From: Gemmatimonadota bacterium
GTDB lineage: Bacteria > Gemmatimonadota > Gemmatimonadetes > Gemmatimonadales > Gemmatimonadaceae
Assembly (NCBI GenBank): GCA_040389905.1
Contig: JAZJZK010000007.1
Location: forward strand, 351,492-415,491
Direction: 5' to 3'
DNA length: 64,000 nucleotides
The notes under the pieces were generated by a model. The model saw nothing but the letters and a program-made list of their open reading frames with translations. It was not told the DNA's origin and did not search any database. The translations under genes were made by a program, and so were the position numbers. Of the stretch, positions 1 through 64,000 are shown in pieces. Every line of letters begins with the position of its first letter. The stretch's first letter is position 1.

Positions 1-4
1 CGCG

Positions 5-1888
5 GTGATGCCGATGTTCGGTTTTTCGTGGTTGACGTTCGGCACGATCACAGTTCCAGGCTTCCTCGGCGCGAATCCTCGTGGGAGCATCAGCGGCGGA
101 ATTCGAGAATACCGAGGGTCACTCTCGACGCGCAGCATCGACGGGTATTCGCGGCAAACGGGGCTGCCGGACGCGATCCAGCAGATCGCCTGCGTGGGCT
201 CGGCGACACCGCTTCCGGCGTGGGCGTCGTACGCGCAATCATCAGGGTCGATTCCCGTGCGCTGCGCAGACGGGACCGCGGGCAGCGCTCTATCGCAAGG
301 CGCGCCGCCCGTTGCGTTATTTGCCTCCGACTATGCACTCTCGCGCTCGTGGCGGCCCGCGCTGAACGTGAACTATCAGTTGCTGCCAACCGTCAACCTG
401 ACACTCGGCACGACGTACGCGCTCAACCTCGACCAACCGGCCATCTACGACCTCAACTTGCAACGCGTGCAGAAGTTTGCTCTCGCCGACGAAGCGGGGC
501 GGCCGGTTTTCGTGTCGCCAGGGAGCATCGTGCCGACCACCGGTTCGCTGGCCTGGACCGAGTCGCGCGTCTCGTCACGCTTCGCGCATGTGGCGGAGAC
601 GCGATCGGACCTTCGTTCCGAGAACCGGCAGTTCACCGTCAGCGCGAGCTATCAGCCATTGTTTGTGCCCGCCTCGCAGACGTTCTGGTTTCTCTCGCTC
701 GCGTACGCTTATACGAGCGCGCGCGAGCAGTACTACGGGTTTACGGGAACCACCGGGGGAGATCCCACCATCCGCTCCTGGGGGTCCGGGTCGGCTCCAC
801 ATCACGTCGTCACCGTCGGATTCAACTACAGTTGGCAGCGGTTCCTGAGTGTGCGTCTGCAAGGCCGAGCACAGTCGGGAACGCCGTTTACGCCCTCCGT
901 GTCTGGCGACGTGAACGGCGATGGGTATTTCAACGATCGCGCGTTCGTGTTCGACCCGGCCGTCGCGCGTGATCCATCGGTCGCTACCGCCATGAGTCAA
1001 CTCATCGCGAACGGCACGCCGCAGGCGCGTGATTGTCTGCGACAACAACTCGGATCGATCGCCGGCCGGAACAGCTGCACTGGTCCGTGGTCCTTCCCCC
1101 TGCTCAACATGTATCTCTCGCCCGACGCGTACCGCCTTCACCTTGGCAACCGCGGGACGTTTACCGTGACGCTCACGAACCTGCTCGGCGGTGCGGACCA
1201 GTTGCTTCATGGTTCCGACCATCTGCGGGGCTGGGGACAATACGCGTTCGTCGATCCAACGCTGCTAACCGTGCGTGGCTACGACGCCGCACAGAACCGC
1301 TTCACGTACTCCGTGAACCCGCAGTTCGCCAACACCGCGGTGTATCGAAACACGTTTCGCTCTCCGTTCACCATCAGTCTGGACTTTCGTGTGGAGCTCG
1401 GGCGCGACCGCGAAACCCAGTATGTCCAGCAGGCCATGCGTCTCTCGGGCGAGGAACGCGTCGAGACGTTGACGGTCGACCAGGTGCGTCAGAAGATCGC
1501 ACCAATCGCATTCGATCCATTCCTCCAGCTCTTTCAACAGAAGGACTCCATCGGCCTGTCGGCGCGTCAGGTCGACAGCCTAAACGCGCTGCGAACGCGC
1601 TATATGACCGCGAAAGATTCGGTCAAGCATGACCTGTCGTCATTTCTCGCGGGGCGGCGTGGCGACTACGGCGGTGCGGATGTCCGGGCGAGATGGCACG
1701 GGGCAGCGATTGCCGTGTACGAAGCGCTCTTCGCGTTGATTCCGGCAATGCGTGCCGTGCTGACCGATGAACAAGTCGATCGCATCACACGGAATCCTCG
1801 GTGGAACGCCGGATTTGTCGTGCAGGAGATCCCGCGCGCGCAACTGGAGGTCTTCAAACGCTCCGCCGTGCCGCTGATTCCGTTTTAG
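5..1888 (+). CDS. C-terminal part of a large outer-membrane, TonB-dependent-receptor-like (Oar-like) protein; 5' end lies outside the window
   Basis: Alternating aromatic beta-strand segments; 'SGTPFTP..GDVNGDG..NDRAFV' motif typical of Oar-like receptors; terminal Phe; ORF runs to the window edge. Confidence 0.55.
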   Translation: MMPMFGFSWLTFGTITVPGFLGANPRGSISGGIREYRGSLSTRSIDGYSRQTGLPDAIQQIACVGSATPLPAWASYAQSSGSIPVRCADGTAGSALSQGAPPVALFASDYALSRSWRPALNVNYQLLPTVNLTLGTTYALNLDQPAIYDLNLQRVQKFALADEAGRPVFVSPGSIVPTTGSLAWTESRVSSRFAHVAETRSDLRSENRQFTVSASYQPLFVPASQTFWFLSLAYAYTSAREQYYGFTGTTGGDPTIRSWGSGSAPHHVVTVGFNYSWQRFLSVRLQGRAQSGTPFTPSVSGDVNGDGYFNDRAFVFDPAVARDPSVATAMSQLIANGTPQARDCLRQQLGSIAGRNSCTGPWSFPLLNMYLSPDAYRLHLGNRGTFTVTLTNLLGGADQLLHGSDHLRGWGQYAFVDPTLLTVRGYDAAQNRFTYSVNPQFANTAVYRNTFRSPFTISLDFRVELGRDRETQYVQQAMRLSGEERVETLTVDQVRQKIAPIAFDPFLQLFQQKDSIGLSARQVDSLNALRTRYMTAKDSVKHDLSSFLAGRRGDYGGADVRARWHGAAIAVYEALFALIPAMRAVLTDEQVDRITRNPRWNAGFVVQEIPRAQLEVFKRSAVPLIPF

Positions 1889-1971
1889 CGAATTGCGCAA
1901 TGTGAGGGAAACCGGTGGGACGGGGCCATCTACAGTGCGATGGCAACGGTTCACTCCCTCCCAAGGTGCTC

Positions 1972-2649
1972 ATGCGAAGGCCCATGTACTATGTCGCGCT
2001 CGCGGCGCTGCTCGCGCGACCGTCTGCTCCGATCGCCGCGCAAGTGATCGATCAGGCCAATCTGCCACATGGAGGTACGTTCTTCTTCTCGACGGACTGG
2101 AACGGGCAGACCTTCAAGCCACTTGCAGGCACATCCGCTGGTGCGGGCTTCCTGCTCGACAACGTGGCACTCTCACCGGTGAGCGGGAACCTGAAGATCG
2201 AGCTCTGGTCAGCCGTCCCGACCGCAGTCGGTTCCATCAAGATGGCGTCTGGCGAAACGAGTTTCACCCTCGGAGCGGACGCCGAGTCCTACGTCGATGT
2301 GTTCTGGGACGCGATCGGGGTAACGCCGAATACGACGTACTTCCTGGCCATGAAGGCCTTTGGCCCGTCCATGACGCTCCATGCCATCGCCACGTCGACC
2401 GGCAGTTACTCACGGGGCGGTATCTATTACTCCTTCGCGTCCGCACCGACGAGCCAGGGTGTCGGCTGGACAAATTACTCGACGAGCGTGTACGACTACA
2501 ATTTCGTGGAATACTCGAGCGGACCGCCCGACCCCGACCCGGAACCGGAACCATCCCCTTCTCCAGAGCCGGCGAGCCTCATCCTGCTGGCCACCGGACT
2601 GGGCGCTGTGGCTCTTGCGAACGCTCGGCGCGTCCGGCGCAAAAGGTAA
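1972..2649 (+). CDS. PEP-CTERM sorting-domain surface protein
   Basis: Signal peptide MRRPMYYVALAALLA...AAQ; Pro-rich linker; C-terminal PEPASLILLATGLGAVALA followed by basic tail RRVRRKR. Confidence 0.9.
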   Translation: MRRPMYYVALAALLARPSAPIAAQVIDQANLPHGGTFFFSTDWNGQTFKPLAGTSAGAGFLLDNVALSPVSGNLKIELWSAVPTAVGSIKMASGETSFTLGADAESYVDVFWDAIGVTPNTTYFLAMKAFGPSMTLHAIATSTGSYSRGGIYYSFASAPTSQGVGWTNYSTSVYDYNFVEYSSGPPDPDPEPEPSPSPEPASLILLATGLGAVALANARRVRRKR

Positions 2650-2671
2650 GCGTCATAATTACGTTTCTCGG

Positions 2672-4159
2672 ATGACCAAGACCTTCCAGAACTTCATCGC
2701 GGGACAGTGGAGCGCACCCGAGTCCGGCGCGTATTTCGAGAATCGGAACCCGGCGGACACGCGCGACCTGATCGGCAGCTTTCCACTGTCGAACGCGCTG
2801 GACGTGGACGCCGCCGTAAAGTCGGCGAAGCGGGGCTTTGCACTCTGGCGCGCGACGCCGGCGCCAGCACGCGGTGATGTCCTTCGTCGTGTCGGCGATC
2901 TGCTCGTCCAGCGCAAGGAAGAGATCGCCGACCTGATGACGCGCGAGATGGGCAAGCCACTCACGGAAACGCGTGGCGATGTGCAGGAAGGAATCGACAC
3001 CGCCTACTACGCGGCGACGATGGGGCGGCAGCTCTCGGGACGTACCGTGCCGAGCGAGCTCGCCAACAAATGGGCGATGAGCTTCCGCCGGCCGATCGGC
3101 GTTGCCGGCATCATCGCCCCATTCAACTTTCCCCTGGCGATTCCGACGTGGAAGATGTTTCCCGCGCTGGTCTGCGGGAATGCGTGCGTCTTCAAGCCGA
3201 GCGAGGACGTGCCGCACACGGGGCACGTGCTCGTGGAGATCATGCTCGCGGCCGGGCTACCCCCCGAAGTGATCCAGCTCGTTCACGGATTGGGCGCAGA
3301 CGTCGGCGCGCCGATCGTGGAGCATCCAGATGTCGCCGTGGTCTCATTTACGGGATCGACGCAGACCGGCAGCATCGTCGGCGAGACCTGTGGACGCATG
3401 CACAAGCGGCTGTCGCTCGAAATGGGCGGCAAGAACGCGATGATCGTGCTCGACGACGCCGATCTCGACCTGGCGCTCGACGGTGTGGTGTGGGGCGCGT
3501 TCGGCACGACCGGACAGCGGTGCACGGCGACGAGCCGGCTGATTCTCCAGAAGGGCATTCACGATCAGTTCCTCGGGAAGTTGATCGATCGCGCCCGCGG
3601 AATGACCCTTGGCGACGGCCGCAAGAAGGGAACGGACGTCGGTCCGCTCATTCACGAGCGGTCGCGCAAGAAGGTCGAGCGCTACATCGACATCGGCCAG
3701 AGCGATGGCGCGGATCTCATGTGCGGCGGGAGAATCCCGGACGCGAAGAAGCTCGAGCACGGATGGTTTTTCGAGCCGACGATCTTTGCGCGCGTCGAGC
3801 AGGGAATGCGCATCGAGCAGGAGGAGATCTTCGGTCCGGTGTTGAGCGTCATCCGGGTGACGGACGCCAACGAGGCGTTCGAGGTCAACAACGGCGTGAA
3901 GTACGGGCTCTCGTCATCGCTGTACACGCGAGACGTCAACCTCGCCTTCCGCGCTCTCAATGAGCTCGACAACGGGATCACGTACATCAATGCGCCGACG
4001 ATCGGGGCCGAGGCACATCTTCCCTTTGGCGGAGTAAAACAGACAGGGAATGGGCACCGTGAGGGCGGCTGGGAAGTGTACGAGTTCTATTCGGAGACCA
4101 AGGTGGGGTACTGCGATTTCTCGGGTGCGTTGCAGCGGGCGCAGATCGACAACTACTGA
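2672..4159 (+). CDS. Aldehyde dehydrogenase family protein
   Basis: PFNFP, FTGST, LEMGGKN, GQRCTA (catalytic Cys), EEIFGP motifs; start taken at MTKTFQNFI. Confidence 0.95.
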   Translation: MTKTFQNFIAGQWSAPESGAYFENRNPADTRDLIGSFPLSNALDVDAAVKSAKRGFALWRATPAPARGDVLRRVGDLLVQRKEEIADLMTREMGKPLTETRGDVQEGIDTAYYAATMGRQLSGRTVPSELANKWAMSFRRPIGVAGIIAPFNFPLAIPTWKMFPALVCGNACVFKPSEDVPHTGHVLVEIMLAAGLPPEVIQLVHGLGADVGAPIVEHPDVAVVSFTGSTQTGSIVGETCGRMHKRLSLEMGGKNAMIVLDDADLDLALDGVVWGAFGTTGQRCTATSRLILQKGIHDQFLGKLIDRARGMTLGDGRKKGTDVGPLIHERSRKKVERYIDIGQSDGADLMCGGRIPDAKKLEHGWFFEPTIFARVEQGMRIEQEEIFGPVLSVIRVTDANEAFEVNNGVKYGLSSSLYTRDVNLAFRALNELDNGITYINAPTIGAEAHLPFGGVKQTGNGHREGGWEVYEFYSETKVGYCDFSGALQRAQIDNY

Positions 4160-4224
4160 CAGCCGTCAGGCTCTCTTGCTGTGTCCATTCCGAAACTGGC
4201 TGTGCTGACGCGCATCGCCATGCC

Positions 4225-4314
4225 TGTCATCCCGAGCGAAGTCGAGGGACCTGCACTTGCCGCGTATGTACGAGCTGCAGACCCCTCGACGCGCTTCGCT
4301 CGCACGGGGTGACA
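4225..4314. repeat. REP-like inverted doublet (TGTC-tagged family)
   Basis: TGTCATCCCGAGCGAAGTCGAGGGACCTGCAC ... TGCAGACCCCTCGACGCGCTTCGCTCGCACGGGGTGACA; related copies elsewhere in the window. Confidence 0.9.
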
Positions 4315-4387
4315 CGCCCGAAGTTGCGCGTTCTGGGCGGACACTGGCTTGCTCCCCCCCAGTGCCCCGAGTTAATTGCAGGTGGCC

Positions 4388-5164
4388 ATGTCTGAAGCAT
4401 CCGATTCGCTCACACCCCCTCGCGCCATTACGCCAGAGCGAAAGCTCGAGGCGCTCCAGCACGTCAATCGGCGTCGCGACAGCTTCAGCTTTATCTGGGA
4501 GTGGGCCAAGATCATCACCGTGTCGGTCACACTCTTCCTGGTGATCAAGACGTTCTTGATGGAGGCGTTCAAGATCCCCAGCGGAAGCATGGAAGGCACG
4601 CTGCTCGTCGGCGATTTCCTGCTCGTCAACAAGGTCGTGTATGGCGCGGAGGTCCCCCTCACGGGTAAGAGGCTCCCCGCCTTCCGCACGCCGCATCGCG
4701 GCGATGTGATCGTCTTCGAGTGGCCGAAGGACCGCACCAAGAATTTCGTCAAGCGTCTCGTCGGCCTCCCGGGCGACACGCTGGCGATGCGCGATGCCGT
4801 ACTGATTCGCAATGGCGTCGCCATGGCGGAGCCGTACGTCTCGCACACCGATCCCGAAGCCGATCCCGTTTGGGAGGAATTCCGCTGGCAAAGCGATTTT
4901 CTCGTCAAGACGGCGAGCGCGGCTATTGGCTATCATCCATCTCGTAACAATTGGGGACCCTTGGTCGTCCCTAGCAAGCAATACTTCGTTCTCGGCGACA
5001 ACCGCGACAACTCCCTCGACAGCCGGTACTGGGGCTTCGTCCCCGACTCGCTGCTTCGCGGCCGACCCGAGGTCGTGTACTTCAGTTTCTCCCCTGATTC
5101 GTCCAACGATTTTGCCTGGCTGACCCACGTTCGATGGGCACGGCTAGGTGAGCGCGTGCACTGA
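4388..5164 (+). CDS. lepB: Signal peptidase I
   Basis: IPSGSMEGTL (catalytic Ser), FVKRLVGLPGD (catalytic Lys), GDNRDNSLDSRYWG. Confidence 0.95.
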   Translation: MSEASDSLTPPRAITPERKLEALQHVNRRRDSFSFIWEWAKIITVSVTLFLVIKTFLMEAFKIPSGSMEGTLLVGDFLLVNKVVYGAEVPLTGKRLPAFRTPHRGDVIVFEWPKDRTKNFVKRLVGLPGDTLAMRDAVLIRNGVAMAEPYVSHTDPEADPVWEEFRWQSDFLVKTASAAIGYHPSRNNWGPLVVPSKQYFVLGDNRDNSLDSRYWGFVPDSLLRGRPEVVYFSFSPDSSNDFAWLTHVRWARLGERVH

Positions 5165-5183
5165 TTTCCCCGGGATCCCCTGC

Positions 5184-6044
5184 ATGGCCACCACTCCGAA
5201 CAGCAAGAAGTCGTCGTTCGAAGAGGGATCGCTCGACCAATATCTGCGGGACATCAGCATCTACCCGCTCATCACGCGGGAAGACGAGGTGTCGCTCGCG
5301 CAGAAAATACGCGTCGGCGACCAGGAAGCACTCGACAAGCTGGTGCGCTCCAATCTGCGATTCGTCGTCAGCGTTGCGAAGAAATACCAGAATCAGGGCG
5401 TCTCGCTCTCCGACCTGATCAACGAGGGCAACCTCGGCCTTATCCGGGCGGCACACAAGTTCGACGAGACGAAGGGGATCAAGTTCATCTCGTATGCGGT
5501 GTGGTGGATCCGTCAGGCGATCCTCCAGGCACTCGCAGAGCAGAGCCGCATCGTCCGCGTCCCGCTCAATCGCGCGGGCACGCTGCACCGCATCGGAAAG
5601 CGCGCGAGCTTCCTCCTCCAGGAGCTTGGCCGCGAGGCCACGCACGCCGAAATCGCCGAGGGGATGGACATCACGGAAGAGGAAGTCGCGAAGACGATGT
5701 CGATCTCGCAGACGCACCTCTCGCTCGATGCCCCGATGACCCCGGGCGAGGACAACCGGCTCCTCGATTATCTCCCGGACAATCTCAACCCGACGCCGGA
5801 CGAGCTCACCTTCGAGAAGGCACTCACGGAGTCTATCGAGGAAGCGCTCGCGCATCTCAAGGAACGCGAGTCGAAGATTCTTCGCCTGTATTTCGGGCTG
5901 GATGGTGAAGAGCCGATGACACTCGAACAGATCGGGTCGCTCCTCGGGATCACCCGTGAGCGAGTGCGTCAGATCAAGGAGAAGGCGCTGTCGCGGTTGC
6001 GCCACGTCTCCCGCGCGCGCGCGCTGGAATCGTATCTCGGTTAG
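5184..6044 (+). CDS. RNA polymerase sigma70 factor, RpoD/SigA family, lacking region 1.1
   Basis: NLRFVVSVAKKY, DLINEGNLGL, KFISYAVWWIRQAI, TLEQIG...TRERVRQI. Confidence 0.95.
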   Translation: MATTPNSKKSSFEEGSLDQYLRDISIYPLITREDEVSLAQKIRVGDQEALDKLVRSNLRFVVSVAKKYQNQGVSLSDLINEGNLGLIRAAHKFDETKGIKFISYAVWWIRQAILQALAEQSRIVRVPLNRAGTLHRIGKRASFLLQELGREATHAEIAEGMDITEEEVAKTMSISQTHLSLDAPMTPGEDNRLLDYLPDNLNPTPDELTFEKALTESIEEALAHLKERESKILRLYFGLDGEEPMTLEQIGSLLGITRERVRQIKEKALSRLRHVSRARALESYLG

Positions 6045-6736
6045 CGCTCGAGCATGTAGCCTGACCCACGGTGCGTCATGACATGCCGCGGGTTCGCGGG
6101 ATCTGCCTCGAGGTGCCGGCGGAGCTCGCGGATATGCGTATCGACCGTCCGGGAAACGACGCTCGGTTCGTAGCCCCAGACTTCGAGTAGGAGCCGGCGG
6201 CGCGACACGATGCGACCCGCGTGGCGAATGAGCGCAACGAGAAGGTCGAATTCCTTGGGCCGCAAGACGACGGGCTCACCGCGGCGGAGAACGACCCGCG
6301 TTTCCACCGTAACCTCGATCTCGCCGAACGTGTGTTTCGTGAGTGGCGTCTGGCCATCCGCCGGCGCCTCGCGTGCTCGGCGGCGCAGCAGGGCATCGAC
6401 CCGCGCGAGGATCTCCATGAGACCAAACGGCTTCGTCACGTAGTCATCTGCGCCCAGCCGGAAGCCCGGCACCTTCTCGACTTCGCTCGTGCGAGCGGAC
6501 AGAATGAGCACCGGCGTCTGGTTTCCGTCCTCACGCATCGTGCGAAGGAGATCGAGCCCGTCGATTTTCGGCAGCATGAGATCGAGGATGACCACGCTGG
6601 GGCTCCACGAGCGCCACTGAAATAGCCCAGCCTCACCGTCCTGGGCGACGGACACCTCGTGCCCCTCGAGCTCGAGGTTGGCACGCAGCGCCTGGGCGAT
6701 TCCGGCCGTGTCCTCGATCACGAGAACGCGCGTCAT
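6041..6736 (-). CDS. OmpR/PhoB-family response regulator
   Basis: Receiver domain (ED, LDLMLP, GADDYVTKPF) plus winged helix (SRTVDTHI). Confidence 0.95.
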   Translation of the reverse strand: MTRVLVIEDTAGIAQALRANLELEGHEVSVAQDGEAGLFQWRSWSPSVVILDLMLPKIDGLDLLRTMREDGNQTPVLILSARTSEVEKVPGFRLGADDYVTKPFGLMEILARVDALLRRRAREAPADGQTPLTKHTFGEIEVTVETRVVLRRGEPVVLRPKEFDLLVALIRHAGRIVSRRRLLLEVWGYEPSVVSRTVDTHIRELRRHLEADPANPRHVMTHRGSGYMLER

Positions 6737-8532
6737 GTAGCGCGCTCCACGTCGTCGAGCGCCTCGACGGCCGGAAAGCGCAGCCGCACGCGAAGGCCGC
6801 CAAGCGGCGAGCGTTCAAGCAGCACCTCGCCTTCCATCATCACCGTCAGCTCGTTCACAACGGCCAGGCCGATGCCGGAGCCGGTTGGGTGCAGCTGCTC
6901 GGATGCGGCCACACGTTCGAACGGACGCAATACACGAGCGTGGTCCGCGGGGGAAATTCCTGGCCCCGCGTCATCGACGACGACATCGACCGTCGCACCA
7001 TGCGGTTCCACGGCGATGACAATCGCGCCGCCGGGGGCGTAGTGGAGCGCATTGTCGACGAGGTTGGTCAGGGCCAGGCGGAGTCCGTCCGCATCGACGC
7101 GTGCTGTCGCTGGCATCTCGGCGCGTACCTGTACGGACGAAGCAGTGGCATCGATGATGGCCTGAAGGTCATCGACGAGTTCCGTGACGAACAGGTCCAG
7201 GCGAACGGCACGTGGCGATACGCGCAGTAGTCGCCGGTCCGCTCGCGAGAAGTGCAGCACGTTCTCGATGAGATACACCATGCGCTTCGACTCTCGCACG
7301 ATCGCGCCGAGAATCGCGCCTCGTTCCGCGTCGCTGCGGGCACGCCGAAGCTCCAGGGTTTCGGCATTGAGCAGGATCTGTGTCAGCGGTGTGCGCAGCT
7401 CATGCGTCACCGAAGCGGCGAACTCGGAGCGCTGTCGCACGAGCAATTGCGCCCGGTGCAGCGCCAGAGCGACCGCACACAGAAGAAGCATCGCCAGGAA
7501 TGGGAGAGCGAGGTCGACCGACGCTGCGCGCGCCGGGACGGCCCCGCGAAGTATTCCTCTTGCGGCGTCGGGACTCAGCTCGACGAGCACGCGCAGGCCG
7601 TCTGCTCCGCCAATACGAGTACTCGCCTGGTAGCCGGTGCGATATGCGGATGGGCTTCGATAGAGCTCTGCCCCCGCCGTTGTCGTCACCGTGAGCTCCG
7701 CGAGTTCCCGATTGAGATTGACCCCCACAAGGTTCTTCGGAAGCATCAATGCCTCTCCGCCACCGAAGGCACTCTTCAACAATCCGTCGCGCAACGAGGC
7801 GAGATCGGCTTCGATCGCGAGGAAGCCACGCTCGCCCTTGGCGCCGTGAATTGGCGTGATGACGAACGCCCAGTTCTGCCTGCCGTCGCTGCCCGTCACG
7901 ATGGCAATGTCATCGTCCGACACGGGATACATCGCCGCACGCCGCAGCGCGCTCAATCGAGGCGCGGCTGCTTCGGGCGATGCGCCGGGCGCCGGCTCAT
8001 AGCGCACGCTCAGCGAATCCTTCCAGCGCCCCAGGCCCACGCCCAGCGTGGCGATTGTCGGGCCACAGTTGCACCGCGAGAGCGAGTCGCTGAGATGCGC
8101 CACGCGCGCGCGTGGAATCGTTCCGTTCTCGAGCGCGACGGGGCCGAGCGCGGTCGTGAGATTGTGTGCGGCGTTCGCGAACATCGAATGCGCGCGGAAG
8201 GCGTAGCTCCACCCGGCCAGTTCAGCGAAATCGGACAGCGCGCGCGTTGCCATGACGCGGTTCGCGCGCCGCGCGCGCACGGTGCTCATCATCGAGCCGA
8301 GTACAAGCATGATGGTCGCGCCGAGCAATACGATCGGCCCCATATCCTGTCGCGTGATCTTGCTCGAGAAGAATCGACGCAGTCCGGTCATTGGCGCAAA
8401 GTATCTGGAGATGGCGGTCAGGGCGGTGTCACCGGCCACTGTCAGTGGGTTTTGACCGTCCCCTGACGCCACTACGTGGGGTTCCTCATCGTCCTCTGAC
8501 ATTGCGACGCCGCGGTTGAGTCTAGTCTCCAT
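6733..8532 (-). CDS. Membrane sensor histidine kinase (true start may be ATG at 8391)
   Basis: Two hydrophobic segments; THELRTPL H-box; NLVDNA, DAGPGI and GSGIGL boxes; overlaps the regulator start. Confidence 0.92.
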   Translation of the reverse strand: METRLNRGVAMSEDDEEPHVVASGDGQNPLTVAGDTALTAISRYFAPMTGLRRFFSSKITRQDMGPIVLLGATIMLVLGSMMSTVRARRANRVMATRALSDFAELAGWSYAFRAHSMFANAAHNLTTALGPVALENGTIPRARVAHLSDSLSRCNCGPTIATLGVGLGRWKDSLSVRYEPAPGASPEAAAPRLSALRRAAMYPVSDDDIAIVTGSDGRQNWAFVITPIHGAKGERGFLAIEADLASLRDGLLKSAFGGGEALMLPKNLVGVNLNRELAELTVTTTAGAELYRSPSAYRTGYQASTRIGGADGLRVLVELSPDAARGILRGAVPARAASVDLALPFLAMLLLCAVALALHRAQLLVRQRSEFAASVTHELRTPLTQILLNAETLELRRARSDAERGAILGAIVRESKRMVYLIENVLHFSRADRRLLRVSPRAVRLDLFVTELVDDLQAIIDATASSVQVRAEMPATARVDADGLRLALTNLVDNALHYAPGGAIVIAVEPHGATVDVVVDDAGPGISPADHARVLRPFERVAASEQLHPTGSGIGLAVVNELTVMMEGEVLLERSPLGGLRVRLRFPAVEALDDVERAT

Positions 8533-8557
8533 CCTGAAAACAGCCTCATTCAGGATT

Positions 8558-8671
8558 TGTCACCCCGAGCGAGCGATGCGAGTCGAGGGGTCGGCACCCT
8601 TGTCCTGAGCGCAGAGAAGGATCTGTACCTCGTGAACAAGTGCAGATCCCTCGACCTCGCTCGGGATGACA
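8558..8671. repeat. REP-like inverted doublet with a degenerate internal unit
   Basis: TGTCACCCCGAGCGAGCGATGCGAGTCGAGGGGTC ... TGCAGATCCCTCGACCTCGCTCGGGATGACA. Confidence 0.9.
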
Positions 8672-8712
8672 TCCGAGGCCATGCGCTCGAGGAATGCCAA
8701 CCGGAGTACAAA

Positions 8713-9162
8713 ATGCTCATCAGAAACCTGATCGTCGTCGTTTCGTTGCTGGCCTGTTCGAGCGCGTCGGTAGGAGGTCCTGCGCCGACGGAGCTGAGCG
8801 TGGGCGGATCGTATCCAACCGTGGTCTCTCTCGTGGTCGACAGCTGCGGCGGAAGCATCGTACAGTCCATGCCAACCGACGTCGTGCATACCATAGGCGC
8901 GGCATCCCTGAGTCTGACGCATGCAGGAAGTCGCTATGACGGAACGGTGAGCCGGAACGGATCCTTTCAAACGACGCCAAGTCCTCTGTCCGCGAATGGC
9001 TTCTCCTACATGGTCTCGGTGGCCGGGCGCTTCACGACGACCGGCTTCGATGCAACCGCGACGGTGGATCGAACCACGCCGAGCACCGGTGTTCGCTGTA
9101 GATACGTCGCGCATTGGATCGGGACGAAATCGTCGGGGACGAATGTGATTCCAAGTCCATAG
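8713..9162 (+). CDS. Hypothetical lipoprotein
   Basis: GGAG before ATG; lipobox LLAC after hydrophobic stretch; the longer ORF start (8557) lies within a repeat. Confidence 0.7.
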   Translation: MLIRNLIVVVSLLACSSASVGGPAPTELSVGGSYPTVVSLVVDSCGGSIVQSMPTDVVHTIGAASLSLTHAGSRYDGTVSRNGSFQTTPSPLSANGFSYMVSVAGRFTTTGFDATATVDRTTPSTGVRCRYVAHWIGTKSSGTNVIPSP

Positions 9163-9203
9163 CGTTTTGCACTACGTATGACGCAAAGCGGAGAAAAGCA
9201 GAT

Positions 9204-9298
9204 GGTGCAGGCCCTTCGCTCCGCTCAGGGCGACAAACGAGCGGAAATGTCGCCAACGGTGTCACCCCGAGCGAGCGACGCGAGTCGAGGGGTCTGCA
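9204..9298. repeat. Two REP-like units back to back
   Basis: GGTGCAGGCCCTTCGCTCCGCTCAGGGCGACAAACGAGCG then TGTCACCCCGAGCGAGCGACGCGAGTCGAGGGGTCTGCA. Confidence 0.9.
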
Positions 9299-9406
9299 AG
9301 TGCCGTTACGTCGTTCGTTCTCTGCGTACCTCTGCTCCTCGGCGCCCCCTGCGGTAAATCACACTTGTGCCGAATTCGAGATGAAAAAACCTGCGGAGAA
9401 TCGACC

Positions 9407-11236
9407 TTACGGCGAACCACAGAGTGTCTTGAATTGCTGCGACACGTACGGCCTGAGCGTCGCCGCATAATCGAGGAACTGCTTCGCCGCCTCAGGCGCC
9501 GCGGCCCCGTTCGTCGCCAATTGGATCTCGGCAATCACGAGATTGTCCTGCGCAATCGTCGCCATCGCGCAACTCTTGGCGGTGGGTAGTTCCTGCGCGG
9601 CAAGTTGGGCGATGCCGAACGCCGCGGACCCAACCAGAAAGCCCGCGTTTTTCGAAGGTGCCATCCGCTGTGACAATTCCAGAAAGCGCAACGCCATCTC
9701 GAAGTCCGAGCGCTTCTTCGACGCGTTCGCCGCGGTATACATCACGTTCCCCCGCGCCAGGGTGAACTGCGCGACGAGCGCGGAGTCCGCGGCGGAATGC
9801 GTTCCCCCCTGGAGGATGACGAGGGCACTGTCGTTCAGTTCGACGTCGATGTACGCCTGCGCGAGTTGGAGATAACTCCGGGCAAGTGTGGAATCGGATG
9901 CGACGGCGCGGCGCGTTGATTCGAGTGCGCCGTGCATATCACCGCGTTTACGCTTGTTCTGCGCGTCGAGCGCGAGAAGTTTTCCGTTCGTCGGAAAGCG
10001 CTCGAGGCCGCGTGAGAGCGCCACGTCATTCTCGCCGAGGACGAGTTGGCTGTAGAGGAGGTAGAGCTCCGCGTCCTCGGGGTGGAGTGACACGCCCTCG
10101 GCAGCGATCGAGATGGCCTGGAAGGGTTGGTTCGCATTCCGGTACGCACCGGCCATCCGGAGGAAATAGTCCGGCTGCGTTTCGTACGTGGGCGACAGTT
10201 TTCGCAGCGCAACGCCGACCTTGGTGGCCTCAACCCAATCCTGCGTCGCCAGCAGTACGCGCCAGTGTAGTCCCGCCAGATGCTCATCCTCGGGGCGTTC
10301 ACTGGTCGCCTTGGTGATGATCGGCTTGGCGATCGACGGATTCCCGTCGCGCATGAGTGCAGACACGACGCGCGCCACGACCTCCGCGTTCTGGCTCTCG
10401 AGCACCGCCACGCTGCTCCACGCGCGTCCCGCACCGGCGCGGTTCCCGAGCGCGTCGTACGCGTTCGCCGCCGCTTCCCATCCGTACCAACTCGTCGAAT
10501 CGAATGAGATGAGGGCGAGCGCAACCTTGAGGATGGAGTCGGCAGGTTGTCCAAGCGCCGTGAATGCGCGCAGCAGGCAGGCGCGCGCGATCGCGGCGCG
10601 CGGATAGGCGAGCACGCCTTCGCGCGCGGCGGCGGCGGCGTCTCTCGGTGATCCGGCTCGCATTGCATTCTCGCACCGGCGCACGGGCGCAAGCTGCTCG
10701 CGAGCGCGAAGGACTTCCGCGGCGAATGCGTCTGACGCGGGATCGACGTCGGGAAGCTCCGGCGTGACGATTGGCTGCTTGAGGCCGGAGTCGCGCGTCA
10801 GGACCAGCGCGCCTTCGAGGCGGAGCGCGTGCCCGGCACCGGGAATCGCCCGCCCGATGACATACTCGTCGGCGCGATGGCGGCGCGCCATGTCACGAAT
10901 CTCCGCACCCAGCAGCACGCTGTCGGTGTTGAAGCCCGCCTTTTGCAGTTCCTGCAACATCTCCCAGCGGTTGACCACGATGAGGTCACGCTTCGCGCCG
11001 TGGCTGAGCGCACCATCGACGGCGTCGCCGACTCGGCGGCCGAGGCTGCCTTTGCCGCCGTCGAAGTTATGGACCAGCAAGCGCTGGCGGAGAAACTCCT
11101 GCTGCGCGCTTGCCCGTGTCGGAGAGAGTCCGCCGAGAGCCGTCACTCCGAGAAGGACGGCGCCGAAAAAACGATGCGCGCGCAGGATTTGCGGGGTGGG
11201 GACGAAGAGTGACGTCGGTGGGATACCGCTAGACAT
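9407..11236 (-). CDS. Exported TPR-like helical repeat protein
   Basis: Signal-like segment ending ASAQ; repeated Ala-rich helical pairs with TPR-like A..YP / L..P spacing. Confidence 0.65.
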   Translation of the reverse strand: MSSGIPPTSLFVPTPQILRAHRFFGAVLLGVTALGGLSPTRASAQQEFLRQRLLVHNFDGGKGSLGRRVGDAVDGALSHGAKRDLIVVNRWEMLQELQKAGFNTDSVLLGAEIRDMARRHRADEYVIGRAIPGAGHALRLEGALVLTRDSGLKQPIVTPELPDVDPASDAFAAEVLRAREQLAPVRRCENAMRAGSPRDAAAAAREGVLAYPRAAIARACLLRAFTALGQPADSILKVALALISFDSTSWYGWEAAANAYDALGNRAGAGRAWSSVAVLESQNAEVVARVVSALMRDGNPSIAKPIITKATSERPEDEHLAGLHWRVLLATQDWVEATKVGVALRKLSPTYETQPDYFLRMAGAYRNANQPFQAISIAAEGVSLHPEDAELYLLYSQLVLGENDVALSRGLERFPTNGKLLALDAQNKRKRGDMHGALESTRRAVASDSTLARSYLQLAQAYIDVELNDSALVILQGGTHSAADSALVAQFTLARGNVMYTAANASKKRSDFEMALRFLELSQRMAPSKNAGFLVGSAAFGIAQLAAQELPTAKSCAMATIAQDNLVIAEIQLATNGAAAPEAAKQFLDYAATLRPYVSQQFKTLCGSP

Positions 11237-11351
11237 AATACGCAGAGGGAAGCGATTCCGATGCCACCCCGCAGCGTTACAGGCCTCGCTTTCCGGCGAC
11301 GGACGTGACAGTCTTCACACGGCATTTTGACACGAGACCAGCGACCTGCTC

Positions 11352-11852
11352 ATGGCACAAACCGCATCATTCGACGTGACGACCGGCGTGGACCTCCAGG
11401 AAGTCGACAACGCCATCAACCAGGCCCAGAAAGAGGTCGTACAACGCTATGACTTCAAGGGTTCCAAGGCGACGATCGAGTTCAAGCGAGCGGAATCCCT
11501 CATTGCCCTCGTGGCCGACAGCGATTTTCAGATGACCGCGCTCTTCGACATCGTACAGACCAAACTGATCAAGCGCGGCGTTCCCGTGAAGAATCTCGAC
11601 ATCGGTGAATTGAAGCAAGCCGGAGGCGACACCGTTCGTCGTGACGTGAAACTCAAGATGGAGCTTGATCCGGAGACGGCGAAGAAGGTCGCGGCAGCAA
11701 TCAAGGAAGCGAAGCTGAAGAAGGTGCAGGCATCGATTCAGGGAGAGCAGGTTCGGGTGAGTGGCCCCTCTCGCGATGAATTGCAGGGGGCCATTGCGTT
11801 GCTCAAGAGCAAGGACTTCGGTGTGCAGCTGCAGTTCGGGAACTATCGGTAG
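11352..11852 (+). CDS. yajQ: YajQ-family nucleotide (c-di-GMP)-binding protein
   Basis: SFDV...QEVDNA...RYDFKG; KVQASIQGEQVRVSG; C-terminal QFGNYR. Confidence 0.95.
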   Translation: MAQTASFDVTTGVDLQEVDNAINQAQKEVVQRYDFKGSKATIEFKRAESLIALVADSDFQMTALFDIVQTKLIKRGVPVKNLDIGELKQAGGDTVRRDVKLKMELDPETAKKVAAAIKEAKLKKVQASIQGEQVRVSGPSRDELQGAIALLKSKDFGVQLQFGNYR

Positions 11853-11856
11853 CCGG

Positions 11857-13773
11857 ATGCCGAGGTCGCGCCTCCTTCGCTATGGCGCCGCCCTCGCGGC
11901 GTTGCTGGCCGGCAGTTCCTGCGGGGGAGATTCCGCGCCAAGTCAGGTAACGCCGCCCGCCTCCGTCGTCACAAGCATCGAGGTCACGCCATCGTTGCCA
12001 ACGCTCGAAATTGGCTCGACCATGACGATGTCGGCGACGGTTCGTGATCAGCGGGGGGCGGCCATGAGTCAACAGGTGCAGTGGACAAGCAGCAGTGAGA
12101 CGGTCGCGCAGATTGGTGCGTCGACAGGGCTCCTGACGCCGACCGGTCCAGGCACCACCACGATTTCAGCATCGGCCGGTGGCAAGCTGGGGACGACGAC
12201 GCTGACCGTCTTTCAGACGGTCGCGTCCCTGTTCATCGACAGTATTCCGCCGAAGCTCTATGTCGGTAAGACGGCGCAACTCGTGTTTCAGGTGCGCGAT
12301 GCGATTGGTGTGGCCGTCAACTTGAAGGCGGTCACATGGACGTCGAGCGCGCCGTCCGTCGCAACCATCTCGCCGTCGGGACTGCTCACGGGCGTCTCGC
12401 TCGGGACGACGCAGATTACCGGTGTCGTGGATGGAAAAACGGCATCGCGCTCGATTGTCGTCCAGCCGCTGCCGCAGGTGTTCGTTACGATGACCCCGGA
12501 GAATGCGTCGCTCGCGCGCGGTGCCGACTACGCGTTGACGCCCAGTGTCACGGATCTCGATGGAAAGCCGCTCGCCGGTCGCGTGGTCACCTACTCGACC
12601 TCCGATGCATCGATTGCGACGGTGACGGCCGCCGGCGTCGTGCATCCGATCGCCAACGGCGTCGCGACGATCACTGCGTTGGTCGACGGTCAGGACGCGA
12701 CGTCGCGCGTCACCGTGCTCGATCCGCGAACCGTGAGCGGCACGGTCTACACCGCCGATGGTGCGAGTCCCGCGAACGTGGCGTTTACCGCCCGCTTCGG
12801 CGGCGGCGTGTCGGTGCAGCGCTTCGTCGCACCGGTCAACGCGGCCACCGGTGCCTTCTCGCTCGTCATTCCATTTTTTGCGACGAACGCGCCCGTTATC
12901 GAGTACTTCGTCGATATCGCGTCGGGGACGTCCCGGCCGTATCACCCGTCCTACGTCAGGCTGTCCGGCGGGGCCGCGCCGGTGAACTCGCGCATTGTTC
13001 TCGTCCCCCACACGGTGGTGCCGGATTCTGGGACGTACGCCGGCAAGTCGTTCGCGGTTGACCTGAACGAAGCGTTCACGCCTGTGTGTCCGTATTCTCC
13101 AGTGGACGCAAACTGCCAGAGCTACTGGCCGAACTATTGGCTTTCAGGCGGAATCAAGAACTGGCCGGATGCGGCTCGCCCCATTCCATTGGCCATCGAT
13201 CGCACGCCAGGGCCCGCGACGGCCGCGGATTCCACGGCGATGTGGACGATCATTCGAATCATGGAAGCCGATCTCGGCAGGCAGCTGTTCAAACCTGTCA
13301 TCTTTTCCGGGTACACGACGCCTGGCTACACCAACGGTCAGGTACTCGTCTCGTTCGATGCCTCGTTGAGTGGCTTTGCGGGCTATACAAACTGGTTTTG
13401 GGACGCGAGTGCCTCCGTTGTGTATGCGCGCATCCGGCTCGCTGGTGCACAGTATTTCGCGCGCTCCGACATCGTGTCGCACGAGTTGACGCATGCGCTT
13501 GGGTTCAGCCACACCTGCCGGTGGACCACGATCATGGGCGGCTACTCGTGTACCCAGACGACGCGGCTGAGCCAGACGGACGTCGCGTACTACCACCTGG
13601 CGGAACTCGTGCGGCGGAAGTCCGCGGCGGTGTCGGCGACGTGGAGTGTGCAAGAGGGCCTCGACGGCGTGCGGGTGCTGGAACTGAAGCTCCCCGCACC
13701 CGATGCGGTGTCGGCAAACGTGTTTGCGCTGAAGTCCAGGATTGGACTTCCGGGCAGCGACGCGTCGCCGTAG
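11857..13773 (+). CDS. Lipoprotein with three bacterial Ig-like (Big_2-type) repeats and a C-terminal zinc metalloprotease-like domain
   Basis: Lipobox-like GSSCGG; three W/Y-[ST]-S-S..VA.....G..T repeats; HELTHALGFSH motif followed by IM (Met-turn-like). Confidence 0.8.
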   Translation: MPRSRLLRYGAALAALLAGSSCGGDSAPSQVTPPASVVTSIEVTPSLPTLEIGSTMTMSATVRDQRGAAMSQQVQWTSSSETVAQIGASTGLLTPTGPGTTTISASAGGKLGTTTLTVFQTVASLFIDSIPPKLYVGKTAQLVFQVRDAIGVAVNLKAVTWTSSAPSVATISPSGLLTGVSLGTTQITGVVDGKTASRSIVVQPLPQVFVTMTPENASLARGADYALTPSVTDLDGKPLAGRVVTYSTSDASIATVTAAGVVHPIANGVATITALVDGQDATSRVTVLDPRTVSGTVYTADGASPANVAFTARFGGGVSVQRFVAPVNAATGAFSLVIPFFATNAPVIEYFVDIASGTSRPYHPSYVRLSGGAAPVNSRIVLVPHTVVPDSGTYAGKSFAVDLNEAFTPVCPYSPVDANCQSYWPNYWLSGGIKNWPDAARPIPLAIDRTPGPATAADSTAMWTIIRIMEADLGRQLFKPVIFSGYTTPGYTNGQVLVSFDASLSGFAGYTNWFWDASASVVYARIRLAGAQYFARSDIVSHELTHALGFSHTCRWTTIMGGYSCTQTTRLSQTDVAYYHLAELVRRKSAAVSATWSVQEGLDGVRVLELKLPAPDAVSANVFALKSRIGLPGSDASP

Positions 13774-13775
13774 TT

Positions 13776-14242
13776 CCGCTCGTTCTGTCGCCCTGCGCCC
13801 TTCGTCGCTTGCGTTCCTCGAGGGCAGGCTTCGCGAAAGTGCCCGCACCATCTGGTCGTACGCAGTCCGCCCATTTCGCCAGGTCGGCGCGAGGTCATCC
13901 CACGCCGGGTTGTTCGCACTGATCAGCTCGATCTTTCGGCGCCGCGTCCATCCCTTGAGCTGCTTCTCTCGTGCGATCGCTGCACGTATATCGTGAGTCG
14001 TCTCGACGTGAACGAGCCTGGTAATGCTATGACGGGCAGTTGTCACGACTGTGCCCGACCGATGCTCGTCGAGGCGGAGGACGAGATTGCTCGTCACGCC
14101 GATGCACAGGGCACGAGATTGGCCCGCGAGTATGTGGACGTAGTAGGTTCGCATGGCCGAACATTGAGCGAGGCGGGCGCTGACCGCGGCGAAGAGCGGA
14201 GGTGCGGGCCCTTCACTTCGTTCAGGGCGACAAAACGAGCGG
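13776..14242. mobile_element. Candidate REP-bounded GIY-YIG element
   Basis: Left end CCGCTCGTTCTGTCGCCCTG...GCCCGCACC (13776-13849) is the inverse of right end GGTGCGGGC...CAGGGCGACAAAACGAGCGG (14201-14242); a GIY-YIG gene lies between. Confidence 0.6.
13879..14154 (-). pseudogene. Small GIY-YIG nuclease family gene, degenerate; no stop after the domain, ORF runs on to 13144
   Basis: YYVHIL...LCIGVTSNL..R..EH...AIAREKQLKGW.R.RKIELI...NPAW.DL; both signature Tyr appear substituted (H, C). Confidence 0.75.
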
Positions 14243-14307
14243 GGCGGCTACAGCTAACTCTCGTAGCAAATTAGATTTACGAAGCCTGCCCACACCCCAC
14301 GACCTTC

Positions 14308-15690
14308 ATGAAACTCGGCTTCATCACCCTCGGGTGCGACAAGAACACCGTGGACAGCGAGCGCTATCTCGCACAACTCGCTGACCGCGGCGCCGAGTAC
14401 ACCGATGATCTCGCACAAGCCGAGGTGATCATCATCAACACGTGCGGCTTCATCGACGCCGCCAAGAAAGAATCTCTCGACGCCATCATTCAGGCGGGCG
14501 ACCTCAAGGAGTCCGGATCATGCCGCGCCGTCGTCGCCGTTGGATGCATGGTCCAGCGACACAAGGGCGAGCTCGAAGCGGCGCTCCCGGAAGTCGACCT
14601 GTTTCTCGGGTCGTCCGAAATGGACCAGCTCCTTCCGGAGCTCGAAGCGCGCGGCCTGATCGACGATGTCCCGGCCATTCATCCCGGCGTTCGGCTTTTT
14701 ACCGGCGACACGCCGCACATTCGCTACCTCAAGGTGAGCGAGGGATGTGACCACGGCTGCGCCTTCTGCGCGATTCCACTCATGCGGGGCAAGCACCGCT
14801 CCTTTGCGCTGGATGAAGTCGTCCGCGACGCCCAGCTCCTCGAAGCGCAGGGCGCGCGCGAGGTCAACCTCGTCGCGCAGGATCTGGCGCACTACGGCCG
14901 CGATCGGCGCGACGGGTTCACGCTGCCGGAGTTGCTCGAGGCGCTGGTTCGTGAGACGTCCATCCCGTGGCTTCGCATGCTGTACCTCTATTCGTCGGGG
15001 ATTACGCCCCGTCTCCTCGAGGTCATGAGTGCGGAACCGCGCATCCTGCCGTACCTCGATATGCCGATGCAGCATGCGTCCGATGCTGTACTCGCGAGAA
15101 TGCGCCGGCCGGAGCGCCAGCGCACCATCCGCGATCGGGTGCAAACCATCCGCGGTGTAGTGCCCGACATCGCGATCCGCACCACGTGCATCGTCGGCTT
15201 TCCCGGCGAGACGGACGAGGACTTCGCGCAGCTCATGGCCTTCCTCGAAGAGATCCAGTTCGAGCGAGTCGGTGCGTTTACGTACTCCCCGCAGGAGGGC
15301 ACGAAGGCCGCCGAGATGATCGATGACGTGCCGGAGTCCGTGAAGCGACAGCGGCTCGAGCGCCTCATGGAGCTGCAACGACAGGTAACGGCGGAGCGCT
15401 ACGAGCGCTTCATTGGGCGCACGGCACGCACGATGATCGACCGCATTGTGGACGGAGAAGCGCAGGGACGGACCGTGTGGCAGGCGGACGACGTCGACGG
15501 AATCGCCTACGTCCAGGGTGCCGAGGAGCTCCCGCCAGGTACGATTATCGACGCGGTCATCGAAGGGGTCGAGGACGATGTGGATTTCCGGGCGACGCTG
15601 CTTCGGGTGATCGACCTCCCGGGAGCGCCGCCGAAGCGCGCCCGGTCGCTGCCGGTAATGAGTACGTCGATTGGGAGCTTTGGCCGTTGA
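14308..15690 (+). CDS. rimO: Ribosomal protein S12 methylthiotransferase
   Basis: LGCDKNTVDSE, NTCGFI, radical SAM CDHGCAFC, IVGFPGET, C-terminal TRAM-like region. Confidence 0.95.
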   Translation: MKLGFITLGCDKNTVDSERYLAQLADRGAEYTDDLAQAEVIIINTCGFIDAAKKESLDAIIQAGDLKESGSCRAVVAVGCMVQRHKGELEAALPEVDLFLGSSEMDQLLPELEARGLIDDVPAIHPGVRLFTGDTPHIRYLKVSEGCDHGCAFCAIPLMRGKHRSFALDEVVRDAQLLEAQGAREVNLVAQDLAHYGRDRRDGFTLPELLEALVRETSIPWLRMLYLYSSGITPRLLEVMSAEPRILPYLDMPMQHASDAVLARMRRPERQRTIRDRVQTIRGVVPDIAIRTTCIVGFPGETDEDFAQLMAFLEEIQFERVGAFTYSPQEGTKAAEMIDDVPESVKRQRLERLMELQRQVTAERYERFIGRTARTMIDRIVDGEAQGRTVWQADDVDGIAYVQGAEELPPGTIIDAVIEGVEDDVDFRATLLRVIDLPGAPPKRARSLPVMSTSIGSFGR

Positions 15691-17023
15691 CCGAGCGCGC
15701 CGTTTGAGGTCCGCTCGGTTTTTCGCCCGGGTAGCGGAGGGCCTGCACCTCACGCCCGTTCCACGCCGCATCGCAGCATTCGCCATCATCGCCGCCGCGG
15801 GTTGTTCCGCCGCTGCGGCCTCTCGAAAACCGGCGACCCCCAACGCGCCAGGAGCCTCCGACAAGCGCAGCGCATCCGCCCGCATCGTCCGCATTGGGCT
15901 CGCGGACGCGGTCGCGTCGGTCCGCGTAAGCTCTGCCGGTCCATGGGTAATCTTTGCCGAGGACGGGCGTACCCCAGTCGCGCTGACGCAACCGGGGGAG
16001 AAATGGCTCATCGAGCGCGAGGGTCTCGCCGTCCGCGCACAGCGCGAGGATTCGCGGCCGGTGTCGGCGCGCGAGGGTACCGTGGTCGTGCACCCGCTGG
16101 ATGCCGACGGCCAGATTGGCTTCAATGGACGTCGGTATCGCGGCGACCTTGTGATCTCCGCCACGGCAGCGGGCCTCGTCGTCGTGAATCGTTTGCCGAT
16201 GGACGACTACCTGCGCGGCGTAGTTCCACTCGAAATTGGGTCCACGTCGTCGCGAGATGTCGCAGCCGTCGAAGCGCAGGCGGTGACCGCGCGCAGTTAT
16301 GCGGTGACGCACATCAACAGCCGTGCGCGATACGACATGCGCGCAACGGTGTCCGACCAGGTCTACGGAGGCGCCGGCGTCGAAACAAACGCGTCGAACC
16401 TCGCGGTCCAATCCACGAGCGGATTGGTTCTACTCTACGGGGGACAGGTCGTGAACGCCCCGTACTATTCGACCTGTGGAGGCAGCACGGCTGAGCCACA
16501 GGATGTGTGGCGTACCGGGCCGGAGCCCTATTTGCGCCGTGTCAGCGACCAGATCCCCGGGACGACGCGCTTCTACTGCGACTTCGCGCCGCGGTATCGG
16601 TGGACTCGCACATTCGGTCGTGACGATCTTCGCCAACACGTGGTGAAGTACATGAAGAGCCTCGGCGGAAATGCGAGCACGATATCGAGTGTCCGAAGCG
16701 TGACGGTCACAGACGTCACGCCGGCAGGGCGGGTGTCGGTGTTGACGATCGAAACGGATCGCGGGGCAATCACTTTGCGCGGGAACGAGATGCGATCGGC
16801 GTTACGGCTGGCGAGTGGCGAGTTGTTGTACAGCACGTACTTTTCCGTCGAGACGGTCATGGGACGAGATGGAGTCGAGACGCTGACACTGATTGGCGGC
16901 GGCAATGGTCACGGTGTGGGCATGTGCCAGGCGGGCGCGATCGGGCGTGCGCGCGCCGGCCAGGACTTTCGGACGATCCTTCGGACCTACTATCCCGGTA
17001 CGACCGTTGGCACCATTGACTGA
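15671..17023 (+). CDS. SpoIID/LytB domain protein (peptidoglycan lytic enzyme); start uncertain
   Basis: YLRGVVPLE, AQAVTARSYA, DQVYGG, GHGVGMCQAGA, YYPG. Confidence 0.92.
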   Translation: MGALAVDRARRLRSARFFARVAEGLHLTPVPRRIAAFAIIAAAGCSAAAASRKPATPNAPGASDKRSASARIVRIGLADAVASVRVSSAGPWVIFAEDGRTPVALTQPGEKWLIEREGLAVRAQREDSRPVSAREGTVVVHPLDADGQIGFNGRRYRGDLVISATAAGLVVVNRLPMDDYLRGVVPLEIGSTSSRDVAAVEAQAVTARSYAVTHINSRARYDMRATVSDQVYGGAGVETNASNLAVQSTSGLVLLYGGQVVNAPYYSTCGGSTAEPQDVWRTGPEPYLRRVSDQIPGTTRFYCDFAPRYRWTRTFGRDDLRQHVVKYMKSLGGNASTISSVRSVTVTDVTPAGRVSVLTIETDRGAITLRGNEMRSALRLASGELLYSTYFSVETVMGRDGVETLTLIGGGNGHGVGMCQAGAIGRARAGQDFRTILRTYYPGTTVGTID

Positions 17024-17056
17024 ACGCCCGCGAGGTCACGGGCGAGGAGACCGATC

Positions 17057-18091
17057 GTGATTCGGCCGAGCCAGGAAGTAAAGCAGACGAGTGATCCCAT
17101 CCGTATCGGTGTGGTCGGAGCGGGCGCGATCGCTCAACTCACCCATCTTCCCGTCCTGACGAAGATGCGCGGTGTCGAACTGGTCGCCGTCTGCGACAAT
17201 GATCGCCCGAAGGCGCGAGCGCTCGCCGACCGCTTCGGCGTGCCCGACGTGTGTACGGACATCGAAGACCTGCTCGCCACCGAGGGCCTTCAGGCGATCG
17301 TCATTGCGACGCCGAATCACCTGCACGAGCCACATGTCCTGAGCGCAATCGCGTCAGGAGTAGACGCGCTCGTCGAGCGTCCTTTGTCACTGACCGCGCG
17401 GGGTGTGGAACGCATCGTGAACGCGGCCAGCCGCGCCAACCGGAAGGTGCTGGTCGCGAACAATCATCGCTTTCGAAGCGACGTCCAGGCGCTTGCCGGC
17501 TTTCTGCGTGGGGGCGAACTCGGCAAGCTGACCGGCATGCGCGCTGGCGCATACCACCATAAGCGCACCGAGGGTGGTTGGAGACAGCGTCGCGTCGAGT
17601 CGGGTGGCGGATCGTTCTTCGACTATGGTCTTCCGCTGCTCGATCTCGCGCTGTGGCTGAGCGATTATCCGGAACCGGAGCGCGTCGTCGCGCAGATGGA
17701 GCGTGGCAGTGGCAAGAATGCCGTCGAAGAAGCGATGCTGGTACAGGTGCGGTGCAAGTCCGGGATCGCGTTCAATTTCGATGTCTCCGGGTCCTATGTC
17801 GGCGAAGAGGAGCGCTGGTGGTTCGAGACGTTGTCGACGCGCGGGAGCACGCGACTCGCGCCGCTTCGCGTGGTGAAGGAACTGCACGGGCGTCCCACCG
17901 ACGTGTCTCCGCGCGGGGCCGCGGCGCGCGAGAGCGCGTTCATTCAGTCGTATCGCGCGGAACTCGCACACTTCGCGGCCGTCATCGGTGGCTCGGCCGA
18001 ATACGAAGCACCGACGGATCAGATTCTGTTGCACCGAATCGTCGAGGCGATCTACAAGTCCGCGGACGAAGGACGCGAGATTCGCCTGTGA
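17057..18091 (+). CDS. Gfo/Idh/MocA family oxidoreductase
   Basis: IGVVGAGAIA Rossmann motif; IATPNHLH; VERP (EKP variant). Confidence 0.9.
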   Translation: MIRPSQEVKQTSDPIRIGVVGAGAIAQLTHLPVLTKMRGVELVAVCDNDRPKARALADRFGVPDVCTDIEDLLATEGLQAIVIATPNHLHEPHVLSAIASGVDALVERPLSLTARGVERIVNAASRANRKVLVANNHRFRSDVQALAGFLRGGELGKLTGMRAGAYHHKRTEGGWRQRRVESGGGSFFDYGLPLLDLALWLSDYPEPERVVAQMERGSGKNAVEEAMLVQVRCKSGIAFNFDVSGSYVGEEERWWFETLSTRGSTRLAPLRVVKELHGRPTDVSPRGAAARESAFIQSYRAELAHFAAVIGGSAEYEAPTDQILLHRIVEAIYKSADEGREIRL

Positions 18092-19335
18092 TGGTTCGCC
18101 GTCTCGTCGCGGCATTCGCGCTGTTCGTCTCGGCGACCGCCAGCGTGCGCGCGCAGACGCCGCCGGCGCCCGCAACGGCCTCCGAGATGACCGTTACACT
18201 CGTGACGTTCGGGCTCGGCGATCTGGTGTGGGAGCGCTTCGGCCATAATGGACTCTGGTTCCACGATCCGGCGACGGGCGAGGACGCGCTCTATGACTGG
18301 GGTCGCTTCAACTTCAAGGATCCCGATTTTCTCATACGATTCCTCAAGCTGGACACGAAGTACTACATGGGTGCCAGCGATGGACCGGGACTCATCGAGG
18401 CGTACAGGGAACGTGGCCGGCCGATTACGCTCCAGCGCCTGAATCTCAGTCGGGCGCAGGCGCAGAAGCTGTATGAGTTCGTGCGGTGGAATGCGCTCGA
18501 AGCGAACAAGTACTACCGCTACGACTACTTCGTCGATAACTGTTCTACCCGATTGCGCGACGCGCTCGACAACGCTCTCGGCGGCGCGATCAAGCGCGCC
18601 TCCGCGACTGCACTCACGAGAACATCGTATCGCCGAGAGAGCGTGCGCCTCACTGACGGCGATCGCCCGGTGCAACTCGGCATCAACCTCGCGCTTGGCC
18701 GCCCGGCGGACGCCCCGCTCACCGAGTGGGAGTCGTATTTCATCCCCATGCGTTTGCGGGATGGCGTGCGGAAGGTGCAGGTCCCAGGTCCTGATGGGAC
18801 GATGGTTCCACTGGTCGCGCAAGAACGTGAGCTCGCGCTTCCGCCAGGGATGACGGCGATCACGGAATTGCCGGAAGCACCGCGACTCGCGTGGCGCTAT
18901 CTCGTGCTCGGGTTGCTGCTCGCTGCCGTCGTCGTCGTGCTGCGACTCGTGATGATGTCCCACCGCGCCGCCGCGTGGGCGTTGGCGGTCATCGGCGCCG
19001 TGTGGTCGCTGATCAACGGTGTACTCGGCGTCATCCTGCTCGTGGTGTGGCTCGCAACGCTGCATGTGTTCTGGAAAGGAAACGAGAACGTCCTCATCTT
19101 GACGCCAATGTCTCTGCCCCTCGTGATCCTGATCCCGGCGGCGTTGCTGCGAAACCAGGCGGAGCGTGCGGCGCGCATGGTTGCATCGATTATCGTTGCC
19201 ATGTCTGCTGTAGCGCTCGTGTTGGCGATAGCACCCGGCGGGCAGGAGAATCGTGCGATTGTGGCGTTGGTCGTGCCCGTGCACCTGGCGTTGGCCTGGG
19301 CGCTCGCGCTGCCGAAAGTGGTTCGTCCCACATAG
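18091..19335 (+). CDS. DUF4105 / Lnb-like membrane protein
   Basis: Signal peptide; FGHNGL; YRYDYFVDNCSTRLRD; four C-terminal TM segments. Confidence 0.85.
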   Translation: MVRRLVAAFALFVSATASVRAQTPPAPATASEMTVTLVTFGLGDLVWERFGHNGLWFHDPATGEDALYDWGRFNFKDPDFLIRFLKLDTKYYMGASDGPGLIEAYRERGRPITLQRLNLSRAQAQKLYEFVRWNALEANKYYRYDYFVDNCSTRLRDALDNALGGAIKRASATALTRTSYRRESVRLTDGDRPVQLGINLALGRPADAPLTEWESYFIPMRLRDGVRKVQVPGPDGTMVPLVAQERELALPPGMTAITELPEAPRLAWRYLVLGLLLAAVVVVLRLVMMSHRAAAWALAVIGAVWSLINGVLGVILLVVWLATLHVFWKGNENVLILTPMSLPLVILIPAALLRNQAERAARMVASIIVAMSAVALVLAIAPGGQENRAIVALVVPVHLALAWALALPKVVRPT

Positions 19336-19337
19336 GC

Positions 19338-20613
19338 ATGCGCAGGACGTTGTGCGGAATTGCGACGCGCCTTGCCCTCATGGCACTCGCGAACGCTGCG
19401 CACGCGAACGCACAGGATCTGCGAGGCGAACCCCGTCGCACTCAAGGTCCTCGCCTATGACCGCACTCTGGATGGCGCTCCGGACCGTATTGAGAAACAG
19501 ATCGTGCGCATCGATTCGAGCGGCGGCGCAAAGACGTCGTTTACTGCGGTGCAATCGGCTGCCGACTTTGTTCGGCTCGGCTTCGTTCGCGAGCAGCGTG
19601 GTCTGTACACCTTTCTCGGGCCGGACGCGGAGACGCTGCTCGACAACGAGTTTACCGCTGGTTACTGCTTCTGGGTTCACGAGCCCGATGGCGCACGCGT
19701 CAACCAGGTTGGCCTAGTCTTCGAGCCGGCAGGGCGGCGACGTGGTCGAGTAGATATCGCGGGGACGCTGTGGGTCGACACGGCCGCTCGTGCACTGCGA
19801 GACATCGACTTTGCTTTCGTCGGCACCGGCAAGCAAATCGGTGCACCGGAGCCGGGCGGGCACATCTGGTTCCGCGAGATGCCGAATGGCGTCGTGCTCA
19901 TCGACCGGTGGTTTCTGCGGTTGACCTGTGCAGGCGTCGACACACTGGACCGCACCCGGTTTCGCGGCCCTCCGCTCTGGGAAAACTATCTTCACGATGT
20001 GGGCGGTGAAGTCGCTCGCGCGTCGTGGCCGGACGGGCAGTCGTGGCGCGCCTCGCTTGGTACGGTGCGGCTCCATCTCGACGACCAGTTCGGGAGGCCG
20101 GAGCGGAGACAATCGATTCGTCTGGACGGCACCGATTACGCGGGCACGCCGGACAGCGCGGGCAACATCGTCATTCCTGATCTGCTGCCTGGACCGTACG
20201 CCGTCGTGGTGGTGGATGCAATGTCTGGCGTGACGATGCCGACCGCGCTCCGGTTTTCCGCTCTGCGCGACAGCGTTATGCAATTCTCCATCGTCGCACC
20301 CTCGGCCGAGCGTTTCCAGAAGAAGGCCTGCCTCGGCGACCGTCGGAACACGTGGACAATCGGTCGTGCGCAACGAATGGATGGGAAGGGAGTCGCTGGC
20401 ATCCGGTGGGACGTCGGCATCGACCTCAATGAATCGTCGGAGATTGTTTTCGCGAGCGGCAAGACTGACGGGGACGGTGCGTTCGGCTTCTGTAGTTCGC
20501 TGCTCCGCGACCGGCGGCTGGGCGTGCGCGTCGCGGACAATGGAGCACCCCAGAACGTGGTGATCAGGACGCTCGAGGATGTCGCCTCGTCGTTCGTCGT
20601 CACGCTACCGTAG
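19338..20613 (+). pseudogene. Frameshifted, internally deleted paralog of the 21263-22999 exported protein
   Basis: Signal peptide ...ANAQDLRG in one frame; body EANP... in another frame is collinear with the paralog; about 370 bp are missing at 19421-19428. Confidence 0.8.
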
Positions 20614-20658
20614 TAGGCCATCGTCCGCCTTTATAGCCGTGGGCGCGAGAACCGAGAA

Positions 20659-20744
20659 TGTCATCCCGAGCGAAGTCGCCGTCTGCACCTTCAGTCTGAG
20701 TCTTGGTGCGGGCCCTTCAACTCGCATGCTCGCTCGGGGTGACA
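20659..20744. repeat. Degenerate REP-like inverted doublet
   Basis: TGTCATCCCGAGCGAAGTCG ... GGTGCGGGCCCTTCAACTCGCATGCTCGCTCGGGGTGACA. Confidence 0.85.
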
Positions 20745-20786
20745 GTAGGGATGGCGAGTGTGCCGCGAATTGTGTACAATTGGCCG

Positions 20787-21266
20787 GTGACCGCTGAGAT
20801 CGTCCCATTCGAGCCAGCCCATGCGCACGCATTCTATGCTCTCAACCGTGCATGGCTCGACGCGCACGGTCTCTATGAACCGGCCGACGAGCACCATCTT
20901 GCCCATCCCGAACGATCGATCCTTGCGGAAGGCGGCAGCATCTTCATTGCGGTCACCGAAGGCGAAGTCATTGGCACTGCGGCCGTTGTGCCGATCGACG
21001 AGCGAGTGGTGGAAATCGTGAAACTGACAGTGGCGAGTCACGCGCGCGGGCAGGGCCTTGGGCGACGCTTGGTGAATGCGTGTGTCCAGCGCGCACGTGA
21101 CGCAGGCGCTGAGCGGATTGCCCTCGTGTCCAGCTCGTTGCTCCACGACGCCCTGGCCCTGTATGAATCGATGGGTTTCGAACATCGGCCGATGCCATCG
21201 CGTGTTCCGTACGCGACTGCCGACGTGTACATGGAACTCGCCCTCGGGGATGCGGTACGCGCATGA
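20787..21266 (+). CDS. GNAT family N-acetyltransferase
   Basis: ARGQGLGRRL acetyl-CoA motif; ALALYESMGF; start taken at GTG 20787. Confidence 0.9.
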   Translation: MTAEIVPFEPAHAHAFYALNRAWLDAHGLYEPADEHHLAHPERSILAEGGSIFIAVTEGEVIGTAAVVPIDERVVEIVKLTVASHARGQGLGRRLVNACVQRARDAGAERIALVSSSLLHDALALYESMGFEHRPMPSRVPYATADVYMELALGDAVRA

Positions 21267-22999
21267 GATTCCTGGCGAGTCTCCATGCACGTCATCCCGA
21301 GCGAAGTCGAGGGATCTGCACGCGCAGCATGGGTTTGAGGTGCAGACCCCTCGACTCGCTTCGCTCCCTCGGGGTGACAATCCTGGCACTCATTGCCATA
21401 GCTATTCCGCGCGTCGCCGCAGCGCAGGAACTCCGCGGTACGATCATCGATAGCACGTCGCGCCGGCCGGTTGCGGGGGCCGTCGTCATGCTGATGGATT
21501 CTGTCCGGATGATGTTGGGGCGAGGACTCAGCGACGAGCGCGGAGAGTACAGGCTGCTTCTGACCGCAGCCGCGACGCGCATACGCATTGTCAGACTGGG
21601 TTTCCGCGCACGCGAAGTGTCGCTGCCCGCCGACCATGCCACTGGCGGCCGTGTGGACGTTGTCATGCTCGCCATTCCGGCGATGCTCGATCGCGTGGCG
21701 GTGATCGCGTCACCAAAGTGTGCGAAGCGAAGCGATGCAGAGGCGGCGCTCGCGCTCCTCGATCAGGCTCGATCCGGCCTGCTCGCAACCATCGTCGCGC
21801 GCGAGGCGAATCCCGGCACCTTCAAGATGCTCGCCTTCGGCCGCTCGATGGACGGATACAGCGACAGGATTCTGAAACAGGCCGTTCGCATCGATTCGAG
21901 TTCTGCGACGAAGTCGTTCTACGCGGTGCGGACCGGTGCCGATTTCGTACGGCTCGGCTTCGCGCGTGATAGCAATGGGGTTCGCAACTACCTGGGACCC
22001 GACGCCGAAACGCTGATCGACAACGATTTCGCGCTCGGCTACTGCTTTCGGGTGCACGATCCAGTGCGCGAACGGCCCCATCAGGTTGGGCTCACCTTTG
22101 GCGCGGCGGACCGCAAAAAGGGTCGCATCGACGTCGACGGCACGTTGTGGGTGGATACCGCAGCACGCGCGTTGCGCGACATCGAGTTTTCCTTCGTCGG
22201 AACCGAGCCTCTGCTTGGCGCACCCACGCCGGGCGGCCACATCTGGTTCCGCGAAATGCCAAGCGGTGTCGTGATCATCGACCGGTGGTTCTTTCGCTTG
22301 ATCGGCGCAGGAAGCGACACCAGCTACAGCCACCGTAGTGACCAGTCGATCCGCACCTGGTACTTCGCCCGCGACGCGGGGGGCGAAGTCGCGCGCGTCA
22401 TATGGCCCGACGGCCGCGCCTGGAAAGCATCGCTCGGCACGCTGGAACTACATCTCGTGGATCGGCTCGGCCGGCCGGCGCGGAACCAGATCATCAGGTT
22501 GCGTGACACGGACTACCTCGCGAGCCCCAACGCCCGTGGCGACCTGGAGATTCCGGATTTGCTGCCTGGTCCGTACGTCGTGCAGGCGATCGACGTCGAG
22601 AGTGGCGTCGCGCTCGATACCGACCTCTCCATCGTGGCCATCCGGGACAGCGTCGTGCGCACGGCGCTCGTGGCACCGGCGCCGGATGTCTTTCGGAAGA
22701 AGGCGTGCGAGCGAACCGCTCCGAACAGGTGGATTCCCGTGCTGGTCCTCATCGGTCAGAAGGCACCGGCGCCTGGCGTCGAGTGGGAAATCGGTACGCG
22801 ACTCGGCACGGAAGCGGAGGACGTCATCGCGAGCGGACATGCCGACGAGGAGGGCCGGTTTGGGTTTTGTAGTTCGTTGATGAAGGATCGGATCCTCGAC
22901 GTTCGTACGCGTCGAAATGAGGCGACGCGGCAGGACATCATCACGAGTCTCGTTGGCACGGTCAACGAGCTCAAGATCACGCTGCCGCCATCCCCATAG
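21263..22999 (+). CDS. Exported protein with carboxypeptidase-regulatory-like domains
   Basis: AQELRGTIIDS..RRPVAGAVV...SDERGEY...RLGF pattern; second such domain at PDLLPGPY; ATGA overlap with upstream gene. Confidence 0.75.
   Translation: MRFLASLHARHPERSRGICTRSMGLRCRPLDSLRSLGVTILALIAIAIPRVAAAQELRGTIIDSTSRRPVAGAVVMLMDSVRMMLGRGLSDERGEYRLLLTAAATRIRIVRLGFRAREVSLPADHATGGRVDVVMLAIPAMLDRVAVIASPKCAKRSDAEAALALLDQARSGLLATIVAREANPGTFKMLAFGRSMDGYSDRILKQAVRIDSSSATKSFYAVRTGADFVRLGFARDSNGVRNYLGPDAETLIDNDFALGYCFRVHDPVRERPHQVGLTFGAADRKKGRIDVDGTLWVDTAARALRDIEFSFVGTEPLLGAPTPGGHIWFREMPSGVVIIDRWFFRLIGAGSDTSYSHRSDQSIRTWYFARDAGGEVARVIWPDGRAWKASLGTLELHLVDRLGRPARNQIIRLRDTDYLASPNARGDLEIPDLLPGPYVVQAIDVESGVALDTDLSIVAIRDSVVRTALVAPAPDVFRKKACERTAPNRWIPVLVLIGQKAPAPGVEWEIGTRLGTEAEDVIASGHADEEGRFGFCSSLMKDRILDVRTRRNEATRQDIITSLVGTVNELKITLPPSP
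21290..21379. repeat. REP-like inverted doublet, 90 nt, in frame inside the CDS 5' end
   Basis: CGTCATCCCGAGCGAAGTCGAGGGATCTGCAC ... GTGCAGACCCCTCGACTCGCTTCGCTCCCTCGGGGTGACA. Confidence 0.92.
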
Positions 23000-23005
23000 C
23001 CACTG

Positions 23006-23044
23006 TTCGTTTTGTCGCCCTGAGCGCAGCGAAGGGCCCGCACC
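23006..23044 (+). repeat. Single REP-like unit
   Basis: TTCGTTTTGTCGCCCTGAGCGCAGCGAAGGGCCCGCACC; inverse of the 14201-14242 unit. Confidence 0.9.
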
Positions 23045-23087
23045 TTTGCACTTACTCATGGTGTTGCGCCGCGCCAAATTTCATCTC

Positions 23088-25043
23088 GTGAGCGCACTCT
23101 CCGTTGGAATCGATGTTGGCGGCACTTTCACTGATCTCGTCGCCGTTGACGCGTTCGGCGCCGTCAGTGCGCGCAAAGTCCCGAGCACGCCAAGTGATCA
23201 GAGTGAAGGGGTGGCCAGTGCGCTCGCACTGCTCCAGAGCGAGCCCGTCGCGAGGTTCGTGCATGGCACGACGGTCGCGACGAACATGCTGCTCGAGCGC
23301 GCCGGCGCACGCGTCGTCCTCATTGCGACCGACGGATTCACTGATGTATTGCACCTCGCGCGACAGGACCGAGCATCGCTCTACGATCTGACGCGACATC
23401 ATCCCGCTCCTCTCGTCGATCGCGCTCACACGGTCGGCGCTCGCGAGCGCATCGAGCCCGAGGGTGTGCGGCTAGAGCTCACCGCGGCGGCGATCCACGA
23501 GATCGTCGAGCAGGTGCGCGCACTCGCGCCGGATGTCATCGCGATCTCCCTGCTGCACGCGTACGACGACAGCGCACATGAGCAGCGCATCGCCGAGGCG
23601 CTGCGTGCGGCATTTCCGAGCGTGGATGTGGTGCTATCGTCGGACGTATTTCCGGAGATTCGCGAATACGAGCGCACGGCGACGGCGGTGGCCGAGTCGT
23701 ACCTCCGCCCCGGCGTCTCTCGATATCTGGAGCGGCTCTCGGAGCGAGCGGCAGCGCTCGGCGTGCCGGCGCCCGGGGTGATGACGTCTGGCGGCGGAAT
23801 GCGAACGATCGCCCAGGCGGCGCGAAGCGCGGCATCGCTCGCGCTGTCGGGGCCGGCGGGAGGTGTCGTCGGCGCAGCAGCCGTGTTGAAGGCCGCGGGC
23901 TTCTCGAATGCGCTCACCGTGGATATTGGTGGAACGAGCGCGGACGTCGGCCTCATTCTCGGCGGCGAGCCGTTGATTGAACCGGGCGGCCGAGTGGCAG
24001 GCGTTCCGATTTCACTCCCACGTGTGCTTGTCGAAACGGTGTCGGCAGGTGGCGGGAGTATCGGGTGGATCGACGATGGCGGCGCGTTGCGCGTCGGTCC
24101 TCGCAGCGCCGGCGCCGTTCCCGGACCCGCTGCGTTCGGCCGCGGCGGTACGCAGGCCACCGTCACCGACGCTCACGTGGTCCTTGGTCACATCACCGCG
24201 AGCGCACTCAGCGCCGGCGTGTCGCTCGACCTCGACGCAGCACGCCGCGCCGTCGCAATTCTCGCCGAGCGGCTGGACGTCGAGCCGGAACGTCTGGCTC
24301 GCGCGATGGTCGATATCGCGGACGCGTCCGTGGCGCGCGCCCTTCGCCGGGTGAGCGTCGAACGAGGCGTGAACCCCCGTGATTGCGTCCTCGTCCCGTT
24401 TGGCGGCGGGGGGCCACTCCACGCGTGTGGTCTCGCCGAGCAGTTGGGTGTCTCGACGATCTTCGTTCCGCCATTTCCTGGCATGCTGAGCGCCGTTGGT
24501 CTGGCGATCACCCCGGAGCGGCGTGAGCGAATGGTGAGCGTCCTCGCGCGCGCGGACGCGCTCGATGCAGACACATTGCGCGCCGCGTTGGAGCGCGCCG
24601 CCGAGGGCGTTGCCGAGGGTCACGATTGGCAGCGCACGTGGACGGCGCGCATGCGGTACGTCGGGCAAGGCCACGAGCTCGATGTGCCCGCCTTCGTCGC
24701 TGACGACGGGTCCGCCCTGTCGACCCGCTTCGGCGCCGCGCACGCGCAGCGGAATGGGTTTACACTTGGTTCGCCGGCGGAGTTGATCGGAGTACGCCAC
24801 GTTGCCAGCGGCTCCGGGCATCCGATTCGTTTCGAGCGCCTCGAATCGTCGGAGTGGAGCGCGGCGACGCGTATTGACGACGGCGGGAGTTTCCAGGCAG
24901 AGCTCCACGGGCCCGCCGTCGTCGTGCTAGCCGGTGCAACACTGAGTGTGAAAGAGGGATGGACGGCGAACCCGCACGCAACGGGCGGGTGGCTGATCAC
25001 TTCACTACGTTTTCCGAATGGCAGAAAAGAAGAAGAAGCCTAA
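23088..25043 (+). CDS. Hydantoinase A / 5-oxoprolinase N-terminal subunit
   Basis: GIDVGGTFTD, HGTTVATN, SGPAGG, DIGGTSAD, AGGGSI, FGGGGPLH. Confidence 0.92.
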   Translation: MSALSVGIDVGGTFTDLVAVDAFGAVSARKVPSTPSDQSEGVASALALLQSEPVARFVHGTTVATNMLLERAGARVVLIATDGFTDVLHLARQDRASLYDLTRHHPAPLVDRAHTVGARERIEPEGVRLELTAAAIHEIVEQVRALAPDVIAISLLHAYDDSAHEQRIAEALRAAFPSVDVVLSSDVFPEIREYERTATAVAESYLRPGVSRYLERLSERAAALGVPAPGVMTSGGGMRTIAQAARSAASLALSGPAGGVVGAAAVLKAAGFSNALTVDIGGTSADVGLILGGEPLIEPGGRVAGVPISLPRVLVETVSAGGGSIGWIDDGGALRVGPRSAGAVPGPAAFGRGGTQATVTDAHVVLGHITASALSAGVSLDLDAARRAVAILAERLDVEPERLARAMVDIADASVARALRRVSVERGVNPRDCVLVPFGGGGPLHACGLAEQLGVSTIFVPPFPGMLSAVGLAITPERRERMVSVLARADALDADTLRAALERAAEGVAEGHDWQRTWTARMRYVGQGHELDVPAFVADDGSALSTRFGAAHAQRNGFTLGSPAELIGVRHVASGSGHPIRFERLESSEWSAATRIDDGGSFQAELHGPAVVVLAGATLSVKEGWTANPHATGGWLITSLRFPNGRKEEEA

Positions 25044-26880
25044 ATACGATTCAAAGCGCGCGTGGGCCGAAGCTCGTGCGTTGATCTGGGAGCATCGCAC
25101 GTCGGTCAGCATTGGCCTCGTGCTCATGCTGATCAGCCGAGCAGCAGGGTTCGTGCTTCCGGCAAGCACGAAATGGCTTATCGATGACGTGATCGGTAAG
25201 CACCATGTCGAGCTGCTCATGCCCCTCGCGTTGGCCGCGGGCGCCGCGACGTTGATCAACGCCCTGACGTCATACGCCCTCTCCCAAGTCGTCAGCGTGG
25301 CGGCGCAACAGGCGATCGCCAAACTCCGTGAAGACGTGCAGGCGCATCTCGTGCGACTACCTGTACGGTTTTTCGATAGCACGAAGAGCGGCATTCTCGT
25401 CTCGCGCGTCATGAACGACCCCGAGGGGATTCGCAACCTCGTCGGTACCGGGCTCATTCAGCTGGTGGGCGGATTCGTGACCGCCGTCGTCGCCCTGGTC
25501 GTACTCTTCTGGTTGAACTGGAAGCTCACGTCGGGGACCGTGATTTTCCTCGGTATTTTCGGAACGGGCATGGCCATCGCGTTCGGCAAACTTCGCCCGC
25601 TCTTTCGCGAGCGGAGTGTCATTACGGCCGACGTGACGGGGCGTCTCGCGGAAACGATCGGCGGCATTCGCATCGTCAAGGTGTACACCGCGGAGGAACG
25701 CGAGCGGGCTGTGTTTGCCGGAGGCGTGCAGCGGTTGTTCCGAAACGTCGCGAGCACGATCACCGGCACCTCGGCGACGAGTGCACTTTCCACGGCCGTG
25801 GTCGGAGCGATCGGCGTGCTGCTGATGGTGTTCGGCGGACGCGCCGTGCTTGCCGGCGCGATGACGCTCGGCGACCTGCTGATGTACCTGATCTTCATCG
25901 GCTTGGTGACGCTGCCACTCGTTCAGATCGCGAACATCGGCACGCAGCTCACCGAAGCACTGGCTGGCCTCGATCGCATTCGCGAGCTGCGCGACATGGC
26001 GACCGAGGATCAGGAAGACGCGAACAGGGCGCCGGTGCCCGCCGTGCGTGGAGATGTGGCCTTCGAGAACGTGTGGTTCGAATACGAACCCGGCGTGCCG
26101 GTGCTCAAGGGCGTGTCGTTCAGTGCGCCGGCAGGCACCACCACTGCGCTCGTCGGCTCGAGCGGATCGGGGAAGAGCACGCTCATTTCCCTCGTCATGG
26201 CCTTCGCTCGGCCGCAGACCGGTCGCATCCTGTTGGATGAAGCCGATCTCGAAAGCCTCAAGTTGCACGACTACCGTGGACATCTCGGCGTCGTGATGCA
26301 GGACAACTTCCTGTTCGACGGCACGGTGAAGGAGAACATCGCCTTCACGCGCCCCAACGCGACCGACGAGCAGGTGCGCGACGTCGCGCGCATCGCGAAT
26401 GTCGACGAATTCGTGCAAGGCTTTCCCGACAAGTACGATACGATCGTGGGCGAGCGTGGCGTGAAGCTGTCCGGCGGCCAGCGCCAGCGCGTCGCGATCG
26501 CGCGCGCCATTCTCGCGGATCCGCGCATCCTCATTCTCGACGAAGCGACGTCCTCGCTCGACAGCGAAAGCGAGCAGATGATCCAGCAGGGGCTTCGTCG
26601 CCTGCGTGCGGGACGAACCACATTCGTCATCGCGCACCGGTTGTCCACGATCACCAGCGCCGACCAGATCCTCGTGCTCGAGCATGGAGAAATCGTCGAG
26701 CGAGGGAATCATCACGAGCTGCTGGCGCACAGCGGACGGTATCGCGATCTGTACGAGCGGCAGCACCGCGTGGAGGACGATGTGTTCGTCAACCCCGGAG
26801 AGGACCCGATTCCAACGGACGAGAGCGATGCGCGCGCCGAGGCGTTGCGGATCGCGGCGCGCACGGGAAGCCGGCTGTAG
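25018..26880 (+). CDS. ABC exporter, fused permease/ATPase (MsbA-like)
   Basis: TM domain; GSSGSGKS Walker A; LSGGQRQR; ILDEATS; IAHRLST. Confidence 0.95.
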   Translation: MAEKKKKPKYDSKRAWAEARALIWEHRTSVSIGLVLMLISRAAGFVLPASTKWLIDDVIGKHHVELLMPLALAAGAATLINALTSYALSQVVSVAAQQAIAKLREDVQAHLVRLPVRFFDSTKSGILVSRVMNDPEGIRNLVGTGLIQLVGGFVTAVVALVVLFWLNWKLTSGTVIFLGIFGTGMAIAFGKLRPLFRERSVITADVTGRLAETIGGIRIVKVYTAEERERAVFAGGVQRLFRNVASTITGTSATSALSTAVVGAIGVLLMVFGGRAVLAGAMTLGDLLMYLIFIGLVTLPLVQIANIGTQLTEALAGLDRIRELRDMATEDQEDANRAPVPAVRGDVAFENVWFEYEPGVPVLKGVSFSAPAGTTTALVGSSGSGKSTLISLVMAFARPQTGRILLDEADLESLKLHDYRGHLGVVMQDNFLFDGTVKENIAFTRPNATDEQVRDVARIANVDEFVQGFPDKYDTIVGERGVKLSGGQRQRVAIARAILADPRILILDEATSSLDSESEQMIQQGLRRLRAGRTTFVIAHRLSTITSADQILVLEHGEIVERGNHHELLAHSGRYRDLYERQHRVEDDVFVNPGEDPIPTDESDARAEALRIAARTGSRL

Positions 26881-26887
26881 CGCGGAC

Positions 26888-28411
26888 GTGGACCCACTGG
26901 AGCTGTCCGTGCTCGCGCACGGCGTCGCAATGATTGCCGAGGAGATGGGCGCGGTACTCGTACGAAGCGCGCTCTCTCCAAACATTCGCGAACGTCGCGA
27001 CGCATCGTCCGCCGTCTTCGACGCGGCAGGCCGGATGATCGCGCAGGCGGCGCACATTCCCGTGCACCTTGGCGCGATGCCGGAATCGGTCGCCGCGGTT
27101 CGTGCGCGTAATCCGGCGCCGGGTGATGTCTTTCTGCTCAACGATCCGTATCACGGCGGTTCGCACCTCCCCGATCTGACGCTGATCGAGGCAGTCGACA
27201 TCGATGGCGAGGTGGGCGGGTTCACCGCCGTGCGCGCACACCACGCCGACGTGGGCGGTATGAGTCCAGGCAGCATGCCACAAGGCGCGACAGAGTTGGT
27301 TCAGGAAGGGCTCATCGTTCCACCGATCAGGTTGGTGCGCGCGGGCGTGCTCGACGAGGAGCTCTTGTCCTTCATTCTCGCCAACGTGCGCACGCCCGAA
27401 GAGCGACGTGGCGACCTCGGCGCGCAACTCGCTGCGTGCGCGATCGGCGCGTCAGGATGGCGCGCACTGGCGGCGCGGCTCGGCAGACCCCGACTCGATG
27501 CTGCGTGCAACGCGTTGCTCGACTACGCCGAGCGCCGTGTCCGTGCTCGGCTGGTGCCGCTGGACGGCGTTGCCGGGTTCGCAGAGGATCGGCTCGAAGG
27601 GGATGGCGTGACTGAGGCTGATATCCCGGTTCGAGTGGCGCTTCATATTCGCAATGGAACGTTGCATCTCGATCTCACAGGGAGCGCCCCCCAGGTTGCA
27701 GGGAACGTGAATTGTCCGTCGGCGGTCACACGCGCGGCGGCGGTATTCGCCGTGCGCACGCTCCTCGACGACGACGTGCCGACGAACGACGGAATCGCGC
27801 GTGCCATTTCACTCGTGCTCCCGGAACGCAGTGCCGTGAATGCCGCCTGGCCCGCTGCGGTGGCGGCAGGCAATGTGGAAATGTCGCAACGCATTGCCGA
27901 CACAATTCTCGCGGCGCTGGGCGATGCCGGCGTTGACGTCGCGGCCCAAGGGCAGGGCACGATGAACAACATCACGTTCGGCGGAGCGGGTTGGACATTC
28001 TACGAAACGCTGGGGGGCGGTCAGGGCGCGAATTCCAGGGGCGACGGACCTTCGGGTGTGCACGTGGGCATGAGCAACACACTGAACACGCCCGTCGAGT
28101 CGCTGGAGCGTTCGACGCCATTGCGAATCGATCGCTATGCGATCCGTGAAAAGTCGGGCGGCGGCGGTGCCACGCGCGGTGGGAACGGCGTCATTCGCGA
28201 GTATCGAGCGACCGCACCATGCACGGTAACGCTCTTGACCGAACGTCGCCGGCATGCGCCGCGCGGCGTGGCCGGGGGAGCAGACGGAACACCTGGAAGG
28301 AACCTGCTCAACGGTGAGGCGTTGCCGGCAAAGTGCCGCCGCACGCTCGCGGCCGGAGACGTCGTGACGATCGAGACGCCAGGCGGCGGCGGGCACGGCA
28401 TCGCAGGATGA
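26888..28411 (+). CDS. Hydantoinase B / 5-oxoprolinase C-terminal subunit
   Basis: SPNIRERRDAS, HIPVHLG, NDPYHGGSHLPD, HHADVGG, TPGGGG. Confidence 0.93.
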   Translation: MDPLELSVLAHGVAMIAEEMGAVLVRSALSPNIRERRDASSAVFDAAGRMIAQAAHIPVHLGAMPESVAAVRARNPAPGDVFLLNDPYHGGSHLPDLTLIEAVDIDGEVGGFTAVRAHHADVGGMSPGSMPQGATELVQEGLIVPPIRLVRAGVLDEELLSFILANVRTPEERRGDLGAQLAACAIGASGWRALAARLGRPRLDAACNALLDYAERRVRARLVPLDGVAGFAEDRLEGDGVTEADIPVRVALHIRNGTLHLDLTGSAPQVAGNVNCPSAVTRAAAVFAVRTLLDDDVPTNDGIARAISLVLPERSAVNAAWPAAVAAGNVEMSQRIADTILAALGDAGVDVAAQGQGTMNNITFGGAGWTFYETLGGGQGANSRGDGPSGVHVGMSNTLNTPVESLERSTPLRIDRYAIREKSGGGGATRGGNGVIREYRATAPCTVTLLTERRRHAPRGVAGGADGTPGRNLLNGEALPAKCRRTLAAGDVVTIETPGGGGHGIAG

Positions 28412-29646
28412 GCCTCACCACGAAAGTCCTCATCGCGTTGGTGGCCGGCCTCGCGGTCGGTGTTGTCATCGCAACCTCCGGTAGCGCCACGCTCGCAAAC
28501 ATTCCGGGCTATCTCGAACCGGTTGGCACGATCTGGGTGAATGCGCTTCGGATGACGGTCATCCCGCTCGTCGTGTCGGCGATTCTCATCGGAGTGACAT
28601 CCCTGCCCGACCCACGTAGTGTCGGCCGAGTCGGGGGGCGGGCGCTCGCGCTCTCGCTGCTGATGCTGGCGTCTGCGGCGTTCATGTCGGCACTCGTCGC
28701 GCCCGTCGCGCTCTCGATGCTCACCATCGATCCGGCCGCTGCGGAGGCGATGCGCGCCGGCGCGAAGGCCGCGAGTGGTGACGCGGTGCAGAGCGCACAG
28801 AAGATCGCCACGTTCGCGGAATGGCTCGTCGCGTTGATTCCGCCGAACCCAGTCAAGGCGGCGGCAGATGGTGCGATGCTGCCGCTCATCGTGTTTACGC
28901 TGATCTTCGGCCTCGCGGTGACTCGCATCGATGCCGAGGGACGCGACACGCTGATGAAGTTCGTCAACGGCGTGTATGGCGCGTCACTCAACCTGATGCG
29001 CTGGGTGCTCGTTGCCGCCCCCGTCGGCGTGTTCGCGCTTACCGTGCCATTGGCCACTCGGCTCGGTCTCGCCGCGGCGGGGGCTGTGCTCTATTACGTG
29101 GTCGTTGTCGCCGGCATGTGCACGGTGTTCATGGCGCTGATGTACGTCGTCGCGTGGGTTGGCGGCGGAAAGAGCATTCGCGAGTTTGCGCGGGCGTGCG
29201 CGCCGGCGCAGGCGGTCGCAGTCAGCGCCCGCTCGTCACTGGTCGCGCTACCGGCAATGCTCGAGGGCGCCGATGGTGTCTTGGGGTTGTCGCTCCCCAT
29301 TCGCTCGTTCTTTCTCCCGCTTGCGGCGGCGACGTTCAAGGCGGGGAGCGCGATCATGATTCCGATCGGCGTCCTGTTCATGGCCAAGCTGTACGGCGTC
29401 GATGTGAGCGCGCCGCAGCTGGTCACGATCGCGCTGATGACCGTGGTGACGACGTTTGGTGTGCCTGGCGTCCCAGGCGGAACGATCATCGTCATTGTGC
29501 CGGTGCTGCTCGCCGCGGATCTGCCGGTGGCGGCGGTGGGCATTCTCCTCGGCGTGGACACCATTCCGGATATGTTCCGGACGGCGACGCACGTAACGGC
29601 GGATATGGCTGCGGCTACTGTACTCTCGCGGCACGAGCCAAGCTAA
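28408..29646 (+). CDS. Dicarboxylate/amino acid:cation symporter
   Basis: Multi-TM; ARSS..ALP; GVPGG; DMFRTATHVTAD. Confidence 0.9.
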   Translation: MSLTTKVLIALVAGLAVGVVIATSGSATLANIPGYLEPVGTIWVNALRMTVIPLVVSAILIGVTSLPDPRSVGRVGGRALALSLLMLASAAFMSALVAPVALSMLTIDPAAAEAMRAGAKAASGDAVQSAQKIATFAEWLVALIPPNPVKAAADGAMLPLIVFTLIFGLAVTRIDAEGRDTLMKFVNGVYGASLNLMRWVLVAAPVGVFALTVPLATRLGLAAAGAVLYYVVVVAGMCTVFMALMYVVAWVGGGKSIREFARACAPAQAVAVSARSSLVALPAMLEGADGVLGLSLPIRSFFLPLAAATFKAGSAIMIPIGVLFMAKLYGVDVSAPQLVTIALMTVVTTFGVPGVPGGTIIVIVPVLLAADLPVAAVGILLGVDTIPDMFRTATHVTADMAAATVLSRHEPS

Positions 29647-29868
29647 CAGCAACAAACATACGTACGAGGTACCCGGAACCGTGTACCCGGACTGGCATCG
29701 AACCCAAGAGGAGCCATCGACACTTCGTATGGCATCGAGGCTACGCCAAACGCCGTCCGCAGTTGCGAACGGCGTTATTCGTGAGGACACTTTCTGATGG
29801 CTCTTCTTGGCCGGTATGCCAGTCAACGTACCCGGTTCGGAGTACCTCGTACGTCAGTTGTTGCTGTT
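29645..29868. repeat. MITE-like long inverted repeat, copy 1 (GTAC heptad family)
   Basis: AACAGCAACA..ACGTACGAGGTAC...GACTGGCAT..CCAAGAGGAGCCATC is mirrored by GATGGCTCTTCTTGG..ATGCCAGTC...GTACCTCGTACGT..TGTTGCTGTT. Confidence 0.85.
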
Positions 29869-31823
29869 CATTCCGATGCCTTCAGGACGTCGAATACCTT
29901 CGCGCCGACAAACGCATCCAGCAGCTCCTTGTCGAGCATCCCGTCCTTCGCCTCCATGTGCAGGATGTCGATCGCGCGATCCGTTGGCACCGCGCGCTTG
30001 TACGGCCGGTCCGTCGCCGTCAACGCATCGAAGATGTCCGCAATCGTCATCATGCGCGTCTGTACGGGGATCGCGTCCGCTTGCACCGCATTCGGGTAGC
30101 CGCGTCCATTCAACTTTTCGTGATGGCCGTACGCGATCTTCGGAATGTGCTTCAGCTCACGCGTCCACGGAATCTGTTCGAGGAACCGGTACGTGTGCGT
30201 CACGTGTGATTCGATTTCGCGACGCTCCGCGTCGTCGAGGTTGCCTTTCCGAATCATGAGGAACTGCAGCTCGTTGTCCTCGAGGAGCGGACGCTCGCGT
30301 CCCTCGAAGTCGGTAAAGGTGCGCCGGTGGATCTCCTGCAGCGCTTCAAAACTGCCTTCCGGAAGCACCGTTGGTTCGTTCGAGCTCGTGATCGCAGCGA
30401 GGAACTGGAGCAATTCAGCGCGCCGCTGCTGACGGATCGCTTCGAGGCGAACGACCTCGTCCTCGTACGCCGACCTGCCATTCGCGAGAATGAAATCAGC
30501 GCGCGCTCGCTCGAACTCCAGGTCAGTCTGTTGCAGCAGGTAGCCGAAGCGGTTGCGGACGATCTCCATGTCGGGTGCATAGAGTTTTTTCTGCTTCACG
30601 AGTACCTGCTCTCGAACGCCAACCTTCCCGAAGTCATGGAGCAGGCCTGCATACCGGAGCTCGCGTAGCTCGTCGCGCGAGAAGGCCACGTCGCGATACG
30701 AGCCCTCCTTCAGGCGATCGACGACCTCGGCCAACCCAACCGTCAGCGTTGCGACGCGCGCGGAATGACCCGATGTCGCTGGGTCTCGCGATTCGATGGC
30801 CGTTACGGCGGCGGTGACGAATCCCTCGAAGAGGCGCTCGATGTCTTCGTACAACTTCCCGTTCTCGATCGCGACCGCGGCCTGTGATGCGAGTGAGCTC
30901 GTGAGCTCGACCAACCGCTCGTCGAAGGTCAGCACTTCGCGCTCGACGACATCGGACGAGGACAACCGCGTATCGGCGGTTCGTTTGCGGTTGATCAGCT
31001 GCAGCACGCCCACCACTTCGTCCCGATGCGATTTCATCGGATGGACGAGCATCGATTTCGTGCGGTAGCCAACCTTGTCGTCGAAGCTCCGGTTCTGCTT
31101 GAAGGAGCTCTCCTCCGGCAGGAGATAGACGTCACCGATGACCAGCGGCTCGCCAGTCGCGGCAGCGTAGCCGGCGAGACTGGCGTGGTTGATCGGCACC
31201 GTGAACGTGTGGAAGGGCAGGCCCGGCAACGAGTGATTCTGTGCGATCGCGCAGCGCAGGCGAAATGGGGCGCCGTTCTCGTCCTTCTCGACGAGGTACA
31301 ACGAACCGGCATCGCTATTCGTGAGCCGTCGTGCCTGTGTGAGGATGAGCTCCAGCAGCGTGTGCAGATCGCGCTCGGTGGAGAGCGCCACACCAATGGC
31401 CGTCAGTTCGGTGAGCTCACGGACACGCTCGGCCGCGAGGTCACGCGCGCGACGCTCCGCCACCAGTGCACGCGCGTGCTTGAATGCGCCACGGAGCGAT
31501 GGGATGACCACACCGACCGCCGCGTCGCCCGGAAGCCACGCGGTAATCGCTTCGACGGGAAAGCCGGGTGGCGGTTCCTTCTGCCCAACTTCACCGATGC
31601 CAACGATCGCGCAGATCAGCGCCAACTCCTGGACGCGCGTCGGGTCGTCGCCGACGCTCACGAGCAGCGCATGATCCAGGACGATGACCGTCGGCCGGTC
31701 CAGATCCATGGCGCGCGCAGTCGGGAGTGCGAGGATGTGGCGCACCTCCACATCGTCTCCGCGCCGCCCCAGGGGCGTCGTGGAGATCGTTCGACCAACC
31801 GCGGTGAGGAGGAGAGGTTTCAT
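29868..31823 (-). CDS. GAF domain plus HD-GYP phosphodiesterase
   Basis: GAF (YRTKSML..P..VVGVLQLINR); GHSARV, LHDFGKVG, HHEKLNGRGYP, IADIFDAL...RPYK. Confidence 0.93.
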   Translation of the reverse strand: MKPLLLTAVGRTISTTPLGRRGDDVEVRHILALPTARAMDLDRPTVIVLDHALLVSVGDDPTRVQELALICAIVGIGEVGQKEPPPGFPVEAITAWLPGDAAVGVVIPSLRGAFKHARALVAERRARDLAAERVRELTELTAIGVALSTERDLHTLLELILTQARRLTNSDAGSLYLVEKDENGAPFRLRCAIAQNHSLPGLPFHTFTVPINHASLAGYAAATGEPLVIGDVYLLPEESSFKQNRSFDDKVGYRTKSMLVHPMKSHRDEVVGVLQLINRKRTADTRLSSSDVVEREVLTFDERLVELTSSLASQAAVAIENGKLYEDIERLFEGFVTAAVTAIESRDPATSGHSARVATLTVGLAEVVDRLKEGSYRDVAFSRDELRELRYAGLLHDFGKVGVREQVLVKQKKLYAPDMEIVRNRFGYLLQQTDLEFERARADFILANGRSAYEDEVVRLEAIRQQRRAELLQFLAAITSSNEPTVLPEGSFEALQEIHRRTFTDFEGRERPLLEDNELQFLMIRKGNLDDAERREIESHVTHTYRFLEQIPWTRELKHIPKIAYGHHEKLNGRGYPNAVQADAIPVQTRMMTIADIFDALTATDRPYKRAVPTDRAIDILHMEAKDGMLDKELLDAFVGAKVFDVLKASE

Positions 31824-31833
31824 GTCACCAAAG

Positions 31834-31878
31834 AAAAAACCCGCCGATGTCCGTAAGATGGACACCGGCGGGTTTTTT
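31834..31878. terminator. Intrinsic terminator, potentially bidirectional
   Basis: AAAAAA-CCCGCCG.TGTCC-loop-GGACA.CGGCGGG-TTTTTT just downstream of the 31892-32680 gene. Confidence 0.85.
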
Positions 31879-31891
31879 CGTCAGTAGAGAA

Positions 31892-32680
31892 TCAGGTACC
31901 CTTTTTCAGGCTCGCCACTTCGGTCGCGGCCGGCGTGTACCCCGGGAACTCCTTGAGCACGGCGCCGAACAGTTCGAGCGCGTCGCTCTTCTTGCCCTTG
32001 TCCTTCAGGTCGAGCGCCTTCCCGTACATCACCACGGCGCGCATCGGCACCTTCTGGGTCGATGGAGCGCCCGCCTGCTGCGTACCGGTGTTGCTTGCCG
32101 GGGCGCCACTGGCGCCAGTGGACGGCGCCGCGGCGGGGCTTGCGTCGCCGGTACGCCGCACCATCGCGGGGAGCTTCATGCCGGTGTTGAGCTTGGTGGC
32201 CAAGTTGCCGACGCTCGACATGATGTTGTCCGCCTTATCGTCCACGCGATCCACGTGCTCGATCGCGCCCGTCTCGACGTTCACGGCCTTTGCGTCGATG
32301 CGGAAGTTGCCCTTTGGATCGACCATGAAGGTGCCCCAGATCATGTGCTGCGCGCCGAGCAGCTTGCCGACCTTGATGGCCGTTTCCTTGTCGACCTGGC
32401 CGCCCGTCACGAGCTTCTGCTCGTCGACCAGGCGCTGGACTTCGTCGCGCTCGATGACGCGAATACTCGAGTTCGTGGCCATGTCGGTAATGAGCATGGC
32501 GGGAACGCCCTTGCTGAGACCGTCATAGTCCTTGGCGCCCGAGAACCCGTACGAGGCATTGTCGAACGCCATGATGGCGACCGTCGGCTTGGTGCTGGCC
32601 TGCGCACCAGCTATGACGATGGGCGCAGCGAGGCCAGCGAACGCGGCGGCAAGCGAAACAAAACGAGCAGTGCGGGTCAT
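31892..32680 (-). CDS. Exported CsgG/HfaB-like (TolB N-terminal-like) protein
   Basis: Signal peptide; TVAIMAFDN; RVIERDEVQRLVDEQKL; AIKVGKLLGA; NVETG. Confidence 0.8.
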   Translation of the reverse strand: MTRTARFVSLAAAFAGLAAPIVIAGAQASTKPTVAIMAFDNASYGFSGAKDYDGLSKGVPAMLITDMATNSSIRVIERDEVQRLVDEQKLVTGGQVDKETAIKVGKLLGAQHMIWGTFMVDPKGNFRIDAKAVNVETGAIEHVDRVDDKADNIMSSVGNLATKLNTGMKLPAMVRRTGDASPAAAPSTGASGAPASNTGTQQAGAPSTQKVPMRAVVMYGKALDLKDKGKKSDALELFGAVLKEFPGYTPAATEVASLKKGT

Positions 32681-32747
32681 GGTCTCCTCCGAGACTCGAA
32701 CGGAATGACAACTTTTTCGTATCGGCGCATCCGCGCCGTATGGACTG

Positions 32748-33617
32748 CTAGATCACCAAGCTCAACCCTTCAGCTGCAGCAACCACCTGGAGCCGCGCTC
32801 CCTTCGCTGCCACCAGTGCTCGGCAACTCGCCGTACACCGGTCTACCTCCTCATCCGTGCGCTCAGGACGGTGGTGAAAGAGCACCAGCTTCTCCACTCC
32901 CGCTTCGATCGCAATCTCGACTGCGTCGTCGTATGTCGAATGACCCCACCCTACAAATGCGTCGTATTCCTGGGTCGTGAACATCGTGTCGTGCACCAGC
33001 ACCGATGCCCCACGTGCGAAATCCACGAACCTGTCGCGCCAACCGGGCTGATCCTCGTACTTCGCCCGCTCACTGACTTCATTGTCCGAGACGTACACCA
33101 AACCGCCTGTCCCGTTTCCATCCGTGAATCGGTACCCCAGCGCGCCACCGGGGTGCCGTACCGCCATTGCTGCAACTTCGTAGCCGTTGCCGGCGCGCTG
33201 CTCTTCGGCCAGTTCCTGAAAGTCGATTCGGGCCTGCAATTCCTCGAATGTCACCGGAAAAACGACAGGCGACATCTGGTCCTTGATCACCCGGTCGATG
33301 CTCGTCTGGAGCGATTTCGAGCCCCAGATCGTGAAGTGATTCCCCTTGCGAAACAGCGGTGCGAAGAACGGAATGCCCTGAATGTGGTCCCAGTGTGCGT
33401 GCGTGAGGAAAATGTCACCGGCGATAGCCTCTCCGTTCGCACGATCCAGTAGTGACCGGCCCAGCTCACGAATTCCCGTACCCGCGTCAAGAATGACGAG
33501 CCACCCGTCCTCGGTACGAAGTTCCAGACAGGGCGTGTTCCCCCCATACCGTACCGTCGATGGCCCCGGACTCGGAATCGAACCCCGCGTCCCCCAGAAT
33601 CGCAGCGTGAGCGCCAT
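32748..33617 (-). CDS. MBL-fold metallo-hydrolase
   Basis: FWGTRGSIP, DAGTG, THAHWDH, WGHS, LFHH. Confidence 0.92.
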   Translation of the reverse strand: MALTLRFWGTRGSIPSPGPSTVRYGGNTPCLELRTEDGWLVILDAGTGIRELGRSLLDRANGEAIAGDIFLTHAHWDHIQGIPFFAPLFRKGNHFTIWGSKSLQTSIDRVIKDQMSPVVFPVTFEELQARIDFQELAEEQRAGNGYEVAAMAVRHPGGALGYRFTDGNGTGGLVYVSDNEVSERAKYEDQPGWRDRFVDFARGASVLVHDTMFTTQEYDAFVGWGHSTYDDAVEIAIEAGVEKLVLFHHRPERTDEEVDRCTASCRALVAAKGARLQVVAAAEGLSLVI

Positions 33618-33707
33618 CAGTCCGACGTCTCGTCGTACGCGGGATAGTATGCATTCGCCGGTGTCGCCGGCGCGAGGGAGCGGGTCACGGGCGACGGGTG
33701 ATCTTGG

Positions 33708-34454
33708 TCACACGCGCACCTGCGAGCGCTTTTCGAGCGCTTCGCGGTTGGCGATGGCAATGCGTCGGCGCTCCACACGGATGAACCCGTTCTCCTGAAA
33801 GTCCTTCATCGAGCGCGACACGGTTTCCCGGCTCGCGCCGATCATCTGGGCAATGGTCTGGTGCGTCAACAGCTTGTCGATCGTTGGTCCGCCACTTTCC
33901 TGCGCGAGGTCGAGCAGCAGCCGCGCAATCCGTCCCGGCACATCGAGCAGCACGAGCCCACCTATTTTCTCGTCGGCGCGCCGCAAGCGATGTGATAGTT
34001 CGCACAAGAGCGCCCACGCGACTGTCGGATTCGCGTCCACTCTCCGCCGGAAATCCTCGCGGCGCAGGATGAGGAGCTGTGCATCTTCCATCGCGATGAC
34101 GTGCGCCGACCTCGGCTGGTCGTCGATGAGCGCGAGCTCACCGAAGTGGGAGCCCGGTTCGAGGACGCCAAGGATCACCTCGCGGCCGTCCTCCCCGATG
34201 AGCACCACTTTGACTCTTCCGGTGCGCAAGATGTAGAGCGAGTCGCCGGGGTCGTCCTGGAAGAGGATGACGCTGCCCTTGGGATACGAACGCTCACGGA
34301 CGAGCTCACCGAACTTCGCGAGCTCATCACGTTCGAGTCCGCGAAAGAGCGGAACCGTAGCGAGAAAATCGGCGGTGGCTTTGATCACTCGGCGGGGAGG
34401 AAGGGCAGGGAAAGGAAGTGGGGCAAACGTATTGATCGCGGTTGGGGCTGTCAA
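33708..34454 (-). CDS. Crp/Fnr family transcriptional regulator (start uncertain)
   Basis: cNMP pocket FGELAL...RSA; HTH IGASRETVSR. Confidence 0.95.
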   Translation of the reverse strand: MTAPTAINTFAPLPFPALPPRRVIKATADFLATVPLFRGLERDELAKFGELVRERSYPKGSVILFQDDPGDSLYILRTGRVKVVLIGEDGREVILGVLEPGSHFGELALIDDQPRSAHVIAMEDAQLLILRREDFRRRVDANPTVAWALLCELSHRLRRADEKIGGLVLLDVPGRIARLLLDLAQESGGPTIDKLLTHQTIAQMIGASRETVSRSMKDFQENGFIRVERRRIAIANREALEKRSQVRV

Positions 34455-34514
34455 ACACTACTAGGGGGAAGTGATTGGGAGCGTGTCAGTTGGGCGGGCT
34501 GACAACTCGCGATG

Positions 34515-34835
34515 GGGGCGCGGGCTCAGGCCCGGGCCAACCGCCGGCTTGGGCGCGGGCTTGGGCCAGGGCTGGGGCCGGGGCTTGCCTGCAGGCGCGG
34601 GCTCGAGCCCGGGGCGGAGCTTGGGCGCCGCCCGCTGACAGCTGAAGTCTGAGCCCCCGCCCTCAGCCAGTAGTCAGCCCACGGCCGCAAGCCCCTGCCC
34701 GAGCCCGGGCCTGCAGGCAAGCCCAAGCGCGAGCCGTAGCCCCAGCCCGCGGCCGAGCCCACGGTTGGCCTCGGGCTCGAGCCCGCTCCCCCATGCCTAG
34801 TTACCAGCCGGCCTCATGCCCGAGCCCGGGCCCGC
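34515..34835. repeat. Inverted array of degenerate hexamers (GGGCTN)n ... (NAGCCC)n
   Basis: GGGCTTGGGCGCGGGCTTGGGCC...GGGCTTGCCTGCAGGC mirrored by GCCTGCAGGCAAGCCCAAGC...GAGCCC. Confidence 0.75.
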
Positions 34836-34962
34836 GGAACCTTCGCCGTGGCGTGCGCATTGGTCGCCGTAGGCAGCGTCGGCACGGTTGTCTTTTAGTC
34901 TGTGCGATGTCTATATTTGTAAGCTGTTTCCGATTCTGTACTTATTGCCAGGCAGGACTCAA

Positions 34963-35184
34963 ATGAAGACCGATATCCATCCCGAGTACGCAACCGCCAC
35001 CGTGAAGTGCGCCTGTGGCAGCACGTTCGAGACGCGCTCCACCATCGCCGAAATTCATACGGACGTCTGTGCGGAGTGCCACCCGTTCTATACCGGCAAG
35101 CAGCGCCTGCTCGATACAGCTGGCCGCGTCGAGCGGTTCCGCCAGAAGTACCTGAAGCCCGAAGCTGCCACCAAGGCGAGCTGA
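34963..35184 (+). CDS. rpmE: 50S ribosomal protein L31 (Zn-binding type)
   Basis: [28 protein letters not shown]. Confidence 0.97.
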
Positions 35185-35187
35185 CCT

Positions 35188-36252
35188 CTGAGCCTCCGCG
35201 ACCTGCTGGGCGATCAACTCGCCCGGGCGGCGGAGGTCGAACGGCTGCTCTCCAACCCGGACACCTTCAGCGACAGCACCAAGGTCGCCGATCTGGGCCG
35301 AGAGCACCGTCGCCTCCAGCCTGTCGTCGAGCTGGCGGCTCAGCTCGAACGTCAAGAGAACGAGCTCGCTGAAGCCCGCGAGCTCGTTTCTATTGACGAC
35401 CCGGAAATGGCAGCCGAAGCAACCCACGAGGTCGCTCGGCTCAACGCGGCTATCACGGAGCTCGAGGCGCGCCTCAAGCCCGCGCTACTTCCGCACGATC
35501 CACTCGACGATCGCAACGCCATCATCGAGATTCGCGCGGGGACCGGCGGCGACGAGGCGGCCCTCTTCGCGGCCGACCTCTTCCGCATGTACACGCGCTT
35601 CATCGAGCGCCAAGGGTGGAAGCGTGAGACCATCTCGCACTCCGAAGGTACACTCGGCGGGGTGAAGGAAGCGATCTTCAAGGTGTCGGGCGCCGGTGCC
35701 TTCGGAGCCATGCGCTGGGAGAGCGGCGTGCATCGCGTGCAGCGCGTGCCTGCAACCGAAACGCAGGGTCGTATTCACACGTCGGCCGCAACGGTCGCGA
35801 CGCTCCCGGAGGCCGAGGAAGTCGACGTCAAGATCGAGGACAAGGATCTGCGCATCGACGTCTTCCGTTCGAGTGGGCCAGGTGGGCAGAGCGTGAATAC
35901 CACGGACTCCGCGGTCCGCATCACGCACATTCCCTCGGGGCTCGTCGTGTCGCAGCAGGACCAGAAGTCGCAACTCCAGAACAAGCTCAAGGGCATGGAA
36001 GTTCTGCGCGCTCGTCTCCTGGACCTGCGAGTTGCGGAAGCAGAGGCCGCGCGGTCGAAGATGCGAAAGTCGCAGGTCGGGACAGGCGATCGGTCCGCGA
36101 AGATCCGCACGTACAATTATCCGCAGAGTCGGATCACCGACCATCGGATCGGGTTTACGACGCACGATCTTGCCGCGGTGATGGATGGTCACATCGAGCC
36201 GATCATCGAAGCCCTCAAGCTGGCGGACGTCGAGGAACAGCTAGGTGACTAG
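35188..36252 (+). CDS. prfA: Peptide chain release factor 1 (probable CTG start at 35188)
   Basis: GTGGDEA, RVPAT (PxT, RF1-specific), GGQ; frame is open from the rpmE stop and encodes an RF1-like N-domain upstream of the first ATG (35407). Confidence 0.93.
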   Translation: MSLRDLLGDQLARAAEVERLLSNPDTFSDSTKVADLGREHRRLQPVVELAAQLERQENELAEARELVSIDDPEMAAEATHEVARLNAAITELEARLKPALLPHDPLDDRNAIIEIRAGTGGDEAALFAADLFRMYTRFIERQGWKRETISHSEGTLGGVKEAIFKVSGAGAFGAMRWESGVHRVQRVPATETQGRIHTSAATVATLPEAEEVDVKIEDKDLRIDVFRSSGPGGQSVNTTDSAVRITHIPSGLVVSQQDQKSQLQNKLKGMEVLRARLLDLRVAEAEAARSKMRKSQVGTGDRSAKIRTYNYPQSRITDHRIGFTTHDLAAVMDGHIEPIIEALKLADVEEQLGD

Positions 36253-37282
36253 GGCGGCGAAGAGCGGGAAGGTGCAGGCCCTTCGCTTCGCTCAGGGCGA
36301 CAAAACGAGCGGAACGGCGGAAGAGCAGGTGCAGACCCCTCGACTCGCTGCGCTCGCTCGGGGTGTCATTGGCAGCGCTGTCACCCCGAGCGCAGTCGAG
36401 GGGTCTGCACCTCACGCACCTCACGCACGTGAACGCGAAGCCATCACCGTCGGCGCGCTGGTGACGCGCTTGGCGCAAATCATCGGGTCGACGGAACAGG
36501 CGCGCGACCTCCTCAGCCTCTTGCACAGCCAGCCGCGCCACTGGATCACGCTCTCGCGCGAGAGCGTTCTCTCCGAAAAGGACGTGGCCTCCGCGCTGAA
36601 TGCCGCCGAGCGACTCGCCGCAGGCGCACCAATCCAGTACGCTGCCGGTCGTGCTGCGTTTCGTCACCTGGTGCTGGCAGTCGACGAACGCGTGCTCATC
36701 CCGCGGCCCGAAACGGAACTGCTCGTTGACCTCGTGCTCGACGCAGTCCGCGACCGACCGGGGGGAATTGCCGTTGATGTCGGCACGGGGTCCGGCGCCA
36801 TCGCCGTGGCGCTTGCCACCGAAGGCAGATTCGAGCGCGTGATTGGCACCGACATTTCTCGCGATGCGCTCGCCGTCGCACGCACAAACGTGTTCCAGGG
36901 CGCGGGCGCGAACGTCGCCCCGGTTGAGCTGCGACACGGCGCTTTGCTCGAACCGGTACTCGAGCGTGGACTCAGCGCGATCGTGTCGAACCCACCTTAC
37001 ATTTCCCATGCGGAAGCGGGGGGGTTGCCCTCCTCCGTGCGCGACTGGGAGCCAGCCGTCGCACTCTTTTCCGAGGACAACGGGCTGGCGACGACTTTGC
37101 AATTGGTTCGTGCCGCGGCCGTCGCGCTGGCACCGAACGGCGTGCTCGCGCTGGAAGGTGACATGCGTCGAATGACGGCCGTCGCGGACGCCGCAGCGTC
37201 CAGTGGCTTTGCCGATGTCCGTGTACTGAAGGATCTCACAGGCCGCGATCGCTTCGTGGTCGCCAGACGACGGGAGGAGTAG
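36245..37282 (+). CDS. prmC: Release factor glutamine methyltransferase with repeat-derived N-terminal extension
   Basis: VLIPRPETE, DVGTGSG, NPPY, DLTGRDR; follows prfA. Confidence 0.93.
   Translation: MTRAAKSGKVQALRFAQGDKTSGTAEEQVQTPRLAALARGVIGSAVTPSAVEGSAPHAPHAREREAITVGALVTRLAQIIGSTEQARDLLSLLHSQPRHWITLSRESVLSEKDVASALNAAERLAAGAPIQYAAGRAAFRHLVLAVDERVLIPRPETELLVDLVLDAVRDRPGGIAVDVGTGSGAIAVALATEGRFERVIGTDISRDALAVARTNVFQGAGANVAPVELRHGALLEPVLERGLSAIVSNPPYISHAEAGGLPSSVRDWEPAVALFSEDNGLATTLQLVRAAAVALAPNGVLALEGDMRRMTAVADAAASSGFADVRVLKDLTGRDRFVVARRREE
36271..36410. repeat. Three REP-like units within the prmC 5' region
   Basis: GGTGCAGGCCCTTCGCTTCGCTCAGGGCGACA; GTGCAGACCCCTCGACTCGCTGCGCTCGCTCGGGGTGTCA; TGTCACCCCGAGCGCAGTCGAGGGGTCTGCAC. 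Confidence 0.92.
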
Positions 37283-37284
37283 GA

Positions 37285-37638
37285 ATGATCGAGGACAAAG
37301 CAAAGGAGCTCGGGCGGCTGATCGGGCAGAGCCCGGAGTATCAGGCGGTCAAGCGCGCGAACGACGCGCTCGGTGACGACCGGGACGCGGTGGCGCTCCT
37401 CAAGAAAATGGAGCAGTTGCGCGTGAACGCGCAGGCGATGATCAAGCGCGGCGAGCGCCCGACCCAGGAGATGGAGCAGGAGCTCGACGGACTCCTTGGT
37501 CAGGTGCAGGGGCAGATGGTCTACCAGCGGCTGGTGGCGGCGCAGGAGAACTTCGACAAGGTCATGCAGAGGGTGAACGACTGGATCGTGGAAGGGATCG
37601 AACGCGGCGCGGTGAGTTCGATCATCACGCTGGGCTGA
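37285..37638 (+). CDS. YlbF/YmcA-like helical regulator
   Basis: IEDKAKELGRLIGQSPEY N-terminus; all-helical 117 aa; GGAG before ATG. Confidence 0.75.
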   Translation: MIEDKAKELGRLIGQSPEYQAVKRANDALGDDRDAVALLKKMEQLRVNAQAMIKRGERPTQEMEQELDGLLGQVQGQMVYQRLVAAQENFDKVMQRVNDWIVEGIERGAVSSIITLG

Positions 37639-37642
37639 CGGT

Positions 37643-38326
37643 GTGACGCACGCGGCAGGTCGGCTGATCGTCTTCGAAGGCGGCGAGGGGTCTGGCAAGT
37701 CCACGCAGATTCGCCGCTTGTCGAGCGACCTCGTGGCCGAAGGCGTGGCCCACGTCTGCCTGCGCGAACCGGGTGGTACGCCACTCGGTACGGAGGTCCG
37801 TCGCGTCCTGCTCGACCGCTCGTCGGATATCGAACCACGCGCGGAGGCACTGCTGTTCATGGCCTCGCGCGCTCAGCTCGTCCAACGCGAAATCCTTCCT
37901 GCGCTTGCGCGCGGGAACATCGTGCTGCTCGACCGATTCTTCCTCTCCACGTACGCCTATCAGATCGCGGGGCACGGATTGCCGGAATCAGAGGTGCGCG
38001 GAGCCAACCGCTTCGCGACCGGTGGGCTCGTTCCCGATCTCACGCTCCTCCTCACCTTCCCCATACGGCTTGGTCTCGAGCGCGCCGGTCGGCGTGCGGA
38101 AGTACACGACCGAATGGAGTCGATGGGCGTGGCATTTCATCAGCGAGTTGGAGCGGCATTCGCAAACTTTACCGAGCCCGCATGGCAGGTGCAGCATGAG
38201 GAATGTGGGCCCATCGTTGGCGTCGACGCACGTGGTGCGGAAGAAGAGGTGGCAGCTCGCGTACGCGCCGTGCTCAGCGCATGGCCTGGTGTTCTCTCGC
38301 ATCGCCGTCGATCGGATCGAGGCTGA
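37643..38326 (+). CDS. tmk: Thymidylate kinase
   Basis: FEGGEGSGKST, REPGGT, DRF..ST.AYQ, PDLT. Confidence 0.95.
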   Translation: MTHAAGRLIVFEGGEGSGKSTQIRRLSSDLVAEGVAHVCLREPGGTPLGTEVRRVLLDRSSDIEPRAEALLFMASRAQLVQREILPALARGNIVLLDRFFLSTYAYQIAGHGLPESEVRGANRFATGGLVPDLTLLLTFPIRLGLERAGRRAEVHDRMESMGVAFHQRVGAAFANFTEPAWQVQHEECGPIVGVDARGAEEEVAARVRAVLSAWPGVLSHRRRSDRG

Positions 38327-39904
38327 ATGAGAAGCAAGGGAGTCGTTGCGGCAGCGGTGCTCACCTGCGCGCTCGTGTCCGGGGGCTGGCTCATGGAGCG
38401 GAGCTGGACGGGATCGCACGATCTCGCGACACGCACGCACCTTTTCGATGAAGTGCTGGAGCACGTCAAGCGCGACTTCGTGGACACGATTCCGGACTCG
38501 CTCCTGTATCGTCACGCCATCGACGGCGCGCTCCGCGAGTTGCACGATCCGCATACCACGTTTCTCAACCCACGCCGCCTGAGCCGGCTGGAAGAGAGCA
38601 CGACGGGGCACTACGCCGGCGTCGGCATTCAGATGGATCTGCGCGACAGCGGCATCACCGTGGCCGCGACGCTCCCAGGATCTCCCGCCGAGCAGGTCGG
38701 GATTCTTACGGGCGATCGCATCGACTCGATCGCATCCAAGTCGGCGCGTGGCCTGACGTCCGAGGAAGCCCTGAAAGTTCTGCGCGGTCCCGCCGGCACG
38801 GAGGTGAAGGTCGTGGTCGAGCGCCCCGGCGTTGCCGAGTTACTGACGTTCACCCTCGTCCGCCGAGAGATCCAGGTCAATCCCGTACGTCATGCGCTGC
38901 TCTTGCCTGACGGGATCGGATATGTCGAACTCACCGTCTTCAGCGAGTCGGCGGCCACGGTCTTGTCGACGGCGATCGATTCGTTGCGTGCCGCTGGCGC
39001 ACGCTCGCTGGTGCTGGACCTTCGCGGCGATCCCGGCGGCTTGCTCTCGCAGGGCGTCGACGTCGCCGATCTCTTCCTCGACGCGGGACAGATGATCGTC
39101 TCGACGAAAGGGAGAATGCCAACGGAAAGCCTGACCATTCCCGATCGCGCGCCGCAGCGGTGGGTCAACATGCCGATGGTTGTGCTCACCGACAGTAACT
39201 CCGCGTCTGCGAGCGAAATTGTGGCTGGTGCGCTGCAGGATCATGATCGCGCGCTCATTGTCGGTACGGCAACGTACGGCAAGGGGAGCGCGCAGCGGGT
39301 CTTCAAGGTGGATCAGAACGCACTCAAGCTCACCACTGCACTCTGGTACACGCCGAGCGGGCGGAGCATCAATCGTCCGCGTCGGTCACCGAGTGATGAT
39401 GACGACGATGGTGGTCCACCACGAACGGACAGTGTTCCGCGCCCAAAGTTCCGCACCGATGGCGGGCGCCTGGTCCTCGGTGGCGGCGGCATCGTCCCCG
39501 ATGTCGAGGTGTCCAGAAGCCCCGTGGCGAAGGAAGACAAGGCGCTTCAAGTCGCACTCGGCGCAAAGATTCCGGCTTTTCGCGATGCGATGTTCGAGTA
39601 CGCGCTCGCATTGAAGACGTCGCGGTCGGTGACGGATCCAACCTTCCAGGTGAGTCCGGCGATGCGAGACGAACTGTGGCGTCGCATGCGGGTGCGGGGC
39701 ATCGATATTCCGCGAGCCGTCTACGATTCCGCTGGGCTTGTCGATCGCGCACTGGGTGGGCAGATCGCGCGCTATGTGTTCGGAACGCGGACCGAGTTCG
39801 AGCGCGAACTGCGGCGCGATCCGGTGATGACGCGCGCTGAGCTCCTGCTCCGTGGGGCGACGACGCCGAAGGTACTGCTTTCGCACGCCCCCTCGCCGAA
39901 ATGA
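38327..39904 (+). CDS. S41 family C-terminal processing peptidase
   Basis: DPHT, PDZ (GVGI), LDLRGDPGG, SASASEIVAGALQD, GKGS.Q. Confidence 0.93.
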   Translation: MRSKGVVAAAVLTCALVSGGWLMERSWTGSHDLATRTHLFDEVLEHVKRDFVDTIPDSLLYRHAIDGALRELHDPHTTFLNPRRLSRLEESTTGHYAGVGIQMDLRDSGITVAATLPGSPAEQVGILTGDRIDSIASKSARGLTSEEALKVLRGPAGTEVKVVVERPGVAELLTFTLVRREIQVNPVRHALLLPDGIGYVELTVFSESAATVLSTAIDSLRAAGARSLVLDLRGDPGGLLSQGVDVADLFLDAGQMIVSTKGRMPTESLTIPDRAPQRWVNMPMVVLTDSNSASASEIVAGALQDHDRALIVGTATYGKGSAQRVFKVDQNALKLTTALWYTPSGRSINRPRRSPSDDDDDGGPPRTDSVPRPKFRTDGGRLVLGGGGIVPDVEVSRSPVAKEDKALQVALGAKIPAFRDAMFEYALALKTSRSVTDPTFQVSPAMRDELWRRMRVRGIDIPRAVYDSAGLVDRALGGQIARYVFGTRTEFERELRRDPVMTRAELLLRGATTPKVLLSHAPSPK

Positions 39905-40341
39905 TGCGCACGCGACGAGCGACGTTCCATGACGCGCACGCCATTCGCGGATTGATCGATCTCTACGTCGAGGACGGCACGCTACTGCCGCGCACCGCCG
40001 AATTCATCGCCGCGCATGCACCGCACTTCATCGTCGCGGAGGATGACGGCCAGGTCATCGGTTGTGTGCACCTCGACGAGTACGCGCCCAGTCTGTCGGA
40101 GCTACGATCACTCGCCGTTCGTCGGGATGCCCAAGGCCGAGGAGTGGGGCGCGCGCTCGTTCTCGCGACGGAGGCGCTCGCGCGCAGTCGAGACGTTGCC
40201 ACGATTTTCGCCGTCAGCAATGACGACGCGTTCTTCGAACACTTCGGCTATGCGGTGCGACACATTCCCGAGCTCGATCGAGAGCGAAGCGAAGTGAGCC
40301 GGTACAAGGGCGTCTTCGCAAAGGATCTCGCGGTGGTGTAG
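39901..40341 (+). CDS. GNAT acetyltransferase (short ArgA-like)
   Basis: LLPR, ELRSLAV, QGRGVGRAL, FFEHFGY. Confidence 0.85.
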   Translation: MMRTRRATFHDAHAIRGLIDLYVEDGTLLPRTAEFIAAHAPHFIVAEDDGQVIGCVHLDEYAPSLSELRSLAVRRDAQGRGVGRALVLATEALARSRDVATIFAVSNDDAFFEHFGYAVRHIPELDRERSEVSRYKGVFAKDLAVV

Positions 40342-40386
40342 CTCTTGCCCCTTGTGGTCAGTCCAAATCAACATGGAGCAGTACAC

Positions 40387-40623
40387 ATGTCGGAGCGGCA
40401 CAAGACGCACAACGGGCGGGACATGGACGGACACTTCAAGGTCCGGAAGGCGGACGTCGACGAACTCGTGACGGATCCGCACGGCGAGGAATTCCTTCGT
40501 GACGACGTACGTCTTGGTGGAGCGGTCGAGGACATTGGTCCGTCGGCCGGGCTTCGTGGCAAGGAGATCGCGAAGCTGGTCGAGGAGAATCGGGAAGACG
40601 TCTCCCGGACCGCGCAGAAATAG
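40387..40623 (+). CDS. Small hypothetical protein
   Basis: GGAG before ATG; GC3-biased codons; fills the gap exactly up to the convergent gene. Confidence 0.6.
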   Translation: MSERHKTHNGRDMDGHFKVRKADVDELVTDPHGEEFLRDDVRLGGAVEDIGPSAGLRGKEIAKLVEENREDVSRTAQK

Positions 40624-40992
40624 CTACTTCGGATCGAGCTGCGCGATGAGCTTTTTCGGTGCGATGAGCTTGTAGGCATCGAGCAGCAACTCGGGCAGCT
40701 CGCTCCAGTCCGCGCCCTTGTCGAGATAGACGCCCACCCATCCGCTCTTACCGACATATGGCGGCACGAAGAAACGCGTCGGCGCGTGGCGCACCATGAT
40801 CTCCTGATTCCCGGGCGCCGCCTTGATCCACACAGATTGCCGACCGTCGCCGTGATGATTGCCGGCAGCTGCGTGCATCGCGAAGATCTTGTTCTTCACG
40901 CGGAAGGTGGGTGCTCCCCACGCCTCGACCTCGTGCGCCTCAGGGAGCGATAAGCAGAGTTTGCGGAGCCGAGCGAGCGGATTCGGGGGCAT
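40624..40992 (-). CDS. MmcQ/YjbR family protein
   Basis: LCLSLPEA...WG.PTFRV..KIFA; PPYVG..GW; AY.LIAPKKL. Confidence 0.88.
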   Translation of the reverse strand: MPPNPLARLRKLCLSLPEAHEVEAWGAPTFRVKNKIFAMHAAAGNHHGDGRQSVWIKAAPGNQEIMVRHAPTRFFVPPYVGKSGWVGVYLDKGADWSELPELLLDAYKLIAPKKLIAQLDPK

Positions 40993-40999
40993 CGATGAT

Positions 41000-41245
41000 C
41001 ACGGATGACTGCGGTAGTGGACTGAGTTCGTGAACGGCGTTTTACGGAGCTCGAACGGCAGATTGTACGGATTTGACGGATATGCACGGATTGCTTCAGT
41101 GCGCATCCAATCTGTCGTCGCGCAACAAACAAAACCTCAATTGGTTTTTGCAGTTGCAAGAGAGTCTGGCGTTGCACCAGTCATTCTCCTCGCAGGGCTA
41201 TCCGTGACGATCCGTAAAATCTCCGTTCAAATCCGAAAACCCCAC
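41000..41245. repeat. Inverted array of ACGGAT / ATCCGT units with about 9-10 nt period
   Basis: TACGGATTTGACGGATATGCACGGATT versus ATCCGTGACGATCCGTAAAATCTCCGTTCAAATCCG. Confidence 0.75.
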
Positions 41246-41294
41246 CGCTAAACGCAGTTCCATACGCCTTTCCAACACCGTCGATCAGAGAGAC

Positions 41295-41960
41295 CTACCT
41301 CTCGATCACGCGCATCCCCGGCTGGACCGTAAACTTGAACGCCGCATCGTCCACCGGCACGTTCGTCTTGAATGACGTCAGGTGCACCTTGCGCTCCATC
41401 CCACTCGCATCGACCACCATGAATTGCCGAATGGTCGCATCTGCATCGTCGATCCACACCACAGCAGACTTGAAGGGGGCACTCGACTCCGACTTTGGAA
41501 TCAGGTTGTAGCTATGCGTGGCGTGTCCACTCACGACGAGCGTGCCGGCAGCGCTCACCGTGTACTTCGTCCTCGGCGAGGTCAGGAACTGTGCACTGAG
41601 ATCGACGGTGCCCGTGCCAACCGAACTTTGCGCGGACTTGATGACCTGATCCGGGGCGCTACTCGGCAAGTACATCCACACGTACTTGCCGTCGGCCACG
41701 ATGCGATCATTGGCGGGCGCCGCGAAGGTGACGGCCAGCTTGCCGGGACGCAGTTGCTGGTACTCGCCGCTCGACGTGAGCGTGCGGCCGGTCAAGGCGT
41801 TGGTGATCGTCTGCTCGAACGTCGCGCGCGCGGTCTTGACCTTGGTCCACGCCGCGACGGCACGGTCGAGCAGGTCATCCTGGCGGCGCGGCGCACTCGC
41901 CGCGGTGGTCGTCAGCAGCGTCGCGGCGAGCGCGACGGTGATTGGCAGGTATCGAGTCAT
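41295..41960 (-). CDS. lolA: Outer membrane lipoprotein carrier protein LolA
   Basis: Signal peptide; A.FEQ; RPGK; IVADGKYVWMY.P; F.F..PG. Confidence 0.85.
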   Translation of the reverse strand: MTRYLPITVALAATLLTTTAASAPRRQDDLLDRAVAAWTKVKTARATFEQTITNALTGRTLTSSGEYQQLRPGKLAVTFAAPANDRIVADGKYVWMYLPSSAPDQVIKSAQSSVGTGTVDLSAQFLTSPRTKYTVSAAGTLVVSGHATHSYNLIPKSESSAPFKSAVVWIDDADATIRQFMVVDASGMERKVHLTSFKTNVPVDDAAFKFTVQPGMRVIER

Positions 41961-41967
41961 GATAGTC

Positions 41968-43020
41968 CTACCCTTGCGCCGCACCGCCAGTTCCGACAGG
42001 CGCCGAGATCGAGCGCCCAATGGCCTCCGCGATCGACCGTGCTTCGCGCACCAGTCGCGCCAATTGGTCGGGATACAGCGACTGGCCGCCATCCGACATC
42101 GCCTGGTCTGGGTTCGGATGCATTTCGACGAGCAGGCCATCCGCACCGGCCGCGATTGCGGCGCGACCCATCGGAATCACCTTGTCGCGCAGGCCGGTGC
42201 CGTGACTCGGATCAGCGACAATGGGAAGGTGTGACAGCTTCTGCACGAGCGGAATCGCGGTGAGGTCGAACAGATTTCGCGTCGCGTTGTCGAAGCTTCG
42301 TATGCCGCGCTCGCACAGGATGACCTGCGTGTTACCCTCCGCCAGCAGATACTCGGCGCTGAGGAGCAGGTCGGTGATCGTTGCGGCCATCCCGCGCTTG
42401 AGCAGCACCGGCTTGCCGAGACGGCCGATGGTTCTGAGCAGCGAGTAGTTCTGCATGTTGCGCGCGCCGATCTGGATGCAGTCGGCCACCTCTGCGACGA
42501 GGTGCGCCCCCTCTTCGTCGAGCGCTTCCGTCACGATGGCGAGCCCCGTTTCTGCGCGCGCGAGCGCGAGCAGCTCGAGTCCTTTCTTGCCGAGCCCCTG
42601 GAATGAGTAGGGCGAACTGCGCGGCTTGAATGCGCCGCCGCGCAAGGCGGTGGCGCCGGCGTCGCGCACCTGTTGCGCGGCCAGTACGATCTGATGCTCG
42701 TTCTCGACGGAGCATGGACCGGCGATGATGGGGATATCCGTGCCACCAAACACCACGCCCGGCGCGATGGTCACGAGCGTGTTCTCCGGCCGCCATTCGC
42801 GCGATACCTGCTTATAGGGGCGTGACACATGGATGACTTCCGCCACGCCGGAGAGCGATTCGAGGCGTGATCCGTCGACGCGCCCGTCATTGCCGACGAG
42901 ACCAACGGTGGTCCGCTGAGCGCCGGGCATCGGGCGTGCCTCGTACCCCATCTCTCCAATCACCTCGACGACGCGCGCAATCTGCGTGTCCGTCGCATCC
43001 GTCTGCATCACGACCAGCAT
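41968..43020 (-). CDS. aroF: DAHP synthase (class I-beta with N-terminal regulatory domain)
   Basis: IAGPCSVE, GGAFKPRSSPYSFQG, QIGARNMQN, LKRG, DPSHG. Confidence 0.95.
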   Translation of the reverse strand: MLVVMQTDATDTQIARVVEVIGEMGYEARPMPGAQRTTVGLVGNDGRVDGSRLESLSGVAEVIHVSRPYKQVSREWRPENTLVTIAPGVVFGGTDIPIIAGPCSVENEHQIVLAAQQVRDAGATALRGGAFKPRSSPYSFQGLGKKGLELLALARAETGLAIVTEALDEEGAHLVAEVADCIQIGARNMQNYSLLRTIGRLGKPVLLKRGMAATITDLLLSAEYLLAEGNTQVILCERGIRSFDNATRNLFDLTAIPLVQKLSHLPIVADPSHGTGLRDKVIPMGRAAIAAGADGLLVEMHPNPDQAMSDGGQSLYPDQLARLVREARSIAEAIGRSISAPVGTGGAAQG

Positions 43021-43787
43021 CAGTCTTCCTCGATCTCGAATGCGGCCAGGTCGCTGGCGAGCGACACCGGACCCGCATAGTGGGCCGCCACGGCGCCACG
43101 CACGTCTGTGCGCTCGACTGGCGGGTAGAAATGCGTCAACACGAGATGCCTCGGCAGTGCGGCGGCCGCGAGTGCACCGCACTGCTCCGGAGTCATGTGC
43201 TCCGGTATCGCCATCTCCGCGGGCAACGAGCACTCGCAGAGCAACAGATCCGCTCCCCGCGCCCACTCCCCGAACATGGGGTCATAACCCGTGTCGCCGG
43301 TATACACGATACGACGGCCACCGCGGACAACGGAATATGCCACACTCTCTGCGGTGTGGGGAACCTTGGTCGCGCTGAGCGTCGTTCCGTCGCCGAGCTC
43401 CACGCGCTCGCCGGGGACGATTTCCTGCACCGTCATTGGAAACCCCGGATCCGTCACCCACGCACCGAACGCGTCCGCAAGCTTCGCCAATAGCGCCAGC
43501 AGCCCCACCGGCCCGAGGACGACTAACGGCGCTGACCGCCCGGGAAGGCTGCCGTACTTCCATGCGAATACGAGCGTCGCGAAATCGCCGATGTGGTCGG
43601 TGTGAAAATGCGTAAAGGCGACGTGGGTGATCTCGCGCCACGCGATTCCGCCCTCCGCGAGCCGATGCGTGACGCCACTGCCGCAGTCGAGAAGCAATCG
43701 GACGGATCCCGCTTCGACGAGATGTCCAGCGCACACCCGTTCAGGAGACAGCGCCACCGTGCCAGTGCCCAGCGTCGTGAGTCGCAT
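43020..43787 (-). CDS. MBL-fold hydrolase, RNase Z/BN-like
   Basis: LGTG, LDCG, THFHTDH, YTGDT, LTHFY. Confidence 0.85.
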   Translation of the reverse strand: MRLTTLGTGTVALSPERVCAGHLVEAGSVRLLLDCGSGVTHRLAEGGIAWREITHVAFTHFHTDHIGDFATLVFAWKYGSLPGRSAPLVVLGPVGLLALLAKLADAFGAWVTDPGFPMTVQEIVPGERVELGDGTTLSATKVPHTAESVAYSVVRGGRRIVYTGDTGYDPMFGEWARGADLLLCECSLPAEMAIPEHMTPEQCGALAAAALPRHLVLTHFYPPVERTDVRGAVAAHYAGPVSLASDLAAFEIEED

Positions 43788-44821
43788 CAGGGCCAGTACA
43801 CGATCTTCTTGATTGGAATTCCCTTGCCGTCCATCGTAAGGCGGACGAGATACACGCCGCCCGGAACCTGTCGGCCATTGTCCGCCGTGCCGTCCCACGC
43901 CAACCGATCGTCACAGCCACTCGCCGCCACTTTTCGCCCGTAACGGCCGGGCTCCAGGTGCGCCGGCAATTGTCCAGGAATCAGCGTCTTCACCTTGTTG
44001 CCGCGAAGGTCCAGGATGGTCAACTCCACCTGTGCGGCGCGATGAAGGTCGAACCAGATGCAGGTGGTTTGCGACGACGGGTTGGGAAACGGGTTGGGGA
44101 AATTCTGATACAGGAGCGTCGCGTCTGGCGCACCACTTGGCGCAATGATGAAGCTCGATTCGCTGCTCGCGACGGCGCTGTCGAGCGCAAATCGAGGGTC
44201 CGCGAGACGGGCGATGACCTTCCAGCGGTAGCTCGTGTTCGCCTGCAGGGAGTCAGGTATGACGAAGACAGTGTCCGTGATCCCCAGTTGCGACCGCGTC
44301 TCTTGAAGCGCCACGTTCGTGATGGAAAGTTCGTAGACCCATGGGCCGGGTGGCGACGTGACGCTCGCACTTTTCCATGCGAACTGGGGAAGACGCGACA
44401 ACAGCGTCACGCTTGTGCGGCCATTCGGAGAGAGCAAGCTAAGCCGTCGTCCCGTACGCCCCGCAGGTAACACGGTCTGTGTGACCATCGTTTGGCCAGC
44501 GGAGTTCAGCACCGAGGCTTCGACGAAAATGTCCGCGTTCTCCGGTAGGAGGCGCGACACGGTGAAGCGTCCTTCGGGCGCCGCAATCACGGAGTCGAGC
44601 ACGACGAGCCCGAAGCTCGCATTCAGCGAGAGCCGAAGACGAACCCGAGGCTGCGTCCCCAGCGGAAAGCCGCCGGCTCGCACCGTGATCTCCGGTGCCG
44701 CGGGAAACGGATCCTCGCGCGGCAACTCGATGGCGACCGTCGTCTGCGCATCACCGCGGATGGGGAACGCCGCGACAGCCAGCAGGGCGACGACCAGTAC
44801 CAGTGTTCCGCGGACGGACAT
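43787..44821 (-). CDS. Exported protein with C-terminal FlgD-Ig-like domain
   Basis: Signal peptide; LYQNFPNPF; ILDLRG..VKTL; WDGT..NG..V.GGVYLVRL. Confidence 0.75.
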   Translation of the reverse strand: MSVRGTLVLVVALLAVAAFPIRGDAQTTVAIELPREDPFPAAPEITVRAGGFPLGTQPRVRLRLSLNASFGLVVLDSVIAAPEGRFTVSRLLPENADIFVEASVLNSAGQTMVTQTVLPAGRTGRRLSLLSPNGRTSVTLLSRLPQFAWKSASVTSPPGPWVYELSITNVALQETRSQLGITDTVFVIPDSLQANTSYRWKVIARLADPRFALDSAVASSESSFIIAPSGAPDATLLYQNFPNPFPNPSSQTTCIWFDLHRAAQVELTILDLRGNKVKTLIPGQLPAHLEPGRYGRKVAASGCDDRLAWDGTADNGRQVPGGVYLVRLTMDGKGIPIKKIVYWP

Positions 44822-47800
44822 CAGGAAATGGCTGCGGCCTCGTCCGCTGCTGGTGTTTCCACCGCGACCTGCGCGTTCTCGTCCTCCGTCGACGGCCCGC
44901 GCATCCGAACGCTCACGAGCTTCGAAACACCGGGTTCCTGCATCGTCACACCGTAGACCGCGTCGCCCGCCTCCGTCGTGGTGCGCGGGTTGTGCGTGAT
45001 GACGATGAACTGCGTGCGCCCCTTGAACTGATTCAGCATCTTCACGAACCGGCCGACATTCGCGTCGTCGAGCGGTGCGTCCACCTCGTCCAGCAAACAG
45101 AAGGGGCTCGGCTTCGTCAGGAAGATGCCGAAGAGCAGGGAGAGTGCGACGAGCGCGCGCTCACCGCTCGACAACAGGTTGATCCGTTGCGTCTTCTTGC
45201 CACGCGGGGACGCGTGAATCTCGATGTCGCAGTCCAGCGGCGCATCGCGATTCTCGAGGCGCAGGTCGCACTCACCGCCCCCGAAGAGTGACATGAAGAT
45301 TTCGCGAAAGTTGATGCGCACCTGCTCGAACGTCGCCATGAACAACTCACGCGCCGTCGCATCGATCTCCTTGATGGCCTGCAACAACGACGTTCGCGCA
45401 TCGGACAGGTCGGTCCGCTGCGCCGCCAGGAAATCATGGCGTTTCACGGTTTCTTCGTGCTCTTCGATGGCCAGCGCGTTTACGGGACCCAACTGCTCCA
45501 ACTGCTGGCGCAGCTCGTCGGCTTCGCGCTTCAACGTCTCGTCGTCCACGTCGAGCGCGGGCACTTCGGCGATCATTTCCTCGAGCGGCCGCTTCCATTC
45601 CGTCTCGAGCCGTTCCCGGATGGCCGTGCGCCGGCCCGACAGTTCGGTGAAGCGAAGCTCGGCGTGATGTAGTTCGTCACTCACAGCGGTGGCCCGGCGA
45701 CGCACCTCGCTCAAGCCCGTCTCCGCCGCCGCCAGCATCTCGTTCGCGACGCGAACGGCGGACTCGGCGTCCGACAGGTTGGTCTCGCCATCCGTGAGCG
45801 TGGCTTCGCGTGTCTCGAGATCGAGCGTCCATGCCGCCATCTGCTCGGCGAGCGCGCCATCCGACTGTGCAAGCTCGCTCAACTCGATGCGAAGTTGGGC
45901 CAGGCGTTGCGATGCGGTGGCAACCTCGGTGGTCAGCCGGCGCTCCCGATCCACCGCCATTTGCACGCGCGCGCGGGATTGCGCCTGCTCGACCTGCCAC
46001 TTCGTGCGCCGCTCTCGCGCTTCTTCCTGCGCGTGCTCCGACGTTGCCGCGTGCTCACGTGCATCGGCGATGGCCTGCTCGCGGCTACTGGTCTCTTCGG
46101 CGATCGTCGCCGCCTCGAGGTCCAACGCATTCTGGCGCTCGGCCAATTCGAAGCGGCGCGCATTCAATCGCTCGGCAAGCGCCGCGGCGTCTTGCGCTTC
46201 CTTCGCCGCGCGCGCGACGCGCCGGCCAAGCTCTGTGTTCTGCTCGGCCGCAACTCGCGCCTGTTGCTGCGCGAGGGATGACGCCTCGGTTGCCTCGAGG
46301 ACGCGCGACTCGCTCATCGTCAACGCTTCGCGCATCGCGTCGGCTTTTTCCGACGCCACCTGCCGAGCGACGTCGAGCGCCTCGAGCTCGGATCGCAGCT
46401 CGGCAAGCTCGGCGCGGCGACGCAGCGGACCGGGGCCCGCCGTGGTTCCCGGCAGCCAGACTGCGCCGCGAGCGTCGACGAACGCGCTCCCGTGATCCAC
46501 CGAATGTACGTGGCCGAGGAGATTTCGCACCCACGCGCGCGCGGGAGCCGCCGCGTTCACCAGATGCGCGAGTGCGTCGGGCAACGGCTCGCCCGCGGAT
46601 TCCTCCGTCATCGCGTCGAGCGGGAGGAGCAGCAGTGGGCCCGGGTTCGTACTCGCATGCCACGCACGGACGGCGTCGGCGGCGGCACTGTCGCGCACGA
46701 GCACCGCATGTACCGAGTTTCCGAGGAACTTCTCGACGAGCAGCGCCGAGCCTTGATCTGCCCCGATGAAATCGGAGAGCGGGCCAAGAATCGCGCCGTC
46801 GCCAAAGGACTCGCGCTCCTGAAGCAGTCGCGATGCGGCCGGAGCAAGTCCCACGCGATCACGCTCGAGTTGCTCGAGCGCATTCACACGCCCCTGAAGG
46901 GTTGTGAGCGCCTCGTCGGCGCGGAACAGCTCCGCGCGCGCGAGCGACTCGCGTTCGCGTGTGTCCCGATCGGCGACGCGCGCGTCGTCGAGCTCAGCGA
47001 GCGCCATCGTCGCCAACTCCTGCGCCATTTCCGCTTCGGCCTGCGACGTCTCCTGCTGGCGCACGGCCAGTGCATGCGTATCGTCCAGCTGCGCGCGCTC
47101 GAGGGCGAGCGCGTCGCTCCGTTGCGTGACTTCGTCGAGCTCGCGCAGGGCACGCTCGCGCTCGTGTTCCACGCGTCGTGCGCGATCCTGAATCTCGCGG
47201 AGCCGGCGCTCGGCCGCGTCGACGGCGGCGCGAGCTTCACCCATCAGCCGGCGCACTTCGTTTTCCGCTGCCTGATGCTGCGCGAGCTCGGCGTCTGCCT
47301 GAGCCAATTCTTCCTGCACGCGCGCGAGGTCGGCGGCGGCCAGCTCGCGCTCAGCGGCGATCACCGTTCCCGTCTCCTCTCCTGCGGTTGCTTCCGCTTC
47401 CGCGCGCTGGCGACGCGATGTCGCGTTTCGCTGGCGCTCCTCCGCGACTGCCATCTCACCACGAATGCGCTGAACGCCCTCGCGTTGCGCTCCGACGAGC
47501 CGAGAGAGCTCGTTGCGCTGCGCTTCCGCCGCGGCGCGCGCATCCTGCGCCGTTTCCCGCGCCAGCTCGGCTTCCGCCATGCCGGCTTCCGTTGCGGGCA
47601 ACAGTTCGCGCAGCTCCGCGACGCGAACCTCGAGCCGCACGAGTTCCTCGCGCCAGGCTTCCATCGAACGTGCGGCGACCGACAGCTCGATCGTATAGCG
47701 TCGCGCCATGATCTCGGCGTGCCGCTCGGCGCGCCGGCGTTGGCGCGCAAGGCTGCGCACCTGGCTCGAGACTTCGTTGATGAGATCATCCAACCGCTGG

Positions 47801-48363
47801 AGATCACCCGTCGTCTCCTCGAGGCGACGTTCGGTGGTGCGCCGGCGATCGCGGTAGAGCCCAACACCAGCTGCCTCCTCGAACAACTCGCGCCGGTCGT
47901 CCGCTCGGTCGGAGAGCAGGGCATCGATCATCCGGCTTTCGATGACGACTCCGGTACCCGAGCCGAGCCCGGTTCCGCGCAGCATATCTGAGATGTCGCG
48001 CAACCGGCACGGCGCCCGGTTGAGGAAATAGTCGCTCTCACCCGACCGCGACAACCGGCGCGTGATGACGACCTCTTTGAAGGGCACCGGCAGGAGTCCT
48101 TCGTCATTGGAAAAATGCAGCGAGACTTCCGCGACGTTGACCGCGCGGCGCGCCGACGAGCCTTGGAAGATGACTTCATCCATCTTGGCGCCACGCATCA
48201 ATCGCGCACGCTGCTCGCCGAGCACCCACCGCACTGCGTCGGACACATTCGACTTGCCGCAGCCATTTGGTCCGACGATCGCCGTGACCCCGGGCTCGAA
48301 GACGAGGTCGGTGGCATCCGCGAACGACTTGAATCCTTGCAACTCGAGCTTGGTCAACCGCAC
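44821..48363 (-). CDS. smc: Chromosome segregation protein SMC
   Basis: GFKSF, GPNGCGKSN, long coiled coils with hinge, LSSGE, LDEVDAPLD. Confidence 0.97.
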   Translation of the reverse strand: MRLTKLELQGFKSFADATDLVFEPGVTAIVGPNGCGKSNVSDAVRWVLGEQRARLMRGAKMDEVIFQGSSARRAVNVAEVSLHFSNDEGLLPVPFKEVVITRRLSRSGESDYFLNRAPCRLRDISDMLRGTGLGSGTGVVIESRMIDALLSDRADDRRELFEEAAGVGLYRDRRRTTERRLEETTGDLQRLDDLINEVSSQVRSLARQRRRAERHAEIMARRYTIELSVAARSMEAWREELVRLEVRVAELRELLPATEAGMAEAELARETAQDARAAAEAQRNELSRLVGAQREGVQRIRGEMAVAEERQRNATSRRQRAEAEATAGEETGTVIAAERELAAADLARVQEELAQADAELAQHQAAENEVRRLMGEARAAVDAAERRLREIQDRARRVEHERERALRELDEVTQRSDALALERAQLDDTHALAVRQQETSQAEAEMAQELATMALAELDDARVADRDTRERESLARAELFRADEALTTLQGRVNALEQLERDRVGLAPAASRLLQERESFGDGAILGPLSDFIGADQGSALLVEKFLGNSVHAVLVRDSAAADAVRAWHASTNPGPLLLLPLDAMTEESAGEPLPDALAHLVNAAAPARAWVRNLLGHVHSVDHGSAFVDARGAVWLPGTTAGPGPLRRRAELAELRSELEALDVARQVASEKADAMREALTMSESRVLEATEASSLAQQQARVAAEQNTELGRRVARAAKEAQDAAALAERLNARRFELAERQNALDLEAATIAEETSSREQAIADAREHAATSEHAQEEARERRTKWQVEQAQSRARVQMAVDRERRLTTEVATASQRLAQLRIELSELAQSDGALAEQMAAWTLDLETREATLTDGETNLSDAESAVRVANEMLAAAETGLSEVRRRATAVSDELHHAELRFTELSGRRTAIRERLETEWKRPLEEMIAEVPALDVDDETLKREADELRQQLEQLGPVNALAIEEHEETVKRHDFLAAQRTDLSDARTSLLQAIKEIDATARELFMATFEQVRINFREIFMSLFGGGECDLRLENRDAPLDCDIEIHASPRGKKTQRINLLSSGERALVALSLLFGIFLTKPSPFCLLDEVDAPLDDANVGRFVKMLNQFKGRTQFIVITHNPRTTTEAGDAVYGVTMQEPGVSKLVSVRMRGPSTEDENAQVAVETPAADEAAAIS

Positions 48364-49802
48364 TAGAACACTCTCCCCATTCGATATACCAGCGTCGGCG
48401 TGAGTCCTGCGCCGCGCACGGCGGCCGTAGCGAGCGCTGCTTGCTGCGGGCTCTCGTACGCGCCGAAGTAGATGTTGGCTATGAGGTCGGACTGACGCAG
48501 CGCATAGATCGGATCGCCCTGGCCCGCCAACCGCCTGAGTCGCGACGGAACATCCGCCACGGGAACGTCTGCCTGCACCAGAAAGGCAAAGGGTAACGAG
48601 GCGACACTCCCGGCATCAGGAGCGAGGACCTTTTGAGTGCGAAGCTGCACGAGCAGCGCCTCGGCGCTGGCGCGTGTTGGCTGCGCACCCGCTACAAGAA
48701 AATACCGACCTTGCGCGTCGACCGCGTATGTGGCTGCGGCGGCATTCAGAAAGCGTCCGCGAAGGCTCAGCAATGCGCCCGCTTTCGTGTTCGTCGCTTC
48801 CAGGCGCACGGCCCACGCCGCGGCGCCCGCGGAATCACGCGGATTCAGGACGACCAGCGGGGCATTGGCCGAATCGGGCACCGCAACGGCCGCATTCGCG
48901 CGCGCGATGCTGTCGCGCCTGGCGCTGTCCGCGCGCAACTTCATGCGAACCCGCTCCGCGGTACGCTCCGCCTCCAACTCGAGCGGCGATTTGCCACCAG
49001 GCAGACCGATCAGCCGTCCCACGGTCGAGAGAGGCCGGCCGGCAAGCCAGAGCCCGGCGAGAGAAAGCGAGAGGGTGAGAAGCACCCCCGCCGCGATTCC
49101 CGCGATCATGACATTTCGGCGTGTGCGAACTGACCGGGGGCGCGGAATCCGCACCGCCGCCAATGGCGCGTCCCCAGCCATGCTCATGCGCGGTGCTCGT
49201 ATCAACGTCGATGGTCGCGCGGGCGGCTCTTCCCTCGCCGCGGGCGCCTCCCGCACCGGCGTCGAGGCGCGCATCGGCTTCAACCAGGCCAGCGACTGCG
49301 CGACGGGAATCTCGGACGGCACCTTGTTCCCGACGATGACGAGGCCATCGGACGCATCGACCAGATCGCGTAGGCGCTCGGCAGTCACCGGCGCGACAAG
49401 AATCAGCAGGGCACCCACTTCACGGAAGCCCGTCATGAGTCGCTTCCAGCGCGGATTCCCGAATAGTTCCTCGTACTCGATGGGCGAAATACCGCTCGGC
49501 AGGATGAACAGCTCGCCGTCTTCCGGTACCGGATAGGCGATGCGGTTCAGCGACACCCCGAGGCTGAAGCTATCCGTGATGCCGTGCGCGTCGTCATCGT
49601 GAACAAGCGCCGTCAGGGGCGGCGCCTCGCCGAACAGGTCGCCCACCACGACACGCCGTCTCGACGACTGCGCACGCGCAACACCGAGCGCGACCTCCGC
49701 CGTTTCGGTCGAGTCTACCCCGACGATCACGACAGCATGACACGCGTCCAGGGTAGCGCCGAGCGCACGCCCTTGATCCGCCCAGGAGAGCGGAAGGTTC
49801 AC
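48363..49802 (-). CDS. Membrane-anchored protein with degenerate MinD/Wzc-like N-domain and SPOR-like C-terminal repeats
   Basis: RRVVVGDL...GITD...LFILPSG; single TM; W.V.L...A and YFGAYES..QA patterns. Confidence 0.55.
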   Translation of the reverse strand: MNLPLSWADQGRALGATLDACHAVVIVGVDSTETAEVALGVARAQSSRRRVVVGDLFGEAPPLTALVHDDDAHGITDSFSLGVSLNRIAYPVPEDGELFILPSGISPIEYEELFGNPRWKRLMTGFREVGALLILVAPVTAERLRDLVDASDGLVIVGNKVPSEIPVAQSLAWLKPMRASTPVREAPAAREEPPARPSTLIRAPRMSMAGDAPLAAVRIPRPRSVRTRRNVMIAGIAAGVLLTLSLSLAGLWLAGRPLSTVGRLIGLPGGKSPLELEAERTAERVRMKLRADSARRDSIARANAAVAVPDSANAPLVVLNPRDSAGAAAWAVRLEATNTKAGALLSLRGRFLNAAAATYAVDAQGRYFLVAGAQPTRASAEALLVQLRTQKVLAPDAGSVASLPFAFLVQADVPVADVPSRLRRLAGQGDPIYALRQSDLIANIYFGAYESPQQAALATAAVRGAGLTPTLVYRMGRVF

Positions 49803-51271
49803 GGACCTCCCTCGTAGACCCAGAACTGCTGCTTGGATTCGCGTCCGACGCGCTCCGCTTCCTCCCGCGTGGGGTAGGGACCCAGGACGACGCGGTAGAT
49901 CGTTGATCCATCTCGCACCGACGGGACGACGCGCGCCGCGTCATTCCCCACCTTGATCTGCGCTGCCAGATCGCGCGCCTTGTCCTGCGCAAGGAGCGCT
50001 GCGAACGAAACGGTGAATCCCGCCGGGTGACGTGGGGCGGTGTCCTTCGGTGCGGGAACGATCGGCACGACCGTTGACGACTCGGGGCGCGCGCGGCCGC
50101 CGTCTGCCGGAGAGGCAGCGCCGGAATCCGGATTCCCGAATTGTACCGGCTTGTCGAGCCGTGCATCGCGCGGCCGGAAACCCGTCCACCGAAATGCAAA
50201 CCAGAAATCCGCCGCGCCGCCCTTCACGCGCGATGTTTCGCGCAAGGTTTCGCCATCGACAAGCGCTACGTCGTCGCCATCGGCAAGCGCAATACCGCCG
50301 TCCGGGGCGACGAACGGAAGATCTTCCCGCCATGCCGACGCCACGGCACCAATGACCCGGTTCGTTCCGAGCGCGATGACGAGCACGCTGTCGGAACCCT
50401 CCGGGCGCGCCAAGAGATAACGGCCGAGGGGATCCACCCGCAGGTCGGCTGCGTGACGCGCGATATCGATGCTGCCGCCAATGGCCTCGCGGAAACGATC
50501 CACGATCTCGACCGTCGTCCCACTCTTGGTGACGACGAACAGCCGGTCGCCACTCGGCGTCGCCTCGAGCACCTCGATCTCGTCGTCGAAACGAATACTC
50601 GTAGCGCGCTGCATGGTGCGCGTGCGGACCCCGGTCAGCTCGCGACCTGACCCGAGGTACAGGCGGTCGGCAACCTGCGTGCGCAGCGTGCGATTGACGC
50701 GCGACAACACGACGGAATCCGCGATCTTCGACGCGGGGGGCCGCAGTCGCCAGATCACACTGCTGTCACCGTGTTGCGCAAGGATCAGCAACGTGGCGTC
50801 AGGCTGCGGAAACACCGCACGCGCTGGCAGACGCGGACGCCAGCGGAATGGGCCACTCGGTCCGTAGCGTTCGACGAATCCGTCCGACGCAATGCCGTAG
50901 ATGTTCGACCCATCCCACGAGGCGAGGCTGGCGAGCTTGGTCTTGGTGACATTGCCAGCCACACCCTGACGGAAGTCCAGCCGCGCCGGCGCACCCTTCG
51001 TGTCCACGTACGAGATGATCCCCGCCTCTTCGTCGAACGCCAGCACACGCTCGGGCGAAGGCGCTGCCGAGGCGCGCCAGACGACGGTATCGAGTTTGGG
51101 ATAGGAATAAACGCGGGCTTCTCCGCCGGTCTTGGCGATGCGAAGCACAAGATGGTCCGGACCGCGCGGCGTCGTGACGGACGCGGTCGAGTCGGGCGTT
51201 TTCGGCGCGGACTTATCGTCGCGTCCGCACGCCGAGAGCGCGAGCACCAGCGTGAGCAGCGTCCATCGCAT
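49799..51271 (-). CDS. Lipoprotein with beta-propeller-like body and C-terminal SPOR domain
   Basis: Lipobox LSAC; C-terminal FTVSFAAL...YRVVLGPYPTREEA. Confidence 0.8.
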   Translation of the reverse strand: MRWTLLTLVLALSACGRDDKSAPKTPDSTASVTTPRGPDHLVLRIAKTGGEARVYSYPKLDTVVWRASAAPSPERVLAFDEEAGIISYVDTKGAPARLDFRQGVAGNVTKTKLASLASWDGSNIYGIASDGFVERYGPSGPFRWRPRLPARAVFPQPDATLLILAQHGDSSVIWRLRPPASKIADSVVLSRVNRTLRTQVADRLYLGSGRELTGVRTRTMQRATSIRFDDEIEVLEATPSGDRLFVVTKSGTTVEIVDRFREAIGGSIDIARHAADLRVDPLGRYLLARPEGSDSVLVIALGTNRVIGAVASAWREDLPFVAPDGGIALADGDDVALVDGETLRETSRVKGGAADFWFAFRWTGFRPRDARLDKPVQFGNPDSGAASPADGGRARPESSTVVPIVPAPKDTAPRHPAGFTVSFAALLAQDKARDLAAQIKVGNDAARVVPSVRDGSTIYRVVLGPYPTREEAERVGRESKQQFWVYEGGP

Positions 51272-51323
51272 GGTCACGAAGATCCCTCGGCGGAACCGGT
51301 TGGAGTGGGTCGGCCTCTGCCCG

Positions 51324-51704
51324 TCAGCGCGTGGCGTCGGCCGTAATCGGTACGACCTTCGCATCCGCCCAGAGCCGCTCGATCTGATAGAAGTTGCGCA
51401 GCGTGGGATGAAATACGTGCACCACGAAATCCACATAATCCAGCAACACCCACCGGCCCTGGGACAAGCCCTCCGCATGGTGCGCCATCTGGCCGGTTTC
51501 CTTCTTCAAATCCTCCATCACCGAATTGCCCAGCGCGCGAACGTGCGTATCCGACGTGCCGCTTGCGATGAGGAAGTAGTCGGTCATATCCGACACGCCC
51601 TCGAGGCTCAGCAGGACGACGTCATTCGCCTTGCGGTCGAGGAGAATGGCGGCGGCCCTCTGCGCAAGCTCGGCAACCTGGGATTTTTCGGCGATTCGGG
51701 ACAT
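51324..51704 (-). CDS. rsfS: Ribosome silencing factor
   Basis: DRKA.DV; TDYFLIASGTS..HV; WVLLDY.D.VVHVF; R.FY.IERLW. Confidence 0.95.
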   Translation of the reverse strand: MSRIAEKSQVAELAQRAAAILLDRKANDVVLLSLEGVSDMTDYFLIASGTSDTHVRALGNSVMEDLKKETGQMAHHAEGLSQGRWVLLDYVDFVVHVFHPTLRNFYQIERLWADAKVVPITADATR

Positions 51705-51725
51705 TCAACGAACTCGGCTGGTGAA

Positions 51726-51992
51726 AACAAACTTACGTACTCGGTACTCAGTACAACCACCAACGTACGAGGTACCCGGAACTGGGTACCCTGACTGGCA
51801 TCCAACCCAAGAGGAGCCATCGATCCAGGAGTCGCGGATAAGTGCACCTTCAAACGCAAAACGCGGTGAAGCGAAGCGACACCCGGCTTTCGATGGCTCT
51901 TCTTGGCCTCAATGCAAGTCCGCGTACGTGGTACAGGGTACGTCGTACGTCAGTCCCGCGGTCTGGGCTTCGTACGTGGTACCCCGTACGTC
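51726..51992. repeat. MITE-like long inverted repeat, copy 2 (GTAC heptad family)
   Basis: ACGTACGAGGTACCCGGAAC..GTACCC.GACTGGCATC.AACCCAAGAGGAGCCATCGA nearly identical to the sequence from 29660; right arm GATGGCTCTTCTTGGCC. Confidence 0.85.
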
Positions 51993-51997
51993 GGTAA

Positions 51998-52441
51998 TTA
52001 CTGCTTGATCACCCAGACCCTGATTTCCGGCTTCACATCGGCATGGAGCTTCACCGGGACGCGGTATACGCCCAACGCCTTGATCGGATCGTGCAGGTCG
52101 ATCAGTCGCTTCTCGATATTGAAGCCCTGCGCGGCGAGCTGTTCCGCGATATCGGCCGACGTCACCGAGCCGAACAACTTGCCTTCCTCGCCGACGCGCG
52201 CCGAGAAGGTCAGCTGGACCTCCTCGAGCCGCTTCGCGAGCGTTGCCGCACTGTCGCGGCGCTCGTTTTCGGCTGCCTCGAGCCGCGACCGCTCCGCAGC
52301 GATGCGCTTGAGGTTGCCAGGTGTCGCTTCGTACGCGTAGCCGCGTGGAAGCAGGAAATTGCGAGCATAGCCGTTCTTGACGGTCACGACGTCCCCCGGA
52401 TGTCCGAGGCTCTCGACCGCTTGCCGAAGAATGATTTCCAT
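51998..52441 (-). CDS. rplI: 50S ribosomal protein L9
   Basis: LG..GDVV.VK.GYARNFLLP; GKLFGSVT. Confidence 0.97.
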   Translation of the reverse strand: MEIILRQAVESLGHPGDVVTVKNGYARNFLLPRGYAYEATPGNLKRIAAERSRLEAAENERRDSAATLAKRLEEVQLTFSARVGEEGKLFGSVTSADIAEQLAAQGFNIEKRLIDLHDPIKALGVYRVPVKLHADVKPEIRVWVIKQ

Positions 52442-52456
52442 GAGTAGAACCTCAGA

Positions 52457-53497
52457 TTACGTGGTAGGGCGCGCACGACGGCGCCAATCGGCCCAGGTGT
52501 CTCCCAACCCAAGCCCGAACGCGGCAAGTGCAAGGAGAATGAAGCCGAGCACGGCAATCGTGCTCAACACAGGCCAGAACAACATGGCGAACCCGACGAG
52601 CAGCAGGATGGCGAGCGCACCTGGAGCCATGAACCAGGAAAGCACTCCGAACCCGCGAACTGCGTAAAGCGCGCCGAAAAAGACGAGCAGGTTGCGACCC
52701 GCGCCACCAAGGAAGCCGAGAGCTGGCACGAACACGATTGCCAGACCCACGATCAGACCCCAGACGAGCTGGTCGTTGAACCGAAATTCCTTCAACAAGC
52801 CCAGCGGCGTGCCGAGGCGCGTCCGCGAGAGCCGGTGGTACGTCGCCCACGCCAGGGCCAGCGCAATGAGCGATTCGAGAATCAGCAGGGAAGGAAACAA
52901 CCCCGTCCCCGTTTGGGCGAACAATCGAAGCTGCTGCTCGAACTCGTCTTGCAGCGGCCCCATTTGTGGTAACGCTTCGATGATGTCCGGATGCTCCTTC
53001 ACGAAGGCCCGGAACATCGTCATCGACTCCGTATTGCGGCGAGCGAACTCCACTGTCAAAGCCTCGCGAGCGCGCGTCGGTGTGAGCGGACCATTCAGGC
53101 TCAAGCCGAGCACGAGCACGAGCGACAACGACAGCGTGACCAACGCACGAGAGAAGAACGGCTTCTGGCCTCCAAACAGGCACACCAGGCCGAATCCTCC
53201 CGCCAGCAACAGACTCCAACCGCGCACGAGATTGTAAAACGATCCGGGCACGGTGGGCTGTACGAGCACGAACGCCGCCAGCCCGACCCACATGAGTGCG
53301 AGTACCAGCCGTCCACCCGCCCACCATCCAACGAGGCAACACGCCGCGAGCGCGGGGAGGAGGAGCAACAGCGTCTCCTCGACCGGTAGCAGCGCGCGCA
53401 ACGGTGGCATCCATGGGATGAAGAGAAACGCCGCGAGCGCGAGGAGGAGCTTGCCCCACCCGCGCTCTGCCGGCGCCGGTTGAACGGCGTCCTGCAT
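52457..53497 (-). CDS. DUF2232/YybS-like membrane protein
   Basis: Multi-TM; LG..DTW.D.R C-terminus; lies between rpsR and rplI. Confidence 0.8.
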   Translation of the reverse strand: MQDAVQPAPAERGWGKLLLALAAFLFIPWMPPLRALLPVEETLLLLLPALAACCLVGWWAGGRLVLALMWVGLAAFVLVQPTVPGSFYNLVRGWSLLLAGGFGLVCLFGGQKPFFSRALVTLSLSLVLVLGLSLNGPLTPTRAREALTVEFARRNTESMTMFRAFVKEHPDIIEALPQMGPLQDEFEQQLRLFAQTGTGLFPSLLILESLIALALAWATYHRLSRTRLGTPLGLLKEFRFNDQLVWGLIVGLAIVFVPALGFLGGAGRNLLVFFGALYAVRGFGVLSWFMAPGALAILLLVGFAMLFWPVLSTIAVLGFILLALAAFGLGLGDTWADWRRRARPTT

Positions 53498-53499
53498 CG

Positions 53500-53721
53500 T
53501 TATCCCTGCAAACCCCGCGTGTACGGCAGCAGCGCCAGATAGCGCGCGCGCTTGATCGCGGTGCTCAGCTGACGCTGATGGCGCGCGCACACGCCGCTCA
53601 GGCGGCTGGGCAGGATCTTCCCATGATCGGTGATGAACCGGCCGAGCGTGCGCTCGTCCTTGTAGTCGACGAAACGAACGCGCGTTTCGCAGAACGGGCA
53701 AGCCTTCGATGGTCTGCGCAT
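53500..53721 (-). CDS. rpsR: 30S ribosomal protein S18
   Basis: CPFC; VDYKD; GKILP.R; AIKRAR.LALLPY. Confidence 0.97.
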
Positions 53722-53724
53722 GGT

Positions 53725-54090
53725 CTACTCCTCGTCGTCGTCGTCGTCTTCGCCACGCTTCTTCGCGAGGGCGAGCTCTTCTTCCGTCATCGGCGGTGCA
53801 CCGACTTCGTTCTCGAAGATGGTGAGCAGATGGCGAATGACACCCTCGTCGAGCTTGAGCGCGCGCTCGTACTCGGGGATGCCCTGCGACTCGGCTTCGA
53901 ACCGCGCGATGACATAGTAGCCATTCTCGCGTGAACCGATGGGGTACGCCAGCTGGCGGCGGCCCCAGTGATCGACCTTCATTTCCCCGGACGTGCCGAG
54001 GAGTTGGTGGAAGCGGTCAAGCTTCTCGGTGACGGCGCTATCTTCGAGCGTGGAGTCGAAGATATAGACCGCCTCGTATGGACGTGGCAT
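53725..54090 (-). CDS. rpsF: 30S ribosomal protein S6
   Basis: YE..YI; WGRRQLAYPI; acidic tail. Confidence 0.95.
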   Translation of the reverse strand: MPRPYEAVYIFDSTLEDSAVTEKLDRFHQLLGTSGEMKVDHWGRRQLAYPIGSRENGYYVIARFEAESQGIPEYERALKLDEGVIRHLLTIFENEVGAPPMTEEELALAKKRGEDDDDDEE

Positions 54091-54099
54091 GTCCTGGCA

Positions 54100-54155
54100 A
54101 TCCTCCCTTTGGACGTATCCGCCCCCCGCTGGTTGCCGAAGCAGGGGGAGGGTGA
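54100..54155 (-). promoter_or_regulatory. Probable S6:S18-binding rpsF leader RNA
   Basis: mRNA sense CCTCCC...inner hairpin...GT-CCA-AA-GGGAGG: an anti-SD pairing with the SD, with a CCR just before it. Confidence 0.6.
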
Positions 54156-54337
54156 GTTTTCGCGCCGCTCGTGCGGCACTGCTGCGGTATGACAGCCCCT
54201 AAAGATAAGCGCCGCAACGCCTTTTGGAAGGGTTTCCCGCCCATCCTTAAGGAAATCTAGGGTCGCCCCACCACGCTCGCAGAACGACGTGTACACTGTT
54301 CGCGTAGTAGTAGCACGACGCCGGTTCTTCCCGATTC

Positions 54338-56368
54338 ATGAACGCCGCCCCTCACATCCTCGACTTTCCAACGCCCGCCGGGACCCAGCCTGCCGCGCTC
54401 CCCTTCGCGGTGTTCGTCGTCGATCCCACGGGTCGGATCGCGAGCTGGAGCCTGGCGGCCGCGCGCGCAACCGGATACACGGCGGCAGAGGTCGCGGGTG
54501 CGGAGCTCGCCATTCTCTTCCTGCCCGATGCCCGCGTCGCCGGACACCCCTTCACTGACCTCGCCCGTGCAGCGCGCAGTGGCGTCAGCGAATACCGCGG
54601 ATGGCTCCTGCGAAAAGATTCGCAGCGAACGTGGTCCCAGATTGTACTCACCGCCCTTCGCGACGCCCGGGGGATGATCGTTTCCTTCGTGGTCCATGTC
54701 AGCGATCTCACCGAGGCGCGCGCGGAAGAGGAGCGCGTGCTGTCGCGCGCCGACCAGCTGTCGGCCCTGGACCGAACACGCAGGGAGGTGGAATCAAGTC
54801 TCAGTCTCGCGCAGCTTCTCCCCAAGATTGCCGCAAGGGCACGTGAGCTCACGGGCGCGGAGGCCGCGATCATCGAGTTGCGCGAAGGGATGGGAGAGCG
54901 GGCACGGGCGTTCGACGGGCGCGCGGACCTCGACATCGAGCTTGGTGCCGTCCTCATGCCGCACGAAGAGATGCCGGGACCGACGCCGCGCTGCCTCATC
55001 TACGATAGTCATCACGAGTCTCCGGAGATCCTCGGCGACGTGTGCGATCGGTCAGGAGTGGGTTCCATGCTGGCCATTCCGATCGTTCATGACCGAAATG
55101 GAGTGGGATGGCTCGCGGTCATGTCGCGCTCGCCGCACGCATTCGAAGAAGAAGCAGCGGCAAGCCTGGAACTCATGTCGACGCTGCTGGGTGCGCCCAT
55201 CGTTCAGGCACAAGCATCGGAGGTGCGCCGCGACCTCGTCATGGAGCGGTCTCGCGCACAGGAGGCGCACCGGGAAAGTGAAGCGCGCTTTCGCGCGGCG
55301 ATGGACGCGTCGCTGGATGCCTTCTTCATCCTGGGCGCCTATCGTGACGCCGGCGCGCTCGTCGACTTCACCGTGCTCGACGCGAACCGGAAAGCGGAAG
55401 AACTCTGCGGACTCGGCCACGGTGCCTTCTGGGGCCAGCGCCTCAGCGCTCTTCCGTCGGCGGGTGCCCAGATCGCACCACTCGCGACACTCGCGACGGT
55501 CGTTCGGACAGGCAGGGCGCTGGAGCAGGAGCGGCAGACGACCGATACCATGGGGCGCGCCCAATGGGTGCAGGAGCAAATCGTTCCACTGGGTGATGGC
55601 GTCACCGTAACGGTTCGCGACGTGACCGCGCGCGTGCTGGCCGATACCGAGGTGCGGCGCGCGCGCGAAGCGGCGGAGACCGCGAACCGCGCGAAGACGG
55701 ACTTCGTCGCGCGCATGAGCCACGAACTGCGCACGCCGCTCAACTCGGTCATCGGGTTCGCGAACGTGTTGTTGCGCAACCGACGCAGCACATTTGACGA
55801 CACGGAGCTCGACTATCTCACGCGCGTGTCAGCGGCCGGTACCCATCTGCTCGGCCTCGTGAACGACGTCCTCGATATCGCCAAGATCGAAGCGGGACAC
55901 CTGACGCTGGAGATCGCGCCAGTCGACGTGGTCGCGCTCGTTGACTCCGTCATCACGCAGATGGACACGCTTGCGGTGGCGGGTGGGCTCACGCTTCGGC
56001 TGGAGACGACAGGCGAACCGATGATCGTTCAGGCCGATGCCGGGCGGCTGCGACAGGTGTTGATCAATCTCGTCGGCAATGCCATCAAGTTCACGCCGGC
56101 CGGCAGCGTGACGGTCCGTCTCCTCGGCGAGGATGCGACAACGGGTCCGAGTATCGAAATCTCGGACACCGGCATCGGAATTCCCGCCGACCGCCTCGGC
56201 GCGGTGTTCGACGCTTTCGAGCAGGCGGAGTCATCCACCTCGCGCCGCTACGGCGGAACGGGGCTGGGCCTCGCGATCTCGCGCGCACTCTGTGACGCGA
56301 TGGGCCTCACACTGACCGTCGATAGCGCGCTGGGCAACGGCGCGACCTTTCGCATCGGGTTGCGCTAA
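54338..56368 (+). CDS. Cytoplasmic PAS-GAF-PAS histidine kinase
   Basis: PAS (D..GRI.SW...A...TGY), GAF, MSHELRTPLN, NLVGNAIKFT, DTGIGI, GGTGLGL. Confidence 0.93.
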   Translation: MNAAPHILDFPTPAGTQPAALPFAVFVVDPTGRIASWSLAAARATGYTAAEVAGAELAILFLPDARVAGHPFTDLARAARSGVSEYRGWLLRKDSQRTWSQIVLTALRDARGMIVSFVVHVSDLTEARAEEERVLSRADQLSALDRTRREVESSLSLAQLLPKIAARARELTGAEAAIIELREGMGERARAFDGRADLDIELGAVLMPHEEMPGPTPRCLIYDSHHESPEILGDVCDRSGVGSMLAIPIVHDRNGVGWLAVMSRSPHAFEEEAAASLELMSTLLGAPIVQAQASEVRRDLVMERSRAQEAHRESEARFRAAMDASLDAFFILGAYRDAGALVDFTVLDANRKAEELCGLGHGAFWGQRLSALPSAGAQIAPLATLATVVRTGRALEQERQTTDTMGRAQWVQEQIVPLGDGVTVTVRDVTARVLADTEVRRAREAAETANRAKTDFVARMSHELRTPLNSVIGFANVLLRNRRSTFDDTELDYLTRVSAAGTHLLGLVNDVLDIAKIEAGHLTLEIAPVDVVALVDSVITQMDTLAVAGGLTLRLETTGEPMIVQADAGRLRQVLINLVGNAIKFTPAGSVTVRLLGEDATTGPSIEISDTGIGIPADRLGAVFDAFEQAESSTSRRYGGTGLGLAISRALCDAMGLTLTVDSALGNGATFRIGLR

Positions 56369-56808
56369 GCGGTTTTCGCGCGGGGCGGAAGGATTCGGAC
56401 GATCGTCTCGAGCAGGAATCGCACGGCGATTGGCTTGGCGAGAAAGACATCGCAGTCCGACTTGAACTGTGTCCACGTCTCTGCCGGCATGAACTGTCCG
56501 CTCATGATGATGATCGGGATATCCCGTGTGGCGGCGTCGGTCTTGAGCGCGTGTGCGACATGCCATCCGTCCAGGCCCGGCAGGCCCACATCCATGAGGA
56601 TGAGCGCCGGTCTTTCGGCGCGCGCCACGCGAAGCGCCTCGACGCCGTCATCGATTCCGAGCACAAAATACCCGGCGGAGATGAGGATACGCGTGTAGAG
56701 CGAGCGTTGGGTCAGATCGTCTTCAGCCAGCAGTATGACGGGGTCGCGCGCGTCCATATTCAGGTGCTCGTGATCATGCATCGTGGAATCGTCTCCTCGA
56801 TCGAACAT
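56365..56808 (-). CDS. Single-domain response regulator
   Basis: AEDD, LMDVGLP..DG, KP. Confidence 0.88.
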   Translation of the reverse strand: MFDRGDDSTMHDHEHLNMDARDPVILLAEDDLTQRSLYTRILISAGYFVLGIDDGVEALRVARAERPALILMDVGLPGLDGWHVAHALKTDAATRDIPIIIMSGQFMPAETWTQFKSDCDVFLAKPIAVRFLLETIVRILPPRAKTA

Positions 56809-56943
56809 GCGCCATTCTTACGTCGAGTGCCGAGGGAGCGTTGCGCGGCAACGTTCGGGTCGACGGTAGCTGGCAGGCGAGAGATGAAAAACGTAGGTTC
56901 GTCGCTCGCGTAATGGGAGTGGCATGGATCACATATCGATAAA

Positions 56944-58194
56944 ATGAGCCACTCTCGCGGACGCGCAGCGCTTCGCGCACTGACAGGTCTCGTACTGGGT
57001 CTGACCGTCGGCGTGGCCCTGTCGACGTCGGAATCACCGGCGGCCGGCGCGATACTTCGCGACATCGAGCCACTCGGCGTCATGTGGGTGAACGCGATCC
57101 GCATGACCGTCATTCCCCTGGTCGTTGCCTCGCTGATCATTGCGGTGTCTGGCACCGCGCCTGGCACCGTGGGGCGACTGGGCGTCCGGGTATTTCTCAT
57201 CTTTACCGCGCTGCTGGCCGTCATCGCCGCCATCACTGCGGTGGTCGCCCCGTGGCTTTTCGAACGGCTCGCCATCGATCCGGCCGCCGCCGAGTCCATC
57301 CGAGCGGGTGTGCCGGCGATTCAGCGCCCCGAGCTTCCGTCGTTCTCCGCGTGGCTCATCGGCATCGTGCCAACGAATCCGATCAAGGCCGCGGCCGACG
57401 GCGCGATGCTCCCGCTCGTCGGATTCTCGCTCGCCTTCGGGCTCGCACTCGGACGGCTCGACGAGCCGCGACGCGAGTTCGTCGTCGCGTTCTTCCGCGG
57501 CATCGCGGAAGCAATGACGCTTCTGGTGTCGTGGGTCCTGTCACTCGCGCCGGTGGGTGTGTTCCTGCTCGCGCTGGTTCTGGCCGCGAAACTCGGCGCC
57601 GGCGTAGTTGGTGCAGTGGGCTTTTATATCCTCGTCCATTCGGGACTCTTGCTTCTGGCGACGGCGTTGCTGTACGTCGCGGTTATCCTGTTCGCGCGAG
57701 TCGCCGTGAGGGACTTCGCACGTGCAGCGCTCCCTGGTCAGCTCGTTGCGGTTACGACGCGTTCGTCCATGGCGGCCCTTCCCGCGTTGCTCACGTCGGC
57801 CGACGCGACGCTTCGTCTCCCCAACACCGTGACGAGCTTCGCGCTGCCGCTCGCGACGTCGACGTTCCGGTTGAATCAGGCGGTGACGTGGGTTGTCGTG
57901 ACACTCTTTGCGGCCAAATTGTACGGCATTGGGATCGGACCGGGTGTCATCGCGACGATTGCCGCGACGTCGGTGCTCATGAGCTTCAGCGTGCCGGGAA
58001 TCCCGAGTGCGTCGTTGTTCATGATCGCGCCTTTTCTGGCGACGGTCGGCATACCGCCAGAGAGCATTGGGGTGTTGATCGCGATCGATCTCATTCCTGA
58101 TGTCTTCAAGACGCTGCTCAACGTCACAGGACATCTGGCGTCAGTCACGTTGCTCGCCGGCCGAGAGGAGCTCCCGCCCGTTTTGTCGCCCTGA
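56944..58194 (+). CDS. Dicarboxylate/amino acid:cation symporter (paralog of 28408-29646)
   Basis: WVNAIRMTVIPLV, NPIKAAADGAMLPL, TRSS.AALP, D.FKT.LNVTG. Confidence 0.9.
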   Translation: MSHSRGRAALRALTGLVLGLTVGVALSTSESPAAGAILRDIEPLGVMWVNAIRMTVIPLVVASLIIAVSGTAPGTVGRLGVRVFLIFTALLAVIAAITAVVAPWLFERLAIDPAAAESIRAGVPAIQRPELPSFSAWLIGIVPTNPIKAAADGAMLPLVGFSLAFGLALGRLDEPRREFVVAFFRGIAEAMTLLVSWVLSLAPVGVFLLALVLAAKLGAGVVGAVGFYILVHSGLLLLATALLYVAVILFARVAVRDFARAALPGQLVAVTTRSSMAALPALLTSADATLRLPNTVTSFALPLATSTFRLNQAVTWVVVTLFAAKLYGIGIGPGVIATIAATSVLMSFSVPGIPSASLFMIAPFLATVGIPPESIGVLIAIDLIPDVFKTLLNVTGHLASVTLLAGREELPPVLSP

Positions 58195-58341
58195 GCACCG
58201 CGCTGCTTGCTAGAGGCTGGTTGGTATCGGCGCGATCGTTAGGAAGCGACGGCCGGCAACGGTGTGAACTCGGGGTGCGGCGAAGGAGGGAAGGGGCTAC
58301 TGTAGAATGCACGCCTTCTTCCCTCGGACTCCTGCTCCCCG

Positions 58342-59595
58342 ATGTTGCTCAATCAGACTCCGTTTTCCTCTAGCGTTCGACTCCTACGTGGTGCGGCCCT
58401 CGCCGTCCTGACCGCCGCCACGCTCTCGTGCGAAGTCACCTCCGCTCCAGAAGGTGATCGCGACATCGCCATCGGCGGCCTCTTCTCGCTCACCGGCAAC
58501 TGGGCGACGCTCGGCGTCACGAGCAAGGCCGCACTCGAGCTTGCCGTCGCTGACGTCAACGCGGCGTATGCGGGGAGTGGGTTGCATTTCACCGCCGATG
58601 TCGCTGATACCAAGCTCGATCCGCAAATCGCGCTCACGCAGGCGACCGAACTGCGCGCGCGCGGAGTGCAGATCATCATCGGCCCGCAGTCGAGTGCCGA
58701 GCTCGCCGTGCTCAAGCCGTACGTCGATGCGAATCCGGTCCTCATCGTCAGCCAATCGAGCACCGCCGGCACGCTCGCCGTTGCCGGTGACAACATCTTC
58801 CGCCTGACACCCGCTGATACACTCGAGGGTGTTGCCGCGGCGGCGCTGATGTACAATGACGGGGTCCGCTCGGTCGTTCCCATCTGGCGCGGCGATGCAG
58901 GGAATCGCGGGCTGCATACCTCCACGCAACTCGAGTTCGGTTTGCTTGGCGGAACGACGTCCACCGGCATCGAGTACGCGGCGACCGCGACGAACTTCAC
59001 GGCGCCGGTCTCCACCGTCAGCACACAGGTCCGCGCCGCGATCGCGCAGGTTGGCGCGAACCGGGTAGGCGTGTATCTCGCGGCGTTCGACGAGGTCGTC
59101 GATGTCTTCGTGGCTGCATCAGCCGACCCGGTGCTCTCGACCGTGCGCTGGTATGGCACCGACGGCGTCGCGCTGAGCGGGCCCATTCTCGCGAGTGCCG
59201 CCGCGGTGGCCTTCGCCACGAAGGTTGGCTATCCGAATCCGATCTTCGGGTTGTCCGATGCGAGGAAGGATGTGTGGGGTCCGATCGCCGCGCGCATTCA
59301 GGCGCAGGCCAAAGTGGAGCCCGACGCCTTTGCACTCGGCGTCTACGACGCGGTGTGGCTCGCGGCAGCAGCCTATGCGGCGTCGCCTCGCCCTGCGACG
59401 ATCGACCAGCTCCGCGCGCGCTTTGTGGCGGCGACGGGGTCGCACAATGGGACAACGGGATGGACGGTGCTCAACGCGGCGGGCGACCGAAAGTTCGCTG
59501 ACTTCGACTTCTGGTCGATCGTGAAGGATGCGTCGGGCACGCGCTGGGTGCGGACCGCGCAGTACGATACGCAGCTCAAGGTCCTGACGCGCTAA
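58342..59595 (+). CDS. Branched-chain amino acid-type ABC substrate-binding (LIV-BP-like) lipoprotein
   Basis: Lipobox-like TLSC; IGGLFSLTG; IIGPQSS; IFRLTP.D; YDAVW. Confidence 0.85.
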   Translation: MLLNQTPFSSSVRLLRGAALAVLTAATLSCEVTSAPEGDRDIAIGGLFSLTGNWATLGVTSKAALELAVADVNAAYAGSGLHFTADVADTKLDPQIALTQATELRARGVQIIIGPQSSAELAVLKPYVDANPVLIVSQSSTAGTLAVAGDNIFRLTPADTLEGVAAAALMYNDGVRSVVPIWRGDAGNRGLHTSTQLEFGLLGGTTSTGIEYAATATNFTAPVSTVSTQVRAAIAQVGANRVGVYLAAFDEVVDVFVAASADPVLSTVRWYGTDGVALSGPILASAAAVAFATKVGYPNPIFGLSDARKDVWGPIAARIQAQAKVEPDAFALGVYDAVWLAAAAYAASPRPATIDQLRARFVAATGSHNGTTGWTVLNAAGDRKFADFDFWSIVKDASGTRWVRTAQYDTQLKVLTR

Positions 59596-59624
59596 ACCGA
59601 GTCGCGCAGATCCTGGCAGAAACA

Positions 59625-59898
59625 CCGCAACTGCAAACATTAACCACAGAGGACACAGAGGACTACGGAAAAGCGTCTCGCAGAGGTCGCAGAGAACTGC
59701 AACAGCCGCAGAGGTCGCAGTGGACCGAGGGACCCACTGAAAACACGGCACGTTCATTATTACGCGTTCTTTTTGCAGTCCTCTGCGTGACCCCTGCCAC
59801 CTCTGCGTTCAATCAGTTGTTGTTGACCTATCTGAACGAGACGGATGCCGAACGCGATCGCAGCGCTGTATCTGCGTTGTCCTCCGTGTCCCTCAGTG
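59625..59898. repeat. Inverted array of CAGAG / CTCTG units with 9-nt period
   Basis: CACAGAGGACACAGAGG and CGCAGAGGTCGCAGAG versus CCTCTGCGTGACCCCTGCCACCTCTGCG and GTCCTCCGTGTCC; related half-site at 9318-9357. Confidence 0.75.
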
Positions 59899-60750
59899 CT
59901 CACCATCGCGCCGGCCGAGCTCCGAGTCGTACCGGAAATCAGCGAGATCCCCGACGCTCGTGAGTACGTGCGCCGCAGGCTCACCCTTCACGTAACGGTC
60001 GAGGAATGCGACGGCGTACTCGACGATGTCGTCGTGCGTCGGATTGTCTCGGCCGCCCCAGGTGAGGTGGCTCGCATTCCGAAACACGACGAGGTACTTC
60101 GCATCGGTTGCGAGATCGTACGCGCCGCCCTTACGCTGCAACGCACGCGTGATGCGGGCGTCGAGCGAGCCGCCCTGGAACATGATCGGCGCACGAATAT
60201 TGGCGAGCGATTTCTGCTCGATGAACGGCACGAGATACGGACAGAGTGCCAGCACCGCACTGGGCGATGTCGATCCGGCCCAGGAGCGCCAGCCTCCCGC
60301 GAGCGCCACCGCAGTGTATCCGCCAAGGGAGTGCCCAGCGTACGCATAGCGGCTGAAGTCGATGCGCGTGCGGAATCGAGCGTCGATCCGTAGCGCCGCC
60401 TCGATCGCATGCACGTCATTGCGACGATCGATGAACGTGTTCTCGTTCCACGTGCTCGGATCGGAAAATGAAACGTTCCGAGTGCTGGCCGGCGTGCGCC
60501 GGCGGCCGCATCCAGCATCGCCATGTCGTACCGAAACGACCCAGTACCCATTGTTTGCGAGCGCCCGGAGCAGATACCCGGGCTGCGTGGGACACCCGCC
60601 ATATCCGTGTGAGTAGATAACCAGCGGCGCGCGCCCGGACCCGGACGGCTTCCAGATTGACACCTCGCGCCCGGCCAAGGTGACGACCTGGTCCTGCGCG
60701 AAGGCAATACTCGATGTGAGCAGCAGTAGGCACGTAACGCGGCGAAGCAT
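59893..60750 (-). CDS. Exported alpha/beta hydrolase
   Basis: Signal peptide; SHGYGG; GHSLGG nucleophile elbow; G.LD; ASH. Confidence 0.88.
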   Translation of the reverse strand: MLRRVTCLLLLTSSIAFAQDQVVTLAGREVSIWKPSGSGRAPLVIYSHGYGGCPTQPGYLLRALANNGYWVVSVRHGDAGCGRRRTPASTRNVSFSDPSTWNENTFIDRRNDVHAIEAALRIDARFRTRIDFSRYAYAGHSLGGYTAVALAGGWRSWAGSTSPSAVLALCPYLVPFIEQKSLANIRAPIMFQGGSLDARITRALQRKGGAYDLATDAKYLVVFRNASHLTWGGRDNPTHDDIVEYAVAFLDRYVKGEPAAHVLTSVGDLADFRYDSELGRRDGEH

Positions 60751-60809
60751 GCCCACCAGAGTGGCAAGCGCAGGGCCAAACCTGCGCTCGCGTCCACTTC
60801 TTGACTCGG

Positions 60810-61910
60810 CTAGACGTTGAAGCGGAACAGCAATACGTCGCCGTCTTTCACGACGTATTCCTTTCCTTCCTGCCGCATGAGGCCCTTGTCCTTCACACCC
60901 TTCCATCCGCCATTGCGGATGAAATCGTCATAGCCCGCGGTCTCCGCCTTGATGAAGCCGCGTTCGAAGTCCGTGTGAATGACGCCGGCGGCCTGCGGCG
61001 CCGTATCACCGCGATGGATCGTCCACGCCCGCACTTCCTGTTCACCAGCGGTAAAGTACGTCTGGAGGCCGAGCAGGTGGTATCCGCCGCGAATGAGGCG
61101 GTCGAGTCCTGCGCTTTCGAGTCCCAAGGTCGCGAGAAAATCCTGACGATCCTCGGGCGGTAGCTCCGCCAGTTCACTCTCGATCTTTGCGGAGAAGGGA
61201 ACGATCTCCGCCTGCTCGCCGCTCGCGGCAATCGCCGCGCGCAGCGCAATGAGGTGCGGCCCCTCTTCGCCAGACAGCTCCGCATCGGTGACGTTCGCCG
61301 CATAGAGAATGGGCTTGGTCGTCATGAGCGTGAGCGGCTTGAGCAACGCGAGTTGGTCGGCGTCGAACTTCGCCTCCCAGAGCCCCTTTCCTTCCTTGAG
61401 GAACTCATGCGCGCGCTCGAGTGTCGGCAACTCCGCGAGGGCTTCCTTGTCGCCGGTCTTGGCTGACCGCTTTACGCGATCGAGCCGCTTTTCGACCGTG
61501 GCCAGGTCGGCGAGCGCGAGTTCGAATTCGATGACCTCGCGATCGCGCACGGGATCGACGGAACCCATGACATGCAGGATGTCATCGTCATCGAAGCAGC
61601 GCACGACATGCACGATCGCATCGGTCTCGCGGATGTTCGCGAGGAACTGGTTGCCGAGTCCTTCTCCCTTGCTCGCGCCCTCGACGAGTCCCGCGATGTC
61701 GACGAACTCGACCGCGGCTGGTACGGTGCGTTGGGGCTGCACGACATCCGCGAGTGCCTTGAGGCGATCATCAGGCACGCTGACGCGGCCGATGTTGGGG
61801 TCCTTGGTCGCGAACGGATAGTTGGCGGCGAGGACGCCTGCACTGGTCAGGGCGTTGAAGAGCGTGGATTTGCCGACGTTGGGAAGACCGACGATGCCGA
61901 GTCTGAGCAT
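60810..61910 (-). CDS. ychF: Redox-regulated ATPase YchF
   Basis: GLPNVGKST, ANYPF, DIAGLV.GASKGEGLGNQFL, IHTDFERGFI, FRFNV. Confidence 0.97.
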   Translation of the reverse strand: MLRLGIVGLPNVGKSTLFNALTSAGVLAANYPFATKDPNIGRVSVPDDRLKALADVVQPQRTVPAAVEFVDIAGLVEGASKGEGLGNQFLANIRETDAIVHVVRCFDDDDILHVMGSVDPVRDREVIEFELALADLATVEKRLDRVKRSAKTGDKEALAELPTLERAHEFLKEGKGLWEAKFDADQLALLKPLTLMTTKPILYAANVTDAELSGEEGPHLIALRAAIAASGEQAEIVPFSAKIESELAELPPEDRQDFLATLGLESAGLDRLIRGGYHLLGLQTYFTAGEQEVRAWTIHRGDTAPQAAGVIHTDFERGFIKAETAGYDDFIRNGGWKGVKDKGLMRQEGKEYVVKDGDVLLFRFNV

Positions 61911-61975
61911 GGAAAAGACTATGAGTGCAATGGAACGATGACGCGTTTGCGTCGCTCGCGCGCGAATGTTCGCGC

Positions 61976-62344
61976 ATGAGAGACTTCAAGAAGATAATCG
62001 CCTGGCAGAAGGCGCATGCGCTCAGCGTCGCGATCGGCCCTGCCGCAGACTGGCGACGGTTCCGAAAACGACCTCGGCTCCGCTCTCAGTTGCTCCGGGC
62101 GATCGACTCGATTGGCGGCTGTATTTCAGAGGGCGCTGGCAAGCCGACAACGCCCGAGTTCGCGCGCTACCTGGATATGGCGATGTCGTCGGCGCGAGAA
62201 GTGGATAACCACCTGCTGCTGGCTCGCGATATCGACTGCATGAACGCAGACGTCGCGGAGCGCTTGCTCGCGGACGTCGATGAGATACGACGGATTCTTT
62301 TCGTGTACACGCGTGAAGTTCGCAGGCGGGCGGATGACGAGTAA
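61976..62344 (+). CDS. Four-helix-bundle protein (23S rRNA IVP / bAvd-like superfamily)
   Basis: DF..I.AWQKAH; LRSQL.RA..SI...ISEG.G; EF.RYL..A..SA.E. Confidence 0.88.
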   Translation: MRDFKKIIAWQKAHALSVAIGPAADWRRFRKRPRLRSQLLRAIDSIGGCISEGAGKPTTPEFARYLDMAMSSAREVDNHLLLARDIDCMNADVAERLLADVDEIRRILFVYTREVRRRADDE

Positions 62345-62350
62345 TGCGCC

Positions 62351-62500
62351 GTAATCAGATGAGACAGGTGCTCAGTAGCCAACCGCAGCTAACAGAGCGA
62401 CAGGGGGTGTGGCGCTCCAGTGCATCGCACCGTGATCGCCACACCCCCTGTTGCTCTGTCGGCTGCGGCTGATCACTGAGCACCTGTCACATCTGATTAC
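62351..62500. repeat. 150-nt near-perfect hairpin
   Basis: GTAATCAGATGAGACAGGTGCTCAGT...ACAGGGGGTGTGGCG pairs with CGCCACACCCCCTGT...ACTGAGCACCTGTCACATCTGATTAC. Confidence 0.92.
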
Positions 62501-62512
62501 CGCGCACAAAAC

Positions 62513-63100
62513 TCAGCCCGACTTCGCCCGCGCCTGCACGTCCAGCGCCCCCTTGATCCCCTCGCGTACCCACGCCTCCACCGCCTCCGAGATCACCGGA
62601 AACAGCCCCCGAATCACCTCGCCTTCGCGCTTGCCTACTCCCCCGAGCACGTAGTCTTTCAAAGGCCCGCCGGGCGCCCGCTCCGGATCTCCAACCCCGA
62701 TCCTCAACCGCGCGTACTTCTGCGTCCCGAGTGCCTGATCGATCGACTTGAGTCCGTTGTGCCCTCCCGCTCCGCCCTCGGCTCGTACCCGCCAGGTGCC
62801 GGCGGGAATGGCAACGTCGTCGACGAGTACCATGAGATCCGTCGCCGCCGACCAGAAGGGGCGGCGTGCGTACTGCACCAGCACACCGCCGGACAGGTTC
62901 ATGTACGTCTGCGGCTTGACGAGACGGACGATTTCCTTGACGCCCGGAACGTGACCCTGCGCAGCACGCGCCTGGCCGTCCTTTTTCCACCCGTCGACGT
63001 TCCAGCGATCCGCCAGCGCATCGACGAGCCACCAGCCCACGTTGTGACGCGTGTGCTCGTACTCTTTTCCCGGGTTGCCCAGGCCAACGATCACCTTCAT
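62513..63100 (-). CDS. pth: Peptidyl-tRNA hydrolase
   Basis: VGLGNPG..Y..TRHNVG; KPQTYMNLSG; GGHNGLKS; RLRIG. Confidence 0.97.
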   Translation of the reverse strand: MKVIVGLGNPGKEYEHTRHNVGWWLVDALADRWNVDGWKKDGQARAAQGHVPGVKEIVRLVKPQTYMNLSGGVLVQYARRPFWSAATDLMVLVDDVAIPAGTWRVRAEGGAGGHNGLKSIDQALGTQKYARLRIGVGDPERAPGGPLKDYVLGGVGKREGEVIRGLFPVISEAVEAWVREGIKGALDVQARAKSG

Positions 63101-63125
63101 CGGGGTTCCATCATCCTCTGAATGC

Positions 63126-63162
63126 CGCGACGGCTCCGCCCCGGAAGGGCGGAGCCGTCGCG
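63126..63162. other. Perfect GC hairpin between rplY and pth (no U-tract)
   Basis: CGCGACGGCTCCGCCC-CGGAA-GGGCGGAGCCGTCGCG. Confidence 0.7.
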
Positions 63163-63189
63163 TGAGTGCTGCGAGCAGTGCCAAGAATG

Positions 63190-63834
63190 TTACTTCTTCG
63201 CGTCGTCGTCTTCCTTCGCCTTGCGGATCAACTCGGGCTCCGCAGCGCCCGGCTCGGCGGCGGCTGCCTCGACGGCCGCGCGCGGCGCGATCACGGCGCA
63301 GATCGTTGCATCTTCGTCGCTCAGGATTTCCAAACCCTCGGGAACCTTGAGGTCGCGCACGTGGAGCGAGTGGCCCATCGCGAGATGCGTGACATCGACA
63401 TCGATGTGGTTCGGAATGGCCGACGGATCGACGAGAATCTCGACGCTGTGCACGATCTGCTCGAGGAGCGCGCCGCTGAGGCGGACGCCATCCGGCACGC
63501 CGACGAACACGAGTGGCACCTTGACCGTGACCTTCTCACCGGCCACGAGCTCCTGGAAGTCGATGTGGAGCACGACCTTCTTGAACGGGTGGCGCTGAAT
63601 CTCGCGGATGAGCGTGTTGCTGTTGCCGCCGCCGAGCGAGAGATCGATGACCGTGCTGCCCGCGGTGATGGTGGACAGAAGCTTGTCGAGATCGCGTGCG
63701 TTGACCGACAGGCCCTGCGGTTCGCGGGCGTGACCATAGATGACGCCGGGAACGCGGCCTGCCGCGCGCAGCTTGCGTGCGACTCCCTTTCCGGTGTCCG
63801 AGCGCGTCTCCGCGCTGAGTGATGCCTTACCCAT
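63190..63834 (-). CDS. rplY: 50S ribosomal protein L25 / Ctc
   Basis: GKG.ARKLR..G.VPGVIYG; QRHP; HIDF; long form with C-terminal domain. Confidence 0.95.
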   Translation of the reverse strand: MGKASLSAETRSDTGKGVARKLRAAGRVPGVIYGHAREPQGLSVNARDLDKLLSTITAGSTVIDLSLGGGNSNTLIREIQRHPFKKVVLHIDFQELVAGEKVTVKVPLVFVGVPDGVRLSGALLEQIVHSVEILVDPSAIPNHIDVDVTHLAMGHSLHVRDLKVPEGLEILSDEDATICAVIAPRAAVEAAAAEPGAAEPELIRKAKEDDDAKK

Positions 63835-64000
63835 GACTGGATTCCTGATACGAGCGTGTTCGACTGCAGCGAACCGCGATGCCGGTGCTACTCTCAGGCG
63901 GCTGCGTCCGCCCTACCATGCCGGTGCTGCCAACAAGCAGCGTGTCGCGGGGAACCCTAAACCTAATAGGAGACGGGGGTCATGGGACAGGTAGTGCGAC

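What the first reader, a model, noticed from the sequence alone, without database searches (positions are those of the whole stretch)
13776..14242. GIY-YIG nuclease gene boxed by inverted copies of the dispersed REP family: candidate non-RAYT REP-mobilising system
Seen: a 467-bp unit whose ends are inverted copies of the palindromic repeat found at eight other loci here, enclosing only a ~92-codon GIY-YIG gene. The left copy carries a nested extra hairpin. Known: classical REPs are mobilised by HUH tyrosine transposases (RAYT/TnpA-REP) whose genes are flanked by REPs in a similar way. Inference: a minimal GIY-YIG nuclease may be the cognate enzyme, with the empty doublets (4225, 8558, 21290) as non-autonomous derivatives. 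I cannot tell from this window whether the association has been characterised.
Basis: partly seen in the sequence, partly recalled or inferred. Interest (0 to 1): 0.85.

Follow-up and report, generated by a model that had tools for sequence, protein, structure and literature searches.

The report
Decayed Ssn nuclease between its hairpins
A tiny DNA-cutting gene, likely dead, sits between two mirror-image copies of a hairpin repeat found hundreds of times in this genome; the layout and protein match the Ssn nuclease system published in 2025, with a hairpin version that the published search pattern misses, and working copies of the enzyme likely help these repeats spread.

Summary
The 467-bp unit is real. 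A 93-codon GIY-YIG gene lies between two inverted TGTC-tagged repeats, a family with about 480 copies in this genome. The association is already described: the protein meets the Ssn homolog criterion of Chenal et al. 2025 (46% identical to gonococcal SsnA, E 9e-15). That paper showed ssDNA cutting beside the hairpin and already drew the RAYT/REP analogy. This copy is decayed: both essential tyrosines are replaced and the stop codon is gone. A paralog on C13 is intact and also boxed. The hairpin is a variant outside the published SRM pattern: a 5-bp covarying stem, two GA steps and usually a GNA mini-hairpin. It flanks homologs in many phyla. Within the genus, repeats track Ssn presence (21/21) but not HUH transposases, and 27 Ssn loci occupy 24 neighbourhoods. 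Mobilisation remains inferred. The scan found this system before in many other genomes.

The parts
13776..13849 (+). Left (gene-downstream) repeat, subtype C with 10-nt leader (13776-13785), TGTC tag (13786-13789) and nested insert; decayed relative to its family
13797..13825 (-).
   Evidence: 20 long blastn hits; 18 regex matches
13876..14154 (-). Ssn-type GIY-YIG gene, 93 codons; H7 and C17 at the positions of SsnA Y6 and Y17, E63 (SsnA E64) kept; no stop until 13144
14201..14242 (-). Right (gene-upstream) repeat, subtype C with leader (14242-14233) and TGTC tag (14232-14229)
11761..13773 (+). Left neighbour: Ig-like (Big_2) domain protein; its stop codon ends 2 nt before the unit
14308..15690 (+). 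Right neighbour: rimO; upstream DNA similar to a relative begins at about 14248, just outside the unit
4225..4314 (.). Tags-out A+B doublet of the same repeat family; this intergenic gap is about 190 nt here and 32-62 nt without such a doublet in four relatives
8558..8671 (.). Tags-out B+A doublet with a weak partial copy inside
9204..9298 (.). C copy (-) next to B copy (+), tags facing
20659..20744 (.). Degenerate tags-out doublet
21290..21379 (.). Tags-out A+B doublet
23003..23043 (+). Single subtype C copy with leader
36271..36410 (.). Cluster of three copies: C (-), B (-), short B-like (+)

Best explanation
This is a likely inactive Ssn-type GIY-YIG nuclease gene boxed by two inverted copies of a TGTC-tagged hairpin repeat that intact enzymes of this branch are predicted to bind and cut on single-stranded DNA, and such cutting likely helps spread both the gene and the repeats. 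Shown here: the layout, the homology to SsnA, the lost tyrosines and stop codon, the covarying 5-bp stem, the gene-repeat association across phyla and within the genus, and the scattered positions of the gene. Taken from Chenal et al.: SsnA binds its hairpin only as ssDNA and cuts a few bases 5' of the tag; Y6A and Y17A abolish cutting but not binding. Inferred: with both tags pointing outwards, each strand would be nicked at its own 5' end of the unit, and host repair or recombination through shared repeat ends would copy the unit or a bare repeat to new sites. The cassette likely arrived with subtype C in this lineage, lodged between a stop codon and the rimO upstream region, and has since decayed, while the intact C13 paralog goes with subtype B and its A partners.
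For: tblastn of the gonococcal SsnA ORF (L159; Y6, Y17, E64 in place, NTS on both sides) hits this gene at 46% over 85 of 94 aa, E 8.6e-15, and the paralog at E 1.5e-19. Tyrosines are present in 102/104 and 100/104 homologs but read CAC and TGC here; the possible source run shows no other letters there. The GA-type hairpin lies within 300 nt of 58/71 cross-phylum homologs (both sides 36/71) and 16/22 genus homologs (both sides 14/22), against 14 copies in 239 kb of farther flank. Genus, 53 genomes: 21/21 with Ssn have the repeat against 16/32 without (Fisher p 4e-5; medians 43 and 0.5); Y1_Tnp shows no link (p 0.74). 27 genus Ssn loci fall into 24 neighbourhood groups; 29 rimO loci fall into 1. 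0/28 relatives carry the gene or hairpin at rimO. Leader-bearing subtype C: 65 matches here, at most 4 in any of 54 others.
Against: No activity was measured. The published SRM pattern does not match these repeats (0 in the window; 30 in the genome against 41-52 in 5 shuffles). Single copies do not fold better than shuffles in ViennaRNA (z 0.93, 0.74, 0.01, 0.93, -0.27). 4 of 32 genomes without a detected Ssn still have 20-300 matches, and 6 of 21 with Ssn have fewer than 20. The genomes are incomplete and related, so the p-values overstate. No target duplication or base-exact empty site was found; relatives are at most 85% identical in rimO. Subtype C is more diverged than A (p 9e-8) but not than B (p 0.23), so the 'dead enzyme, older repeats' test is inconclusive. 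C copies have a conserved 10-nt leader where SsnA cuts in variable flank.
Confidence: 0.65

Rival explanations
1. Domesticated ssDNA restriction only: Ssn cuts incoming or exposed ssDNA at the hairpins to tune recombination, as shown in Neisseria. The repeats spread by another route and the gene merely sits among them.
For: The only in vivo role shown for SsnA is lowering integration of NTS-bearing transforming DNA (PMC11893778). GIY-YIG enzymes are hydrolases with no known strand-transfer step (own knowledge). Repeat-rich genomes without a detected Ssn exist: G075 300, G077 99, G071 57 matches.
Against: A housekeeping gene should keep its neighbourhood; these occupy 24 groups among 27 loci (rimO control 1 of 29) and are patchy (21 of 53). 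Each protein branch travels with its own hairpin type. This copy has decayed.
Confidence: 0.25
2. A RAYT or other HUH transposase spreads the repeats, and the GIY-YIG gene is a passenger captured between two copies.
For: Tags-out heterodimers with 16-19-nt spacers look like REPINs (most of 85 such pairs). Y1_Tnp genes occur in 12 of 53 genus genomes. This genome is only 84.6% complete.
Against: No Y1_Tnp here; 0/16 Y1_Tnp loci carry the hairpin and their presence does not track repeat number. Di Nocera et al. found no transposase flanked by CGTC repeats.
Confidence: 0.05
3. The repeats are RNA elements (terminators or mRNA stabilisers) and the flanking of this gene is incidental.
For: Copies lie between genes, the left copy 2 nt after a stop codon; a doublet folds strongly (z -5.46).
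Against: Two of two Ssn genes are boxed at a background of 0.04%, and the pairing recurs in many phyla. 133 of 212 perfect-stem copies hold a GNA triloop motif; GCGNAGC mini-hairpins are very stable as DNA, and the one RNA version compared in the passages read was much less so (PMC13037366). An RNA side role is not excluded.
Confidence: 0.05

Closest known systems
Ssn nucleases (SsnA, CDD cd10448 GIY-YIG_unchar_3) with NTS/SRM hairpins; Chenal et al. 2025, PMC11893778
   Same: Single-domain GIY-YIG of about 94 aa, 46% identical to gonococcal SsnA; gene flanked on both sides by an HGTC-tagged oriented hairpin with hundreds of genomic copies; the IS/RAYT analogy is already in their discussion.
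   Different: The hairpin has a 5-bp stem, GA/GA steps and a variable inner hairpin and is missed by the SRM pattern; the protein lies on another side of an SH-aLRT 99 branch from the 8 SRM-flanked rows; this copy lacks Y6, Y17 and its stop; two enzyme-repeat pairs share one genome.
CGTC-tagged REP families 1-4; Di Nocera et al. 2013, PMC3733652
   Same: CGTC/TGTC unpaired tag, short tail, frequent heterodimers, intergenic, no associated tyrosine transposase.
   Different: Their stems are 8-9 bp with 4-5-nt loops; this one is an interrupted stem with an expandable core. I could not see their Figure 2 consensus sequences.
RAYT/TnpA-REP with GTAG REPs and REPINs
   Same: Small gene flanked by its own palindromic repeats; dispersed inverted doublets with a fixed spacer.
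   Different: No HUH motif or Y1 domain; tag is TGTC; RAYTs are typically single-copy (PMC5581495, start of abstract only), whereas these genes occupy many unrelated sites and 2 copies occur here.

Membership tests
Ssn nucleases (Chenal 2025) | SsnA homolog by tblastn, E < 1e-10 over > 75% of SsnA | tested here: met
   E 8.6e-15, 85/94 aa, using the N. gonorrhoeae ORF in L159 in place of the paper's N. meningitidis query; 87 of 88 GA-flanked rows also pass by blastp
Ssn nucleases (Chenal 2025) | Top CDD hit cd10448 | not testable with these tools
   CDD not available; Pfam gives PF01541 only, NCBIfam nothing
Ssn nucleases (Chenal 2025) | Small single-domain protein (under 150 aa) | tested here: inconclusive
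   Domain is 93 aa and 104 of 106 rows stop within 142 codons, but this frame runs 336 codons for lack of a stop
Ssn nucleases (Chenal 2025) | Catalytic Y6, Y17, E64 | tested here: not met
   Window copy H7, C17, E63; C13 paralog keeps Y7, Y17, E63
Ssn nucleases (Chenal 2025) | Flanked by an HGTC-tagged hairpin repeat on both sides | tested here: met
   Both genomic copies boxed, tags out
Ssn nucleases (Chenal 2025) | Flanking repeat matches the published degenerate SRM pattern | tested here: not met
   0 hits in window, below shuffles in genome, 0 of 71 homolog loci on both sides; the same regex finds NTS around L159
Ssn nucleases (Chenal 2025) | Site-specific cleavage of ssDNA only, 5' of the tag | not testable with these tools
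   Needs an in vitro assay
CGTC REPs (Di Nocera 2013) | Unpaired CGTC/TGTC tag at one end | tested here: met
   TGTC in 382, CGTC in 8 of 398 full copies
CGTC REPs (Di Nocera 2013) | 8-9-bp stem with 4-5-nt loop | tested here: not met
   5-bp outer stem, GA steps, inner part 5-30 nt
RAYT/REP-REPIN | HUH Y1 transposase (PF01797) flanked by the repeats | tested here: not met
   None in G000; 0/16 genus Y1_Tnp loci with the hairpin
RAYT/REP-REPIN | GTAG tag | tested here: not met
   Tag is TGTC
Insertion sequence / MITE | Transposase gene, target duplication, several near-identical full copies | tested here: not met
   Inner 350 nt unique in the genome; no duplication seen at the ends; no transposase domain

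The most novel reading that the evidence does not exclude
Ssn nucleases are the missing mobilisers of CGTC/TGTC REPs. The roughly 450-bp repeat-gene-repeat unit is a minimal autonomous element that moves by ssDNA nicking plus host repair, without any transposase, and each enzyme branch spreads its own hairpin. A large GA-hairpin branch across many phyla was missed by the published pattern, and this genome holds two orthogonal pairs (C13 with subtypes B and A; this unit with subtype C and gene-less derivatives on C53 and C5), which makes the idea directly testable.
Probability: 0.4. Interest if true: 0.65.

Novelty: new variant of a known kind. Interest (0 to 1): 0.3.

Why it matters
The system is known, so the locus itself is modest: a broken copy. 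What adds value is (1) a hairpin class outside the published SRM pattern that flanks SsnA homologs in many phyla, including lineages the paper's table scores as having an Ssn but no SRM enrichment (for example Reyranella soli and R. massiliensis); this widens the pool of enzyme-site pairs for ssDNA tools; and (2) comparative evidence (scattered gene positions, repeat load tracking the gene, no RAYT link) on the open question from Di Nocera 2013 of what spreads CGTC REPs.

Tried and rejected
Published SRM pattern: no match. PDB search: only weak UPF0213 hits, E 0.04-0.08; no Ssn structure found. NCBIfam: no family. Base-exact empty allele at rimO: not obtainable, relatives too distant and upstream genes vary; the 21290 site did not align in five relatives. 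Thermodynamic folding of single copies: no support. Divergence test of subtype C against A and B: mixed. Sequencing runs: no RNA holder listed. A contig joint 'skipping' 13829-14202 is not an excision product: its between-letters match the separate C53 locus seen. The downstream repeat supplies the stop codon in only 20 of 103 homologs, so this is not a general rule. RAYT passenger and RNA-element readings were considered and scored low. No structure prediction was run.

Full report
Observation. The window is G000:C7:351492-415491 of a 5.08-Mb, 84.6%-complete genome; several of the closest named homologs of the gene are Gemmatimonadota, so the host is likely of that phylum. The unit 13776-14242 has inverted ends, 19 of the outer 20 nt matching. 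It starts 2 nt after the stop of an Ig-like (Big_2) gene and ends about 6 nt before DNA shared with a relative upstream of rimO. Inside, a GIY-YIG domain (PF01541, E 4.5e-8) begins at ATG 14154 on the minus strand. No stop follows; the frame runs 336 codons.

The repeat. A profile built from 11 window copies finds 477 hits at E<=0.1 in the genome and 0 in the reversed genome; they form 341 loci. The tag is TGTC in 382 of 398 full copies. Of 118 two-copy loci, 85 are tags-out pairs, most with 16-19-nt spacers. Three main subtypes occur: A (119), B (145) and C (128). A and B pair as heterodimers (53 loci); C is mostly single (87 loci) and has a conserved 10-nt leader. The window holds seven other loci, not eight. 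This unit is bounded by C; the doublets at 4225, 8558 and 21290 are A/B. The left copy is a recurring nested form of C (20 long blastn hits, itself included) and has decayed. Gene-less pairs with the same two ends, nested left plus plain right, lie at C53:33265 and, read by eye, at C5:277636.

Second copy and enrichment. The genome has four PF01541 matches. Two are long UvrC-type genes (named from their length and sequence, my reading) more than 4.8 kb from any repeat. The other is a paralog at C13:67640, 57% identical, boxed by clean inverted B copies. Of five tags-out boxes enclosing 150-700 nt, two are these genes; random 280-nt intervals are flanked on both sides in 83 of 200,000 draws. 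No Y1_Tnp gene was found.

Identity. Chenal et al. 2025 (PMC11893778; I read main-text parts 1-6 of 11, supplementary file 12 whole, file 6 part 1 of 2, and searched rows of file 11; files 13-14 were not searched and figures are not visible) describe Ssn nucleases (cd10448). 71% of homologs have an SRM nearby and 42% on both sides; SsnA binds and cuts only ssDNA, a few bases 5' of the hairpin; Y6A, Y17A and E64A abolish cutting but allow binding; the discussion compares NTS-ssnA-NTS with IS200/IS605 and REP systems. The ssnA-like ORF of a N. gonorrhoeae record (L159) has Y6, Y17, E64 and NTS copies on both sides. It hits the window gene at 46% over 85 of 94 aa (E 8.6e-15) and the paralog at E 1.5e-19, inside the paper's homolog criterion. 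The window copy has His and Cys where 102 and 100 of 104 homologs have Tyr, each one base from TAC; the paralog keeps both. Contigs of the possible source run show the same letters at even depth (not independent). His and Cys substitutions were not tested in the paper, so 'dead' is an inference, backed by the lost stop and decayed left repeat.

A hairpin outside the published pattern. The SRM pattern finds 0 sites in the window, 30 in the genome (41-52 in five shuffles) and flanks both sides of 0 of 71 homolog loci; 9 of 80 loci were set aside for short flanks. Instead the flanks hold tag + 5-bp stem + GA + inner part + GA + stem. This form lies within 300 nt of 58 of 71 cross-phylum loci (both sides 36, nearest pair tags-out 23) and 16 of 22 genus loci (both sides 14). 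Searching without demanding pairing, 66% of 154 locus-stem pairs are fully complementary against 14% with shuffled partners (highest 23% in 1000), with alternative pairs at four of five positions; relatedness inflates this. 133 of 212 perfect-stem copies contain a GNA triloop closed by two pairs. GCGNAGC mini-hairpins are unusually stable as DNA and not explained by standard models (PMC13037366, passages only), which may explain why ViennaRNA gave single copies no advantage over shuffles. That the GA steps form sheared pairs is my inference from recalled DNA structure work. In a 116-row, 92-column tree the 8 SRM-flanked rows and 2 unlabelled rows lie across an SH-aLRT 99 branch from all 86 GA-flanked rows (two duplicates and two truncated loci left out; GA rows were chosen by similarity to the query, so clustering is partly built in). 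The paper's table lists Reyranella soli, R. massiliensis and Planktothrix paucivesiculata as cd10448-positive with SRM enrichment below 1; other Reyranella and Planktothrix loci fetched here carry GA hairpins. The paper's de novo logo (Fig. 3e) may include this form; I could not see it.

Does the gene travel with the repeats? Y1_Tnp (12 genomes) shows no link and 0 of its 16 loci carry the hairpin. The Ssn query was shifted 13 codons upstream, the pattern was tuned to this genome, the genomes are incomplete and related, and three Ssn-negative genomes have 57-300 matches. The 27 genus Ssn loci with usable flank form 24 neighbourhood groups, whereas 29 rimO loci form one. None of 28 relatives has the gene or hairpin in the 0.3-1.6 kb held upstream of rimO. 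The gap holding the 4225 doublet is 32-62 nt in four relatives against about 190 here. Leader-bearing C has 65 matches here and at most 4 elsewhere. C is more diverged than A but not than B.

Mechanism. Most likely an intact enzyme binds the folded hairpin on exposed ssDNA and nicks 5' of the tag. Tags-out geometry would put one nick at each end of the unit, on opposite strands, and host recombination or repair through shared repeat ends would move the unit or bare repeats. The first step is by homology to SsnA; the rest is inferred. The main rival is ssDNA restriction without a role in spread.

Literature searches. 'GIY-YIG' with 'repetitive extragenic palindromic' gave 0 papers; 'SsnA' with 'GIY-YIG' gave 2, one relevant; Ssn and cd10448 terms from 2023 on gave the paper and three others that hold the phrase once or twice (listing only); two searches gave REP/RAYT papers and the Ssn paper. 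I found no paper in this library on the GA-type hairpin or on Ssn-driven mobility; subscription journals are not covered. Di Nocera 2013 (PMC3733652; abstract, passages, sections 6 and 16 read) states that CGTC REPs lack a dedicated transposase. This scan has 62 earlier notes matching my word search, of which 8 were shown, and 6 more by sequence; two of the latter already say the published pattern misses their repeat.

Verdict. Real, explained by a known system, a broken copy with a repeat variant: new variant of a known kind, interest 0.3.

Noticed in passing
window 29655-29863 and 51754-51954: A second, unrelated family of long inverted doublets (arms about 65 nt, variable spacer); about 44 loci in the genome by blastn. 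No partner gene sought.
   Followed up: partly
window 62345-62506: A third family: 73-nt inverted arms with a short spacer, about 35 loci in the genome.
   Followed up: partly
window 34528-34796: GC-rich imperfect inverted repeat built of short tandem units.
   Followed up: no
L129, L131-L134 (genus Ssn loci): These Ssn genes carry another hairpin variant, with the same tag but a different inner part, and group together in the tree with two rows lacking a detected hairpin.
   Followed up: no
L160:589-882 (Azospirillum lipoferum 4B): An SRM-flanked Ssn gene sits between sufB and sufC, which looks like an insertion into an operon.
   Followed up: no
L172 (G015), site orthologous to window 4160-4350: A canonical NTS-like palindrome occupies the same intergenic site where this genome has a GA-type doublet: two repeat types at one site.
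   Followed up: no
L162 (Planktothrix agardhii plasmid): A GA-hairpin-flanked Ssn gene lies between a type IIL restriction enzyme gene and DISARM drmA.
   Followed up: no
window 11761-13773: Ig-like repeat protein whose C-terminal part has an HELTH motif suggestive of a zinc metalloprotease (motif recalled, not tested); upstream of rimO in only 2 of 28 relatives.
   Followed up: no
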